Positions 1 to 64,000 of a stretch of DNA of 64,000 nucleotides are shown here, in pieces. Below the pieces are notes generated by a model. The model had not been told where the DNA came from. It did not search any database and saw only the letters and a program-made list of their open reading frames with translations. The first letter of the stretch is position 1; each line of letters opens with the position of its first letter. The translations under genes were made by a program, and so were the position numbers. The DNA is from an uncultured delta proteobacterium (GTDB taxonomy: Bacteria; Desulfobacterota; Binatia; JACPRU01): the NCBI GenBank assembly GCA_963745025.1, contig CAVUWD010000006.1, forward strand, positions 288,001 through 352,000. The letters run 5' to 3'.

Positions 1-427
1 CCGCGAGCGCGACGTTGTTGAAGAAGCAGAAGCCCATCACGCGGTCGCGCTCGGCGTGGTGTCCGGGCGGGCGAACCAGGGCGAATCCGTTGGACACGCG
101 CCGCGCCATCACGGCGTCGACGAGCGCGAGCACGCCGCCGGCGGCTCGGCGCGCGGCGACGAACGTGCCGGCGCACGCCGGAGTGTCCGCGTCGAATGCG
201 AAATGGGCGAGCCGAGCGGTGGCAGCGACGCGCTCGACGTGCTCTGGAACGTGGATACGCGCGAGTTCTTCGACGCTCGCGTCACGAGCGGGAATGCGGA
301 TCCAATCCGGCGAAGGCTCCGATTGGAGGAGCCGGCCGACCGCTCGCAACCGGTCCGGCCGTTCGGGGTGGCCGGCGCCCGTGTCGTGCTCGAGGTAGCT
401 GTCGTCGGTGACGATCCCCGTCTTCAT
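1..427 (-). CDS. Histone deacetylase family (AcuC/HDAC-like) protein, runs off window edge
   Basis: Manual translation from ATG 427: MKTGIVTDDSYLEHDTGAGHPERPDRL...RPPGHHAERDRVMGFCFFNNVA. HPE, RPPGHHA and GFCxFNN motifs present. Not in the ORF track. Confidence 0.93.
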   Translation of the reverse strand, partial: MKTGIVTDDSYLEHDTGAGHPERPDRLRAVGRLLQSEPSPDWIRIPARDASVEELARIHVPEHVERVAATARLAHFAFDADTPACAGTFVAARRAAGGVLALVDAVMARRVSNGFALVRPPGHHAERDRVMGFCFFNNVALA

Positions 428-468
428 GGGCCTTCTCCCCCGGACGAGTCTCCTATAGCCTCGACAGC

Positions 469-747
469 GTGCGGGATCCATCCGACGCCTTCGTAGCGAG
501 CGCCGATGACGAGCACATCCGACACGAGCGTGCCCGAGCCCGGGAGCTCCGACGCAGCCAGTGGTGGAAGCGTCAGCGAGCAAAGGGGACCTGCCACTAC
601 TGCGGTGGCCGGTTTGCAGCGCAGGCGCTCACCATGGATCACATCGTCCCGCTCGTCCGCGGCGGGCGGTCCACCAAAGGAAACGTCGTCCCGGCGTGCA
701 AAGCCTGCAACACTGGGAAGAAGTACAGGCTCCCCTGGGAGCTGTGA
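469..747 (+). CDS. Small HNH endonuclease
   Basis: CHYC...TMDHIVPLVRGG...NVVPACKACN, HNH with Zn-binding cysteines. Confidence 0.9.
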   Translation: MRDPSDAFVASADDEHIRHERARARELRRSQWWKRQRAKGTCHYCGGRFAAQALTMDHIVPLVRGGRSTKGNVVPACKACNTGKKYRLPWEL

Positions 748-873
748 CACCCACCCAAGAGGATCCGATCCGGTAGCGCACGACTTTTCTTCGCCAGCGT
801 CTGGCCGTCGGCGGAGACCGAAGACCGATCGCCATCTGTTGACTGTCGAGCGACGACCGTCGAGTATTGACGG

Positions 874-2261
<1,388 letters not shown>

Positions 2262-2759
2262 CCACTTCGGCAATCTCGAATTCGGTCATTCCGATCGTAT
2301 CGCCGCTACACTCCGCCGAGTACCGATGACCGGGCTCGAGGGGCGGAGCCGGAGAACCCGCAGGAGTCGCCTGCACGAATCCCGGCGGCAGAGAGCCGTA
2401 GCGAAGCTCGAGCACCGGTCGGTCAGGTGCCACGCTGAGCACGCGCCAGAGCTCAGCCGGATACGCCGCCGTGTCGGTCCCGGTCTTCGGGGTCTCGTAG
2501 AACACGCATTCGGTGATCGCCACCGGCGCGTAACCCTTGTTCCAGCGTACCGAAGCTCTTGCGCAGCTCCACCCGCACCGGCTGAACGCGCGGATCGACG
2601 AAGAGATAGTCCGGCGCCGGCGTGCAAGCCGCACCGCTAAACACAGCGGCCGCCGCGCCGCCGAGGACCCACCCCCTGACGTCCATCTCGCTTTCGCTCC
2701 GGGCTTTGTATACTGAGTTTCGTCGCCGCCATGAAGACGCAATGAAAAGACAACGACAA

Positions 2760-2810
2760 GGCTACAGGAAGCGATTCGCGAAGTCTTTCCCGTAGCCTTA
2801 GCCTGTAGCC
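2760..2810. repeat. Heptamer-armed palindromic repeat (GCTACGG/CCGTAGC family)
   Basis: GGCTACAGGAAG...CTTTCCCGTAGCCTTAGCCTGTAGCC. Confidence 0.65.
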
Positions 2811-2832
2811 GATTCTTCGATGGGAGACGATC

Positions 2833-4044
2833 ATGCCCATGCCTCTCGAAGGGATCCGGGTTCTCGATTGGACGATCTGGCAGCAAGGGCCGGTTTGCTC
2901 GGCGATCCTCGGCGATCTCGGCGCCGACGTGATCAAGATCGAAGAGCGCGTCGGCGGGGATCCCGGGCGGGGATTGCTCCGTCTCGCCGGGCTCGAGACG
3001 GGCGACCGGCCGAACTTCTACTTCACGGCCAACAACCGCAACAAGCGTGGCATCACGCTCGATCTAAAAAAGCCCGAAGCGCGCGAGATCATCTACCGCC
3101 TCGCCAAGACCTCCGACGTGTTCGTACAGAACTTTCGCAAGGGCGTCGCCGATCGACTCGGGATCGGCTACGCCGACTTGAAAACGCACAACCCGCGTAT
3201 CATCTACGCGAGCGCGAATGGCTACGGCCCTCGCGGTGCCGAGTGCGCCTCCCCGTCTTTCGATTACCTCGGGCAAGCGCGCTCCGGGATCATGCTCGCC
3301 GCGGGCGAGCCCGACATGCCGCCCTGCGCGATCGCCGGCGGCATCGCCGACCAGATGGGCGCGATCCTGTTGGCCTTCGGCGTGGTCACGGCGCTTCATG
3401 CCCGTGAACGGTTCGGTGTCGGTCAAGAGGTCAATGCGTCGCTGCTGTCGAGCATGATGTTTCTACAGGGGCTGAATCTCTCGGCTCGGCTGATCCTCGG
3501 CAATCACATGCCTCGCGCTTCGCGGAGCTGGACGTTCAACCCGCTGTGGAATCACTACCGATGCGCGGATGATCGCTGGATCGCGCTCGGCATGTTGCAG
3601 GCCGACCGCTACTGGAAGAACTTTTGCCGGGCCCTCGGCGCCGACGGGCTGGCCGATGACCCGCGCTTCCAAGACACGCCGTCACGTATGGCCAACGCGG
3701 GGGAGGCGATCGCGGGATTGGCGGCGGCGTTCGAGAAGAAGCCGCTGACCGAATGGATCGAAATCCTGCGCGAGTCAGGAGACTTCATCTTCTCGCCGGT
3801 GCAGAGCGTCAACGAGCTGCCCGACGACCCCCAGGTCAAAGCCAACGACTACGTCGTCGACTTCGAGCACCCCGCTTTCGGCCCGATCCAGATGATCGGC
3901 ATGCCCTTCCAACTCTCGGCGACACCGGGTGGCATTCGCAGCGCGGCTCCCGAGTTCGGGCAACACACCGAGGAGATCCTCACGCAGGATCTCGGCCTCT
4001 CGTGGGACGAGGTCGCGGCGCTGAAGCAGAAAGAGGTCGTGTAG
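2833..4044 (+). CDS. Class III CoA-transferase (CaiB/BaiF family)
   Basis: LEGIRVLD...GP...LGDLGADVIKIE, NRNKRGITLDLK, DVFVQNFR, APEFGQHT. Confidence 0.95.
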   Translation: MPMPLEGIRVLDWTIWQQGPVCSAILGDLGADVIKIEERVGGDPGRGLLRLAGLETGDRPNFYFTANNRNKRGITLDLKKPEAREIIYRLAKTSDVFVQNFRKGVADRLGIGYADLKTHNPRIIYASANGYGPRGAECASPSFDYLGQARSGIMLAAGEPDMPPCAIAGGIADQMGAILLAFGVVTALHARERFGVGQEVNASLLSSMMFLQGLNLSARLILGNHMPRASRSWTFNPLWNHYRCADDRWIALGMLQADRYWKNFCRALGADGLADDPRFQDTPSRMANAGEAIAGLAAAFEKKPLTEWIEILRESGDFIFSPVQSVNELPDDPQVKANDYVVDFEHPAFGPIQMIGMPFQLSATPGGIRSAAPEFGQHTEEILTQDLGLSWDEVAALKQKEVV

Positions 4045-4047
4045 CAC

Positions 4048-4107
4048 GCTACGGGCTACGGGAAAGACGCATTTGGGTCTTTGCCCGTAGCCCGTAGCCT
4101 GTGGCCC
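4048..4107. repeat. Heptamer-armed palindromic repeat
   Basis: GCTACGGGCTACGGG (4048-4062) is the exact reverse complement of CCCGTAGCCCGTAGC (4084-4098). Confidence 0.8.
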
Positions 4108-4112
4108 TTTTC

Positions 4113-4949
4113 ATGTCGCTCGCTGGCCTACGTGTCGTCTCGTTCGAGAGCCGCCGTTCGGTCGAGATCGCGGAGCTCGTTCGCCGCCACGGCGGAGAGC
4201 CCCGGAGCGCGCCCGCCATGCGCGAGATGCCGCTCCCGGAGAGCCGGGCCGCCAGCGAGTTCGCCGAACGATTGACCCGCGGCGAAATCGACATCGTCAT
4301 CTTCCTGACCGGCGTCGGCACGCGGCTGCTCGTCGAGGCCGTTGCGCCCGCTCTCCCCTCGTCGCGCCTCGCTTCGGCCTTGTCGACGATCATCACGGTC
4401 GTGCGCGGCCCCAAGCCGCGCGCGGCGCTGGCCGAGCTCGGCCTCCGTCCGACGATCGTCGTCCCGGAACCGAATACGTGGCGGGAGCTTCTCGCCGCGA
4501 TCGACGCGCGCGAGTCGGTCTGCGGACGGAGAGTCGCCGTTCAGGAGTATGGCGCAGAAAACCCCGAGCTCATCCGCGGGCTCACCGATCGCGGCGCCAG
4601 CGTCTTCCGCGTGCCGATCTACCGCTGGGCGCTTCCCGAAGACCTCGGGCCGCTGCGCGCGGCGATCGCCGACCTGGTCGCCGGCCGGATCCACGTAGCT
4701 CTGTTCACCAGCGCGATTCAGGTCGAGCACCTCTTTCGGGTTGCGGAGGACGACCAAAGAGACCCGCTGCGCGCGGCGCTCGAGCGGGTCGTCGTCGCCT
4801 CGATCGGGCCGATCTGTACGAAGGCGCTCGCTCTGCATGGCGTGCAGGTGGACCTCGAGCCGGAGCATCCGAAGATGGGGCAGCTCGTACTTGCCGTTTC
4901 CAAGCGTGCCGCGGAGCTGCTTCTGGGCAAGCGCGAAACGCAGCGTTGA
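4113..4949 (+). CDS. hemD: Uroporphyrinogen-III synthase
   Basis: LAGLRVVSFESRR, FLTGVG, RGPKP, IYRWALP, FTSAIQV, SIGPIC. Confidence 0.88.
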   Translation: MSLAGLRVVSFESRRSVEIAELVRRHGGEPRSAPAMREMPLPESRAASEFAERLTRGEIDIVIFLTGVGTRLLVEAVAPALPSSRLASALSTIITVVRGPKPRAALAELGLRPTIVVPEPNTWRELLAAIDARESVCGRRVAVQEYGAENPELIRGLTDRGASVFRVPIYRWALPEDLGPLRAAIADLVAGRIHVALFTSAIQVEHLFRVAEDDQRDPLRAALERVVVASIGPICTKALALHGVQVDLEPEHPKMGQLVLAVSKRAAELLLGKRETQR

Positions 4950-5147
4950 CGCCCGTTTCAGCCGCTCAAATATTCTGCGGAACCATCGGATCTCGGCGAG
5001 AACGGGCGCCGGTGTCGCGTCGCTTCCGCCGTGGTCGGAGTCGGCCTCTGGTTCGTTCGATGCTCGCGTTCTTTCGGAGCCATCCGCGCGACGTGCGTCC
5101 CTGAGACGCAGCTGGACCTTCGATTCGCTTCTTGTCAAAGTACGTCC

Positions 5148-5702
5148 ATGGACGAGTTCGCGGCACCCGCGCTGATCATCGCCATGCCGGACCTGTTCGA
5201 CCCGAACTTTCACCGCACCGTTGTCCTGCTCATCGAGAATAGCGACCAAGGCGCCTTCGGCGTCGTGATCAATCGCGCCGGAGAAAGCAAAGTGCATGAG
5301 ATCTGTTCGGGCTTGAACGTCGACTGGGGCGGCGACGAAGCGGCGACCGCGCTCTTCGGCGGCCCCGTCGGCACCCAGCAGGGCTTCCTACTGCACGGCG
5401 AGATCCCGGACGACGTGGTCGTGAACTCCCGCGAGGTGTCTCCCGGGGTTCGCATCGCTTCGGACATGGAGACGTTTCGTACGCTCTGTCGGCGGCCGCC
5501 GACCGAGTTCCGAATTCTTCTCGGCTACGCCGGCTGGGCACCCGGGCAACTCGAGGTCGAGATGCGCAGCGGAGCGTGGCTGACCGCCCGCGCCGTCCCG
5601 GACCTCGTGTTTCACACACCCCTAGAGTCGATTTGGGAGCGAACGCTGCGCGGCCTCGGCATCGATCCATCGATGCTGGTCGCCGGCAGCGGGGTGCACT
5701 GA
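5148..5702 (+). CDS. YqgE/AlgH (UPF0301) family protein
   Basis: LIIAMPDLFDPNFHRTVVL, GAFGVVINR, GGPV, LGYAGWAPGQLE. Confidence 0.93.
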   Translation: MDEFAAPALIIAMPDLFDPNFHRTVVLLIENSDQGAFGVVINRAGESKVHEICSGLNVDWGGDEAATALFGGPVGTQQGFLLHGEIPDDVVVNSREVSPGVRIASDMETFRTLCRRPPTEFRILLGYAGWAPGQLEVEMRSGAWLTARAVPDLVFHTPLESIWERTLRGLGIDPSMLVAGSGVH

Positions 5703-5909
5703 GGCATTTTCCACCCCCTTCGCCGGGGCGTGGTGATCGGGATCGTCTCGGCGCGCGCGCAGGACCGAGGGAGGATTTGAACGTCCAGTCAGACGTTCGA
5801 ACGCGACCAACGGGAGCCGGGGGCCGTAGGTGTTCGTCCCCAGCACGCGTCGAGACGACCCTTCCTCCCACGAACGGAGAGGGCCGTCTTCGGACTCTGC
5901 GGGGTCCAT

Positions 5910-5951
5910 CGGCTGCTTCCGGCGATTCCTACGGGCCGCCGGAAGCAGCCG
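5910..5951. terminator. 15-bp perfect hairpin spanning the exbD stop codon
   Basis: CGGCTGCTTCCGGCG-N12-CGCCGGAAGCAGCCG. No U-tract, so terminator function is uncertain. Confidence 0.4.
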
Positions 5952-6372
5952 AGGGCGCCTCTTGCTTCTGCGCCGCGATCGAAATCGCTTGTGCCCCTGC
6001 CCGCTTGGCAAGGTCCATGATGCGGACGGCCTCACCGAGCAGCACCGATTGGTCCCCCTGGAGGATCACCAGCTTCTTCGGATCGTCCGCGAGGAGGTCG
6101 TGGAGCGTGGCCTGGAGCTGCGAGACTTCGACCGGCAGCTGATTGACGAAAATCTTGTTGTCGGCGGTGACCATGACCGTCAAGCCCCGCGCCTCTTGCA
6201 CCGTTTGCGTCGCCTTCGGGAGATTCACCTTCGCCGCCGACTCCACCATCACCGAGGTGGTGATCATGAAGATGATCAGCAGCACGAGAAAGATGTCCGT
6301 GAGCGGAGTGATGTTGATCTCCGCCATGAGCCCTTCCCCCGACTCCTCCGCGCTGAACTTACTTAGCGCCAT
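5929..6372 (-). CDS. ExbD/TolR family motor subunit
   Basis: EINITPLTDIFLVLLIIFMIT with the conserved TM Asp; VNLPKA. Confidence 0.94.
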   Translation of the reverse strand: MALSKFSAEESGEGLMAEINITPLTDIFLVLLIIFMITTSVMVESAAKVNLPKATQTVQEARGLTVMVTADNKIFVNQLPVEVSQLQATLHDLLADDPKKLVILQGDQSVLLGEAVRIMDLAKRAGAQAISIAAQKQEAPSAASGGP

Positions 6373-7039
6373 GGACGCCTCCCAGATCGGCGGCCTCGAG
6401 CACCTTGCCGAGCCCGACGCGTAGCAGCGTGTCGAGGTTCCCGATCTTCACCTGCAGGAAGTTGAAGAAGATGACCGCGATGATCGCGACGATGAGTCCG
6501 AGCGCGGTCGCGATCAGCGCCTCGGAGATCCCCGCGGCAACCACGGCAAAGCCGCCCGTACCCATCACCGCCATCTGATGGAACGCCTTGATGATGCCGA
6601 TGACGGTGCCGAAGAGACCGATGAACGGCGCCGAGGCCCCGATCGTCCCGAGGATCCAGACATCGCGCTTCAAGAGCCGTCCTTCGTCGAGCCGGCGGCG
6701 CTCGCCGTACTCGAGGATCTCTTCGATGTCGCCCATGCGGATGAGCGGCAGCAGCCCCAAATAGATGCGCGCCGCCGGTGCTCTGGTCTGGCTCGCTTCG
6801 ATCAGCTTGGAGGCCGAGGTCAGATCCCCCTTCCGCAGGTGTTGGCAAACGTCTTCGGTGAAATTCTGGATCCCACCCGATAGCCCGCGCATCGACCACA
6901 AGCGCTCGATGACGATGCTCGTCATGACCACCGAGAAGAGGATCAGCGGGTAGGTCGCGTACCAACCCTGGTTGATGAGGTCGATCAGATTGATGTTTGC
7001 TGCGGCTCCCGTTGCGGCTGTGGCTGCTGCACCCTCCAT
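6359..7039 (-). CDS. MotA/TolQ/ExbB proton channel subunit
   Basis: APFIGLFGTVIGII...GISEALIATALGL. Confidence 0.95.
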   Translation of the reverse strand: MEGAAATAATGAAANINLIDLINQGWYATYPLILFSVVMTSIVIERLWSMRGLSGGIQNFTEDVCQHLRKGDLTSASKLIEASQTRAPAARIYLGLLPLIRMGDIEEILEYGERRRLDEGRLLKRDVWILGTIGASAPFIGLFGTVIGIIKAFHQMAVMGTGGFAVVAAGISEALIATALGLIVAIIAVIFFNFLQVKIGNLDTLLRVGLGKVLEAADLGGVHGAK

Positions 7040-7127
7040 GGGTCCTCCTTCTTAGCCTCTGTTGAGGCCGCCCCCGTGCGCGCGGCCATTCGCGGTGTGA
7101 TCCGATGGGTTCCGTGCTCGCACGCCC

Positions 7128-9476
7128 TTACCCCTTTGGTACGTTGCAGGCCTTGGCGGCCAGATCCTCGAACCGTTTCTTCGTCGGTCGATCGCGCAAA
7201 TCGGGCCGGAATCCGTCGACCTCCTGGACGCTCTTGCACGCCTCGTCGTTCCGTCCTGCCGCGATCAAACTACCGGCTGTCGACAAGCGGGCTTGGTACC
7301 AGGCCGGCGTCGCCACCTCCTGGAGCATCGCCAGGCGCGCCCAATAGTCCGCCGAGTCCGCCGCGGCGTTTCGCCGGTCGGCCACCATCGCTGCGTTGCG
7401 CAGCACGGTCTTCGATTTCGGCGACTCCGTAACCAGGTCGCGATAGAGCACCGCCGCCTCGTCGAGACGCCCTTGTTCGGCGTAGATCTGCGCGAGGTTC
7501 GACTTGACGTCGCCCGGGATCGGCCGCCCGTCGGCTCTCAGGCGATCGAAAATGTTCGCCGCTAGAGCCGCCCACTTCTGCGCCATCGCGGGATCGGTCG
7601 GGGCGGCATCGGCCGAGGTGCGAAGGAAGTTGTGGGCGATCTTTTCGAGCAGGTCGGCGAAGCCGGCATTCTTCTGCACCGGAGGCAGGCTGGCGACTCC
7701 TTTGGCCGCATCGTCGTAACGACCGAGACCGCTGGCCGACGCGAGACGGAGCGCGGTGGCCAGAAGGTGGAGATCGGTCGCGGACGGATACCGCTTCTCG
7801 AAATCCCGCAGCGTCTCCAACGAGTCGGCCAAGCGCGGCGACGGTCCGACACTCTCACTCATCGCCTTGGCCAACGTCGCGCGCGCTCGAAGCTCCGCCG
7901 TCGCCCCCGACCGGCCATCCGCAGCGACCCGTTGAAAGCGCTCGTAGGCCCGCGCCGCGCGAGCGCGGAGCGGGTCCGCCCACGCCTTCTGCGCATCCTT
8001 CGGCGCATCGGACAGCACGTCTGCGAGGCATTGCAGCTCGGCGGCCGCCGCGCGCACCTCGAAGGCCGGCGGACCCTTGACCCGAGCGAATGCATCGGCG
8101 GCTTCCTGGAACTTTCGCTCGCCTTGCAGGATCTCTCCCCAGCGAAACACTCCTTCGTAGGCATTCTCGTGCCGGGGATAGTTCTTCACGTAGTTTTCGA
8201 CGGCGGCCGTGAACAGGCTGCGCGTCTCGACGGTCGGACGCTCGCGGTAGATCCCTTCCGCCGAACGGAACTGGAGGTACGCCGCTTCGGCAGCCAGCCG
8301 CGACTGCGGCGCGGCGTTCAAGTAGGCGCGAAACTCGCGCTCCGCCTCGGAGTAGCGGTTGAGGCGAAAGTAACAGACGCCGAGGCGATGATGCGCCTCG
8401 TTGGCGTGCTGCCGAGCTCCGGGATCCGTGCTGCGCAGCACCGCCTCGTATGCCGGAATCGCTTCCCGGAACTTGTCCACGCTCGCCAGGTTTTCAGCCG
8501 CGATCCATTCGGCCGACACGGTGTTGCCGAGCAGCTGGCGGGGATCCTTAAGGTGCGAGACCGCGATCTCGTAGACCCGCTTCGACCAGCCCGGCCCGAG
8601 CTCGGAGAGTTGCTGGGCGAGCGCGACCGCTTCGCGTCCCTGCGACTCGCTCATTCCGCCCTTGCCCGCGCTCGCCGCCAGCGCTTCGAGGCGCAGCAGA
8701 CGCATCTGGTTCAGCGCCTCCTCCGGCGTTGCGGACGCCGACGCGTCGGCGAGGAGCTTCTGCGTCTCCGCGAGGGCATCGCTGCCGCCAGACCTCGACT
8801 TCGCCTCGGCCAGTACCAGGTTCGCGGGGCCGTAGAGCGGTGATTCCTTGCCGCGCTCGAGGATGGCCTGCAGGTCGCCGATCGCCGCGCCGCGCTCACC
8901 GAGCTCCATTTCGGCCATCGCACGGCCGAGCAAGCTCTCGCCGCTCATCTTCGGGTCCTGCGCGTAGACGAACTCGGAAAACTCCTTGACGCTCTTCTTC
9001 AGCCACTGCGTGCGCCGCTCCTTGTCCTCGGGATGGAGCATGGCCACCCGGTAGTGGAGCCACGACAATTGCCCGGCCGCCGCGAGCGAGAAGCCGCGAT
9101 CGAGCTGCCACCATTTCTGCTCGTAGAGCACCTCGGGATTGCCGTCCTCAGCGATGATGTCGTTCTGCGCCCTGTCGATCCGACCCTGATGAAAATTGTA
9201 GAGCCGCTCGAGCAGCGGCAGCAGCCCGTCAGCGAGACCAACCGCCGAGGATCGCGCCTCCGCAATCCCGGACCGTTGGGACCGTACCCACGTGTCGTAG
9301 CGATTCGCCACCTCGACGGAGACGTCGGCGAGGTTGCCGAAGAGCGCCTGCTCCTCTTGCTCGCCCAGCTGGCCCGCCACCGCGCGATCCACCTCTTCCG
9401 AGAGCTCGGAGAGCGAAGCCGCATTCGCCGCCGGGACGCGGAGGCCGATGATCGTGAGCAGGAGGGCCGGAATCAT
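7128..9476 (-). CDS. Large exported TPR-repeat protein
   Basis: Signal-peptide-like MIPALLLTIIGLRVPAANAAS; TPR repeats such as AHHRLGVCYFRLNRYSEAEREF; ATGA overlap with the upstream VWA gene. Confidence 0.8.
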   Translation of the reverse strand: MIPALLLTIIGLRVPAANAASLSELSEEVDRAVAGQLGEQEEQALFGNLADVSVEVANRYDTWVRSQRSGIAEARSSAVGLADGLLPLLERLYNFHQGRIDRAQNDIIAEDGNPEVLYEQKWWQLDRGFSLAAAGQLSWLHYRVAMLHPEDKERRTQWLKKSVKEFSEFVYAQDPKMSGESLLGRAMAEMELGERGAAIGDLQAILERGKESPLYGPANLVLAEAKSRSGGSDALAETQKLLADASASATPEEALNQMRLLRLEALAASAGKGGMSESQGREAVALAQQLSELGPGWSKRVYEIAVSHLKDPRQLLGNTVSAEWIAAENLASVDKFREAIPAYEAVLRSTDPGARQHANEAHHRLGVCYFRLNRYSEAEREFRAYLNAAPQSRLAAEAAYLQFRSAEGIYRERPTVETRSLFTAAVENYVKNYPRHENAYEGVFRWGEILQGERKFQEAADAFARVKGPPAFEVRAAAAELQCLADVLSDAPKDAQKAWADPLRARAARAYERFQRVAADGRSGATAELRARATLAKAMSESVGPSPRLADSLETLRDFEKRYPSATDLHLLATALRLASASGLGRYDDAAKGVASLPPVQKNAGFADLLEKIAHNFLRTSADAAPTDPAMAQKWAALAANIFDRLRADGRPIPGDVKSNLAQIYAEQGRLDEAAVLYRDLVTESPKSKTVLRNAAMVADRRNAAADSADYWARLAMLQEVATPAWYQARLSTAGSLIAAGRNDEACKSVQEVDGFRPDLRDRPTKKRFEDLAAKACNVPKG

Positions 9477-10690
9477 CTTCCCGCAGCGAATTTCTCGACC
9501 TCCTTCCTCCACTTCGGCCCGAAGGCAGCGATCATCAGCTGCTCGGTGATCCGGTCGCCTTGACCAATCGGCAACAGCTCACCGCCGCCGAGCCTGGCGA
9601 GATTCGCGCAGTAGGTCTGGAGATCCTTGAGGAACACCGGCATGGGCGAGATCTGGTCTGGCGGGTGGCCGTACATCTTGGTGTAGACCTCGACCTCGTA
9701 GTTGCGGTGCATGATCTCGGCGAGGTCGAGGACGTGGACGATTCCGCCGTTTTGGTGAAACGAGCGAACGAATTCCTCGGTCTGCTGGACCTCCTGCGGA
9801 TGGGCGGGGGAGCTCGGCACGAGCACGATCACCCGGTGCGCGTACTTCCGCCAGTTGATCTGCTGCGTGGCCGTCTTCAAACCGTCCATCACCGCCTCTT
9901 CGTAGTCGCCGCCGCCTCTGGCCTGGATGTTGCCGATGAACGAGCGGAGCTTGTCGAGGTGAAACGTGAGGTCCGATTTGCGAACCACGAACTCCTCGCC
10001 CTTGTCCTTGTAGAGCACGAGGCCGACTCGCGCGTTCGGCACGAGCTTGCGGATCGTATCGACGAGGGTCGCGAGCTGCTGCTTCACCGGGTCGATCACG
10101 AAGTCCATGCTGTCGGTGGCGTCGATCACGAAGACGACGTCGAAGCCGGTCTTCTCGAGCAGGCCGACGAAGTCACCGAACCCGCGCCCGAAGCCTCGCC
10201 CGATCCCCCCACCGAGGCCGCCGCCGGCGCCGATCCCCGGGCCGAGCGCCATGCCACCGCCGGTCGAGCCCATGTTGCGCAGCGCCGAGGCCTGCGGCAG
10301 CGGGTTGATCCTCGGCGCGACCGCGGCGAGCTTCACGCCCACGTCGGAGAGGTCGGGCGTAACTTCGCTGGCGACCTCCGGCAGCGGCTGCACTTGCTCG
10401 ACCGCCTTGGCGATCTCCTCCTCCAGCGACTTCGATTCCTCCGTCCGATTGGTCTGCCGGTCGAGCTCTCCGTGCCCCGAGAGCGTCGAGAACATCTCGC
10501 CCTTCCCTCCCATGCTGTCGCCCGCACCGCCGCCGCCGTCGAGCACGATGGTGGCGACGAAGAAGAGCAGAATCAGCGCGTGCACCGCGATCGAAACGAT
10601 GTACGAGATGCTGGCCTTGAAGTAATCGCGGCGGAGCCAAGGATAGAGCGACGTCAGCGGAGGACGCTTTTTGCGGGTCTCGGCCACCAA
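9473..10690 (-). CDS. Membrane-anchored VWA-domain protein with TonB-like SxxxH transmembrane helix
   Basis: TM IVSIAVHALILLFFV, Gly-rich linker, MIDAS-like VFVIDATDSM, GGGDYEEA. Confidence 0.85.
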   Translation of the reverse strand: MVAETRKKRPPLTSLYPWLRRDYFKASISYIVSIAVHALILLFFVATIVLDGGGGAGDSMGGKGEMFSTLSGHGELDRQTNRTEESKSLEEEIAKAVEQVQPLPEVASEVTPDLSDVGVKLAAVAPRINPLPQASALRNMGSTGGGMALGPGIGAGGGLGGGIGRGFGRGFGDFVGLLEKTGFDVVFVIDATDSMDFVIDPVKQQLATLVDTIRKLVPNARVGLVLYKDKGEEFVVRKSDLTFHLDKLRSFIGNIQARGGGDYEEAVMDGLKTATQQINWRKYAHRVIVLVPSSPAHPQEVQQTEEFVRSFHQNGGIVHVLDLAEIMHRNYEVEVYTKMYGHPPDQISPMPVFLKDLQTYCANLARLGGGELLPIGQGDRITEQLMIAAFGPKWRKEVEKFAAGR

Positions 10691-10802
10691 TCGCGGATAT
10701 TATCAGAGAGGCGTGAGAGGACAAGCCGACGGAAGGCGGCTGCCGGCTACGGACTGACGGCTAACCTCGATCCGAAATTTCTTCTGTAACCTGTGTAACC
10801 TG

Positions 10803-10932
10803 AACGCGGTGGGCTCGCGCCTGGCTTGTCCGCCACGAGCTTCTTTCTCGAAGCGTTCCATGCCCCAAAAGACGGCATCGTGGTAGACTTGGCGCTCGTG
10901 ACGCGGCCTGCGCCAGGCGCGAGCCCCGCGTT
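10803..10932. repeat. Long imperfect inverted repeat (REPIN/MITE-like or structured RNA)
   Basis: GGGCTCGCGCCTGGC (10811-10825) pairs with GCCAGGCGCGAGCCC (10912-10926); inner CACGAGC/GCTCGTG and ATGCC/GGCAT stems. Confidence 0.6.
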
Positions 10933-11028
10933 TCGCCCCGCCGGTTGATTTTGCTTCGGGGCTAACGACTTCCGGCTACCGCGCGAAGCTCCACGAAGTC
11001 TTGACCGGTAGCCGGTGGCCGGAAGATC

Positions 11029-11775
11029 TCACTTTCCACCGGAAAGCTCCGACAAGAAGGCGCGGATGCGCTCCGCGTTCACGCCGAGATCGCCCTTACC
11101 GTCGCGCGATTTCGAGCGCATGTCGACGATCGATCCCGCGCCATCGGCGCGGACACGCACGACGAAGTCGTCCTGAAAGCGGAAGAGATCGCTCGTCGCT
11201 ACCCCTTCGAAAAGACGACTGGTGCCGTTCACGTACAGCACCTGCCAATTGGGTTGCTGCTGAGCGAGGCGTACCGCCCGCGCGAACACCGCGTCAGGGG
11301 ATTCGTCGAGGTGCAGGGGCTTCAGATCCGGGTACGCCGCGCGAACGATCTCCTTGAAGGACTCCGGGTAGACCATGTCACGCCCATTGTTCCCGGGCTG
11401 GCTCTGAGCGTTGACGAGGTTCGGCGGCTCGGTGAGATCCGTCGTGATGTCGTTGATCGCGGGTTTGCCGAGACCGCGCGCCGATGCATAGATCAGCAGG
11501 AGCGCAGGGATCCCGCTGAGCACGAGGATCGCGGCCGCGCGGCCGCGCGCTCCGCGCCGGAACGTCACGACCCCGGCGATCGCGTTGCAGAGACCGGTGA
11601 CGCCGCCGAGAACGAAGATCACGAAGCCGGCGAACGGCGGCACGATCCCGAAATGCGCCGCCGCCGGACCGATCACGAACGCGGCGGCGGCGGTCATCGC
11701 GACCCGCAGTGGCCACCGTCCCACAGAGCGGTCCACCGTCGTCAGCCTTCCGTCTTCAACGTCTGGATCGCGCAA
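11029..11775 (-). CDS. DUF1499 domain membrane protein
   Basis: Three N-terminal TM helices, INDITTD, FRFQDDFVVRV, VDMRSKSRDGKGDLGVNAERI. Start uncertain. Confidence 0.85.
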   Translation of the reverse strand: MRDPDVEDGRLTTVDRSVGRWPLRVAMTAAAAFVIGPAAAHFGIVPPFAGFVIFVLGGVTGLCNAIAGVVTFRRGARGRAAAILVLSGIPALLLIYASARGLGKPAINDITTDLTEPPNLVNAQSQPGNNGRDMVYPESFKEIVRAAYPDLKPLHLDESPDAVFARAVRLAQQQPNWQVLYVNGTSRLFEGVATSDLFRFQDDFVVRVRADGAGSIVDMRSKSRDGKGDLGVNAERIRAFLSELSGGK

Positions 11776-11888
11776 ACGCTACCCCCACCCAGGATGTGAC
11801 AGAGACCGATGCAGGCCCCGTCGACCTGGCTCGGTGAAGCATCCGTCGCGGATCGGCCCGCGCGTCCGCGTTTGCGTGCCCTGCGTGC

Positions 11889-12533
11889 TCACTGCCTCCC
11901 GCTCATCATCGCTGCCAGGGCTTGGCCTTGCTCCTCGAGCGCACGCTTGACCGACGGTCGCTGCTGGACGCGCTCGAACCAGGCCTTGAGCTTCGGCCGC
12001 TTGAGAAAAGGATCGCCCGCGCCGAATGCGGGAGCGATCTTGCCGACGTACCAAATGGACGGCGCCAGCGCACAATCGGCGAGCGTGAAGGACTGTCCCG
12101 CGGCCCATGGGGAGCCGATGCGGCTCTCGAGGTAGTCGAGCTGCTTGTCGAGCTCGGCGAGGCTCTGCTTCACGACTTCGGCGTTGCGCGTCTTCGGGTC
12201 CATCTGGAAGAACAGCGCGCGCATCGGCGGGTCGAGATAGAGATCGTGATGACGCGTGAACCCGCGCACACGGGCGCGTGCCTCCGGCTCCTTCGGGAGC
12301 AGCGGCGGGCTCGGGAACTTGTCCTCCAGGTATTCGTTGATGACCTCGGACTCCGAGATCACCATACCGTCGACCTGCAGTGCGGGGATCTTACCGAGCG
12401 GATTGATCGCCAGGTACTCGGGCGATTTGATGTCTCCGGGTGGCGGAACGACCTCGAGCTTCAAGCCCTTCTCGTAGGCGACGATCACCGACTTGTTGCC
12501 GAAGTTGCTGAGCGGTACCGTATAGAGCTTCAT
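11889..12533 (-). CDS. Glutathione S-transferase family protein
   Basis: INPLGKIPAL, ISESEVINEYL, FTLADC. Confidence 0.93.
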   Translation of the reverse strand: MKLYTVPLSNFGNKSVIVAYEKGLKLEVVPPPGDIKSPEYLAINPLGKIPALQVDGMVISESEVINEYLEDKFPSPPLLPKEPEARARVRGFTRHHDLYLDPPMRALFFQMDPKTRNAEVVKQSLAELDKQLDYLESRIGSPWAAGQSFTLADCALAPSIWYVGKIAPAFGAGDPFLKRPKLKAWFERVQQRPSVKRALEEQGQALAAMMSGRQ

Positions 12534-12622
12534 GCTGTCCTCCTCTCACCGCATTTGACTTTCCTCTGGACCGAACGTTTATATTGGCTTCGTCTCGGAC
12601 AACCAAGGGGGTTCACCGAAAA

Positions 12623-13354
12623 ATGAGAACACATTGGCTTCCCGTCGTGCTGTCAGTCACGAGCCTGGGCGTGCTGACACCCGCCCACGCCTCCGACCTC
12701 TCGGAGATCAAGGATACGCAGAAAACGATCCTCGAGCGGCTCGACGCGCAGGACAAGGTGCTGAAAGACATCCAGACCAAGCTCCAGCAGATGCCGACCG
12801 GCGGGCGACCACAGATCGATCCCAACAAGATTTATCAGATCGCACTCGGCAGCTCGGCGATCCGTGGACCAAAGAACGCTCCCGTCACGCTGGTCGAATT
12901 CAGCGACTTCCAATGACCCTTCTGCGCTCAGTCCACCGGTCTGGTGGACCAGGTCCTCGCGGCCTACCCGAAGGAGCTTCGCTTCGTCTACAAGCAGTTC
13001 CCGCTCGAGCAGATTCATCAGAACGCCATGAACGCGGCCAAGGCCTCGGTGGCTGCCGGCAACCAGGGCAAGTTCTGGGAGATGCACGACGAACTCTTCA
13101 AGATCTCGCGGGATCTATCGATGGGCGAGATCCGCAAGAAGGCCGAGGCGATCGGCCTCGACATAAAGAAGTTCGATGCCGACATGGCCTCCCCCGAAAC
13201 CGAGAAGGCCGTGCGCGCCGACCTGGAGGTCGGCCGCACCGTCGATGTGACAGGCACGCCGACGATGTTCATCAACGGCAAGCGGGTGATGAACCGCTCG
13301 CTCGAGGGAATGAAGGCGATGGTCGACGAGGAGTTGAAAAAGAACAAGGGTTAG
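12623..13354 (+). CDS. Exported DsbA/thioredoxin-fold selenoprotein (UPFC active site)
   Basis: Signal peptide, then GPKNAPVTLVEFSDFQ-TGA(12914-12916)-PFC in frame with ...GKFWEMHD...VTGTPTMFINGK. The ORF track splits it into two. Confidence 0.9.
12917..12955 (+). promoter_or_regulatory. Bacterial SECIS-like hairpin
   Basis: GTCCACC (12931-12937), loop GGTCT, GGTGGAC (12943-12949). Loop begins with G after a 21-nt spacer from the UGA. Confidence 0.8.
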
Positions 13355-13383
13355 GCGCAGGTCCGCTTCGTCCGCAGCCACCC

Positions 13384-13417
13384 GAGAGCCCGTGCGATAG
13401 CTCGCGCGGGCTCTTTT
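13384..13417 (+). terminator. Rho-independent terminator of the dsbA gene
   Basis: GAGCCCGTGCGA-TAGC-TCGCGCGGGCTC followed by TTTT. Confidence 0.75.
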
Positions 13418-13518
13418 CATTCGCAGCACGCCTCGGCGCGCGCCAGAGGCAAAGGGAGATTCAAACGCCAGGAAGAACCGCTGGCTTCCCGCCGGCGCGC
13501 CGATTTCGAGGCCAGCCG

Positions 13519-13604
13519 CATCAACGGCAAGCGGGAGAATGAACCGCTCGCTCGAAGGAATGAAGGCGATGGTGGACGAGGAGCTGAAGAAGGGCAAACG
13601 ATAG
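13519..13604 (+). pseudogene. Diverged duplicate of the 3' end of the dsbA gene
   Basis: CATCAACGGCAAGCGGG...GAACCGCTCGCTCGA.GGAATGAAGGCGATGGT.GACGAGGAG closely matches 13270-13354. Confidence 0.85.
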
Positions 13605-13677
13605 GCTACGGACTACAGGCTACGGGAATGGCATCGCGATGCCTTTTCCCGTAGCCCGAAGCCTGAAACCCGCAGGC
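13604..13677. repeat. Heptamer-armed palindromic repeat
   Basis: GGCTACGGACTACAGGCTACGGGAA...TTCCCGTAGCCCGAAGCCTG. Confidence 0.75.
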
Positions 13678-13680
13678 TCT

Positions 13681-15015
13681 TCAAATTTGATCCGTGACCG
13701 CGTCCTCACGCGACGAAGGCTCGGCACGTTTGTCGATCGGCAGCCACTGCCTCTCGTTCTCACCGATGTAGATCTGCCGTGGCCGAGCGATCTTCTGCTC
13801 GGGATCGCGCACCATCTCCGCCCACTGCGCGAGCCATCCCGAGGTGCGCGGAATCGCGAACAGTACCGGGAACATCGTCATCGGGAAGCCCATCGCTTGA
13901 TAGATGATGCCCGAATAGAAATCGACGTTCGGATAGAGCTTCCGCTTCACGAAGTAGTCGTCCTCGAGCGCGATCCGCTCGAGCTCGACGGCGATGTCGA
14001 TCAACGGATTCTTCCCCGTCGCCTCGAATACCTGGTCGGCGATCTGCTTGATGATCTTCGCGCGCGGGTCGTAGTTCTTGTAGACGCGGTGACCGAAGCC
14101 CATCAGCCGCCCCTCGCCCGCCTTGAACTTCTTGATGGCGTTCGGGACGTTGGCGACCGACCCGATTTCCATCAGCATGCGAATCACCGCCTCGTTGGCG
14201 CCGCCGTGAAGCGGGCCGTAGAGCGCGGCCGTGGCCGCCGCGACCGCGGAATACGCGTCGACCTGTGAGCTGCCGACGCTGCGCACGGCGTTGGTCGAGC
14301 AGTTCTGCTCGTGGTCGGCGTGGAGGATGAAGAGCACGTCGAGCGCCCGCTCCAGCACGGGGTTCGGCTTGTACTTGATCTCGGTCATCTTGAAGAGCAT
14401 CGCCAGGAAGTTGGCGGTGTAGGAGAGCTCGTTGTCGGGATAGACATACGGCAGACCGAGGCTCTGTCGATAGGCGTACGCGGCGATCGTCGGCACCTTG
14501 CCGATCAGCCGGCGGGTCTGCACGCGCCGTGACTCGAGGTCGAAGATGTTCTTCGCATCGGGGTAGAAGGTCGAGAGTGCTCCGATCGTGCTGACGAGCA
14601 TCCCCATCGGGTGCGCGTCGTAGCGGAATCCATCCATGAACTTCTTGATGTTCTCGTGGACCATCGTGTGGATCGTAATGTTGTGATCCCACATCTCGAG
14701 ATGCTCGCGATTGGGAAGCTCCCCCTTGACGATGAGGTAAGCGGTCTCGAGGTAGGTGCTCTTCTCGGCGAGCTGCTCGATCGGATACCCGCGGTAGCGC
14801 AGAATCCCCTTGTCGCCGTCGATGAACGTGATGCGGCTCTTGCAGGATGCGGTGTTGGTGAAGGCTGGGTCGTACGTCATGAGACCGAAGTCGTCGGGAT
14901 CGGTCTGGATCTGGCGAAGGTCCATCGCCCGAATGGTTCCCTGCTCGATCGGGATCTCGTATTGCTTGCCCGTCCGATTATCGATGATCGTCAGCGTGTC
15001 CTTCGGCATATCCAC
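13681..15015 (-). CDS. gltA: Citrate synthase
   Basis: GILRYRGYPIEQL, LHADHEQNCST, GPLHGGANE, LMGFGHRVY, YPNVDFYSG. Confidence 0.97.
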   Translation of the reverse strand: MDMPKDTLTIIDNRTGKQYEIPIEQGTIRAMDLRQIQTDPDDFGLMTYDPAFTNTASCKSRITFIDGDKGILRYRGYPIEQLAEKSTYLETAYLIVKGELPNREHLEMWDHNITIHTMVHENIKKFMDGFRYDAHPMGMLVSTIGALSTFYPDAKNIFDLESRRVQTRRLIGKVPTIAAYAYRQSLGLPYVYPDNELSYTANFLAMLFKMTEIKYKPNPVLERALDVLFILHADHEQNCSTNAVRSVGSSQVDAYSAVAAATAALYGPLHGGANEAVIRMLMEIGSVANVPNAIKKFKAGEGRLMGFGHRVYKNYDPRAKIIKQIADQVFEATGKNPLIDIAVELERIALEDDYFVKRKLYPNVDFYSGIIYQAMGFPMTMFPVLFAIPRTSGWLAQWAEMVRDPEQKIARPRQIYIGENERQWLPIDKRAEPSSREDAVTDQI

Positions 15016-15298
15016 CTCGCATGGCGCGGCGAGCGCGGCTCGCCTGTTTCTACCCTTCTAGCAGGCGTCGCTTCGAGCACAAGCGCAGGTAAGTGACGGC
15101 CACCGCGATCCTATCCGCATCTCCGGTGGCCGTCATCTGGAGGGAGGGAGCTCGAACCTTCTCTATATGGGGAAGGCACCGCGAGGTCCGAACAAATGGC
15201 CTTTACGCCACTCCTCACGTCGAGACAATCGTTCTTAAGTCTCGGGGCAGCCGATCTTTTGGAAAGCCGAGCACAGCAACGGCCCAGTACGCTGCCCG

Positions 15299-16132
15299 CT
15301 AGCGGCCTTTCACCAGCCGGCGATAGGCCCGCAAGTGCCGCACCGCCACGACGCCTCGCCCCTGCCGTTCGTAGAGGCGGGCAAGGTTGTAGTGAGCATC
15401 GGCATAGCTGCCGTCGATGGCGAGCACGCGCTGGTAGGCGGCGATCGCGTCCTCGATGCGCTCTCGATCCTCCAGCACCACGGCGAGGTTGAACGAGGCC
15501 GTCACGTCGTTCGGCTCGGCGACGAGCGCCTGACGATAGTGGGCTTCCGCGGCTCCGATCTCTCCGGCCTCGTGCAGCAGCCTCCCCAAGTTGGTGTGGG
15601 CCGCGCCGTGAGTCGGATCGAGCTCGATCGCCCGCCGGTACGCATCCCGCGCGTCTTCGGGACGGCTCGTCTCGAGCTCGCAACCAAGCTCGTACCAATC
15701 CTCCGCGCGCAAGCGGGCGGTGGCGACTCGAGCCTCGGCGACGCGGCGCTCGGCGAGCGGCGCGACTTTGTCGGCGAGCTCTGCCACATCGAACGAAAAG
15801 AGCTGCTGGCCGGATTCCGGATTCCAGCGCCGCCGGCCGTCGCGCACGACGACCCGACCGCCCTCCGCGGAAATCGACAAGGCGCTCAGCGGTCGGCCGA
15901 TCGGCAGCTCGGCTCGAAGCTTCCGCAACGCGGCGCGCACCCGCTGCGGCGCGATCGCCTGGCCGACGAGCTCCTTCGCGGCGCGGAGCAGCACGAGGTC
16001 CGGAAAGGAGAAGCGGAGCTCCCCTCGCCGCCCCCGCTCCGGGGCCAGAAACCCGCTACGAACGAATCCCCGAACACGGCCGACGGAAAGGCCGAGAAGC
16101 TTCGCCACCTCGCGAGAGGTGTACCCGCTCAT
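15299..16132 (-). CDS. MerR-like HTH plus TPR-repeat protein
   Basis: N-terminal YTSREVAKLLGLS...FSFPDLVLLR; C-terminal TPRs (AHTNLGRLL, ASFNLAVVL, AHYNLARLY); ATGA overlap with the ku stop. Confidence 0.85.
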   Translation of the reverse strand: MSGYTSREVAKLLGLSVGRVRGFVRSGFLAPERGRRGELRFSFPDLVLLRAAKELVGQAIAPQRVRAALRKLRAELPIGRPLSALSISAEGGRVVVRDGRRRWNPESGQQLFSFDVAELADKVAPLAERRVAEARVATARLRAEDWYELGCELETSRPEDARDAYRRAIELDPTHGAAHTNLGRLLHEAGEIGAAEAHYRQALVAEPNDVTASFNLAVVLEDRERIEDAIAAYQRVLAIDGSYADAHYNLARLYERQGRGVVAVRHLRAYRRLVKGR

Positions 16133-17025
16133 GCTCCCGAGGTCTTGGAGCTCTTTTCCCGCGCCGCCTTGCGGAGCGACGCGGCTCGCGGAGCACGCCG
16201 CGCCGGCTTCCGCTCTTCGGATGGAGCCTCGACCGGCGAAGGCGCTGCGCGCTTGGCGCCGAGGCTCGCCTTCAACGCCTCCATGAGGTCGATGATCTGC
16301 GCTCCTCGGCGGGCCTCGGGCGGCGGAGCGGAGATCTCCTCGCCTTCGATCTTCTTCTGGATGAGTTCGCGGACGCGCTTGCGGACGTCGTCCTCGTACG
16401 CCTCGGGCCGAAACGCGTCGGTCGAGATCTGTTCGACGAGCTGCACCGCCAGCTTCAGCTCGGCATCCCGGACTTCGGCTTCGCCGATCGGCACCTCGCT
16501 GCGCGAACGGATCTCGTCGGCGTAGTGCAGCTGCTGCATGACCAGCGCGCCGTCGAGCGGGCGAATCATCACCAGGTACTGCTTGCCGCGCGCCGCGTAG
16601 CGGCCGAGCGCCGCTCGGCCCGTCTGCTGCATCGCCCTGCCGAGCAGCCGGTACGCCTTGTCGCCGCCCTTGTCGGGACCGAGGTAGTACGGCCTTTCGA
16701 AGTAGATCGGATCCACCTTCTCGAGCGGCACGAATTCGGTGATCTCGATCGTCTGCGTCGATTCCTCCTCGAGCGCTTTCAGCTCCTCGGGAGTGAAGGT
16801 CACGTAGCGGTCCTTGGCGAACTCGTATCCCTTGACCATGTCGTCACGGGAGACGGCCTCGTTCTCCCGCGCACAGTAGTACTGCTGCTTCAAGCGCGAG
16901 CCGCACTTCTTGTGCAGCCAGTTGAAGGTGATTCCCGACGCCGATTCGGTCGCCGAATAGAGCTTGATCGGGATCGAGACCATCCCGAAGGAGACCGTCG
17001 CGGACCCGATGGAGCGCGCAGCCAT
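16129..17025 (-). CDS. ku: Ku protein (NHEJ)
   Basis: MAARSIGSATVSFGMVSIPIKLYSA, VKGYEF, IYFERPYYL, IIDLMEALKASL and a basic tail. Confidence 0.96.
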   Translation of the reverse strand: MAARSIGSATVSFGMVSIPIKLYSATESASGITFNWLHKKCGSRLKQQYYCARENEAVSRDDMVKGYEFAKDRYVTFTPEELKALEEESTQTIEITEFVPLEKVDPIYFERPYYLGPDKGGDKAYRLLGRAMQQTGRAALGRYAARGKQYLVMIRPLDGALVMQQLHYADEIRSRSEVPIGEAEVRDAELKLAVQLVEQISTDAFRPEAYEDDVRKRVRELIQKKIEGEEISAPPPEARRGAQIIDLMEALKASLGAKRAAPSPVEAPSEERKPARRAPRAASLRKAAREKSSKTSGA

Positions 17026-17052
17026 GAATGTTTCTGTTAGCATAGCCCGCCG
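17026..17052. promoter_or_regulatory. Candidate bidirectional promoter for ku and ligD
   Basis: 27-bp gap holding overlapping -10-like hexamers: TGnTAGCAT on + (17035-17043) and TATGCT on - (17044-17039). Confidence 0.5.
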
Positions 17053-19575
17053 ATGGCCGCCAACCCCGAGCGGGACCGGCTCGCCGAGTACCGAGGCAAG
17101 CGCGATCCGGAACGCACCCCCGAGCCCTTCGGCCATTCGCAGGGGCGGATCGAGGCGCCATCGGGCGCGCTGCGGTTCGTCGTGCAGAAGCACGCCGCGC
17201 GGCGTCTGCACTACGACTTGCGGCTCGAGCTCGGCGCCGTGCTCAAGTCGTGGGCGGTGCCGAAGGGCCCGTCGCTCGATCCCGCCGAGACGCGCGTCGC
17301 CGTCGCCGTCGAAGATCATCCGCTCGAGTACGCGAACTTCGAGGGCGTGATCCCCGCGGGCAACTACGGTGCGGGAGAGGTCATCGTCTGGGACCGCGGA
17401 ACCTGGGTTCCCCTCGAGGACCCCGAGAGCGGTCTTGCCAAGGGGAAGCTCCTCTTCGAGCTCAAGGGCTACAAGCTGCGCGGCGTCTGGACGCTCGCCC
17501 GGCTCAAGCGCTCGGTGAAGGATTGGTTGTTGATCAAGAAGGCGGACGCCTGGGCGTCGCCCGCGATGCCGCCGGCCGAAGATTCGGTGCTCTCGGGCTT
17601 GACTCTCGAAGAGCTCCGGGCGGGCAATACCCGCGGAACGGAGATCGTCGCCCGCCTCGAACGGGTCGGCGTGCCGAAGCATCCGGTGCGTGCCAGTGGA
17701 GTGAGGGTGATGCTCGCGGAGACCCGCGAGCGGCCGTTTTCCAGCAAGCAGTGGCTTTTCGAGCTCAAGTACGACGGATACCGCCTGCTGCTCGGGCGCG
17801 AGAGCGGCGAAGCCCGCCTTCTCTACCGCCGCGGCAACGAGGTGAGCGCCACCTTTCCGGAGATCGCGCAAGCCGTCCGCTCGTTGCCCTTCGAGGAGCT
17901 GGTGATGGACGGCGAAGTCGTGGTGCTCGACGAGACCGGGCGGCCGAGCTTCCAGCGCCTGCAGAAGCGCGCTCAGCTGACGCGGCCGCTCGACGTCGCG
18001 CGCGGCGCCCTCGAGCAGCCGGCGACCGCCTACGTCTTCGATCTCCTCGCCTTCGAAGGCTACGATCTGCGACGGCTGCCGCTCGTCGAGCGGAAGCAAA
18101 TCCTCCGCGAGGTCCTCCCCCGCGCCGGTCCGCTCCGCTTCACCGATCACGTGGAGGAGCGCGGCGAGGATCTCTTCGCAGAGATCGGCCGGCTCGGTCT
18201 CGAAGGCATGGTGGCGAAGCGCGCGTCCTCCCTCTACCGCGAAGGGCGCTCCGCGGATTGGCTCAAATTCCGCCACGAGACGACCGGCGATTTCGCAATC
18301 ATCGGCTTCACCGAGCCGAAAGGCTCGCGGTCGGGAATCGGGGCGCTCCACCTCGCCGTGCGCGCGAATGGCGGGCTTCGCTACGCCGGCCGCGTCGGTA
18401 GCGGATTCGACGAGCGCTTGCTTGGCGAGCTGCGGCAGCGACTCGAGGCACGCCGGCTCGCCACCCCCCGCTGCTCGGGCCCGCTCCCGACGGGCAAGGG
18501 CGATCGCTGGGTCGCGCCCGAGCTCGTCTGCGAGGTTCGTTTCAAGGAGTGGACGGGTGACGGCCTCCTTCGTCAGCCGGTCTTTCTGCGGTTACGCGAA
18601 GACAAGAGCGTCGACGACTGCGTCGCCGAGGGCTTCCCGGGTGCGCTTCCCGAGCCGTCCGCCCGAGCAGGCGCGTCTCTGGAGCGCGTCATTCGCTTCA
18701 CCAACCTCGACAAGGTCTTCTGGCCGGAGGAAGGCTACACCAAAGGAGATCTCATCGAGTTCTACCGGAGGGTGTCGCCGTGGCTCCTTGCCTATTTGCG
18801 AGATCGTCCGCTCGTGCTCACGCGCTTTCCCGACGGGATCGCAGGCAAGTCCTTCTATCAGAAGGACGCGCCGGGCTTCGCTCCCGAATGGATCCGCACG
18901 GAGCGAGTGTGGAGCGAGCACGCGGGACGCGAGATCGACTACTTCGTGTGCGACGACGTCGATTCGCTTCTCTATCTCGTGAACCTCGGCACGATCCCGC
19001 TTCATCTCTGGTCGAGCCGGGTCGGCAGCCTGGAGCGGCCCGACTGGTGCATCCTCGATCTCGATCCCAAGGGGGCGCCGTTCCGCGACGTCGTGGCGCT
19101 CGCGCTGGCCATTCGTCGGCTCTGCGACTCGATCGAGCTGCCCGCGTTCGTCAAGACGAGCGGAGCGACGGGCCTCCACGTTCTCGTTCCGCTCGGCGCC
19201 CAGCATACCTACGAGGAGTCGCGCTCGCTCGGTGAGCTGCTCGCGCGCGTCGTCAACCGCGAGCACCCCGACATCTCGACGATCCTCCGCAAGGTCAGCG
19301 ACCGGGCGGGCCGCGTGTATCTCGACTACCTGCAAAACCGCCACGGCCAGACGATCGCCGGACCCTTCAGCGTCCGTCCACTGCCGGGCGCGCCGGTATC
19401 GACGCCGCTTCGTTGGACCGAGGTCGGCGCGCGCCTCGATCCACGCCGCTTCACGATCACGACGCTGCCCGCGCGACTCGACCGCCGTCCCGAGGACCCG
19501 CTACGCGAGGTCCTGACGCAGAAGCCCGACCTCGCACGTGCGCTCGAACGGCTCGCCGGGAGGCTGGCCCGCTGA
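17053..19575 (+). CDS. ligD: DNA ligase D (phosphoesterase-ligase-polymerase)
   Basis: FVVQKHAARRLHYDLRLE, ELKYDGYR, EGMVAKR, TNLDKVFWP, LDLDP, KTSGATGLH. Confidence 0.97.
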   Translation: MAANPERDRLAEYRGKRDPERTPEPFGHSQGRIEAPSGALRFVVQKHAARRLHYDLRLELGAVLKSWAVPKGPSLDPAETRVAVAVEDHPLEYANFEGVIPAGNYGAGEVIVWDRGTWVPLEDPESGLAKGKLLFELKGYKLRGVWTLARLKRSVKDWLLIKKADAWASPAMPPAEDSVLSGLTLEELRAGNTRGTEIVARLERVGVPKHPVRASGVRVMLAETRERPFSSKQWLFELKYDGYRLLLGRESGEARLLYRRGNEVSATFPEIAQAVRSLPFEELVMDGEVVVLDETGRPSFQRLQKRAQLTRPLDVARGALEQPATAYVFDLLAFEGYDLRRLPLVERKQILREVLPRAGPLRFTDHVEERGEDLFAEIGRLGLEGMVAKRASSLYREGRSADWLKFRHETTGDFAIIGFTEPKGSRSGIGALHLAVRANGGLRYAGRVGSGFDERLLGELRQRLEARRLATPRCSGPLPTGKGDRWVAPELVCEVRFKEWTGDGLLRQPVFLRLREDKSVDDCVAEGFPGALPEPSARAGASLERVIRFTNLDKVFWPEEGYTKGDLIEFYRRVSPWLLAYLRDRPLVLTRFPDGIAGKSFYQKDAPGFAPEWIRTERVWSEHAGREIDYFVCDDVDSLLYLVNLGTIPLHLWSSRVGSLERPDWCILDLDPKGAPFRDVVALALAIRRLCDSIELPAFVKTSGATGLHVLVPLGAQHTYEESRSLGELLARVVNREHPDISTILRKVSDRAGRVYLDYLQNRHGQTIAGPFSVRPLPGAPVSTPLRWTEVGARLDPRRFTITTLPARLDRRPEDPLREVLTQKPDLARALERLAGRLAR

Positions 19576-19681
19576 CGCACGGCTCGTATCGTTGCTTCGA
19601 ACGAGCCCCGGCGAATGGGCTCGACGCGGAACACGATGCGAATCGTGAAACGCCCGACCGCGACATCGCTCGCGAAGTGAC

Positions 19682-20383
19682 TCACGGCCACGTGCCAAGC
19701 AGCGGATCGTCGTCCTCGGCGACGATCCGTTCGAGCCGCCGAACGGCTTCGGCCTTGAGCTGGCGCTTTACGACAGCATACGCCGGTGCCGCAGCGAGAG
19801 AGGCTGCACGCGCCACCGCCGCGTCTCGCAGCCGACCCGGCTCGACGAGCTCGTCGAGGAATCCTGCCGCGGAGGACGCCGTCGGCTCGAACACCTGGCC
19901 GCTCAAGACCAGGCTTCGCGCAGCAGAGTGATCGAGCTCGGCGAGCACCACCGTCATCGGTCCCGCGGGGTACGGGATTCCCGCCGTGACCTCCGTGAGG
20001 CCGAGTTGATAGCGGCCGGCGGCAGCGAGCCGGAAATCACAGGCGAGGGCGAGGACGAGGCCGCCACCGAGCGCATGGCCGCCGATGGCCGCGACGGTCG
20101 GTTTCTCGAAGCGATAGAGCGCGAGGATCGTCCGGTTGATGGCACGGACCATTTCTCGGCGCGTGGCCGCGTCATAGTGGGGAACGGTCTTGACGTCGAT
20201 CCCCGCGGAGAAGATCTCATCCCCACCGGTGAGCACCACGCCGCGGCAACTTCGGGCACCCGCCGCTTCGAGCAACGCATCGCCGATCGCCCGTACGAGC
20301 GTGAGGTCGATCGCGTTGACGGGCGGGCGGACGAGGGCGAGCACGCGGATGCCGTCCCGATCGGAGGATTCGACGAGTGGCAT
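19682..20383 (-). CDS. Enoyl-CoA hydratase/isomerase family protein
   Basis: FSAGID, AIGGHALGGGLVLALACDFR, GLTE. Confidence 0.92.
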   Translation of the reverse strand: MPLVESSDRDGIRVLALVRPPVNAIDLTLVRAIGDALLEAAGARSCRGVVLTGGDEIFSAGIDVKTVPHYDAATRREMVRAINRTILALYRFEKPTVAAIGGHALGGGLVLALACDFRLAAAGRYQLGLTEVTAGIPYPAGPMTVVLAELDHSAARSLVLSGQVFEPTASSAAGFLDELVEPGRLRDAAVARAASLAAAPAYAVVKRQLKAEAVRRLERIVAEDDDPLLGTWP

Positions 20384-20448
20384 GAGAGCCCCCTTTTCCT
20401 AAGGTTCGGGTGCGAAGGCCGACACGTGACCGCACGCCGCGGTGCGGC

Positions 20449-20544
20449 GAGCTTCTGCAACTCGCGCATCCGCTCGTCGTTGCCGGGGATCGGGCGAACC
20501 CGCAACGTCTCGAGATCGCCATAGCCGCCGCCGAGCGCGTATCG
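20449..20544 (-). pseudogene. Remnant resembling the C-terminus of the adjacent peroxiredoxin
   Basis: RYALGGGYGDLETLRVRPIPGNDERMRELQKL resembles RYSLAGSYMEGSKSRSLPSNEEILREVAK. Confidence 0.5.
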
Positions 20545-20568
20545 CGAGTTGCCCGACGACGATGCCGC

Positions 20569-21195
20569 TCATGAGGCGCGCCCGCTCGCGCCGGGGTCGT
20601 CTCTCCACGGGGATTCGCACTTCGCGACCTCGCGGAGGATCTCCTCGTTGCTCGGGAGCGATCGGCTCTTGCTGCCCTCCATGTACGAGCCCGCGAGCGA
20701 GTAACGGACCACGCCTCGTTTGTCGACGATGACGAAGCCCATGTCGTCGTCGTTGAGGAGCTTTCGCGTCTCGTCGAGCGGGGGAAGGAAGTCGCCGAAG
20801 TCGTTCGCTGGCTTTTCGGCCATCGCGCCCTGGATGAAGCCGCGAACGTAGTGACCGAGGCCGTGGCTGCGCTGACCTAGCCCCCACTCGCGGCGGACCT
20901 GATAATCCGGGTCACAGAGGTAGGGGAACGGCAGCGTGAACTTCTTCGCGTAGGCCTGAGCCCGGGAGACCCCGGACACCGACACCTCCAGGATCTCGGC
21001 ATCGAGCTTCTGCAGGTCGCCGTAGGCTCGCGAGAGCTGCGACATCTGCGCGCGGCAGAACGGGCAGGCCATGCCCTTGGTGAACCAAACGATGACGTTC
21101 TTCTTGCCGCGGAAATCGTCCAGACCAATCTCCGCGCCCTGCGCCGACGGCAATCGGAACGACGGCGCAGGCTGTCCCACGGCGACTTCTGACAT
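20569..21195 (-). CDS. AhpC/TSA peroxiredoxin-like redoxin
   Basis: VGQPAPSFRLP, FTKGMACPFC, LPFPYLCDPD; GGAGG SD upstream. Confidence 0.88.
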   Translation of the reverse strand: MSEVAVGQPAPSFRLPSAQGAEIGLDDFRGKKNVIVWFTKGMACPFCRAQMSQLSRAYGDLQKLDAEILEVSVSGVSRAQAYAKKFTLPFPYLCDPDYQVRREWGLGQRSHGLGHYVRGFIQGAMAEKPANDFGDFLPPLDETRKLLNDDDMGFVIVDKRGVVRYSLAGSYMEGSKSRSLPSNEEILREVAKCESPWRDDPGASGRAS

Positions 21196-21218
21196 CGGTC
21201 TATCCTCCCTCGCCATTG

Positions 21219-24200
21219 CTAGCAGAGAAACGGCAACACGAGAAAACTATCGCTCGACCACCCGGCGGCCTCCTGGACCGCACGGCTGCGCGCCAGCCAC
21301 CGCTCGGCCTCCTCCTCGTCCTCCTCCTCGATCGCCAGCGTCGCCAGACCGTCGTAGCAGGGAAAGAGCAGCTGCGGCTCGCCGAGCGCCTCCGCCAATG
21401 CGAGCGCTTCGCGGTATCGTTCGCCGCTCCGCGCATAGTCACCGCGACACTGATAGATCTGCGCGAGGATGATCATCGGAATCGGCAGGTGGCTGTGCTG
21501 GCCGAGGCGCCGGTCGAGGTCGATGGCCGCCTCCGCCGCCTTGACTCCTTCGTCGTAGTCGCCGGCGAGCGTGCAGTGGCCGCCGGCCAGCGCGCAGTAG
21601 AGCCAGGACTGCTGCAGCTGATCCCCGATCCGCTGCGCGAGCGCGAGCCCCTCGCGACAGTATTGCGCGGAGCGTTCGTGATCGAGGCTCGTGAACATCA
21701 CCGCGAGGTTGGCGTAGGCTCGGCACGCAACCGCCGACAAATCGTGCGCGAGCGCCGTCTCCAAGCTCTTCTGCACGGTCGCGGCGCCGCGCTCGAGCTC
21801 CCCCGCGCGGGCGAGAGCGACGCCGAGCGTGTTGTACGCGTGGGAGACCACGTCGGGCGCACCAAGCCGCTCGCCGAGCGCCAGCGCTTTCCCCGCCCAC
21901 TCGGTGGCACGCGGATTGTCGCCGAGTCGAAAGTGGATGCGCCCGAGCTCGTCGTAGAGCCTCGCCGCTTCGAGGTTGTCGGCGGCGCCGTCGAGCGCCG
22001 CGAGGCCGGCGTCGAGCTCACCGAGCGCGAGCTCGGTCTGGCCTGCCGCCCAACGGGCGGCCGCGCACTTGCGCCGCAGATCGGCGATCCTGGGGCGGTC
22101 GTCGCTCTGGGACACGCAAGCCAGCGCGGCCGCCCAATGCTCGAGCGCCACGGCGATGACGCCGCGCGCGAACGCAACGTCACCGAGCCGATCGAGCACG
22201 GTCGATCGTTCGCCCGCGAGCTCGGCATGCGCATCGATCAACGCGAGCGCGTCGCCGTAGCGGGCTTCGGCATCCTCGTAGGCGAAGAGACGCGCCGCGC
22301 GTGCGCCTACGCGGAGAACGTATTCCAACGACTTCGCACGCTCGCCGCTCTGACCGTAGTGACGAGCGAGGTCCTGCAGCACTTCTTCGGTGCGATCGGC
22401 GTAGAGGCGCTCGAGCGCCCGGCCGGCCTGGCCGTGGAGCTCCGCGCGCGACTTCAGAAGCAGCCCCTGGTAGGCGACGTCGCGGATCAACGCCTGCGCG
22501 AACGACAGGCGGAGCTCGGGGAACAGCTCCTTCTCGTGAAGGAGCTCGAGCGCGACGAGCTCGGAAACCCCGCCTCGCGCGTCTTCACCTTCGGGCGTCA
22601 TGGCCTCGAGCACCCGCAACGGAAACTCCCGCCCGAGCACCGAGGCACGCTGGAGGATGCGCTTCAGCGGCTCGCGCAGCCGGTCGATTCGAGCGGTCAA
22701 GAGGTCGTGGATCGTCTCGGGTACGCCGCCGCCCGCCCCTTCTCCGCGGCCCCGCAGGTAGCCGGCGAGCTCTTCAATGAAGAAGGGATTGCCCTCGGCG
22801 CGATCGACAACCAGATCGCACAGCGACCGCGCGTCCGGCGCCGGCAGCAGCGCCCCGACCATTCGCATCGCTGCCGCCGGCGCCAGCGGCTCGAGCGTGA
22901 GGCGTTGATGGAAGCTCCGCTCCTGCCACGGCGGGACATAGCCCGAGCGGTAGGTGCAGAGAACGAGCATGCGCCGGTCGGCGAGCGTGTCGATCAGCGA
23001 GCGCAGCGCTTCTTCGGAGCTGCGATCGATCCACTGCAGGTCCTCGACGAGAAGCAGCTGCGGGCGGTCTTCGGCCGCGCGGAACACCAGCGCCTTGATC
23101 GCTTCGAGCGTGCGGCGCTTGCGCTGCGCTTGATCGAGGCCCTCGGTCTCGAGCTCGGGCGCCGGCAGCGCGAACAGCAGCTTGCAGTACGGCACGGCCC
23201 ACGCCAGCCGCGGATCGAGTCGCCCGACCCCGCTCGCCAGCTTCGCGATCTGGGCGCTTTCCGTCTCGCCTTCCTCGAGCCCGAACTGCGAGCGCAGAAG
23301 TTCGACGACGATCCGGAACGGCGCCGCTTCGCCGTGTGGAAGGCAATCGGCCTTCAGGAACCCGAACGACGTTCCTTCGAGGCGTCGGCGAAGCTCGTAG
23401 GCGAGCCTCGATTTCCCCGACCCGGCGTCGCCGACGAGGGACACGGCCTGCCCGCGCCCGGCGCCCACGCGCTCGCAGCAATCGGCTAGAAACTCGAACT
23501 CACCCTCACGGCCGACGAGCGGGCTGAGACCGCGCTCGACCGCTGAGTCGAAGCGGGTGCGCTGCGCGCGCGCGCCGGTCACCGCGAACGCACGCACCGG
23601 ACGGTCGATGCCCTTGACGGTCAGCTCGCCGCGATCCTCGGTCACGAAATCGCGGCTCGCGAGACGGTGCGTCGCCTCGCTCACGAGCACGCCACCCGGC
23701 TGGCCGGCTTGTTGCAGGCGGGCCGCGAGGTTCACCGTCTCTCCCTGCGCCGTATAGTCCATGCGCAGGTCGTCGCCGATCTTGCCGACCACCACGGGGC
23801 CGGTATTGAGGCCGACGCGCAGGCCGAACTCCAAGCCGCGCTCGCGCCGAAGGTCGGCCGCATAGCCGGCGAGCGACTTCTGAATCGCCAGCGCCGCGGC
23901 GATGGCGCGCACGGCGTGATCCTCGTGGGCGATCGGCGCGCCGAAGAGCGCCATGACCCCGTCTCCCGTGAACTGATTCACGGTGCCCTCGTAGCGGTGC
24001 ACGGCCTCCGTCACGCGGTGGAAGCACCCGTCCATGATCTCGTGCAGCTCCTCGGGATCGACCCGCGTCGACAAGGACGTGAATCCGGCAACGTCGGCGA
24101 AGAGAACCGTCACTTGCTTGCGCTCGCCCTCGATCGCGCCCCGACTGGTGAGGATCTTCTCCGCGAGATGACGCGGCGTGTACGATCCCGGTGAGGGGGG

Positions 24201-24374
24201 GGCGGGCTTGGCCACGGCGGGGCCTGCAACCGACACTCCGCACGCGTCGCAAAAGCGCGCGCCATCCGGCAGCTCCGCGCCACAGCTTGCGCACGCACGC
24301 GGCAGCGGCGCCCCGCAGGCGGCGCAGAACTTGGCCTGCGATCGGTTTTCGTGGCTGCAAGAGGAACAACGCAT
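21219..24374 (-). CDS. Class III adenylate/guanylate cyclase with double zinc ribbon, AAA ATPase and TPR domains
   Basis: Four CxxC motifs, VLFADVAGFT, GDG, GETVNLAARL, Walker A GDAGSGKS, VEDLQW, GNPFF, TPRs. Confidence 0.93.
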   Translation of the reverse strand: MRCSSCSHENRSQAKFCAACGAPLPRACASCGAELPDGARFCDACGVSVAGPAVAKPAPPSPGSYTPRHLAEKILTSRGAIEGERKQVTVLFADVAGFTSLSTRVDPEELHEIMDGCFHRVTEAVHRYEGTVNQFTGDGVMALFGAPIAHEDHAVRAIAAALAIQKSLAGYAADLRRERGLEFGLRVGLNTGPVVVGKIGDDLRMDYTAQGETVNLAARLQQAGQPGGVLVSEATHRLASRDFVTEDRGELTVKGIDRPVRAFAVTGARAQRTRFDSAVERGLSPLVGREGEFEFLADCCERVGAGRGQAVSLVGDAGSGKSRLAYELRRRLEGTSFGFLKADCLPHGEAAPFRIVVELLRSQFGLEEGETESAQIAKLASGVGRLDPRLAWAVPYCKLLFALPAPELETEGLDQAQRKRRTLEAIKALVFRAAEDRPQLLLVEDLQWIDRSSEEALRSLIDTLADRRMLVLCTYRSGYVPPWQERSFHQRLTLEPLAPAAAMRMVGALLPAPDARSLCDLVVDRAEGNPFFIEELAGYLRGRGEGAGGGVPETIHDLLTARIDRLREPLKRILQRASVLGREFPLRVLEAMTPEGEDARGGVSELVALELLHEKELFPELRLSFAQALIRDVAYQGLLLKSRAELHGQAGRALERLYADRTEEVLQDLARHYGQSGERAKSLEYVLRVGARAARLFAYEDAEARYGDALALIDAHAELAGERSTVLDRLGDVAFARGVIAVALEHWAAALACVSQSDDRPRIADLRRKCAAARWAAGQTELALGELDAGLAALDGAADNLEAARLYDELGRIHFRLGDNPRATEWAGKALALGERLGAPDVVSHAYNTLGVALARAGELERGAATVQKSLETALAHDLSAVACRAYANLAVMFTSLDHERSAQYCREGLALAQRIGDQLQQSWLYCALAGGHCTLAGDYDEGVKAAEAAIDLDRRLGQHSHLPIPMIILAQIYQCRGDYARSGERYREALALAEALGEPQLLFPCYDGLATLAIEEEDEEEAERWLARSRAVQEAAGWSSDSFLVLPFLC

Positions 24375-24427
24375 GGTCGTAGGGCTACAGGCCACGAGCT
24401 ACAGGTTTGCTGCGAATTTTGAGCAAC

Positions 24428-24540
24428 GCTGGAGTTTCCGGTCGGGACGTACTCGGCCCGACCGGAAACTCCAGCCACCGCGCGGAGCGCGGTAAACAAT
24501 AGACGAACCCAGAGAGTTGCACGCCTCCGCGCTGCCGCGG
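24428..24540 (+). repeat. Double-hairpin repeat element, copy 1
   Basis: Perfect 19-bp stem GCTGGAGTTTCCGGTCGGG/CCCGACCGGAAACTCCAGC plus a second stem; homologous to 39238-39351 on the - strand; flanked by heptamer arms at about 24382-24405 and 24585-24600. Confidence 0.8.
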
Positions 24541-24602
24541 CAGTCGAAGCAAGACCGTGGGGAAGTACCCTTCATGAATTCGTCCCCGAAGCCCGAAGCC
24601 TC

Positions 24603-26423
24603 CTAAATATTATAGCTCGCGCCGCCGGCGAGCTCCGCTCCGGCCTTGCGGACGAGCGGCTGGCTACCGAGATCGCCCCGAGCCGGCATCTTCCGCCGGG
24701 CTCGCGCAATCGCTCGGCGAAGCGAGCCGAGCTGACGATCGTCGGTGAGCAGCACGTTGTCGGGGCCGAGCACCTCGCCGAGGTGTGAGCGCATGACCTG
24801 CGCGTGCAGCTCGGGTTTGAGACCGCACAGCATCAAGCGTCCGCCCTTGGCCTGGAACTGGATGGCGAACGTCGCCAGCGACTCGGCCGCCGTGGCGTCG
24901 ATCGCGTGGGCGCGCTTCATGCGGATGATGATCGCCCGCGCGCCGTTGGCGGCGATTCGCGAGAGGTGCTCCTCGAGCTCCTCGACCACCCCGAAGAAAA
25001 GATCGCCCTCGATCGCCAGCAATACGAGCGCGCTCGATCCCGTCCGCGCGTCGATCTCGATCTCGCGGTAGAAGCGCGGCGCCGCTTCCACCATCTCCAC
25101 CATCTGCAGCTGGCCAATCCGGCGCACGAGCATCGTCAGCGACATGACGACGCCCAGATAGATCGCGTACTGGATCTGAAAGACCAGCGTCGAGACGTAG
25201 GTGATGACCAGCACGACCGCGTCGGCGCGGCTCCATCTCCAGACGTAGCGAGCCGACTCGAGATCGACCATCAACACCGCAATCCACATGATGATGGCGC
25301 CGAGACAGGCGCGCGGAACGTAACGAGCCCCCGGCCCGAGAAGCAGCATGATGGCGAGGACCGTGAGACCGGCGATCACTCCCACCCAGCGCGTCTTGGA
25401 GCCCATCTGCAAGTTGATCGCGCTGCGCGTCCAGCTCGCCGAGGTGGGCATGCAGCCGAAGAACGCGCCCACCACGTTGCCCATGCCCTTTGCGACGAGC
25501 TCTTGGTTGGCGTAGAATTTCACCTGCGCCTTGGCGGAGAGCGCCTTGCCGATCGAGATCGCCTCGACCATGCCGAGGATGGCAATCGCGAAGCTCGCCG
25601 GAAGCACCTGGTGCACGCGATCGAGGGAGAGCAGTGGCACCGTGATCCCCGGCAAGCCGCTTGGGACCTCACCGACGACTCGCACCGCGAGAGGGCCGTC
25701 CTCCCATCCGAGCACGTGCGCGCCCACTGCCGTGACGATGATCGCGATCATCGCGCCGGGGATCAGGCGCGAGATCCGTGCGCAGCCGAGAACGATCATC
25801 CACGTGACCACCGCGATCGCGAGCGCTCGCGGGTCCGCACTCCGGAGGTGGGAGAGCAGATTTTCGATCGACTGGATCAAGCGCGGCGACGATTCGACCG
25901 ACACGCCGAGCACGTTGTGGATCTGGTCGGTGAAGATCAGAGTTGCGGCGCCGAGCGTGAACCCCACCAGGACCGCCTGCGACACGTAGCGACCGAACGC
26001 GCCGAGCCGGAGCGCGCCCGCCGCGATCTGGATCAGGCCCATCGTCAGCACGATGAGCAGCATCAAGGGCACGGCTTCCTGCGGGCCGAGCGAAAACGAG
26101 GCGACGAGCGCACCAACGACCAGCGCGGAGGTGTTCGTCGAGCCGGTGATGAGAAACGGAGAGCTGCGGATGAGCGCCGCGACGATCGTCGGCACGATCA
26201 TCGCGTAGAGACCGTGCTCGGGCGGAACGTGCGCGATGAGCGCGAAGGCAATCCCCTGCGGAACCGCGAGGATCCCTGTCGTCACACCCGCGAGGAGGTC
26301 CCCTCGAAAGACCGAGCTCCCACCTTCGGCCGCCTCGGTCGCCGTTGCTTTCCCTGTGATGATGCCCGGGGATGCGCTGTCGGAGCCGGCCTCCACGAGC
26401 CGATTATGGAGAAGCGCCGGCAA
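24603..26423 (-). CDS. SulP/SLC26 anion transporter with STAS domain
   Basis: DLLAGVT...VPQGIAFA...GLY, NQEL, C-terminal STAS (GDLFFG, IDATA). Start uncertain. Confidence 0.93.
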   Translation of the reverse strand: MPALLHNRLVEAGSDSASPGIITGKATATEAAEGGSSVFRGDLLAGVTTGILAVPQGIAFALIAHVPPEHGLYAMIVPTIVAALIRSSPFLITGSTNTSALVVGALVASFSLGPQEAVPLMLLIVLTMGLIQIAAGALRLGAFGRYVSQAVLVGFTLGAATLIFTDQIHNVLGVSVESSPRLIQSIENLLSHLRSADPRALAIAVVTWMIVLGCARISRLIPGAMIAIIVTAVGAHVLGWEDGPLAVRVVGEVPSGLPGITVPLLSLDRVHQVLPASFAIAILGMVEAISIGKALSAKAQVKFYANQELVAKGMGNVVGAFFGCMPTSASWTRSAINLQMGSKTRWVGVIAGLTVLAIMLLLGPGARYVPRACLGAIIMWIAVLMVDLESARYVWRWSRADAVVLVITYVSTLVFQIQYAIYLGVVMSLTMLVRRIGQLQMVEMVEAAPRFYREIEIDARTGSSALVLLAIEGDLFFGVVEELEEHLSRIAANGARAIIIRMKRAHAIDATAAESLATFAIQFQAKGGRLMLCGLKPELHAQVMRSHLGEVLGPDNVLLTDDRQLGSLRRAIARARRKMPARGDLGSQPLVRKAGAELAGGASYNI

Positions 26424-29321
26424 CGGGCAACCGGTAGGCCTCCCGCGACGGCTTGAGCGGGCGTAGCAGCCAGTAGGGCCGCCGCGTGCCGTCCGGCGAG
26501 ACGCGCGCGGCGGGGCGCGTGATCTCGAGCCAGCGCCGGTAGACCTCGTGGGCCTTTTCCACGTCGACCGAGATGTCGCCGTACGAGTCTCCCGCTTCGG
26601 CGCGACGCACCCGCACGGCTTGATGCCAGCAATGCATCCCCGAGATCGGATCGGGATGAACCGGAAACGTCAGGTTCTGATGGACTCCCGCGTCCGTCCA
26701 CCAGATCCGCCGCGTATCGGCATCGGCGCTATCGTGCGGCTCGACGCCCGCCTTGCGCCGCAGCGCGAAGCGCTTGCCCTCGCGCGTGAACGCGACCGTG
26801 GCCATCATCTGCCGTTGCCCGTGCCTGTGCGGGTCGAGCTTCCAGCGACCCATGTGGTGACTGCAAGCGACGACGCCGGGGCGGATTCCCTCCGTGACCC
26901 AGGCCTTGACGACGAAGTAACCAATCTCGGTCTCGACGCGAACGAGCTCGCCGGTCGCCACGCCGAGCGGCGCCGCATCTTGCGGATGCATCCAAAGCGG
27001 GTTCGTGTGCGCGATCTCGTCGAGCCATTTGGCGTTGGCGCTCCGCGTATGGATCTGCACGGGCAGCCGGAAGGTCGGAACCAGCGCCATCTGCCCCGGC
27101 TCCAGCCTCTGGGGATGAATGTGGCTGCGGATGTACGTGGGCAGCGCGTACTCGGGCCAGCCCCAGCGATCGAGCGTGGAAGAGTAGAACTCCAGCCGGC
27201 CGCTCGGAGTCGGAAATCCCCGCAAAATCTTGCCGTCGATCTCGATGCCGACGAGGCGCCTCCCCTCCGCATCGGGATCGGGAGTCGGCAGCGGCACGAT
27301 GTTCGCCCCCGCCGGCTTCGCCGTCTTCGTGTAGACGCGGCCGAGGTCGTCGACGCGTACGTCGTCGAGCTCGCTCGCCGCGACTCCCTCCTCGTGCAGC
27401 GCGGCGATCTTCTTCTTCACTTCGAAGCTGCCGTAGCGCCGCATGTACTCGAGCGGCTTCAAGCCCTCCTGGCGGCGCGCTCCGGCAGACCCGGAATCGA
27501 GTTCTCGAAGAGAAAACCGTAGTACTCGTCGACGCCGAGCTTCGTGGCGGGTGTCTTCTTCGATTCGAAGTAGCGGCGAATTCCCATCTTCCCATCGGGG
27601 TCGATGCGCCAGGAAAGCTCGATCCAGAATTCGTTCTCTTCCCACACCTCGCCCGGGTTGATCTCGCGTGTGTCCGCGGGCGCCGGCTGTCCGAGCCGCT
27701 CGCGCGCGGCGCGCAAGACGGGCTGACGGAAGCCGAGCCACTGCGCATCGTGGGTCTCGTAGGAATGGAGGTCGTGCCGTTCGGAGGCGAGGCCCATGGG
27801 CAGCACGTAGTCCGCGAAATACGCCGTCTCGCTCCACGTCGGGCTGAGCGCCACGTGCAGGCCGACGAGCGTCTCGTCGGTGAGCACCTCGATCCAGGTG
27901 AAGCCGTCGGGGTTCGTCCACACCGGGTTGTAGACCCGCGAAAAGTACACCTCGAGCCGTCCGCGCCCGTCCTTCAAGAGATGCGGCAGCAACATCGACA
28001 TCTCGTTCATCGCCAGCGGATATTCGGCCGGCCAGTTGAGGTCGTTCCAGACCTGCGGATGCGCGGGCACGTGGATCGGGCGCGGCACGAACTTGTTGGC
28101 GACGTTCGGATGCGTCCCGCCCTCCGTGCCGATCGCGCCGAGCAGCGCATTCAGCAGGAAGAGCGTGCGCGAGACTTGCCAGCCGCCGAGATTGCCGGCC
28201 GCCGCGCTCCGCCAGCTGTGCGTCGCCAGGCGCGTGCGCGCGCGCGAGACGACGTCGGCGAGCTCGGCGATGGTCTTCGCATCGACCCCGGATTCCTCGG
28301 CGGCGAACTCGAACGTGTAGCTCTCGTAAAGTCGTGCGAGCTCGTGCTCGAAGCTCTCGAACGTCGGCTCTCGGTCGGGATGCTTCACGCGCATGTACTC
28401 GTGCCAGTTCCACCAGCGCCGCACGAACTCACGATCGTAGAGCCGGTGGTGGATCAGATGGCGGGCGATCGCCAGGAGGATCGCCGGCTCGGTCCCGGGA
28501 TACGGCGCGATCCAGTAGTCGGCGTGCGTGGCGGTGTTCGAGAGGCGCACGTCGAAGACGATGATCTTCGCGCCGCGCTTCTTCGCCTCGATGATCCGCT
28601 GCGCGTGGGGATTGAAGTAGTGTCCCGACTCGAGGTGCGCGCTGATCAGCACGATGACGTCGGCGTTCGCGTAGTCCGGGCTCGGCCGGTCGAGCCCCAT
28701 CCAGTAGTGATAGCCGGCGCGTCCGTTCGAGGAGCAGATGTTGGTGTGCGAGTTGTGGCCGTCGAGCCCCCATGCCGCGAGCACGCGCTCGGTGTAGCCG
28801 TCCTCGCCCGGCCGGCCGACGTGATAGACGACCTCGTTCCGCCTGTCCTCCTGGATCGCGCGACGGATGCGCCCGGCGATGTCGTCGAGCGCCTCGTCCC
28901 AGGAGACGCGCTGCCATTTCCCCTCTCCGCGCGCGCCGCTGCGCTTCAGAGGATGGAGGATGCGGTGTGGATCGTACACCTGGTTCAGCGTCGCCGGCCC
29001 CTTGGCGCAGTTGCGGCCGCGCGAGCCGGGATGCTCGGGATTGCCTTCGAATTTGCGGATCTCGAGGGACTCCTTGTCGACGTAGGCGAGAAGGCCGCAG
29101 GCCGACTCGCAGTTGAAGCACGTGGTCGGCACGAGCATGTAGCGGCGCTCGACGCGCTTCGGCCACGCGCGCGAATCGAGCTCGACCCAGTCGTCCCAGC
29201 GCTCTTTCGGGGGAAACGCCGCGAGATCGATCGCGCTCGGCCCCGGATAGTAGGTCTCGCCGCGAGCCTCCGTGGCGGGCTTTGCCGCCGACACGCGCGG
29301 ATTCCGTTTGGTCGTCTCCAA
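26404..29321 (-). CDS. Molybdopterin oxidoreductase catalytic subunit (Psr/Ttr/Arr-like), frameshift near 27471
   Basis: TTCFNCESACG...CAKG Fe-S motif, SWDEALD, HTNICSS, ADYVLP, C-terminal binding domain (IHTRSAN, WMHPQDA). No twin-arginine leader. Confidence 0.9.
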
Positions 29322-29330
29322 CGTCGTCTC

Positions 29331-30876
29331 CTAAGCGAGCGGCACCGATTGGCCAGCCTGGACATACGCGTGCTCGTGGGCGAAGAGGCCGGCGAGCGCC
29401 AGCGGCGCGCTGAATTCGCCGAGCCACGGCGCGGCGACCGCGAGGCCGACGAGCGCTGCGCCGCCCCAGAAGAACGCCCGATACCGCCCGCCGGTCATCT
29501 CTTCGATCGCCAGGCGCGCGTGAGCCGTCGGATGGGTGAGCGTCACCTCACCGGCGACGAGCAGCAAGTGCGCGAGGCAGCTCGCCGCCAGAACGTCGGC
29601 GAGAGCACGGACGGCCTGCGCGTCGAGCCAGACGGCGAGCGGCAGCATCGCCGCCGAGCCGGCGAGCAGCGCCTGAACGAGGAAGTGCGGCGGGAGCAGC
29701 GGATTCTGCCACAGGTCGCGGGCTTTCGCCTGCGCGAACAGATACGCCGTGTAGACCGCGGTCAGGATGGCGAGCGGCAGTCCGGGCGCGACGAGGGCGC
29801 GCTGCCAGCGGGCGCTCGCCGCCGAGAAGCTCGAGAGGAAGTGCAGAGCCAAGACGGCCGTGTATCCGGCGATGATGAACGCGCCACGCACGAGCCAGCT
29901 TCGCCACTGCGGGCGCGCGAAGATCAGATAGAAGCGCTCCGGGTGGTCGAGGTCGGCGATGAGAATCACACCGGTGAAGGCGAGGAATGCCCCCGCGACG
30001 ACGGGAGCGGCGGAGCGCCAGAGCGGGCTCGAGTCGGCGAGCGTGCCGGCGAGGACCAGCAGCAAGGGCACCAGGTAGGCGCCGGACGCGATCCCCTTGG
30101 TCCACGTGTAGAGCGAAAGCCGCCAGTCCCAGGGGGCGCGATGGGGCACGTCGTAGGCGAGCACGGCGGCCGCCGAGCTGTTGGCGGCGCCCGGGTGGCC
30201 CGAGGTCACCTGATGCGGCAGCCGAGCCCTGCTCGCTCCACATGAAAATTCCGCCTTCGGGACGCCGGGCGGCGATCGGGTCGAGCGTCGCGTGGTGCGC
30301 TCCCTTGTAGAAGAGCTTTGGGCGCGTGTCCTTTTCGGGACGCCGCACCGCGAGCGCTTCGCGCCCGACCATCGCCGCGACCTTCGAACGCGGATCGTTC
30401 AAATCGCCGACGAGAATCGCTTCCACCGGACACACCACCACGCACGCCGGCTCGAGCCCGATGTCGATCCGCTGCGCGCAGAAGTTGCACTTCTCCGCGG
30501 CGTGGTCCTCAGGGTTGATGAAGATCGCGTCGTAGGGACAGGCCGCGATGCACGCCTTGCAGCCGATGCAGATCGATTTGTCGAAATCGACGATGCCGTC
30601 CGTCCGTTGGTACATCGCCGCCGTCGGACAAGCGTGCGTGCACGGCGGATCCTCGCACTGGTTGCAGCGCGTGACCTGAAACGCGCGGCGCACGTTGGGA
30701 AAGATGCCGACGTCGGCGTACTTCACGTAGGTGCGGTTCACGGAGAGCGGCACGCGGTTTTCCGACTTGCAGGCCGTGGAGCAGGCGTGGCAACCGATGC
30801 AGCGGCTGTGGTCGATGACTTTCGCCCAGCGCACCGGCGCCGTGGAAATCGCGGGGACGGCCGACTCAACCGTCAT
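29331..30876 (-). CDS. Fused 4Fe-4S dicluster (PsrB/NrfC-like) and NrfD/PsrC membrane anchor, frameshift near 30222
   Basis: CIGCHACSTAC, CNQCEDPPC, CIGCKACIAACPY, KCNFC; then LYTWTKGIASG, ADLDHPERF, SWLVRG, YTAYLF. Confidence 0.85.
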
Positions 30877-31918
30877 CGTGGGATCGTTCCACGGCAAACT
30901 TCTGATCGTTCCAGTCGAGCATTCCGCCCTTCAGATTGGCGACGTTCTCGAAACCGAGGCCGGTGAGGATCGCGGCCCCCGTCGTGCTGCGAACCCCTGC
31001 CCGGCAGACGACGATGATCGGTCGCTCCTTTTGCGGCTCGAGCTCGCCCGCCCGAGTCGGCAGATCCTTGAGAGGGATCAGCACGCTGCCGGGAATGTGA
31101 CCGAGCTCGCCGTTGAACTCCTCGGGCTCGCGGACGTCGAGCACGAGTGGCGACGAAGGCGACTCTAGCTCGGCTCTCACGTCCTGCGCGGTTCGTTGCC
31201 GCACCTTGTTGAGCTCGGCGAGGCTCGGGAAGCGCAGGCGATCGTCCTCGAGCGCGGTCTCGTTCGGCTGCAGCACCTCCTGGATCTTGTCCGGGAGCGG
31301 CAGTCCGAGGTTGTTCATGAGGTCGATGTAGGCCTCGCGGCTGCGCCCCGCGACGCGCGGGTTCGAGCGCTTCTCTTCGCCGATCGTCGACGAGGTGTTG
31401 CCCCGGTAATCGTGCGCCGGGAACACCAGCGTCTCGTCCGGCAGGCGGAACAGCTTTTCCTGGATCGCGTCGTACTGCGCACCCGGATCGCCGCCGGCGA
31501 AGTCGGAGCGCCCGGTTCCGCGGATCATCAGCGTGTCACCGGTGAGGACTCTGCCGCCGCAGTAGAGACTGATGCTGTCGGGCGTGTGGCCGGGGGTGTG
31601 GAGGACGCGGATCTCGACCTTGCCGACCGGGATCGTGTCGCCATCCTCGACGTGCCGATCGATGTGGGGAGCGGGCGCGCGCCGATGCATGACCGCCGTC
31701 GCGCCGACGAGCTCGCGAAGATCGAAGCTCGCCGTACGGTGATCCGCATGCGTGTGGGTGTCGATCACCGTGGCGAGCTTGAGACCCTCGTACGCGAGGA
31801 TCGCCAGATACCGCTCGAGCCGCTCCTTGACCGGGTCCACCAGAGCCGCCATGCGCGTCTCTTCGCAGGCAACCAGGTAGCTCTTGCACTTGCCGCGGTT
31901 CAGTTCGCGAAACAGCAT
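30866..31918 (-). CDS. Persulfide dioxygenase (ETHE1-like MBL fold) fused to rhodanese
   Basis: THTHADH, TPGHT, TGDTL, GTGRSDF, PAHDY; C-terminal LDVRE...GHIPGS...CRAGVRS...GGM. Confidence 0.9.
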   Translation of the reverse strand: MLFRELNRGKCKSYLVACEETRMAALVDPVKERLERYLAILAYEGLKLATVIDTHTHADHRTASFDLRELVGATAVMHRRAPAPHIDRHVEDGDTIPVGKVEIRVLHTPGHTPDSISLYCGGRVLTGDTLMIRGTGRSDFAGGDPGAQYDAIQEKLFRLPDETLVFPAHDYRGNTSSTIGEEKRSNPRVAGRSREAYIDLMNNLGLPLPDKIQEVLQPNETALEDDRLRFPSLAELNKVRQRTAQDVRAELESPSSPLVLDVREPEEFNGELGHIPGSVLIPLKDLPTRAGELEPQKERPIIVVCRAGVRSTTGAAILTGLGFENVANLKGGMLDWNDQKFAVERSHDDG

Positions 31919-32034
31919 GCTCTCTCCTGCGATTCGAAGCTGCGACCGCCGCTCGGGCATTGCAATCCGCGAGCGGCATGTTTATAGTGCATGAGTCTCT
32001 ATCAATGTAGTGTTGCAGTCAAGACGGAGGCCGC

Positions 32035-32460
32035 TTGGAACACTTCACCCCTTATTCGGCGACGCTCGGCGGGGTGCTCATCGGCGCGTCGGCGAGCTGG
32101 CTGCTGCTCGCCACCGGCTGGATCGCCGGCATCAGCGGAATTCTCGGCGGCCTGCTCGTCTCCGGGGGCGGTGACAAGCTCTGGCGGGCGCTGTTCCTCG
32201 CCGGATTGATCGGCGGCTGCTGGCTCGTTCGCTTGGCGGGCGGCGACGCGATCGCTGTCACGATCTCGGCCTCCACGGGAGAGCTCGTGCTCGCGGGGCT
32301 GCTCGTTGGCTTCGGTACGCGGGTCGCCAACGGCTGCACGAGCGGTCATGGTGTCTGCGGGATGGCGCGGATGTCGCCGCGCTCGATCGTCGCGACGCTC
32401 ACCTTCATGGCGAGCGGCGCGTTGACCGTTTTCGTGACGCGGCACCTGCTCGGAGGGTGA
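32035..32460 (+). CDS. YeeE/YedE sulfur-compound transporter subunit
   Basis: [30 protein letters not shown]. Confidence 0.92.
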
Positions 32461-32462
32461 CC

Positions 32463-32993
32463 ATGCGAAGGCTCTCGGCATCGTTCCTCGCGGGCGTGCT
32501 CTTCGGCGCGGGTCTCACGATCTCGCAGATGGTGAACCCCAAGAAGGTCACCGACTTCCTCGATTTCTTCGGTCGCTGGGATCCGAGCCTCGCCTTCGTG
32601 ATGGGCTCGGCGCTGGCGGTAACCTTCGCCTTTTTCCGCATCGTCCTCCGCCGGACGCATCCGCTCTTCGCCGAGGAGTTCCACGTCCCCGGCGGGCGGC
32701 GGATCGATTCTCGATTGATCGGCGGCTCGGCCCTTTTCGGCGTCGGCTGGGGCTTGGCGGGCTTCTGCCCCGGACCAGCGGTGGCGAGCCTCGCGTACGG
32801 CCGCTGGCAATCGGCGACCTTCGTCGTGGCGATGATCGTGGGGATGGTGCTGTGGGAGTGGCGGGCCCTGGCGATCCGCACCCTTTCGGAGCGAGAGGGG
32901 AAAATCTTTCCGAGACGTCCGGCCCGAAAGGCTCTGGCAAACGCCAGCACGTTGCCGCCCCTAGGTTCCTACCGTTCAGGAGCCGATGGCTGA
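32463..32993 (+). CDS. YeeE/YedE partner subunit
   Basis: GLTISQMVNPKKV..FLD, WDPSL, FGVGWGLAGFCPGPA. Confidence 0.9.
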   Translation: MRRLSASFLAGVLFGAGLTISQMVNPKKVTDFLDFFGRWDPSLAFVMGSALAVTFAFFRIVLRRTHPLFAEEFHVPGGRRIDSRLIGGSALFGVGWGLAGFCPGPAVASLAYGRWQSATFVVAMIVGMVLWEWRALAIRTLSEREGKIFPRRPARKALANASTLPPLGSYRSGADG

Positions 32994-33110
32994 TGCCAAG
33001 CGCCAGACCGAGGTCGTCTCGTGTGAAGAGGCGGCGCACCGGCTGGATCGCGGGGCGAGCAGCTACGTGTAGAACGACGTCCGTGAAGAATACGCGCACG
33101 AGCTTGCCCA
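32986..33110 (+). pseudogene. Decayed rhodanese-like 5' fragment
   Basis: AGGAG SD, then MADAKRQTEVVSCEEAAHRLDRGASSYV*NDVREEYAHELAH, resembling a rhodanese N-terminus with the DVRE motif; TAG at 33070. Confidence 0.45.
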
Positions 33111-33245
33111 CGCGATGCTCCGAGCGGACATGCGGCGTGCTTCCGACGCGGACCGCACGACAGGCGACCGTGAGGCGACCTTGACTCCCTCGAAGCGAGG
33201 CAGCTAGGGGTTGCCGAGCCAAATCGGCGGAGAGAGGGCAAACCC

Positions 33246-34103
33246 ATGGGCAAACTTGATCGAAAGGTCGCGGTCATCACCGGGGGAGCGAGCGGAATGG
33301 GGGCAGGAACGGTGCGCCGCTTCGTCGCCGAAGGTGCCCGCGTGGTCGTCGCGGACGTCACCGACGAGCGAGGCCGGGCGCTGGCTGGAGAGCTCGGCGC
33401 TGCGGTGGCCTATGCGCATACCGACGTATCGCGCGAAGACGACGTTGCCGGAGCAATCGCCCTGGCGGTCGATCGCTGGGGCCGCCTCGACTGCGTTTTC
33501 AACAATGCCGGCTTCGGCGGCGTCGACGAGATCCTCGAAAAGATTCCGATGGACGGCTACCAGCAGACGATGGACGTTCTCGTCAAAGGTGTACTGCTCG
33601 GAATCAAGCACGCCGCTCCGATCATGAAGAAGCAGCGCTCGGGAAGCATCATCAATACCGGCAGCGTGGCGGGAATGCAGGCGGGCTACGGCCCGCACAT
33701 CTACAGCGCCGCCAAGGCGGCGGTCATTCACCTGTCGCGCAGCGCCGCCATGGAGCTCGGTGAGTGGGGTGTGCGGGTCAACTGCATTTGTCCGGGAGGG
33801 ATCGTGACGCCGATCTTCGGCAAGGCGCTCGGCCTCCCGGCCGAGAAGGCCGACGAAACGCTCGGCGCCGTGAGCGAGGCTCTGCGGCTCTTCCAGGCGA
33901 TTCCGCGACCCGGCCACCCGGCTGACATCGCTTCGGCAGCCCTCTTTCTCGCCAGCGACGACGCGGCGTTCGTCAACGGCCACGCGCTGGTCGTCGATGG
34001 AGGACTGACCGCCGGCCGCCGCTTCAGCGACGCGCAGGAGTCTTGGAATACGTTCCGCGATCTGATGGGAATTCAAAGAAAAGAAATCCCCCACCCAACC
34101 TGA
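33246..34103 (+). CDS. Short-chain dehydrogenase/reductase
   Basis: TGGASGMG, NNAG, YSAAK, VDGG. Confidence 0.95.
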   Translation: MGKLDRKVAVITGGASGMGAGTVRRFVAEGARVVVADVTDERGRALAGELGAAVAYAHTDVSREDDVAGAIALAVDRWGRLDCVFNNAGFGGVDEILEKIPMDGYQQTMDVLVKGVLLGIKHAAPIMKKQRSGSIINTGSVAGMQAGYGPHIYSAAKAAVIHLSRSAAMELGEWGVRVNCICPGGIVTPIFGKALGLPAEKADETLGAVSEALRLFQAIPRPGHPADIASAALFLASDDAAFVNGHALVVDGGLTAGRRFSDAQESWNTFRDLMGIQRKEIPHPT

Positions 34104-34197
34104 GCGGCCTGGACACATCGCCGCCGCGCTACGCGCGGCGTGCTGGAGAATTCCGCCGCATCGATGTCTCCCTTGAGAATCCGGGGGCGGACGGCTG

Positions 34198-35343
34198 TCA
34201 GAAGGCCGCAAGACCGATCAGGTTGCGGCCGATGATCAGCTTCTGGATTTCGGACGTGCCGTCGGGAATCGTCATCATCCGCGCGTTGCGAAAATGCAGC
34301 TCGACCGGGAGCTCGCGGCTGAGTCCGTACGCGCCGTGGACCTCGATCGCACGCGAGGCGATTCGCACCGCGGCTTCGGTCGCGTAATACTTCGCCATCG
34401 AGGTTTGGGTGTCGCAGCGGATCCCCTTCTGCACCAGATGGAGTCCGCGGAGCATGAGCAGCCGCGCGGCATCGAGCTCGGTCGCCATGTCTGCAATCAG
34501 CTCCTGAACGAGCTGATGTCCGCCGATCTTCTTGCCCCATTGCTCCCGCCCCTTCACGTAAACAAGCGACGCGTCGAGCGCCGCGCGTGCGATGCCGGTG
34601 GCGATCGCGGCGACGAAGCAGCGCGCCCGCTCGAAGAGCTGGAGCGTGCTGCGCAGCCCGACCCCGGGCTCGCCGAGGCGCCGGCCGACCGGCACGAACA
34701 CGTCGTCGAACACGAGCTCCGCCGTCGACCAGTCGTTCAGCCCGAGCTTCGGAAGCTCGCGCGAGCGGTAACCGTCATCGCGCTCGACCACCATCTGAGA
34801 AAGCCCTTCCGACTCGTCCTCACCCCGTACCACCACTACCGCGAGGTCGGAGATGCCGGCGTTCGAGATCCACGTCTTCTCGCCACGAACGCGCCATCCA
34901 TCGCCGTCTCGTACGGCCCGCGTCCGTACCTTCCGCACGTTCGAGCCGACTCCCGGCTCGGTGATCGCCGAGCAGCCGATCAACTCCCCGGCGAGGAGCC
35001 GCGGCAGCCAGCGCCGCTTCTGCTCCGGAGACCCGAGCATGCCGATCGCGAGCGCCACGCCCTCGTTGATGAACGCCGTTCCGGCGATTCCGGGCGAGAT
35101 GCGGGCGAGCTCCTCGTAGAGAAGACCGCTCGTCACGAGGTCGAGCGCGAGGCCACCGTCGTTCTCGCCGAGCCAGCCGGTCCCAACGCCGTAAGGCGCC
35201 AGCTTTCGCAATAGCGTGTGAGCGAGGTCCTTCGGGATGGTGGCGTCGCGCCAGGGCTCCACGGCCGGCGCGATCTCCGTCTCCACGAAGCGCCGGAACG
35301 CGCCGAGCGCAATCGACTGTTCCTCGCTGAGATCGAAGTCCAT
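34198..35343 (-). CDS. Acyl-CoA dehydrogenase
   Basis: AITEPGVGSN, GEKTWISN, REQWGKKI, VHGAYG, IPDGTSEIQ. Confidence 0.95.
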   Translation of the reverse strand: MDFDLSEEQSIALGAFRRFVETEIAPAVEPWRDATIPKDLAHTLLRKLAPYGVGTGWLGENDGGLALDLVTSGLLYEELARISPGIAGTAFINEGVALAIGMLGSPEQKRRWLPRLLAGELIGCSAITEPGVGSNVRKVRTRAVRDGDGWRVRGEKTWISNAGISDLAVVVVRGEDESEGLSQMVVERDDGYRSRELPKLGLNDWSTAELVFDDVFVPVGRRLGEPGVGLRSTLQLFERARCFVAAIATGIARAALDASLVYVKGREQWGKKIGGHQLVQELIADMATELDAARLLMLRGLHLVQKGIRCDTQTSMAKYYATEAAVRIASRAIEVHGAYGLSRELPVELHFRNARMMTIPDGTSEIQKLIIGRNLIGLAAF

Positions 35344-35506
35344 CCGACACCCCTCTCCTCGCCAGCGTTACGACCCGCGAGCCGCCAGTCAAGCGATGTG
35401 CGGCGATCTTGCCAACGGGCGACCCGATTCTCACGCGGGATTGCCACAACCGGCATCCAGGAGGAAGATGCGTGCAAGACGACGACGCCGCGCCGTAAGG
35501 AGGGAC

Positions 35507-36571
35507 ATGAGCATGCGCATCGATCGATCGGAGTGGGGCATCCGTCTCTCGGACCGCGTTCGCGCGGCGCTCTCGGCGGGCGACATCGAAGTCGCACGCC
35601 GACTCGTCGCCGAGGGCGACGGCATGGCGAGAAGCCTCGAGAAGGAATACTCGCTGATGGTCAAGGGCCTCGGCATCACGATCCGGATCCTACTGGATCT
35701 GCTGGAGGAGGCGGCAGGACGGCTCGCGAACGACGAGGCTCGGCGGAGTCTCGCCGAGGTGCTGTGGCGTTTCTGTAGGGACATGACGAGGCTCGTGTCC
35801 CCGGCGGAGGGCAGCGAGCCGAACGCGCAGGACAGGGCCGCGGGAGTGGCGGGCGCGCTCGCACGGACGCGGCTGCTGCTCGCGGAGTCCGAAGCGCGAT
35901 TCGACCACGAGCAGAAACAGCTCGCGGGACAGATCCTCGAAGCCCTGGATCGGCGTGACGGCAACGCCGCTCTTGAACTCAGCGACCGCAAGGAGCGCCT
36001 TGAGTTCGTGCCGCTCCACGATCGCTTGGTCCGCTTCATGGCCGAGGTGTGGGGCTACGTGCTCGAGCGTTTGGGGGCCGAAGAGCTCGGCCGCTTCCAC
36101 CTCGCGACCGCCGAGGCGCAGCGCCGCGGCTTCGAAGCCTGGGAGCGCCTCTCGCCGGCGGAGTTCGCACGGGCCACGGCCTTTCTTGCGCGCCAGCACA
36201 TGGGAGACATGGCGATCACGGAGTACGAGGACAAGTTCCAGTTCGAGTTCTCGCCCTGCGGCAGCGGCGGCCGCCTTCGCCGCGACGGCGCCTACGAAGG
36301 ATCGAGCCCGCTGCCTTACGTTGAGAAGTCGGGCGCGCTGACGTTCGGCAAAGGCAAGCTACCGGTCTATTGTTCCCACTGTCCGATGTGGAACTCGGTG
36401 GCGGCCACCGCGTGGTTCGGACATCCGCAATGGGTGTTCGACGATCCCGCGCGCGCGGACGGGTCGTGTACGATGAGCATCTACAAGCATCCCGAGAGCA
36501 TACCTGCCGAGTACTTTCGGCGCCTGGGTCTTGCCGTGCCCGCGGCCACGCCCCGACCTGGGCAGCGCTGA
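35507..36571 (+). CDS. Hypothetical protein with PCGSGG and YCxHC motifs
   Basis: AAGGAGG SD; LHD, QH, FSPCGSGGRL, VYCSHCP, C-terminal Cys. No family confidently recognised. Confidence 0.75.
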   Translation: MSMRIDRSEWGIRLSDRVRAALSAGDIEVARRLVAEGDGMARSLEKEYSLMVKGLGITIRILLDLLEEAAGRLANDEARRSLAEVLWRFCRDMTRLVSPAEGSEPNAQDRAAGVAGALARTRLLLAESEARFDHEQKQLAGQILEALDRRDGNAALELSDRKERLEFVPLHDRLVRFMAEVWGYVLERLGAEELGRFHLATAEAQRRGFEAWERLSPAEFARATAFLARQHMGDMAITEYEDKFQFEFSPCGSGGRLRRDGAYEGSSPLPYVEKSGALTFGKGKLPVYCSHCPMWNSVAATAWFGHPQWVFDDPARADGSCTMSIYKHPESIPAEYFRRLGLAVPAATPRPGQR

Positions 36572-36695
36572 TGCAACGGACCGTAAACGGACCGTAGGAT
36601 GAAGAAGTCTCCTCCGCGCGCCGACTCGGCGCCCCGGCCGGAAACACCAGGGGCGTGTTCGGTGGGATGGCCGCGAGACTTTCGCGCGGCGCCAC

Positions 36696-36870
36696 CTATC
36701 TGGACGCCGTAACCCCGACGAAGGAGTAGAAGCTCTCGCCGGGGATCCGCGCCCTGCGCTTTACGTCCGCGAACCCCGCCTCCTTCATCTGCGCGACCAT
36801 TTCCCCGGGCGTAGGCAGTCTCCCGCAACCCGCGGTCATCGCACCCCATAGGTTTAGGATGTCGGTGACA
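36696..36870 (-). pseudogene. C-terminal remnant, probably a SAM-dependent methyltransferase
   Basis: DILNLWGAMTAGCGRLPTPGEMVAQMKEAGFADVK...FYSFVG with no 5' part. Confidence 0.5.
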
Positions 36871-36936
36871 GCGCCTCGTCGTTTGCAGGCGCGGGCGGTC
36901 AGGCGGCAGCCGGCTCCCCGGCGGGAGGTGAGCGCG

Positions 36937-37341
36937 TCACGCGGACTCGCCTCGGGTGAGTGCGCGCGCGGTCTCCACGATCGCCTGCAGCGTGGAACCC
37001 GGTGGAAAGGTCGCGACGCCGCGCTCGGCGAGCTTGCGGCAGGCGTGCGGCGCGAGCGTTCCGCCCGCGATCACCGGGGCATCGATGCCCGCTGCGCGCA
37101 GCGCGTCGAGGATGCGCTCGGCGACCTCGACCCGGCCCCCGACGTTCAGGCCGACCAAGTCGACGTCCTCGTCGGCGGCCGCCCGGACGATCTCCTCGAC
37201 GCTCGCCATGCCGGCGAAGATGACCTCGAATCCCGCGTTGCGCAGCGCCTGGGCGACCGCGAGAGGCCCCCGCCAATGGCCATCGAGGCTCGTCTTGGCC
37301 AACAGAACCCTGCGAGCCGGCGCCGCAAGCTCTCCCTTCAT
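36937..37341 (-). CDS. Cobalamin-binding small subunit of an acyl-CoA mutase
   Basis: LLAKTSLDGHWRG (DxHxxG), LRNAGFEVI, AGG; ATGA overlap with the large subunit. Confidence 0.92.
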   Translation of the reverse strand: MKGELAAPARRVLLAKTSLDGHWRGPLAVAQALRNAGFEVIFAGMASVEEIVRAAADEDVDLVGLNVGGRVEVAERILDALRAAGIDAPVIAGGTLAPHACRKLAERGVATFPPGSTLQAIVETARALTRGESA

Positions 37342-38957
37342 ACGTTGACGGGCACTTTCCAAGCCCCGAAGACGTCGCGGAAAACCGCCCCGACTTCACC
37401 GAGGGTTACCTCGGCATCGAGCACCTCGAGCATGGAGGGCATGACGTTCTCCTCGGGGTCGCGGCAGGCCCGCTCGAGGCGTCGGATGGCGTCGCGGGCT
37501 CGCCGGGCATCGCGCGTGCGGCGCACGGCCTCGAGGCGTTCGAGCGATCGCTCGTAGACGTTGTCGACCGGGCGAAACCCCTCGACCTCGAGCGCACCGA
37601 CGTCGGCATCGAAGCAATTGACACCGACGATCTTCCGCTCGCCGCGCTCGATCCTGCGGCTGTCTTCGAGCTGGTTGGTGATCGCCCGCTGGTGGAGCCA
37701 CCCCGAGTCGAGCGTGGCGATGAATCCACCGTGCGCCTCGATCTCGCCGACGAACTCCCAGGCGCGACGTTCGATCTCGGCGGTGAGCGCCTCGACGAAA
37801 TAGGAGCCGCCGAGCGGATCGGCGACGGCGGTCAGGTTCGTCTCGTTCTGCAGGATCTGCTGGATGCGCACGGACATCTGATGGGCGTGCTCCGAGGGGA
37901 TCGAGATCGCTTCGTCATAGCCCGAGACGCCGAGCGACTGGACTCCGCCGAGCACGGCGGCGAACGCCATCAGCGTGCCTCGCACGACGTTGTTCAGCGG
38001 CTGCGGGTAGGTCATGGCCGTTCCCGCGGTGACGACGTGAATCCGCAAGCGCAGGGCCTGCGGATCGTCAACGCCGTAGCGCTCGCGAAGGAGGTCGTGC
38101 CACATCTTGCGCGCGGCGCGAAGCTTGGCGATGTCCTCGAAGAGATCCATGGAGACGCGGAAGCTCACTCCCCCCACGGCGTGTGCGACCGCCGCCATCT
38201 CGAGCCGCCCGCGCTGCCGGACGAGATCGAGGTACTCGATGGCGTTGGCGAGCAGTGCACCGAGCTCTTGCCACGCGTTGAGCCCGGTATCGGCGCCGTT
38301 GTAGGCGGCGATCGATACCGGCACCCAGCGCGGCACCTCGGCGGCGCAGAACTCGATGAGATCGCGGTTCAGGCGCAAGCCTGCGCGCGCCGGAATCTGT
38401 TCCTTCGGGAAGCAGCCGAGATAGGTGAGGAAGTAGTCGCTCTGGCCCGTGCCGGAGAGGTTCCTCAGGTCGAGACCGCGGCGTCGCGCGATCGTCCAAT
38501 AGGCCGCGTTGGCGTAGGGCGCGTGCTGCACGACGCCGCCGCCGCTGTGCGCGTAGTAGGCCGCTTGATCGATGCGGTCGAGAGCGATGTGGTAATCGCG
38601 AACGTGGAGGAGCACCGCTCCGGTGAGGCCGACGTCCTCGCGCCGCGCGACGACCTCCGGGTGATCGACGTCGTAGAGGTGATCGGCCGTCATGCGATCG
38701 TGCTCCATGATGAAGCCGGTCTCGCCGTGCTCGAGCAGGAACCGGATGCGCTCGTTTTCGTCTTCCGGGTTGCCGTAGCCCGAGAGCTGGAAGATCCGCC
38801 ACGGGCGGCTGCGGTACATCTCCGGATACGCTCCGCGAAGAAACGGCGCCTGCCCGGGACGGGAGTCCGCCGCGTCGCGCTGCGGCGCGGGAACGTCGGC
38901 CGGACCGTAAACCGGCCGGATGGGGATCCCCGAGGCCGTGTACCGCTCGCCACTCAC
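37338..38957 (-). CDS. Methylmalonyl-CoA mutase-family large subunit, divergent
   Basis: PGQAPFLRGAYPEMY, FEDIAKLRAARKMW, QPLNNVVR, DPLGGSYFVEALT, VGVN. Confidence 0.92.
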   Translation of the reverse strand: MSGERYTASGIPIRPVYGPADVPAPQRDAADSRPGQAPFLRGAYPEMYRSRPWRIFQLSGYGNPEDENERIRFLLEHGETGFIMEHDRMTADHLYDVDHPEVVARREDVGLTGAVLLHVRDYHIALDRIDQAAYYAHSGGGVVQHAPYANAAYWTIARRRGLDLRNLSGTGQSDYFLTYLGCFPKEQIPARAGLRLNRDLIEFCAAEVPRWVPVSIAAYNGADTGLNAWQELGALLANAIEYLDLVRQRGRLEMAAVAHAVGGVSFRVSMDLFEDIAKLRAARKMWHDLLRERYGVDDPQALRLRIHVVTAGTAMTYPQPLNNVVRGTLMAFAAVLGGVQSLGVSGYDEAISIPSEHAHQMSVRIQQILQNETNLTAVADPLGGSYFVEALTAEIERRAWEFVGEIEAHGGFIATLDSGWLHQRAITNQLEDSRRIERGERKIVGVNCFDADVGALEVEGFRPVDNVYERSLERLEAVRRTRDARRARDAIRRLERACRDPEENVMPSMLEVLDAEVTLGEVGAVFRDVFGAWKVPVNV

Positions 38958-39183
38958 CGCACGGCCTCTCCGGCTGGCTCGCCGAAGCGCTCGGACACGG
39001 TCACTGCACGACCTCCGCGGTTTTCAAGATTGCTTCGCATGATAACCCACCGGGCTTTCCGTCTGGCTAGTCTAGCGATCGACGGGGAGATTCCTTCTCT
39101 CTGCCCCCTCGCTTGTCAAGCAAAATTCCCAGGCCACTTTGTGACCCGCACCCGATCAGTTTTCACACGACGCTCGAGGAGAC

Positions 39184-39351
39184 GGACGCGGTCGGTTGTG
39201 GTCGGCCCGTACTCGGGTCGATCACAATCGACCGCGTCCGCGCGGAGCGCGGAAGACATAACCCTCGACACTGGTCTATTGTCTTCCGCGCTTGCGCGCG
39301 GTGGCTGGATTTTCCGGTCGACCCGGATCCGGGCCGACCGGAAAGTCCAGC
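39184..39351. repeat. Three adjacent long hairpins, including copy 2 of the double-hairpin element
   Basis: 26-bp stem at 39184-39239; AGCGCGGAAGACA/TGTCTTCCGCGCT stem; GCTGGATTTTCCGGTCG/CGACCGGAAAGTCCAGC stem at 39304-39351. Confidence 0.8.
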
Positions 39352-39617
39352 GCTTCCGGATCTCGAGCGCCGGAGGCGAAGACTGAGGCATCCCAGGCCA
39401 CTAGCCGCGAGGGCGGCCTGCCCCGGGCAGGCTGCCCGGCACTCAGCCACACGGGCAGCAGCTCGCCCTCGTACTCCATCCCCCGGCACGAGACCGCCAG
39501 AATCCACCGCGCCGTTCCATGAAGACGTGCCGATACATTCTCGAGCACGCGTGAAACTCGGGAACGATCACGTGGAGTGTGGCCTCCCGCGCGTCACCGC
39601 CTGCCGCGGTCATCGGG

Positions 39618-40091
39618 TCATCGAGCCTCGAACTTCATCCTCGTCTTCTGGGCCCAGCTCTCGCCGTCGGGGAGGAAGTAATCGAAACTCACCCGCCGCG
39701 CCTTGAACTTCCACTGGCCGTCGACGCGGACGAACTCGTCGTCGTACCGGCCGGCTGCGGTGAAGCCCTTCCCCTCCGTGGTGATCAATTTCACCTCGAA
39801 ATAGCATCCACCGTCGCCACGGTCGCCCGCGAGCCGGATCACGTGGTTGTGCACGTAGTGACGCATTTCGGTGAAGTTCGCGGGGAGGTACTCGCAGTAG
39901 AATTGGCGGATCTGGTCGATCCCGTGAAAGAGGCCGATCGGCCCGAAGTCCGCCACGGCGTCGTTCGAGTAGAGCGCCGCGCACTCTGCGAGCTTTCCCT
40001 GGTCGACGTGGTAGCTGTAGAGGTGACGAAGCTCCTTGATCGCCTCCCGGTCCTCGGTCTCGCGCATCCGACTTTCCATGTCTCTGGACAT
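39618..40091 (-). CDS. NTF2/SnoaL-like (LinA/BaiE-type) protein
   Basis: DREAIKELRHLYSYHVD, RHYVHN, GRYDDEFVRVDGQWKF. Confidence 0.88.
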   Translation of the reverse strand: MSRDMESRMRETEDREAIKELRHLYSYHVDQGKLAECAALYSNDAVADFGPIGLFHGIDQIRQFYCEYLPANFTEMRHYVHNHVIRLAGDRGDGGCYFEVKLITTEGKGFTAAGRYDDEFVRVDGQWKFKARRVSFDYFLPDGESWAQKTRMKFEAR

Positions 40092-40295
40092 TGCCGTTTC
40101 TCCTCTTGATGGATGTAAGACTCTTCGCCGTTCGCCGCCGCGGCGCTCAGACCTTCTCGACCGTACCCAGAGCCCGCCATCGAGGCATCCGAAGGCGCCT
40201 CTCGGTCGTGCGCGAACGCGTGCCGAGCTGCTACTGGCAAGTGCCAGTGCCCCGGTGCAGACTTCGCAGTGACCTCTCTTCGCGCACCCCCCCTC

Positions 40296-42266
40296 TCACA
40301 CGATTCGGCCAACTTGCGCACCTTCGTAAATCGCGTTCTCCATCCGCCGCGGGGCCACACAGTCGCCGACCCGGTGGAGCTCCGCGATCTTTCCTCGGAG
40401 CGAGCGGTAGAGACCGTCATCCGCCGCGGCTCCGACGGCGAGGACGACGGCGTCGCACCCGATCTCGCCCTCTTTCTGGCTGAGGAGATGTCGCGTCTTC
40501 ACCCCGCCCGCGTCGATCTCCGTCACGGCGGTGAAGCTCACGATCTCGACGCCCTTCTCCGCGAGGCGGGTCATGAGGAGCATCCACGTGTTGTGCTCCG
40601 CGACGGCATGCGGAGCGGGACCGAGGGCCGGGACTACGAGCGTGACCTGCTTGCCCCGGTCGGCCAACGTGTCGGCCGTCGTCGCCCCGCGGAGATGGGA
40701 ATCGGCGCTGTAGACGACCACGCGATCGCCGAGGCTCGCGCCGTCTCCGAGAACCTGCTCCGCGAGGAAGACGTTTCCCCCATCGGCGCCCTGGATCGTC
40801 GGGAGCGGTGGCGGGGGTTGGTCCACTGGGCGCGCGCCGGTGGCGACGACGACCGCGTCCGGATGCTGACTCACGACGGCGTCCACGTCGACCTCGGTGC
40901 CGAGACGGACGTCGACGCCGAGGCGCCGGAGCTCGCGCGTGTAGTAGCGGCCAACGTCCTGGAGCTCTTCGCGACCGGAAGCCTTGCGGGCGACGCTCAA
41001 TTGTCCGCCGAGTTCCGTGGCGCGATCGTACAAGCGCACGGCGTGACCGCGGAGCGCTGCCACGCGCGCCGCCTCCGCGCCGCCCGGTCCGCCGCCGACG
41101 ACGATCACGGACTTGCGCTTCTTCGCCGGGATGAGCTGCCACGCCGGATCGCTCTCATGACCGGCCAATGGGTTGAGTGCGCAGCCGATCGGCAGGCCTT
41201 GCATCGCCCGCCCCCAGCATCCCTGGTTGCACGCGACGCAGTTCCGGATCTCGTCCTCCCTGCCCTCCCGTGCCTTGCGGGGAAGATCGGGATCGCAGAT
41301 CGTCGGGCGCGTCATCGCCACCATGTCAGCCTGGCCGTTTCGGAGAATCTCCTCCGCCTGTGCGGGGTCCTTGATGCGGTGGATCGCAAAGACCGGGACG
41401 TCGACGACCTCCTTGATCGCCGCGGCGTATGGCACGGCGAACCCGAGCGGCACGTACATCGGCGCGATGATGAGCGGCAGCGAGCCGTACGCTCCGACGC
41501 TCACGTCGAGGAAATCCACTCGGCCCTGGTCCTGAAGGATCCGCGCGATCTCGCGCGTCTCCTCGAGCGTGAGCCCGCCGGGCACGAGCTCATCGGCGCT
41601 AAACTTGAAGCCGAGCACGAAGTCCTCGCCGACCGCCTTTCGCACGGCGGCGATGACCTCGAGCGAAAAGCGCATCCGGTTCTCGAGCGTGCCGCCATAC
41701 TCGTCGGTCCGGAAGTTCGACGCGGGCGACAGGAACGAGGAGAAGAGGTAGCCGTGCGCGCCGTGAAGCTCGATGCCGTCGAAGCCCCCTTCGCGGCACC
41801 GGACGGCGGCGGCCGCGAACTCCCCGACGGTCCGCTCGATGTCCTCGCGCTCCATCTCCTTCGAGGCCTCGCCGAGAAGCGGGCAGGGCGCAGTCGAGGC
41901 GGCTTGGAGAGGCAACATGCTCGCACTGGCCGAGCCCTGGCGGCCGAAGTGCCAGAGCTGCGCGAAGATCTTCGTGTCGTGGCGGTGGACAGCGTCGGTT
42001 ACCCAGCGATAGCAGGGAATCTGGCGGTCATCGACACAGCGGTCCATGTGGGCGGACACCGGCACCGAATACGGGCTGACGACCTGCGCGCCGGTGATGA
42101 TGAGCCCGATTCCGCCGCGCGCGCGTGCCTCGTAATAAGCGGCGTGCCGCTCGGTCATCAAGCCGTCGTCGTCTGCGAACAACGTGGCGTGCGCGCTGCT
42201 GAAGATACGGTTCGGGACGCTGAGGGCTCCGATTTCGAGGGGGCGAAAGAGGAACTCGTAGGACAT
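40296..42266 (-). CDS. OYE/2,4-dienoyl-CoA reductase-like flavoenzyme (FMN, 4Fe-4S, FAD)
   Basis: ELHGAHGYL, NFRTDEYGG, CVACNQGC...C, VVGGGPGG. Confidence 0.93.
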   Translation of the reverse strand: MSYEFLFRPLEIGALSVPNRIFSSAHATLFADDDGLMTERHAAYYEARARGGIGLIITGAQVVSPYSVPVSAHMDRCVDDRQIPCYRWVTDAVHRHDTKIFAQLWHFGRQGSASASMLPLQAASTAPCPLLGEASKEMEREDIERTVGEFAAAAVRCREGGFDGIELHGAHGYLFSSFLSPASNFRTDEYGGTLENRMRFSLEVIAAVRKAVGEDFVLGFKFSADELVPGGLTLEETREIARILQDQGRVDFLDVSVGAYGSLPLIIAPMYVPLGFAVPYAAAIKEVVDVPVFAIHRIKDPAQAEEILRNGQADMVAMTRPTICDPDLPRKAREGREDEIRNCVACNQGCWGRAMQGLPIGCALNPLAGHESDPAWQLIPAKKRKSVIVVGGGPGGAEAARVAALRGHAVRLYDRATELGGQLSVARKASGREELQDVGRYYTRELRRLGVDVRLGTEVDVDAVVSQHPDAVVVATGARPVDQPPPPLPTIQGADGGNVFLAEQVLGDGASLGDRVVVYSADSHLRGATTADTLADRGKQVTLVVPALGPAPHAVAEHNTWMLLMTRLAEKGVEIVSFTAVTEIDAGGVKTRHLLSQKEGEIGCDAVVLAVGAAADDGLYRSLRGKIAELHRVGDCVAPRRMENAIYEGAQVGRIV

Positions 42267-42479
42267 AGATTACCTCCCGTTCTTCTGGAACTACGGAGCA
42301 TCGAGCATGCCAGGCTATTGCGAGAAAACGTCTGTCGTCGCGCGCCATCAGTTGCTCGGCTCCAAGCAGATTTGACGCCTTTTGACACATGGATGTCTCA
42401 TTCGGAGCCAATGAAACGCGATTGGCCCTGCAATGCCCGAAGCGGAGAGATGGAACATGTCGTGCTGTATTCCGCTCGA

Positions 42480-43466
42480 ATGGATCTCGCCGGATCGATC
42501 TGGGTCGTCGCGGAGGAGCGCGGCGGCGTCCTCGAGCGCGTGACGCTGGAGCTCGTCGGCGAGGCGCGCAGGCTCGCCGGGCGCGGCGAGGTCGCGGCGA
42601 TCCTCCTTGGTGAAGCCGTCGAATCGCTCGCCGCTGAGCTCGCGCATTACGGCGCAGACACCGTCCACGTGGTCGACGACCCGGCGCTCCGGCACTACGA
42701 TCCGGAACTCTTCGTAGCGACCGTAGGCACTCTCTGCGCCGCCCACGAGCCGGCGCTCGTCCTCTTCCCCACCACCACGACCGGGAGCGACGTGGCCGCG
42801 CGCCTCGCTTCGGAGCGCGGCTGGCCGCTCGTGACGCGATGCACGATGGTGCGGCGCTGTGAACGAGGGTTCGAATTCGCCCGACCGATCGGCGAGACGC
42901 TCCAGGCCATCCTCGTTGCGATCGGGGCGGGTCCCCGCCTCGCGACGATCGTTCCCGACGTGATCGGTGTCGAGCGGCCTGATCGCGGGCGCACGGCCCG
43001 GGTAATCCCCTCCCCGGTCGCCCGGCCGAAGCGAGCGCGCATTCGCGTCAGCGATGGCGACGGCGCCGCCCCGCTCGCCGTCGACCTCACCGAAGCGGAC
43101 GTCATCGTCGCCGTCGGACACGGCATCGGCTCGAAGCAGAACCTTCGCCTCGCGGAGGATCTCGCCCACGCGCTCGGTGGCACGGTCGGCGCGACGCGCA
43201 TCGCCGTCGACCTCGGCTGGCTACCGCGCGAACGACAGATCGGCCAGACCGGCAAGGCGGTCGCGCCGCGGCTCTACGTGGCCTGCGGGATCTCCGGTGC
43301 GACGCAGCACACGATCGGGATGAAGGACTCGGCGACGATCGTCGCGATCAATACCGATGCCGCAGCGCCGATCTTCAGGATCGCCGACCTCGCTCTCCAG
43401 GCAGACGTCGCGGAGCTCCTTCCGGCGCTTGCCGAGGCGTGCCGACGCGAGGGCCAACACGAATGA
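42480..43466 (+). CDS. etfA: Electron transfer flavoprotein alpha subunit
   Basis: LTEADVIVAVG, GATR, QIGQTGK, GISGATQH, INTD. Confidence 0.92.
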   Translation: MDLAGSIWVVAEERGGVLERVTLELVGEARRLAGRGEVAAILLGEAVESLAAELAHYGADTVHVVDDPALRHYDPELFVATVGTLCAAHEPALVLFPTTTTGSDVAARLASERGWPLVTRCTMVRRCERGFEFARPIGETLQAILVAIGAGPRLATIVPDVIGVERPDRGRTARVIPSPVARPKRARIRVSDGDGAAPLAVDLTEADVIVAVGHGIGSKQNLRLAEDLAHALGGTVGATRIAVDLGWLPRERQIGQTGKAVAPRLYVACGISGATQHTIGMKDSATIVAINTDAAAPIFRIADLALQADVAELLPALAEACRREGQHE

Positions 43467-44365
43467 GCGTGGAGCGTGAGGTCTTCGTCTGCGTAAAACA
43501 GGCGATGTCGATCGCCGGAGCGGCGAGCGTCGGGCCGCAAGCCGCTCAGCGCGCGGGTACGGCACCGCGTCCGCTCAAAAACGAAGCCGACATGTTTGCG
43601 CTCGAGGAGGCCCTTCGCGCACGCGATCGCGGGGAGGTCGAGCGGGTGGTCTGCGTCTCAGTCGGCTCGCCGCGGGCACGAGAGGCGCTCGTCGCGGCCC
43701 TCGCGATGGGCGCTGATCACGCAGTCCGGATCGACGTGTCGGACGACGCAGGCCTCGACGCCAGCGCCACGGCGGCCCTCCTTGCGGCCGCGATCGTTTC
43801 CCTCGGCGGTCGGCTCGTCTTCGCCGCCCAGACGTCCGACGATGGACGGAGCGGGCTCGTGCCGGTATTTCTGGCGCGCCATCTTGACGCTGTCTACCTC
43901 TCGAACGCCGTGACGGCTCGCTTGACGGATGGCGAGGTCGAGATCCAGCGTCGAGTCAAGCGGGGAGGCCGGCAGGTCTGGCGCGCCGCTCCCCCCGCCG
44001 TCGTCGCCTTTGACGGCGGCATCAATGTGCCGCGCTATCCGCGGGTCGCGGCACGTTTCCGCGCGCGACGGCAGACGATCGAGGAGATGAGCCCCGCCGT
44101 TCTCGGAGTCGACCTGGGCTCGCTCCCGCGCCCGGTCGCGATCCTCCGGATCGAGCCGTTGCGCCGCCGCACAAAGAAAATGGCTCTCCCCGCCCGCGAA
44201 GGCTCGGCGGCGGATCGCATGAGAGCGCTCGTCGGTGGGGGCATCGCCGCGAAGGCGAGCAAGGTGGTCGCCGGTCCGGTCGATCAGCTCGTCGCCACGA
44301 CGGTCGCGTTTTTGAAGGAGCGCCGCCTCCTCGAACACGGTCGCGCGAAGAGTGGTCGAAAGTGA
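43463..44365 (+). CDS. etfB: Electron transfer flavoprotein beta subunit
   Basis: VCVKQ, ALEEAL, ALAMGAD, NVPRYP. Confidence 0.88.
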   Translation: MSVEREVFVCVKQAMSIAGAASVGPQAAQRAGTAPRPLKNEADMFALEEALRARDRGEVERVVCVSVGSPRAREALVAALAMGADHAVRIDVSDDAGLDASATAALLAAAIVSLGGRLVFAAQTSDDGRSGLVPVFLARHLDAVYLSNAVTARLTDGEVEIQRRVKRGGRQVWRAAPPAVVAFDGGINVPRYPRVAARFRARRQTIEEMSPAVLGVDLGSLPRPVAILRIEPLRRRTKKMALPAREGSAADRMRALVGGGIAAKASKVVAGPVDQLVATTVAFLKERRLLEHGRAKSGRK

Positions 44366-44619
44366 CGGGACCAGGCGCAACGCGCACTGGTGCCGCCGTC
44401 CGGGCGGTCGCTCTCTCCGTCGAGACTGTACTTCCTGTGGTTCGCGCAGGGGCGCAACACGCCTGCGGCTGTCTGGGCCGACCGGCTGCGGCTTGAGTTC
44501 TGGCACCATCAATTTCTCGCACGTGAGCACGGGCTTCAGCTGCCAGACGATTCCGGACGCGCAGCAGGGCCGCGTGACGCTCAACGGCAGTCGCGCAAAG
44601 AAGTGGCGCACAGGGCCGA

Positions 44620-44752
44620 GGAACGTGGTATCAATCTCATGAGTGGCTATCCGGGCGGCCTGGGCTCTCTTCCCCACGAGCAGGCGCTACGCTCGCTCCG
44701 TCTGTTTGCCGAGGAAGTGATGCAGGTATTCACTGAGAGCAGAAGCCGATAA
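44620..44752 (+). pseudogene. C-terminal remnant of a luciferase-like (LLM) monooxygenase
   Basis: GSLPHEQALRSLRLFAEEVM is typical of LLM C-termini; upstream sequence is scrambled. Confidence 0.5.
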
Positions 44753-44763
44753 GGAACCAGCAG

Positions 44764-45939
44764 ATGAAAACGCCCATTTGCGAAATTCTCGGTATCGAGT
44801 TTCCCCTCCTGGCTTTCAGCCATTGTCGCGACGTCGTGGCATCCGTGAGTCGGGCGGGCGGCTTTGGCGTGCTGGGGGCGGTCGGATTCAGGCCGGAGCA
44901 ACTCGAGATGGAGCTGCGATGGATCGACGACCACATCGACGGCAAGCCGTACGGAGTCGACGTGCTCATTCCCGAAAACCTCTCCATCAAGGGTGAGAAG
45001 GGCGTGACGGCGCGCTCCCTCGCCGAGCGGATCCCGCAGAAACAAAGGGACTTCGTTCGCGAGTTGCTGGTCGAACATGGCATCGAGCCCGCGCCGATGT
45101 TCGAGGACTCGGCGCCGCCGCGTGCGGACGCGCCGTCAAACCGCGACACCTCGGTGCGGCCCTTCTTTCCCTTCCAAGAGGAAGCAGCGCTGCAGCTGCT
45201 CGAGGTCTCGTTTCGCCATCCGATCAAGTTGATCGCCAACGCGCTCGGCGTGCCGCCGCGATCGATGCTCGACATGGGCCGCGCTCACGGCGTGCCGGTG
45301 GCCGCGCTGGTCGGCGCGCCGGAGCACGCGGTCCGTCAGGCAAAGGCAGGGGTCGACATCATCGTCGCACAAGGCGGCGAGGCGGGGGGTCATTGTGGCG
45401 AAGTCTCGACCATGGTGCTGATCCCGGAGGTCCTGCGCGCGATCCAGCCCATCCGCAGCGTTCCCGTGCTGGCCGCCGGCGGCATCATGACGGGTCGCCA
45501 GATGGCGGCCTGCATGGCGATGGGCGCGGCGGGCGTCTGGACCGGCTCGGTCTGGCTCGCCACGACCGAATCCGAGACCTCGGAGATCTTCCGCGAAAAG
45601 ATGATCGCCGCCCGCTCGCGCGACACCGTCCGCTCCCGGTGCCGCACCGGAAAGCCGGCTCGTCAGCTCCGCTCGGCGTGGACCGACGCCTGGGAAGGAC
45701 CGAAGAGCCCCGGCGCATTGCCGATGCCCTTCCAGAGCATGATCAGCGAGCCTGCGCTCGCGGCCGCGCAGCGAGCGGCGGAACGGGGAAACCCGAGAGC
45801 CCGCGAGCTCGTCAACTACTTCGTCGGCCAGGGCGTGGGCTTGGTCGACAGCGTGAAGTCGAGCCGCGAAGTGGTGAGAGAGTTCATGGAGGGATTCGCC
45901 GAGGCGGTCTCCGACATGCAAGCACTGATCGAAGCGTAG
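44764..45939 (+). CDS. Nitronate monooxygenase/FabK-like flavoprotein
   Basis: AGGFGVLG, AQGGEAGGH, VLAAGGI, GVWTGS. Confidence 0.92.
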   Translation: MKTPICEILGIEFPLLAFSHCRDVVASVSRAGGFGVLGAVGFRPEQLEMELRWIDDHIDGKPYGVDVLIPENLSIKGEKGVTARSLAERIPQKQRDFVRELLVEHGIEPAPMFEDSAPPRADAPSNRDTSVRPFFPFQEEAALQLLEVSFRHPIKLIANALGVPPRSMLDMGRAHGVPVAALVGAPEHAVRQAKAGVDIIVAQGGEAGGHCGEVSTMVLIPEVLRAIQPIRSVPVLAAGGIMTGRQMAACMAMGAAGVWTGSVWLATTESETSEIFREKMIAARSRDTVRSRCRTGKPARQLRSAWTDAWEGPKSPGALPMPFQSMISEPALAAAQRAAERGNPRARELVNYFVGQGVGLVDSVKSSREVVREFMEGFAEAVSDMQALIEA

Positions 45940-46079
45940 GGGTCACGCCAGGAGAGGCAGGGTCCAGGATCGCCCGGTCGACGGAGGCCTGATGCGCACC
46001 GCATGGCCGGCCGCGAGAAAAGAGGGAGGAAAGCTCGTTGGACCGCGTCGGATCAGCGCTTGATCGCATATGCTGATTT

Positions 46080-46192
46080 GATTTAGGCACCCACCAGCGC
46101 GCTACCTCAGCCGGATCCGTCCAGGCGCGGGAGACTTTCTCCGTCGGCGCGTCGGCTCGGCGTTCGAGGGTGAGACTGGGCTTGGTGGACAT
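46080..46192 (-). pseudogene. Truncated SRPBCC/AHSA1 5' fragment
   Basis: MSTKPSLTLERRADAPTEKVSRAWTDPAEVARWW, then similarity ends; SRPBCC is the usual partner of this ArsR type. Confidence 0.65.
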
Positions 46193-46509
46193 GAGTCTTC
46201 CTCCACGAAGGCGGCGACTCGATCGAGTTTTTCGGACCAGAAGCGTCGGTAGCGGTTCAGCCACTCCGTGGCGGCCTTGAGCGGACCCGCCTCAAGCCGG
46301 CAGGGCCGCCACTGTGCCTCGCGACCGCGCGCGATCAGACCGGCACGCTCCAGCACCTTGAGGTGCTTGGAGATGGCGGGAAGGCTCATCTCGAAGGGCG
46401 CGCCCAGCTCCGTGACCGAGGCCTCGCCCGAGGCGAGGCGAGCAAGGATCGCGCGCCGGGTGGGGTCGGCGAGGGCGGCGAAGGTGGTGCTGAGGCGATC
46501 GGGCGACAT
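46102..46509 (-). CDS. ArsR/SmtB family transcriptional regulator
   Basis: FAALADPTRRAIL, SLPAISKHLKVLERAGLI. The 3' end reads on into the SRPBCC stub. Confidence 0.9.
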   Translation of the reverse strand: MSPDRLSTTFAALADPTRRAILARLASGEASVTELGAPFEMSLPAISKHLKVLERAGLIARGREAQWRPCRLEAGPLKAATEWLNRYRRFWSEKLDRVAAFVEEDSCPPSPVSPSNAEPTRRRRKSPAPGRIRLR

Positions 46510-46719
46510 GTAATAGCGAACCTTTCGGTTAAATAACTATGCGGTTAGGTACCAGAGCAGCCGACGCCTGTCCAGCGCCTCATGATGCGCGTCTCACGAT
46601 GGCTGGCGTCTCCTTCGCCCCCTACGCCACGGGGCGGCGACGGATCAGCGGGGATACGCGCCGGCGTCAGGGGCTCCACGATCCGGCGACGACGGCAAAC
46701 GAGCAACAAGCCGACCCGG

Positions 46720-47364
46720 CTACGGCGACGAAACCCTTGCGAGCAGGCGTTCCCGCACCCGGTCGATTCTCTCGTTCCCCCAGAAGAGCTCGTCGTCGAC
46801 TAGATAGCTGGGCACGCCGAAGACGCCCTTGACCTCGGCGTCCGCGCGGAGACGATCGTGAAGCGCTCGGCCCTCGCCGACGAGGAACTCGCGAAAGGCC
46901 GCGGCGTCGAGTCCGGCCGCGCCGATCTCGCCGGCGATCGCCGACGCGTCCTCGATGTCGAGCGAGCGCTTCCAGAACTTCTCGAAGATGCGGTCGTGGT
47001 ATGGCCGGATCCGCCCGGCTCGCGCCGCGCAGAGAAAGCCGATGTGCGCGATCGAACTGTCGAAGATCTTCCTCGGCCCGCGGATCACCAGCCCGTGGCG
47101 GGCCGCTTCGCGCCGGCAGTCCATGTAGGCGTAGCGCACGCGTCGCCACTGATGCGCATCACGCGTGCCGATGACGTCTCGACCCGACTCGTCGAGGCGC
47201 GCATCGCCGAGATAGCTTGGGATGTCGAGCGTGTACGGGAGCCGCTCGATTGCGACTCCGAGCGGCGCGAGCTCCGCTTCGAGCGCGTCGGTGGCTCGCT
47301 GCGCGAGATACGCGTACGGGCTCTTGTAATCGAAATAGTGGATGACCTGCGGACGCGACGGCAC
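46720..47364 (-). CDS. 2-hydroxychromene-2-carboxylate isomerase/GST-kappa-like protein
   Basis: YFDYKSPYAYL, GVFGVPSY, FWGNER. Confidence 0.9.
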   Translation of the reverse strand: MPSRPQVIHYFDYKSPYAYLAQRATDALEAELAPLGVAIERLPYTLDIPSYLGDARLDESGRDVIGTRDAHQWRRVRYAYMDCRREAARHGLVIRGPRKIFDSSIAHIGFLCAARAGRIRPYHDRIFEKFWKRSLDIEDASAIAGEIGAAGLDAAAFREFLVGEGRALHDRLRADAEVKGVFGVPSYLVDDELFWGNERIDRVRERLLARVSSP

Positions 47365-47438
47365 CGGCTTGCTCTGCTACACGGCCCTGCGGGCGACCGA
47401 GCGGTCCGCGCGGCTCAACGCCCTATCGTCGAACGCGC

Positions 47439-47740
47439 TCACGATTGGGCCTTCTCTTCCGGAGTCGGCGCTGGAGCTCCTGGCTGCGACTGGAAGCCCT
47501 CCGGCAGGTCGCGTTCGGGGGAAACGCGAATGGTGACGATCCGCCCCGCGTCGAACTCGGCGCGCTTCGGATTGAACAGGCCGATTCGCGCGAGGAGATA
47601 TTTCTTGGGGATTTGCTCGATCATTGCGTCCTGCACCGCCTGTCTGCGACCAGCTCGGCCTTGCCGATGAATGCCGGACTGCTGCGCGAGCCGATCCAGA
47701 CTAGCGAGGTTCGCCTCGAAATGGGAGCTGATTCCTCGTA
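47439..47740 (-). pseudogene. Frameshifted C-terminal remnant of an unknown (possibly PNPOx-like) gene
   Basis: VWIGSRSSPAFIGKAELVAD joins AVQDAMIEQIPKKY... after a frame change; no intact start. Confidence 0.3.
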
Positions 47741-47825
47741 TCCCAGGAGACGCCGAGAGTATAGTGAGACGAGCCCGCGTCGGCCGGAGCCGGGCGCGAC
47801 CAACGGGAGCGATCCGCGGCGCGAT

Positions 47826-48968
47826 CTAGCTTCTCTTTGCGACTTCCTCGAGCATGACCTCGGTCGCGCCGCCGCCGATCGACAACACTCGCGCGTCGCG
47901 CACCATCCGCTCGATCGTGCTCTCCTGAATGTAGCCGAAACCGCCGTGGAATTGCTGGCAGGTGTACATCACCTCGTTCACCAGCTCGCCGGAATACGCC
48001 TTGAGCATCGACACTTCGCGGACCGCGTCCATGCCGCGGCTCATTCGCCATGCCGCGTGATAGAGAAGCTGCCGCGCCGCCTCGACCTTTGCCTCCAGCA
48101 TCGCGAGCCGCTGGCGGATCGCCTGCTTGTGCCACAGCGGCGCGCCGAATGCCTTGCGGTTCTTCACGTAATCGACCGTCAAGCGAAGCGCCTCGGTCGC
48201 CTCGCCGACCGCCATACCGGAAAGCGCGAGCCGCTCGTTCTGGAAGTTTCGCATGATCGAGTAGAAGCCCCGGTTCTGCTCGCCGAGAAGGTTCGCGGCC
48301 GCGATTTGACAATCCTCGAAGACGAGCTCGGCGGTGTCGGACGAGCGCCAGCCCTGCTTCTTGAGCTTGCGGCCGACGGAAAAGCCTGCCGTGCCGCGCT
48401 CGACGATGAACATCGAGATGCCCCGCGAGCCCTTGGCGCTCGGATCGGTCTTGGCGGCGACGAACACGACGTCGGCGCTGACGCCGTTGGTGATGAACAT
48501 CTTCGATCCGTTGAGCACCCAATGGTCGCCGTCGCGCCGCGCGGTCGTGCGCATCGCGGCGACGTCCGAGCCCGCGTCGGGCTCGGTGACGGCGACGGCC
48601 GTGAGGATCGCTCCCGAGACGATGCCGGGCAGATAACGCCGCTTTTGCTCCTCCGTGCCCGATCCGGCGAGGTGCGGCGACGCCATGTCGGTATGCACGA
48701 GCACCGTCGCGGAGAAGCCGCCGAAGCTCGAGTGCGCGAGCTCCTCGGCGAGGATTGCCGACGAGAGCGCATCGGCGCCGCTGCCGCCGTATTCGACCGG
48801 ATGGCGAATGCCGAGGAAGCCGAGCTCGCCCATGCGCCGCAGCACCGCGCGGGGAATTTGTCCGGCCTCCTCCCAGGTCTCCCCGTTCGGCCGAACGACC
48901 TCGTCGACGAAGCGCCGGACCTGGGTCCGGAGCATGTCGTGCTCTTCTGTGAAATGTGCCGATGTCAC
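47826..48968 (-). CDS. Acyl-CoA dehydrogenase
   Basis: AVTEPDAGSD, GSKMFITNG, RKAFG, FHGGFGY, IGGGATE. Confidence 0.95.
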   Translation of the reverse strand: MTSAHFTEEHDMLRTQVRRFVDEVVRPNGETWEEAGQIPRAVLRRMGELGFLGIRHPVEYGGSGADALSSAILAEELAHSSFGGFSATVLVHTDMASPHLAGSGTEEQKRRYLPGIVSGAILTAVAVTEPDAGSDVAAMRTTARRDGDHWVLNGSKMFITNGVSADVVFVAAKTDPSAKGSRGISMFIVERGTAGFSVGRKLKKQGWRSSDTAELVFEDCQIAAANLLGEQNRGFYSIMRNFQNERLALSGMAVGEATEALRLTVDYVKNRKAFGAPLWHKQAIRQRLAMLEAKVEAARQLLYHAAWRMSRGMDAVREVSMLKAYSGELVNEVMYTCQQFHGGFGYIQESTIERMVRDARVLSIGGGATEVMLEEVAKRS

Positions 48969-49108
48969 GTGGACCTCCGGGCTTCGCCGTCTCGCGCGGC
49001 GATCGTGCGTCCCACCTTGCTACCGTTGCGTCCCTACTTCGGCGGCGGTTCCTTCGGCTCCGGGTACCACGACCGGCCGTCGCGGCTTCGGTGGCCGAAG
49101 AGTGCGGC

Positions 49109-49933
49109 TCAACCCCCGAGAAACCGCTCGACGAGCGGAGCGATCTCGGCGACGTGGGTCATGATGAAGAGGTGTCCGCCCCCGGCGACGACGTGAAGCC
49201 GCGCGCCGGGCAGGCGCGAGGCGATCATCTTCGCGTTGACGAGTGGAGCGATCGGATCGTCGTCTGCCGAGAGGACCAGCGTCGGCCGGTCGACGAGGTG
49301 AAGCCAGGGCAGGCTCGACCATCCCCAGATGGCCATCAGCTGCCAGAGATATCCGCGCACGCTCGGCGGCCGGATGAAGCGCAGGTGGCCGTGCTCCTCG
49401 AGGAGGCGCGGGTTCGTACGCGCGGCGCCGCCGTAGAGGATCGGAGCGACCTGCTCGAAGTAGGAGCGCGAGTAGTAGCGCCGCGGGGTGGCGAGCGCCC
49501 AGAGAGCCCGCGGGTGGCCCGGAACGCCGATCCATCCGGGAGTCGTGGCCGCGAGGACTAGCTTTCGTACGCGCCGGGGATGCCGCAGCGCCACCTCTTG
49601 CGCGAGCGCACCGCCCCACGACACGCCGAGCACGTCCACCGCGCGATACCCGAGCACGTCGAGCGCCCGGATCACGACCCGCGCGAAGCCCGAAAGGCGG
49701 CGCGGAAGCCGAGTCGCCTCGCTGCGCCCCGCTCCCGGGACGTCGATCACGATCGTCTCCGTGTCCGAGAGCGCGCGGCGAAACGGCTCGAGGAGCTCGA
49801 GCGAGGCGCCAATGCCGTTCAGCAAGAGCAGCGGGCGGCCGCGGCCTTCGACCGAGACCCGCAAGCGCAGCCCGTCGACCTGGATGAGCTCGGTCGGCAG
49901 GCTTCCGTCGCGCGCCGGACTCGCGGTCCCCAT
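49109..49933 (-). CDS. phaZ: Intracellular poly(3-hydroxyalkanoate) depolymerase
   Basis: NGIGASLEL, DVPGAG, GVSWGGALAQ lipase box, ATPRRY; directly downstream of phaC. Confidence 0.88.
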   Translation of the reverse strand: MGTASPARDGSLPTELIQVDGLRLRVSVEGRGRPLLLLNGIGASLELLEPFRRALSDTETIVIDVPGAGRSEATRLPRRLSGFARVVIRALDVLGYRAVDVLGVSWGGALAQEVALRHPRRVRKLVLAATTPGWIGVPGHPRALWALATPRRYYSRSYFEQVAPILYGGAARTNPRLLEEHGHLRFIRPPSVRGYLWQLMAIWGWSSLPWLHLVDRPTLVLSADDDPIAPLVNAKMIASRLPGARLHVVAGGGHLFIMTHVAEIAPLVERFLGG

Positions 49934-50042
49934 GACGCATTGTTAGCGGATTCCCGCGACCGAGCGAAGGGCTACGGCAGTAGGCAATCTGGTCGGAGCC
50001 GACCTCGCGACCAGCGGGAGCAGTCTGCCCCGATTCCCTCCC

Positions 50043-51776
50043 TCACTTGTCCTTTTGGTGCACGTAGCGGCCGGGAGCCGGGACGATCGGGCGGTGCTTC
50101 GCGCTGCCGAGCTCGGCCGGGGCTGAGCGCTTCCCTGCCGAGCGCTTCGTCAGCCAATCGGCCCAGTGCGTCCACCACGATCCCTTCTGCTCCTTCGCGC
50201 CCTCGAGCCACTCCGTCGCGCCGGCCGAGAGATCCGGGTTGGTGAGGAAGCGCGCCTTCAAGTTTCCGGGCGGGTTCACCAATGCCTGGATGTGGCCGCT
50301 ATTGCTCGCCACGAACGTCGCCTTTCCGCCCATGAGCTTGGGCGTACGGTAGCAGGCGTTCCACGGCGTCAGGTGATCGGTGAGCGCGCCGATCGCGTAG
50401 ACGTCGCAGGTGACCTTCTTCAGATCGATCGGCGTGTCGAGGACCGTCACGGCGCCGGGCTGCGTGAGCGAGTTCTTGAGGAAGATGTCGAGAAACTCGG
50501 CGTGCAAGGTCGCCGGGAGATTCGTCGAGTCGTTGTTCCAATACAGGATATCGAACGCCGGGGGCGTATCGCCCATCAGGTAGTTGTTGACCCAATAATT
50601 CCAGACCAGGTCGTTCGGGCGGAGCCACGCGAAGACGCGCGAGAGATCCGAGCCCGAGAGGATCCCCTTCTCCGCGGAGCGGCGAACGGAGGACGCGATC
50701 GAAGCCTCGGACGTGAAGATGCCGATCATGCCGGGATCGCCCATGTCGATCATCGTCACCGGGAACGTCGCCGAGCTGAAGCGGTCGTCGCCACGCGCGG
50801 CGAGATGGGCGAGAAGGACCGCGGTCGTTATGCCGCCCGCGCAGGCGCCCATCACGTTGATCTTCTCCGCGCCCGTGATCTCGGCGACCGCATCGCTCGC
50901 CTCGATGAGTGCGGTGACGTAGGAGCCGAGCCCCCAGTCGCGCTGCGCCGGTGTCGGGTTTCGCCAGCTCACGGCGAACGTGGTGAACCCACCCTTCACG
51001 GCGAACTCCATGAAGCTCCGGCCGGGACCGATGTCGAATACGTAATACTTGTTCACCTGCGGCGGGATGAAGAGGAAGGGACGCTCGTAGACCTCCGGGG
51101 TCGACGGTGCGTACTGGATGAGCTCGAGCACTTCGTTGCGGAAGACGACCTGGCCCGGAGTGACCGCGAGGTTCTCGCCGACCTTGAACGGCCGCCGATC
51201 GACCTGTGACGGCATTCCGTTATTCTCCACGTAGTCCGCGACGAGGTTCTTGAGCCCTGCGGCGAGGCTCACGCCGGCGGTGTCGAAGGCCCGCTTGATC
51301 GCCGCCGGGTTACCGAGAAACGTGTTCGTCGGCGCGAGCGCCTCGGTCAGGAGCGAGAGCGCGAAGCGCGCGCGATCGCGGCTCTTCGGGTCGAGATCGA
51401 CCTGGTCGACGAGCGTATGGAGCGCCGCCCGGATGGCCAGGTAGCTTTGCATGACTCGACGGTAGCCCGGATGCCTGTCGAAGGCCGGATCGCCGAAGCG
51501 CTTGTCGCCCGGCTCCGGGCGACGCTCGCTCCGCCCGATGACGATCTCGACGAGCTCGCGCGCGAGTCCCAGGCCGCGGCGAGCCAGCAGGCCCGGGTCC
51601 ATCGCCGCCCGCGCCGCGAGACGGCCGGTGGCGGCGAGGATCTGCGATCGATCCATCGAGACGAGCGCGTTGACCGCCATGGCGCTGATGAGCGAGCGCT
51701 CGGCGGCCTCCTGGTTGCTGGTGGGTGGGCGATCGGACACGACGGCAGCGGCTAGATTCAGCTTCATTTGGCTCAT
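50043..51776 (-). CDS. phaC: PHA synthase, class II-like
   Basis: TPGQVVFRNEVLELIQY, PPQVNKYY, GACAGG, RPNDLVWNYWVNNYL, GHI, SWW. Confidence 0.93.
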   Translation of the reverse strand: MSQMKLNLAAAVVSDRPPTSNQEAAERSLISAMAVNALVSMDRSQILAATGRLAARAAMDPGLLARRGLGLARELVEIVIGRSERRPEPGDKRFGDPAFDRHPGYRRVMQSYLAIRAALHTLVDQVDLDPKSRDRARFALSLLTEALAPTNTFLGNPAAIKRAFDTAGVSLAAGLKNLVADYVENNGMPSQVDRRPFKVGENLAVTPGQVVFRNEVLELIQYAPSTPEVYERPFLFIPPQVNKYYVFDIGPGRSFMEFAVKGGFTTFAVSWRNPTPAQRDWGLGSYVTALIEASDAVAEITGAEKINVMGACAGGITTAVLLAHLAARGDDRFSSATFPVTMIDMGDPGMIGIFTSEASIASSVRRSAEKGILSGSDLSRVFAWLRPNDLVWNYWVNNYLMGDTPPAFDILYWNNDSTNLPATLHAEFLDIFLKNSLTQPGAVTVLDTPIDLKKVTCDVYAIGALTDHLTPWNACYRTPKLMGGKATFVASNSGHIQALVNPPGNLKARFLTNPDLSAGATEWLEGAKEQKGSWWTHWADWLTKRSAGKRSAPAELGSAKHRPIVPAPGRYVHQKDK

Positions 51777-51799
51777 ACCTCCTGAGAGGCTCTTGATAG

Positions 51800-51845
51800 T
51801 CAATTTTGATGGTTTCGTCAAATTAGAAATACTTGTCAAAATTGA
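51800..51845. promoter_or_regulatory. Candidate tandem TetR operators between phaC and tetR
   Basis: TTTGA-N8-TCAAA (51805-51822) abuts TTAGA-N8-TCAAA (51823-51840); outer arms TCAATTTTGA and TCAAAATTGA are exact reverse complements. Confidence 0.65.
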
Positions 51846-51871
51846 TCGACATGCTTATGCTGCTCGACACG

Positions 51872-52579
51872 ATGGTCGAGCCGGCACGTCCCCAGGTATC
51901 TACCCGCGGCCGCTACCTGCGCAAGCGCGAAAAGACCCGTGAGCGTCTGCTCCAGGCCGCCAAGCAAGTCATGGCGGGAACGGGCGTGGAAGCGGCGACG
52001 ATCGCCGAGATCGCCGCCGCCGCCGACGTCTCTCCGGGTACCTTCTACAACTACTTCGAGACCCGCGAAGAGATCCTCGACGCCGTCGCCGCCAACCTGG
52101 TCGGGGAGTTCCGCCGCGTCATGGATGTGATCCAGCGCGCGGTCGACGATCCGGCGGAACGGATCGCAGTCACCATCCGCCTGTTTCTCGAGCGCGTCCG
52201 CGACGATCGGCTGTGGGGCTGGTTCATGGCCCGGTACGCCCCGACCTTACCGATTCTGCGCGATCAGACCCGAGAGCTCATCCGCGAGCGAATCGTCGCC
52301 GATGGGCTCCGACGACGGCGGTTCCACCTGCCCTCGACGCGCGCGGTCGGCGACTTGATCGCCGGCACCTCGGTGACGGCGCTGCGATCGATCCTCGAGG
52401 GGCGCGCGCCGGTCGAGATGGCAACCGAGGTGGCGGAGCTCGTGCTGCGCGCGCTCGGCGTGCCGCTCGGCGAAGCGCACCGGATCGCCAACCGGCCGAT
52501 CCCGCCGCTGCGCACGGCGACGCAAGACCGCACGAGGCTGCGGGCTACCGCCTCCGTACTACGAGCAAGAACATCATGA
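51872..52579 (+). CDS. TetR/AcrR family regulator
   Basis: TRERLLQAA...ATIAEIAAAADVSPGTFYNYF. Start could be 51851. Confidence 0.92.
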   Translation: MVEPARPQVSTRGRYLRKREKTRERLLQAAKQVMAGTGVEAATIAEIAAAADVSPGTFYNYFETREEILDAVAANLVGEFRRVMDVIQRAVDDPAERIAVTIRLFLERVRDDRLWGWFMARYAPTLPILRDQTRELIRERIVADGLRRRRFHLPSTRAVGDLIAGTSVTALRSILEGRAPVEMATEVAELVLRALGVPLGEAHRIANRPIPPLRTATQDRTRLRATASVLRARTS

Positions 52580-52620
52580 AGGCTCTTCCTGTAGCCCGAA
52601 GCCCGAAGTCTGTAGCCCTT
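52536..52620. repeat. Heptamer-armed palindromic repeat
   Basis: GGCTGCGGGCTACCG...CTACGAG...CCTGTAGCCCGAAGCCCGAAGTCTGTAGCCC. Confidence 0.65.
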
Positions 52621-52686
52621 CGTATCGCGCGACACGACGACGAGCGTCCCGTCGCGGCCTCCCTCTTTCAAGGTCGCGAGCTTCAT
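52620..52686 (-). pseudogene. 5' stub of a fumarylacetoacetate hydrolase family gene
   Basis: MKLATLKEGGRDGTLVVVSRD, ATGA-coupled to hmgA, ends at the repeat. Confidence 0.75.
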
Positions 52687-53804
52687 CCCTTCCAGGAATC
52701 GACGTAGCCGGTCCACTCGACGCCCTCGGGAAGCGGCGCGACGTCGAGCGCGTCGCGGGCGTCGATCATCACTGCGACTTCGTCGGTCTCTTTGCGTGCG
52801 TGCTTCGCTCCCGCCGCGAACGCCTTCGGATGCGGGCCGTGCGTGAAGCCGCCGGGGTGCAGCGTGACCATTCCCGGTCGGATGTTGTCGCGACTGAAGA
52901 AGTCACCGCGGTGGTAGAAGATCACCTCGTCAAAATCGTCGTTGCTGTGGAAGAAGGGCACCTTGAGCGCGCCCGGGTCGGACTCGATCGGCCGCGGACA
53001 GAAGGTGCAAACCACGAACCGGTCGGCGACAAACGTGGCATGCGCCGATGGTGGAACGTGGAAGCGGTGACTGGCGATCGGCCGGATGTCGCGCCAGTTG
53101 AGGCGCACCGGCGCGAGCGATCCGTGCCAGCCGACCGCGTCGAGGGGGTTGAACGGGAAGCGCACCGTGCTGAGCGCTCCGCGCCGCTGGATCACCACGC
53201 GCCAAGGGGATTCGCCTTGCTGGGCGCGAAACGCCTCGTTGATCTTCGGCGTGTCGAGGACGGCCGGATCGAAGATCGCGTGTTGGCCGACGATCCCGCG
53301 CTCGGGCAGGCGGTAGCTTCCGTTCGTCGCCTCGAGGAGGAGCATCGTCGCCGGCTCGGCGCACTCGATCCGCCAGAGCGTGCCGCGCGGCAGCATCACG
53401 TAGTCCCCGTCGCGGAACGAGAGGTGGCCGTAGTCGCAGAAGAGCTCGCCCCGGCCTGCGTGGACGAAGAGAAGCTCGTCGCCATCGCCGTTTCGCACCA
53501 GATGATCCATCCGCCCCTCGGCTTGCCACAGACGGAGCCGCAAACTTCCATTGACGAGAAACTCCGTCGCCGTTGAAGGGGTGGACGATCGCACCGCGAG
53601 CTTCGTCAGATCGAATGCGCGTGGCCGGAGCGGACCCTCCCAATCCGTCCAACCGGTGGGTGGATGGGCGTGGTACATCTGCGTGGCGGGCCCGAAGAAT
53701 CCTTCCTTGCTGATCTCGCGCTCGAAGGTCCCCTCCGGAAGATCGGCGTGCGCCTGACGCGACGCTCGGCCCTCGATGCGGGGAAAGGGGATCCAAGTCT
53801 TCAT
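52683..53804 (-). CDS. hmgA: Homogentisate 1,2-dioxygenase
   Basis: EGFFGP, NGDGDELLFVH, HVPPSAH, PFFHSNDDFDEVIFYH, HPGGFTHGPHP, EVAVMID. Confidence 0.93.
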   Translation of the reverse strand: MKTWIPFPRIEGRASRQAHADLPEGTFEREISKEGFFGPATQMYHAHPPTGWTDWEGPLRPRAFDLTKLAVRSSTPSTATEFLVNGSLRLRLWQAEGRMDHLVRNGDGDELLFVHAGRGELFCDYGHLSFRDGDYVMLPRGTLWRIECAEPATMLLLEATNGSYRLPERGIVGQHAIFDPAVLDTPKINEAFRAQQGESPWRVVIQRRGALSTVRFPFNPLDAVGWHGSLAPVRLNWRDIRPIASHRFHVPPSAHATFVADRFVVCTFCPRPIESDPGALKVPFFHSNDDFDEVIFYHRGDFFSRDNIRPGMVTLHPGGFTHGPHPKAFAAGAKHARKETDEVAVMIDARDALDVAPLPEGVEWTGYVDSWKG

Positions 53805-53972
53805 GACGGCGCCTCCGGGGCTTCCTCTGAATACGACTCGGTGCATCCGGCGCGCAACGGTCGGAAATCAATCCGTCGACCGCGAACGCGAGTCTACGGT
53901 GCTCGAAAACGTTTCGTTAACGGCTCATCAACCCGCCGCCAGCAACACGCAAGGGCCGCGGATCATCGGCCT

Positions 53973-55226
53973 TCACCTCGCGTCTGCTTTCGCCGTGAAC
54001 CGCACCGGCATGTGCTTGATGCCGGACTGGAAGTTCGATTGCAGACGCTCGATCCGGCCGTCGAGCTCGATGTCGGGGAGCCGCCAGAGAAGCTCTTCGA
54101 AGAAGACGCGCATCTCGAGCCGGCCGAGGAAGGCGCCGAGGCAGAAGTGCGGCCCGATACCGAAGGAGAGATGATCGTTCGGCGATCGCGCCGCATCGAA
54201 CTTCCCCGGCTCGGAAAACACGCTCTCGTCGTGATTCGCCGAGGCATAGTAGACGACGACCTTGTCGCCGGCGCGGATCCGCACGCCATGAAGCTCTGTG
54301 TCTGCGGTGGCGGTGCGGCGAAAGCACATCACCGGGCTCGCGAACCGCAGCATCTCCTCGATCGCACTCGGCAGCAACGAGCGATCGGAGAGCAGCCGCT
54401 CGCGGCTGCGCGGGTGCTCGATGAGCGCGAGCATGCCGCCGGGAATGGCATTGCGTAGCGTCTCGTTTCCGGCCACCGCGAGGAGGAAGAAGAAGTTCTC
54501 GAATTCTTCGTCGCTGACCTTCTCGCCGTCGGCGTCGCTCAGCAAGAGCATGGTGAGGATGTCCTCGCCGGGACGGCGCCGCTTCTCTGCGGCCAGCGCG
54601 TGCGCGTAGTCGAACATGTCGGCGAGCGCACCCCGCGAGCGCGGGTCGATCGGTCTCCCCTGCGCGTCGTACCGCGCGTACTCCGGGTCCTGAAAGCCGA
54701 TCACCCGGTTGGCCCAGTGAAAGAGCAGATGGCGGTCGTCGCCGGGCACTCCCATCACGTCCGCGAGCGCCGAGACCGGCAGGTCGGCCGAAAGATCCTG
54801 GGAAAAATCGCAGCGCCCGAGCGGCGCGACGCGCTCCACTGCGGCGCGGGCGCGGGCGCGGATCCCTGCCTCCAGGCGAGCGACGTTGCGCGGCGTGAAG
54901 GCCTTGCTGACGATCCGGCGCAGCCGCGAATGCGCGGGCGGGTCGAGATTCAGCATCATCTTCCGCTGGAAGTCGAGATCCTCGGGCTTCGGGTCGCGAA
55001 TCTGCGTCGCGCCGAGATGAGAGGAGAAGAGCTCCGGATTGCGGTTGACGCGCTCGACGTCCGCGTAGCGGGTGATCGCCCAGTAGCCGCGCCCGGCCGG
55101 CCAGTCGAGGATCGCATGCTCCTCCTGCCAATAGACCGGGCACTCTCGCCGCAGGCGGGCGAAGGCCTCGAGCGGCAATCCCGCGAGGTAGGTGCGCGGA
55201 TCGTAGAGGTCGACCCCGAGATCCAT
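53973..55226 (-). CDS. Cytochrome P450 (CYP124/125/142-like)
   Basis: LDPPAHSRLR, AGNET, EMLR, FGIGPHFCLG; TGATG overlap with paaK. Confidence 0.95.
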   Translation of the reverse strand: MDLGVDLYDPRTYLAGLPLEAFARLRRECPVYWQEEHAILDWPAGRGYWAITRYADVERVNRNPELFSSHLGATQIRDPKPEDLDFQRKMMLNLDPPAHSRLRRIVSKAFTPRNVARLEAGIRARARAAVERVAPLGRCDFSQDLSADLPVSALADVMGVPGDDRHLLFHWANRVIGFQDPEYARYDAQGRPIDPRSRGALADMFDYAHALAAEKRRRPGEDILTMLLLSDADGEKVSDEEFENFFFLLAVAGNETLRNAIPGGMLALIEHPRSRERLLSDRSLLPSAIEEMLRFASPVMCFRRTATADTELHGVRIRAGDKVVVYYASANHDESVFSEPGKFDAARSPNDHLSFGIGPHFCLGAFLGRLEMRVFFEELLWRLPDIELDGRIERLQSNFQSGIKHMPVRFTAKADAR

Positions 55227-56536
55227 CACCGCGGTCGTCGATCGTAGACGCGCTGGGCCTTACCGAGCGAGCGCTCGACACCCCCCTCCGAGCGAATCTC
55301 CACGTCGACCGTGACGCCGATCCGCGACTTGATCTTGCCCGCGAGCACGCGTGCGCTCTCCTCGCGGTCCTCCGTGCCCGAGCCTGGCCGGCCCTCGCCG
55401 ACGACGCGGATCTCGTCGAGCGTCCGGGGCCGACTGATCTCGAGAAAGAAATGCCCGGTGAGGCCGGGATCCTCGAGGATCATCTCCTCGATCTGCGTGG
55501 GAAAGAGGTTCACGCCGCGGACGATCACCATGTCGTCGCTGCGCGCGTGGATGCGGGCGATGCGCCGGAAGGATCGCGCGGTGCCGGGTAGCAGGCGGGA
55601 GAGATCGCGCGTGCGGTAGCGGACGACGGGCAGCGCCTCCTTCGTGAGCGAGGTAAAGACGAGCTCGCCGGGCTCTCCGTCGGCGCGCGGCGCGCCCGTG
55701 TCCGGGTCGACGATCTCCGGATAGAAGTGGTCCTCCCAGACGTGCGGGCCGTCCTTGGTTTCGAGACATTCGCTGGCGACGCCCGGGCCGATCACTTCGG
55801 ATAGTCCGTAGAGGTCCACCGCATCGATCGCGAAGCGGTCCTCGATCTCGCGCCGCATGGGCTCGCTCCAGGGCTCGGCTCCGTGAATACCGACGGAGAG
55901 GGAGGAGTCCCGCGGATCTATGCCTTGGCGATCGAACTCGTCGGCGATCGCCAACATGTAGCTCGGCGTGACCATGATGATCCGCGGGCGAAGGTCCCGA
56001 ATCAGCTGGACCTGCCGCTCGGTCATGCCCCCCGAGGCCGGGACGACCGTGCAGCCGAGGCGCTCGGCGCCGTAGTGGACGCCCAGGCCTCCGGTGAAGA
56101 GCCCATACCCGAACGCGACGTGGACGAGATCGCCGGGCATGCCGCCCGAGGCACGAAGCGAGCGAGCGCAGACGTCTGCCCAGGTGTCGAGATCCTTCTG
56201 CGTGTAGCCGACGATCGTGGGCTTGCCGGTGGTGCCGCTCGAAGCGTGAATCCGAGCGACGCGCTCCCGCGGCACCGCGAACATGCCGAACGGGTAGGTC
56301 TCGCGGAGATCGTCCTTGGTGGTGAAGGGAAAACGGGCGAGGTCGGCGAAGTCCCGCAGGTCGCCGGGGTGCACACCGGCGGCGTCGAACGTTTCACGAT
56401 AGCGAGGGACGTTGTCGTACGCGTGCGCGAGGGTCCAGCGCAGCCGCTCGAGCTGGAGAGCGCGGATCTCGTCGATCGAGGCGCGCTCGATCGGCTCGAG
56501 CGCGTGACGTTCAGGCGGCCGCGCGCGCGTCTTCAC
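55226..56536 (-). CDS. paaK: Phenylacetate-CoA ligase
   Basis: HASSGTTGKPT, FGYGLFTGGLG, YGLSEVIGPGV, RYRTRD, RGVNLFPTQIE. Confidence 0.95.
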   Translation of the reverse strand: MKTRARPPERHALEPIERASIDEIRALQLERLRWTLAHAYDNVPRYRETFDAAGVHPGDLRDFADLARFPFTTKDDLRETYPFGMFAVPRERVARIHASSGTTGKPTIVGYTQKDLDTWADVCARSLRASGGMPGDLVHVAFGYGLFTGGLGVHYGAERLGCTVVPASGGMTERQVQLIRDLRPRIIMVTPSYMLAIADEFDRQGIDPRDSSLSVGIHGAEPWSEPMRREIEDRFAIDAVDLYGLSEVIGPGVASECLETKDGPHVWEDHFYPEIVDPDTGAPRADGEPGELVFTSLTKEALPVVRYRTRDLSRLLPGTARSFRRIARIHARSDDMVIVRGVNLFPTQIEEMILEDPGLTGHFFLEISRPRTLDEIRVVGEGRPGSGTEDREESARVLAGKIKSRIGVTVDVEIRSEGGVERSLGKAQRVYDRRPR

Positions 56537-56565
56537 GATCCTGCCGCGTGTCCTGTCCGTCTCGA

Positions 56566-57342
56566 CTACCAGCGTGCGCCCGGAAACACGCGGGCAACGC
56601 TCTGCATCTCGGAGAGCATCCGTCCGAGCGCCTCACCATGCCGACCGTCACGCCCGCCTCGCTGCATCCACGCCGGGTCTTTCGGCCCCTCCAGCCCGGC
56701 TTCGGCGAAGGTCTTGAGAACTTCCTCCCGCCACGGCGCGCGCAGCACCTCGGGATCGAAGACCACGCGCGCCTCGACGAGACGGCGCACGAGATCGTCG
56801 GTCTCGAAGAGCTCTCCGGTGAAGATCCACAGCTCGCCCAGCGCCGCCTGCATCCGGCGGCGGCTCTCGTCGGTGCCGCCGCCGAGGCGGAGCAGCCACT
56901 CCCGACTGTGTCGCAGGTGATAGGCCGCCTCCCTCGCGGCCCGCACGGCGAACGACGCGAGCGGCCGATCGCCCGAGGCCTCGAGCGCCACGGACAGGTG
57001 GAGGTCGAACGCATCGAACAAATACTGTCGGGCGATCGTGAAGGCGAAGTCGCCGTTCGGCTGCTCGACGAGAAGGAGATTGCGAAACTCCGTGACGTCG
57101 CGGAAGAACGCGAGGTCGTCGGCCGACCGACCGCGGCCCTCGAGGCGACCGGCGGACTCGAGCAGCAGGCTCGCCTGATCGAGCAAGTCGAGCGCGAGAT
57201 TGCCGAGCGCGAGCTCCTCTTCGAGCACGGGAGCGTGACCGCACCACTCGGACAGGCGATGGCCGAGCACGAGGCGATCGTCGCCGAGGCGTAGCGAGTA
57301 TTCGGCGAGATCCCTCTGCAAGCGATTCTCGCTCGTCATCAA
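56566..57342 (-). CDS. paaC: Phenylacetyl-CoA epoxidase subunit C
   Basis: LGHRLSEWCGHAPVLEEELAL, LVEQPNGDFA, LGGGTDES, FPGARW. Confidence 0.95.
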   Translation of the reverse strand: MMTSENRLQRDLAEYSLRLGDDRLVLGHRLSEWCGHAPVLEEELALGNLALDLLDQASLLLESAGRLEGRGRSADDLAFFRDVTEFRNLLLVEQPNGDFAFTIARQYLFDAFDLHLSVALEASGDRPLASFAVRAAREAAYHLRHSREWLLRLGGGTDESRRRMQAALGELWIFTGELFETDDLVRRLVEARVVFDPEVLRAPWREEVLKTFAEAGLEGPKDPAWMQRGGRDGRHGEALGRMLSEMQSVARVFPGARW

Positions 57343-57641
57343 AGGCCTCGCACCCCGCGCGGCACCTTGTAGAATTGCGGATGCCGGTAAATCTTGTCGA
57401 ACGCCGGCTCGAAGAAGGGCGCGCGATCCGCGGGTGTCGTCGCCGTGATCGCGCTCGACTCGACGACCCAGAGGCTCGCCGCACGGCCGCGGCGCGCATA
57501 GACGTCGCGCGCGTTCTGCAGCGCCATCTCACGGTCGGGGGCGTGGATGGAGCCCGCGTGAACGTGCGCGGCGCCGCCCTCTTCCTGGACGAAGACCTCC
57601 CAGAGCGGCCACTCCGCAGGGCGGGATGCCGGCTCGCTCAT
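57339..57641 (-). CDS. paaB: Phenylacetyl-CoA epoxidase subunit B
   Basis: WPLWEVF, HAGSIHAPD.EMALQNARDVY, DKIYRHP. Confidence 0.95.
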   Translation of the reverse strand: MSEPASRPAEWPLWEVFVQEEGGAAHVHAGSIHAPDREMALQNARDVYARRGRAASLWVVESSAITATTPADRAPFFEPAFDKIYRHPQFYKVPRGVRGL

Positions 57642-58612
57642 CAACCGACTTGCGGGGCGGCGCCGGCGCGCCGCTTCGCCTCGTACGCATCCGCCGCCTC
57701 GCGCACCCAGCGACCCTCCTGGTGGGCACGGCGGCGGTCGCGGAGCCGTTCCCGATTCATCTGGCCGTCGCCGCGGACGACTCGCCAAAATTCCTGCCAG
57801 TCGATCGCGCCGAAGCGCCACCGTCCGCTCTCCTCGTCCCAGCGAAGCTCGGGATCCGGAAGCGTCAGTCCCATCGCCTTCGCTTGCGGCACGGCGAGAT
57901 CCACGAAGCGCTGTCGCAGCTCGTCGTTCGACTTGGGCTTCACCTTCCACCCCATGAGCTCGGCGCTATTCGGCGACTCGTCGTCGGGTGGTCCGAACAT
58001 CATCAGAGTCGGCCACCACCAGCGATCGACGGCGTCCTGCGCCATCGCCCGCTGTTCCGGCGTTCCTTGCGCGAGCGTCGCCAGGATCTCGAAGCCTTGC
58101 CGTTTGTGGAAGTTCTCCTCTGCGCAGATCCGCAGCATCGCCCGCGCGTAGGGCCCGTAGGAGGTCTTGGCGAGCATCGTCTGATTGATGATCGCAGCCC
58201 CGTCGACGAGCCAGCCGATCGCCCCGACGTCCGCCCAGGTGAGCGTTGGATAATTGAAGATGCTCGAATACTTGGAGACGCCGGCCAGCAGTTGGTCGAT
58301 CATCTCGTCGCGTGAGACGCCGAGCGTCTCCGCGGCCGCGTAAAGATAGAGGCCGTGGCCGGCCTCGTCCTGCACCTTGGCGAGCAGGCCGATCTTCCGG
58401 CGCAGGCTCGGCGCGCGCGTGATCCAGTTGCCTTCGGGCAGCATGCCGACGACCTCGGAATGCGCGTGCTGGGACATCATCCGCACGAGTTGCTTGCGGT
58501 AGCGCTCGGGCATCCAGTCGCGCGGCTCGATCGTCTCGCCCGCATCGATCCGCGCTTGAAAGGCGATTTCCAGCTCGGCCGTTTTGTCGCTCGGTGTCGG
58601 TTCCATGGGCAT
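57641..58612 (-). CDS. paaA: Phenylacetyl-CoA epoxidase subunit A
   Basis: [40 protein letters not shown]. Confidence 0.96.
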
Positions 58613-58626
58613 GGTCAATCGCGACG

Positions 58627-58656
58627 CTGATACGAAACGATGGACCAAAGTGTCAA
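58627..58656 (-). promoter_or_regulatory. Sigma70-like promoter of the paa operon, overlapping an imperfect palindrome
   Basis: TTGACA-N18-TATCAG on -; TGATAC-N16-GTGTCA could be a repressor site. Confidence 0.45.
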
Positions 58657-58886
58657 GCACTTGTTTCCTATCTGCATTTGTTTCCTATCCAGAACATGAA
58701 GGCTCGCAGCGAGGTCGCCCCTCAACTGCGCGGGCTACTCGCCGAGCAGCGCTCCTCGCCAAACTCGAGGGCGAGGACAAGTTCCTTAAGGCTGCCTGAC
58801 TTGCCTGCCAACGATACGTCACCGCAATTGTGAAGGAGAGTACTGCGGGCAACGGTTTCTGATCTAACCGTCGGCATGGAATGCCG

Positions 58887-60320
58887 TTAGATCAACTTCT
58901 GCGATGTAGCCCAGGCCTCGGTCTTCGCCAGTGCGTTGCCCAACCGCTCGAGCATCAGGTCGATCTCCGACGCTGAGATGATCAGCGGCGGCGACATACA
59001 GATGTTGTCGCCGATCGCGCGAATCAGCAGACCGCCGTCGAAGGCCACGCGCTTGAATTGCGCGCCGACACCGGCTTCCACCGGAAACGCTTCACGCGTC
59101 TCCGTGTTGCGCACCAGCTCGACCGCCGCCATCAGGCCGATTCCCCGGATATCGCCGACGATCGGCGAGGAACGGAACTTCCGTAGCCCCTCGTGCAGGC
59201 GCTTGCCCATCTTCGCGGCGTTCTCGATGAGCCCCTCGCGCTCGATGATCTCGAGGACCTTGAGCCCCGCGGCGCAGCAGGCCGGATTGCCGGTGTTGGT
59301 GTAGCCGTGCCACACCACCGCGCCCTTCGAGGAGTCGAGCAGTGTTTGGTAAATCTTTTCGTGAACGATGACAGCGCCCAGCGGCAGGTAACCGCTACTG
59401 ATCCCCTTGGCGGTCGAGATGATATCCGGGATCACTCCCCAGTGCTCGATTCCCCACATCTTGCCCGTCCGTCCGGTGCCGGTGATCACCTCGTCGACCA
59501 CCATCAGGACGTCATAGCGGTCGCAGATCCGGCGGATACGCGGGAAGTACTCCGGCGGCGCCGGGATCACGCCGCCCGCGCCCATCACCGGCTCCGCGAT
59601 GAAGAAGGCGACGTTGTCCGGCCCTTCTTCAAGAATTGCCTTCTCCAGTTCGTCGGCGCACACCACGCCGCATGACGGGTAGTTCTTCTTCCACGGGCAT
59701 CGGTAGCAGTAGGGCGGATCGATATGGCGAACCCTGGGCATCATCGGTTCGAAGTGCTCGTGGAAATGCTCGATCCCGGTGAGGCTGGCCGCGCCAGTCG
59801 ACGATCCGTGGTAGCCGCGATTCAGCGCGATCGCGGTGACCTTGTTCTTGTGGCCCTTCAACTTGAAGTAGAGCCGGCTGAGGCGGATCACGCTCTCGTT
59901 GGATTCCGAGCCGCCACTGGTGAAGAAGACGCGGTTGAGCCCTTCGGGCGCCAGCGACGCGAGCTTCGCCGCCAGCTCGATCGCCGGCGGGGTGGAGATG
60001 TTGAGCAGCCCCAGATGGAAAGACAGCTTCTCCAACTGGTCGCGCACCGCCTCTGCGACTTCGGTCTGCCCGTAGCCGAGGTTGACGTTCCAGATCGCCG
60101 AGCTGCCGTCGAGGTACTGCTTGCCGCGCGCGTCCCAAACGAAGACGCCCTTGCCCCTGACGATCACCATCGAGCCGTCGCGCGCGTGCTCGTCGAGCGG
60201 GGCGAAGCCCGGCAGCTTGTGTCTGCGATCGAGTTCGATCAGCCGGTCGGCGTCAAGCTCGAAACGAGTTTGCGTCTCGCGCGCCGGCTTCCTGGTCCGT
60301 TCGGATACTGTCATCGTCAA
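58887..60320 (-). CDS. Class III aminotransferase (omega-amino acid/polyamine type)
   Basis: SGGSESNE, GYHG, EPVMGAGG, DEVITGTGRTG, TAKGISSGY, HGYT. Confidence 0.94.
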   Translation of the reverse strand: MTMTVSERTRKPARETQTRFELDADRLIELDRRHKLPGFAPLDEHARDGSMVIVRGKGVFVWDARGKQYLDGSSAIWNVNLGYGQTEVAEAVRDQLEKLSFHLGLLNISTPPAIELAAKLASLAPEGLNRVFFTSGGSESNESVIRLSRLYFKLKGHKNKVTAIALNRGYHGSSTGAASLTGIEHFHEHFEPMMPRVRHIDPPYCYRCPWKKNYPSCGVVCADELEKAILEEGPDNVAFFIAEPVMGAGGVIPAPPEYFPRIRRICDRYDVLMVVDEVITGTGRTGKMWGIEHWGVIPDIISTAKGISSGYLPLGAVIVHEKIYQTLLDSSKGAVVWHGYTNTGNPACCAAGLKVLEIIEREGLIENAAKMGKRLHEGLRKFRSSPIVGDIRGIGLMAAVELVRNTETREAFPVEAGVGAQFKRVAFDGGLLIRAIGDNICMSPPLIISASEIDLMLERLGNALAKTEAWATSQKLI

Positions 60321-60373
60321 TCCCTCGCCGTTGTGAGGCTATCGCGATCAATACCAGTTGCCACCGGCCTGCT

Positions 60374-61729
60374 CTAGCGCTGCCGCAGCCTCTCTTTCTT
60401 CATCGCGTTCAGCACCGCGGTGGCGGCGGCGAGCGCCTCGGCGATATCGGCTTCGTTATGCGCCGACGAAATGAATCCGACGTGCCCCTGGTAGAAGAAA
60501 ATCCCGTGGGCAAGCATCCGAACATGCAGCTCACGCAAGAGCTCCTGGTCGGCGTCTTCCACCTGGCGCACCGAACGGATCTCTTCTCTGGTGAAGTGGG
60601 TATGAAACATCGAGCCGTGGCCGGTCACCTGGACCTCGTAGCCGGCCGCTTCCGCCGCCTCTTTCAGCCCCCGGCGCATCCGGTCGCCGAGCTCGTTCAT
60701 CCGGGAGAAGACGGCGGAATCCTCCATCACTTTTAGCGCCGCAAGCCCCGCTGCGACGCTCAGCGGAAATGCGCTGAAGGTGCCCGACTGGAACACGAAA
60801 TCCTCCGGATGCTTTTCCGACGACATGTGTTCCATCACCTCGGCGCGTCCGCCGAACGCCGCCATCGGATAGCCGCCGGCGATCACCTTGCCCAAGACCG
60901 TGAGATCCGGCCTGAGGCCGTATTCGTCCTGGATACCGCCCATCCGCGAGCGGAAGCCGGTGATCACCTCGTCGAAGGCGAGCAAAATCCCGTGTCTGCG
61001 CGTGACTTCGCGAATCGCGGCGAGATATTCACGGTCGGCCGGAATCGCGCCGCCGAATCCCAGCACCGGCTCGACGATCACCAGGGCAAGCTCGCTCGCG
61101 TACCTTTCGATCAGCGCGACCGTGGCCTCGATATTGTTGAACGGCAGGATGACGGTGAGCTTGAGCACGTCCTCGGGGGTGCGATTGTGGAACGGCACCG
61201 CTCGCGGCGCCTCATCGGGCCCCCGCGACGATTTGTCGGCAGTGCACGAAATCAGCACGTTCTCGCCGGTGCCGTGATAAGCGCCCTCGAACTTGGCGAT
61301 CTTGTCGCGGCCGGTGTATGCGCGCGCGAGCCGGATGATCGATTGCACGCCCTCGGTACCCGACGGCAGGAAGCGGATTCGCTCCATGCTCGGCACGTAT
61401 CGGACCAGGCGTTCGACCAGCTCGATCTGGCGCTCGGTCGCACTGAGATTCGGCACACCTTCCTCGAGCGCCACGCGCACCGCGCGGAGAATCGCCGGAT
61501 GGGCGTGACCATGAATGAGCGACCCGGCACCGATCATGAAGTCGATATATTCATTGCCGTCGCGGTCATGGAGCCGCGAGCCACGGGCGCCGGTTACATA
61601 GATCGGATGCGGTGGACGGTACTGGCTCTGCCCGCCGACGCCCGCCGGCATCACCTTGCTGGCCCGTTCGTGCAGCGCGCGCGATTGTTCGAGCTTCGTC
61701 AGTTTCGAAACCTCTCTTGGGTAACTCAT
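60374..61729 (-). CDS. Class III aminotransferase, glutamate-1-semialdehyde aminomutase-like
   Basis: SGTE, KFEGAYHG, FDEVITGFR, LGKVIAGGYP, SGTF. Confidence 0.9.
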   Translation of the reverse strand: MSYPREVSKLTKLEQSRALHERASKVMPAGVGGQSQYRPPHPIYVTGARGSRLHDRDGNEYIDFMIGAGSLIHGHAHPAILRAVRVALEEGVPNLSATERQIELVERLVRYVPSMERIRFLPSGTEGVQSIIRLARAYTGRDKIAKFEGAYHGTGENVLISCTADKSSRGPDEAPRAVPFHNRTPEDVLKLTVILPFNNIEATVALIERYASELALVIVEPVLGFGGAIPADREYLAAIREVTRRHGILLAFDEVITGFRSRMGGIQDEYGLRPDLTVLGKVIAGGYPMAAFGGRAEVMEHMSSEKHPEDFVFQSGTFSAFPLSVAAGLAALKVMEDSAVFSRMNELGDRMRRGLKEAAEAAGYEVQVTGHGSMFHTHFTREEIRSVRQVEDADQELLRELHVRMLAHGIFFYQGHVGFISSAHNEADIAEALAAATAVLNAMKKERLRQR

Positions 61730-61834
61730 TGGAACACTCCTTTAGGCAGCAGCCTCGCGGGGAGTCGACGCCGTAGGCGGCACGGAATTGACCGTCCGCT
61801 GACTCCCCCTCCCCCCTGCGGAAGAAGACAGGGG

Positions 61835-63625
61835 TTAGAGCGAGCGCTTCCCTAGCACCCCACGCAGTTCCGCGGTTCCCTCAGCGTCCACTTTCAGCGA
61901 TTCGTCATCGGCGTGACCGGTGAAGACGACGCCGTACGTGTCGCGCGCCTGCTCAATCGAGACCCACTTTTCGAGCACGTCGAAACGCACGCGCTCGGGG
62001 TTCCGCTCCAACGGATCGCCGTAGCCTCCGCCTCCCGTATCCGCGCCAACGATGAACTCGCCAGGGAGAAGCTTCTCTGCCGAAACGCATGGCACGCGGT
62101 GCTCGGCTCCCTCGCGATCGATCTTCGCGGCGTACGCTGCCGCGCCCGGCAGGCCGCCGCGGACGCCCTTGGGCGGATGATGGTGTCCGTCGAGCGGAAA
62201 AATAACCGTCATCGGGTCATTCTTCGGCCCATACACCACGCGCGCCCCCGGAGAGCCGCGGAACTTTCCCGGCCCGCCGGCGTCGGTCATCAATCTCATC
62301 GACTCGAAATGGATCGGATATTTCTGCTCGTCGATCTCGACGCTGTCGCGATACATCAGTCCTGCGACGACCGGCAGCCCGTAAGTGACCCATCCGTCGG
62401 TCGACGGCGTGCCCGGCCCGCCGTTGCTGCCGATAATCAGTTGATTCACGTAGGGAGCACCGCCTTTGCGGAAGTCGTTGCCCGAGATCACCGCATACGG
62501 CGGACCCATGCCGAGGCCACCCTCAGCGAGACCGAAGCCGTCGCCAATTTGGGCGAACGCTGCCTGCGTGATGTTGACCAACCGGTCGCCGACGTTGGTG
62601 GTCGCGACCGAGCAGGACGTGGGAAACTTCGGGATGCCGACGACGCAGCCCTCGCGCAGATGCACCGTGATACGGCGGAAGCTGCCGGCATTGTGCGGCA
62701 CTCCCGGATCCAGCGAATTGAAAATCCCGGTGACGACGTTGTTGATCGCGCAGGTCTTGGATTCGTTGAGCCCGGCTGGTACGCAATCGATATTGTCGCG
62801 CAGGTCGACCTCGACCTTCCCTTCCTCGCCGTCGACGCGGACCTTGACTTTGATCGGTACGCCGTCGGGAACCGCCGGGAACGGATCGTGCGCACCGGTA
62901 TTGACGAGGTCGCCGCTCGGAAGCTGCTTGATCGCGTGAATCATCCGCCGCTCCGAGTAATCGAACCATTCGGCAACGAACTGCCGCATCAGATCGCGGC
63001 CATACTTGGCGACCAGTTCCTTGAGGCGCCGCTCGGCGATCCGCGCCGCGCCGAGCTCGGCCAGATAATCGCCGTACCACTGGTCGGGCACCCGGATCCG
63101 CCGCCGGCACATCCGGATGATGTCATCCACGTCCCGGTAATTGCGCTGGACTCGGACGCACGGGAAGTTGAGCGCGCCTTCCTCGTAAAGGTCGCCCGCG
63201 AACGGCATGTAGGTAGTCGGAAGGCTGTTGCCGCAGTCGGCCTGATGCGCCTTGGCGCAGGCGGTGAACATGTGCTCGCCGTCGACGAACACCGGCACTA
63301 GGATCGTGTGGTCGGCACTGTGAGTGTTGCCGAGATAGACGTCGTTGTGCAAGAAGGCATCGCCCTCGGCGAGATCCGCGTGCAGATCGCACATCGCTTG
63401 GGTCAGGAACTGCGACCCGAAGACGTGTACCGGTAATCCCTCGGCGGCGGCGAGCAACTGATTGTCGCCGGTCACCAGCGAGCAGGAAAAATCTCGCGCC
63501 ATGTTGAGCACCGCGGAGCGCCCCGAGCGCAGCAACGTGTTGGTCATCTCACGGCAGATACAATCCAAGCGGTTGGCGATTACCGCCAGCAGCGCTGAGT
63601 CTATCTTCGGCATGCTGATATTCAT
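61835..63625 (-). CDS. Hydantoinase B/5-oxoprolinase family subunit
   Basis: RDFSC, NDVYLGNTH, HQAD, GGPGKFRG, TGGGGYGDP. Confidence 0.93.
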   Translation of the reverse strand: MNISMPKIDSALLAVIANRLDCICREMTNTLLRSGRSAVLNMARDFSCSLVTGDNQLLAAAEGLPVHVFGSQFLTQAMCDLHADLAEGDAFLHNDVYLGNTHSADHTILVPVFVDGEHMFTACAKAHQADCGNSLPTTYMPFAGDLYEEGALNFPCVRVQRNYRDVDDIIRMCRRRIRVPDQWYGDYLAELGAARIAERRLKELVAKYGRDLMRQFVAEWFDYSERRMIHAIKQLPSGDLVNTGAHDPFPAVPDGVPIKVKVRVDGEEGKVEVDLRDNIDCVPAGLNESKTCAINNVVTGIFNSLDPGVPHNAGSFRRITVHLREGCVVGIPKFPTSCSVATTNVGDRLVNITQAAFAQIGDGFGLAEGGLGMGPPYAVISGNDFRKGGAPYVNQLIIGSNGGPGTPSTDGWVTYGLPVVAGLMYRDSVEIDEQKYPIHFESMRLMTDAGGPGKFRGSPGARVVYGPKNDPMTVIFPLDGHHHPPKGVRGGLPGAAAYAAKIDREGAEHRVPCVSAEKLLPGEFIVGADTGGGGYGDPLERNPERVRFDVLEKWVSIEQARDTYGVVFTGHADDESLKVDAEGTAELRGVLGKRSL

Positions 63626-63777
63626 CGCATCGGTTCCCTTGTCCTGTGACTTGTACCCCAGCGTCCCCAGTTGAAAGTCACCTTTGGATTATTGCCTTGT
63701 TTGCCATTCCGAGCGAAGCGAAAAATCTACGCGGAGCGATTTTCTCTTTGCGACTACGTCCAGGAAAAGACTCATCT

Positions 63778-64000
63778 TCAGCCGACCGCGAACAGATAAT
63801 TGTGCAGCTCCGTTACCCGTACCGAGTTGCCCGGATAGACCACGATCGTCGTGGTCGGCTCGTCGATCATCGCCGGCCCCTCGATCACCATCCCCGGCGA
63901 TAGCGCCTCACCGAGAAAACGCGGCACCCGCGTCTCTCCGATACCGGCGAAGAACGCACTCCGCGATACACGCGGCGGCGGTAGCTTGGCACTGCCGGCA
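63778..64000 (-). CDS. Hydantoinase A/oxoprolinase family subunit, C-terminal end (partial)
   Basis: Manual translation: ...LSPGMVIEGPAMIDEPTTTIVVYPG...FAVG*. Confidence 0.85.
   Translation of the reverse strand, partial: AGSAKLPPPRVSRSAFFAGIGETRVPRFLGEALSPGMVIEGPAMIDEPTTTIVVYPGNSVRVTELHNYLFAVG

Follow-up and report, generated by a model that had tools for sequence, protein, structure and literature searches.

Does a TGA that interrupts a thioredoxin-like gene of an uncultured Binatia bacterium end translation, or does it encode selenocysteine (Sec)? We addressed this question in a 64-kb stretch of genomic DNA (hereafter, the window), where a forward-strand frame starts with an ATG at 12623, runs through 97 residues to a TGA and continues for 145 sense codons to a TAG at 13352-13354. 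As the original prediction had proposed for a DFQCPFC motif, this TGA occupies exactly the first Cys position of a DsbA/DsbG-type CPFC active site, and the roughly 145 further codons of DsbA fold that it had announced are present. We conclude that this is a real gene, very probably encoding Sec. For the overall explanation, in which the product is a Sec-containing exported oligomeric periplasmic disulfide isomerase/reductase, we estimate a probability of about 85%. The gene and its predicted parts are as follows:

12623-13354, plus strand: single coding sequence of 243 codons with the TGA read as Sec; predicted exported DsbG/ScsC-like thiol-disulfide oxidoreductase
12623-12691, plus strand: predicted Sec/SPI signal peptide without lipobox; basic start, hydrophobic core, AHA before S24
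12695-12793, plus strand: predicted coiled-coil helix, residues about 25-57 (heptad position a, L/Q; position d, I/Q/M), a probable oligomerisation stalk
12914-12925, plus strand: active site U-P-F-C, in which the TGA of codon 98 (12914-12916) replaces the N-terminal Cys; context DFQ-stop-PFC
12931-12949, plus strand: SECIS-like hairpin with a 7-bp stem and a GGUCU loop, -11.3 kcal/mol; the loop starts 21 nt past the UGA
13253-13261, plus strand: cis-Pro loop G-T-P (T212, P213); T-P is invariant in 71 aligned relatives

Two Pfam families align across the TGA, namely Thioredoxin_4 (PF13462; residues 79-236, 93.4 bits against a cut-off of 23.2) and DSBA (PF01323; residues 89-230, 81.4 bits, above its cut-off); the upstream half alone matched no family in a Pfam search. 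A reassigned genetic code in which TGA is read as Trp or Gly (code 4 or 25) was ruled out because TGA is the commonest true stop in this DNA, ending 33 of the 56 long coding-like open reading frames of the window.

The position of the stop is conserved among relatives. When the upstream half was used as a protein query restricted to records of 53-170 aa, 112 of the 113 matches ended exactly at D[FY]Q, as seen in protein records that do not display the codon itself. Partial genes at contig ends do not account for this pattern because they would end anywhere. Lifting the length limit gave 283 matches; among the best 150 of these, a strict pattern places the end of 36 at the motif, inspection adds 12 that stop at variant motifs, 87 read Cys, and none of the 150 records carries U. 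With the read-through protein as query, 103 of the 120 matches listed were Cys forms; the other 17, of 135-136 aa, all start just past the site and share 91-98% identity with the downstream half. The C-terminal half is conserved as well as the N-terminal half, or better, and the closest relatives among the matches listed are split at the same place (P0123, 95% identical over the N-terminal half; P0051, 98% over the C-terminal half). The splitting by gene callers that the original prediction had anticipated is thus evident in both the upstream fragments and the C-terminal records. Atlas clusters of the N-terminal half, with 165, 90 and 52 members, are named "hypothetical protein", and Acidobacteriota and Binatota are the commonest taxa among the few members with a record.

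The same column was followed in DNA. A genome scan returned at least 600 stretches, of which 549 were confirmed and the best 80 kept, representing 78 loci from mostly distant relatives. Across 143 alignments to these loci (22,622 codons), all five internal stops are TGA at the codon-98 column, in four genomes (L002, L018, L050 twice and L054), and the remaining two stops are natural C-termini. Of the 142 codons aligned at this column, 133 are Cys codons and 5 are TGA, the alternation for which an alignment of homologues had been suggested. All five TGA sites retain x-x-C downstream, and the codons from the TGA to the position of a GTG (12944 in the window) keep P-F/Y-C; these sites are few, come mostly from distant relatives, and two of them belong to one gene (L050). 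Altogether, the stop/Cys pattern covers Binatia-like, myxococcal and other deltaproteobacterial genomes.

How does this pattern bear on other readings of the TGA? A sequencing error, or a private TGC to TGA nonsense mutation in this assembly, had to be weighed seriously because the window is error-prone, with indel-type frameshifts in thrC (about 900-2261) and in a molybdopterin oxidoreductase gene (26700-29330). We nevertheless give it almost no chance, given that P0123 and P0051, the closest listed relatives, are split identically, as are more than 100 other clusters. Since the stop column is conserved, is always TGA and keeps x-x-C, error, private mutation and pseudogene are all very unlikely. 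If the TGA were a true stop, the locus would produce a coiled-coil peptide of 74 aa that is exported and a fragment of 136 aa that starts from the GTG at 12944 and stays in the cytoplasm, or else would be a lineage-wide pseudogene. Gene callers do predict both pieces, and the N-terminal piece has sizeable Atlas clusters of its own; against this, the cut would fall inside the thioredoxin fold, just past the first beta strand of the structure model, P-F/Y-C is kept between TGA and GTG in the TGA loci, the C-terminal half is conserved at least as well as the N-terminal half, and every stop observed in DNA is TGA. We regard a true stop as highly improbable. No greater weight falls on the idea that the TGA is read as Cys, by a UGA-reading tRNA-Cys with SelB, or as another residue, which would make this an ordinary CPFC enzyme. 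A UGA-reading tRNA-Cys working with SelB occurs in some Deltaproteobacteria, and Cys insertion would explain the same conservation pattern, with Cys forms that occur widely and lie scattered among the stop forms on a tree of the family. However, UGA-to-Cys systems are rare to our knowledge (a literature search returned no paper on them), SelB and a SECIS would still be needed, and the pattern extends over Binatia-like, myxococcal and other deltaproteobacterial genomes. That the TGA encodes Sec at codon 98 is, in our judgment, highly probable.

We further investigated the hairpin that follows the TGA. The bacterial SECIS consensus has been given as a loop of 3-9 nt with G in its first two positions, a stem of 4-16 bp, a spacing of 16-37 nt and an energy of at most -7.5 kcal/mol (PMC13188914, as quoted there), and we used our own implementation of these values. 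The 7-bp hairpin with a GGUCU loop at SECIS distance, part of the original prediction, falls within this consensus, and the GGUC apical loop that it had cited for E. coli fdhF is present in the fdhF sequence (L082), where GGUCU lies 18 nt past the UGA. At -7.5 kcal/mol, the consensus was found at 5 of 6 TGA sites (window included, and not fully independent of each other) against 2 of 133 Cys sites; at -5 kcal/mol, the counts were 6 of 6 and 6 of 133. Of the 23 true TGA stops in the window, 4 have it as well. Relative to dinucleotide shuffles, the hairpin region does not stand out (z -0.5 to -1.3), and when the same peptide was recoded synonymously, 774 of 3000 recodings passed -7.5 kcal/mol and 44 of 3000 were as stable as the real hairpin. 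In L002, which has the same architecture, a hairpin lies in the register of the window hairpin with a GUC loop, an A-U closing pair replaces G-U, and the two differ by compensating changes around the GUC loop. The hairpin supports the Sec reading, and conservation of the stop carries it.

Other TGA forms differ in layout. A Myxococcales MAG encodes a two-domain DsbA-like frame with TGA in both active sites (L050:9467-11065). One and the same 8-bp hairpin, with a GUC loop, comes after each TGA, and the product is probably a two-Sec protein. At L018:4265 and L054:9995, TGA forms carry a different N-terminal domain, and an AGUU-loop hairpin 34 nt downstream of the TGA gives this fold family a second SECIS placement.

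Decoding of the TGA as Sec would require dedicated machinery, and we infer that the organism encodes selABCD. No selA, selB, selD or tRNA-Sec gene lies within the 64-kb window: E. coli SelA, SelB and SelD queries found no match there, no tRNA, tmRNA or Rfam family was found in it, and no tRNA was found in L001, L002, L018, L050 or L054. Against the 78 loci, the same queries gave only two partial matches to SelB-like GTPases, in unrelated loci (L067 and L070). A coding-score scan of the window for more read-through genes gave no convincing candidate, although the scan is a weak one that ranked the codon-98 site 6th of 651. An AhpC/TSA-like redoxin gene (20569-21246, minus strand) was considered as a second selenoprotein and rejected, as it has an ordinary CPFC and no in-frame TGA at the site; its product weakly matches a SelL-related model (49 against 120 bits).

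What would the full-length protein do? Hydropathy and an A-x-A motif are kept in the signal region of most relatives (pLDDT is below 50 for residues 1-22), sequence inspection found no membrane segment beyond the signal-like residues 1-23, and we consider export of the protein highly likely on these grounds. In the heptad repeat, 8 of 10 a/d positions are hydrophobic and the other two are Gln, and the structure model (mean pLDDT 87.7, pTM 0.73) places a helix at residues 25-55. The ScsC_N trimerisation domain (PF18312) gave no Pfam match, and its Atlas feature score of 0.77 is a weak lead only. By Foldseek, the closest solved folds (E 1e-11 to 1e-9) are 3gyk, Caulobacter ScsC 7rgv, BdbD and Proteus ScsC, and the catalytic domain also matches Corynebacterium DsbA/TsdA. 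As shown by sequence and model together, the mature protein would begin with a coiled coil, followed by a DsbA-fold catalytic domain that carries UPFC and a T-cisPro loop.

We propose that SelB, bound to the GGUCU hairpin, would deliver Sec-tRNA at codon 98. The product would be a 243-aa preprotein, exported by the Sec pathway and cleaved past AHA. Its coiled coil would drive oligomerisation, as in trimeric ScsC proteins, and a DsbD/ScsB-type partner would keep the enzyme reduced; no DsbD, ScsB or DsbB partner was identified near the gene. The selenolate would then be the nucleophile that attacks disulfides of envelope proteins that are wrong or oxidised, with Cys101 resolving the mixed bond.

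Whether the enzyme isomerises and reduces disulfides or introduces them is a closer call. We lean modestly towards an isomerase/reductase, because the coiled coil suggests an oligomer, a form linked to isomerases and to shielding from oxidase partners. In the published accounts we draw on, two ScsC proteins, from Caulobacter and Proteus, are trimeric isomerases (PMC8900818; PMC5524982), and oligomerisation has been proposed to keep ScsC-type enzymes from oxidase partners (PMC11634996). The same source describes ScsC proteins as showing both activities in vivo, which leaves room for a DsbA/BdbD-type dithiol oxidase whose coiled coil would be a tether or spacer. The best structural and sequence matches include BdbD and Corynebacterium DsbA/TsdA, Pfam DSBA passes its cut-off, and CPFC-like motifs with T-cisPro are present in oxidases such as BdbD. 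A Se-S bond, however, is more reducing than an S-S bond and would fit an oxidase poorly, and the suggested oligomer again points to an isomerase. We therefore hold the oxidase reading to be possible but rather unlikely, and the isomerase/reductase is the function that we retain.

The surroundings of the gene add three features:

13384-13418, plus strand: intrinsic terminator with a 14-bp stem and a U tail; z -6.8, none of 200 shuffles as good
13451-13604, plus strand: remnant of a second tandem copy; collinear repeats D6, D3, D4 and D1 (13-68 nt, 81-95% identical), tblastn E 2e-5
12555-12585, plus strand: promoter-like site with a 19-bp spacer that resembles a MerR-family (CueR) promoter; a lead only

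A glutathione S-transferase gene lies in divergent orientation to this gene, which is probably monocistronic in view of the strong terminator. The remnant retains an RBS-like site, the first ~8 codons without the ATG, a short middle piece between two internal deletions that remove the active site, and the last ~27 codons with a TAG; from this layout, a second copy is in all probability decayed to ~150 bp in this genome. The promoter-like site shares 21 of 31 bases with the promoter region of E. coli copA (L079), which we take to be CueR-controlled; no other site in the window matches as well (next best, 18), but the dyad here is only 5/7, the -35 and -10 boxes make up much of the match, and the similarity was noticed post hoc. 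No copA-like site was found upstream in L001 or L002, and a standard promoter scan found no sigma-70 site. A second TTGAC-N20-TANNNT site, without a dyad, occurs at 4946-4976 on the plus strand (two in the window against 0.14 expected).

Elsewhere in the window, a MerR-HTH/TPR gene clusters with Ku and LigD of non-homologous end joining at 15299-19575, 2 kb from the gene. On the minus strand, 5929-10690 encodes a VWA protein, a long TPR protein and an ExbB/ExbD-like pair, together an envelope system on which the oxidoreductase could act. For the citrate synthase encoded next to the gene, identity is 90% to proteins of Ca. Binatia bacterium and Deltaproteobacteria bacterium and 81-82% to those of Binataceae, and the named DsbA-like matches agree with this Binatia-type affinity.

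In relatives, Sec and Cys forms appear to occur paired on one contig. The evidence is indirect: a Cys-form and a split-form record match in longest-contig size in eight cases (18428, 33692, 76360, 3875 and 2576; also 911, 1031 and 1033, perhaps by chance), for example P0002 (Cys form, 86%) with P0051 (split form, 98%). The Cys paralogue seems to be a selenium-independent alternative. The locus also appears syntenic from contigs shared with citrate synthase, as 16 of the top 51 citrate synthase rows (of 120 listed) match a family member of either form in longest-contig size. In a Binatia-like MAG, two family members with Cys codons lie in tandem at L001:780-2090, and an N run directly follows the first Cys of the second one.

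A quick tree was built from 187 upstream halves (113 stop-form and 74 Cys) over 77 columns, with multi-domain sequences, short sequences and one odd row excluded. The stop/Cys label changes at least 16 times on it, with four changes forced by strongly supported branches, against 58.6 changes for shuffled labels. What this 77-column tree suggests is repeated switching between Sec and Cys, in one direction or the other.

These observations may be joined into a broader scenario, which we offer as speculation and consider improbable as a whole. Aerobic soil Binatia would have a paired, selenium-tunable envelope redox system, in which Sec (UPFC) and Cys (CPFC) paralogues of one coiled-coil ScsC-like isomerase switch repeatedly, could co-assemble via coiled coils that are nearly the same, and have copper as a possible inducer acting on the MerR-type promoter. 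When selenium is short, the Sec gene would give no more than the exported coiled-coil piece; loss of the second copy here would leave the function selenium-dependent, and the switch would extend to two-Sec multi-domain myxobacterial proteins such as that of L050.

If the Sec reading is right, a large uncultured aerobic soil lineage is a probable user of selenocysteine, contrary to the usual association of selenoproteins with anaerobes. The available text on Binatota (PMC8262859) portrays the group as aerobic, and a recent review states, in the part consulted, that aerobes rarely keep selenoproteins (PMC13188914). The aerobic setting suggested by the oxygen-dependent enzymes that had been noted beside the gene is supported by PaaA, which scores above its cut-off, and by a P450, both encoded in the window. 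The text and nine supplementary files of PMC8262859 contain no selenium terms, and the main text of the deep-Sep paper mentions neither Dsb nor Binat. No paper on selenoproteins in Binatia was found in a search that covered few subscription papers, and the supplements of selenoproteome surveys may list such genes. More than 100 sequence clusters now filed as truncated or hypothetical form a subfamily in need of its own annotation model, and the natural Sec/Cys pairs, ~86% identical, offer a ready test of what selenium contributes to periplasmic oxidative folding.

The gene can finally be set against known families. Predicted selenoprotein classes, in the portions of the sources cited, include a "DsbG-like protein" (COG1651, PF13462, UxxC) and a "DsbA-like protein" (COG2761, PF01323, UxxC) (PMC1088965; PMC1794560; PMC9312934; PMC13188914). 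The original prediction was thus right that DsbA-like selenoproteins are already known (PMC1088965; PMC9312934; PMC13188914). Its own label stands in part: the product has a DsbA fold and is predicted to be a UxxC selenoprotein, but it is better called DsbG-like/ScsC-like (PF13462-COG1651), and the coiled coil argues against a DsbA-type oxidase. Exported selenoproteins are not new either, as SaoB, SaoX and SaoC are reported in the available text of 10.1101/2022.07.06.499078.

The closest fit is the DsbG-like class, known since about 2005. Thioredoxin_4 is the top Pfam match in both, and both have UxxC at the N-terminal Cys, an in-frame TGA with a downstream SECIS and widespread Cys homologues; the Thioredoxin_4 score and the UPFC motif fit membership of the window gene in this class, as judged from sequence. 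Published examples in the cited sources are few, with one Sargasso sequence, two genes in a 2006 survey and a current representative tied to NF041057, and the window gene differs in its SPI-type signal, its coiled coil and its occurrence in Binatia. NF041057 (Rcas_1661 family thioredoxin-like (seleno)lipoprotein) is also the best NCBIfam match (E 3e-21) and is likewise an exported, thioredoxin-like Sec/Cys family. However, the score is 76.1 bits against a cut-off of 190, the match is limited to the catalytic domain, and the lipoprotein signal of that family was not found: the N-terminal region has no Cys, and a lipobox-like motif occurs in 0 of 113 fragments.

"DsbA-like protein form 1" (PF01323, COG2761, UxxC) shares the DsbA fold, UxxC and the PF01323 match (81 bits), but this class is defined on COG2761, whereas PF13462 gives the window gene the higher score and relatives of the gene carry the label protein-disulfide isomerase, the COG1651 name. 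The cut-offs for classical DsbA (NF047695, 35.5 of 290 bits; PRK10954, 26.4 of 279) and DsbG (PRK11657, 16.6 of 124) were not reached. ScsC (Caulobacter 7rgv, Proteus 4xvw/5idr) and BdbD (3eu3) share the catalytic fold, the T-cisPro loop, an N-terminal helical extension and export, but identity is only 18-27%, none of them contains Sec, and the window locus has no scs operon. Altogether, the gene very probably adds to a known selenoprotein class an unmodelled coiled-coil subfamily in an apparently unreported aerobic lineage.
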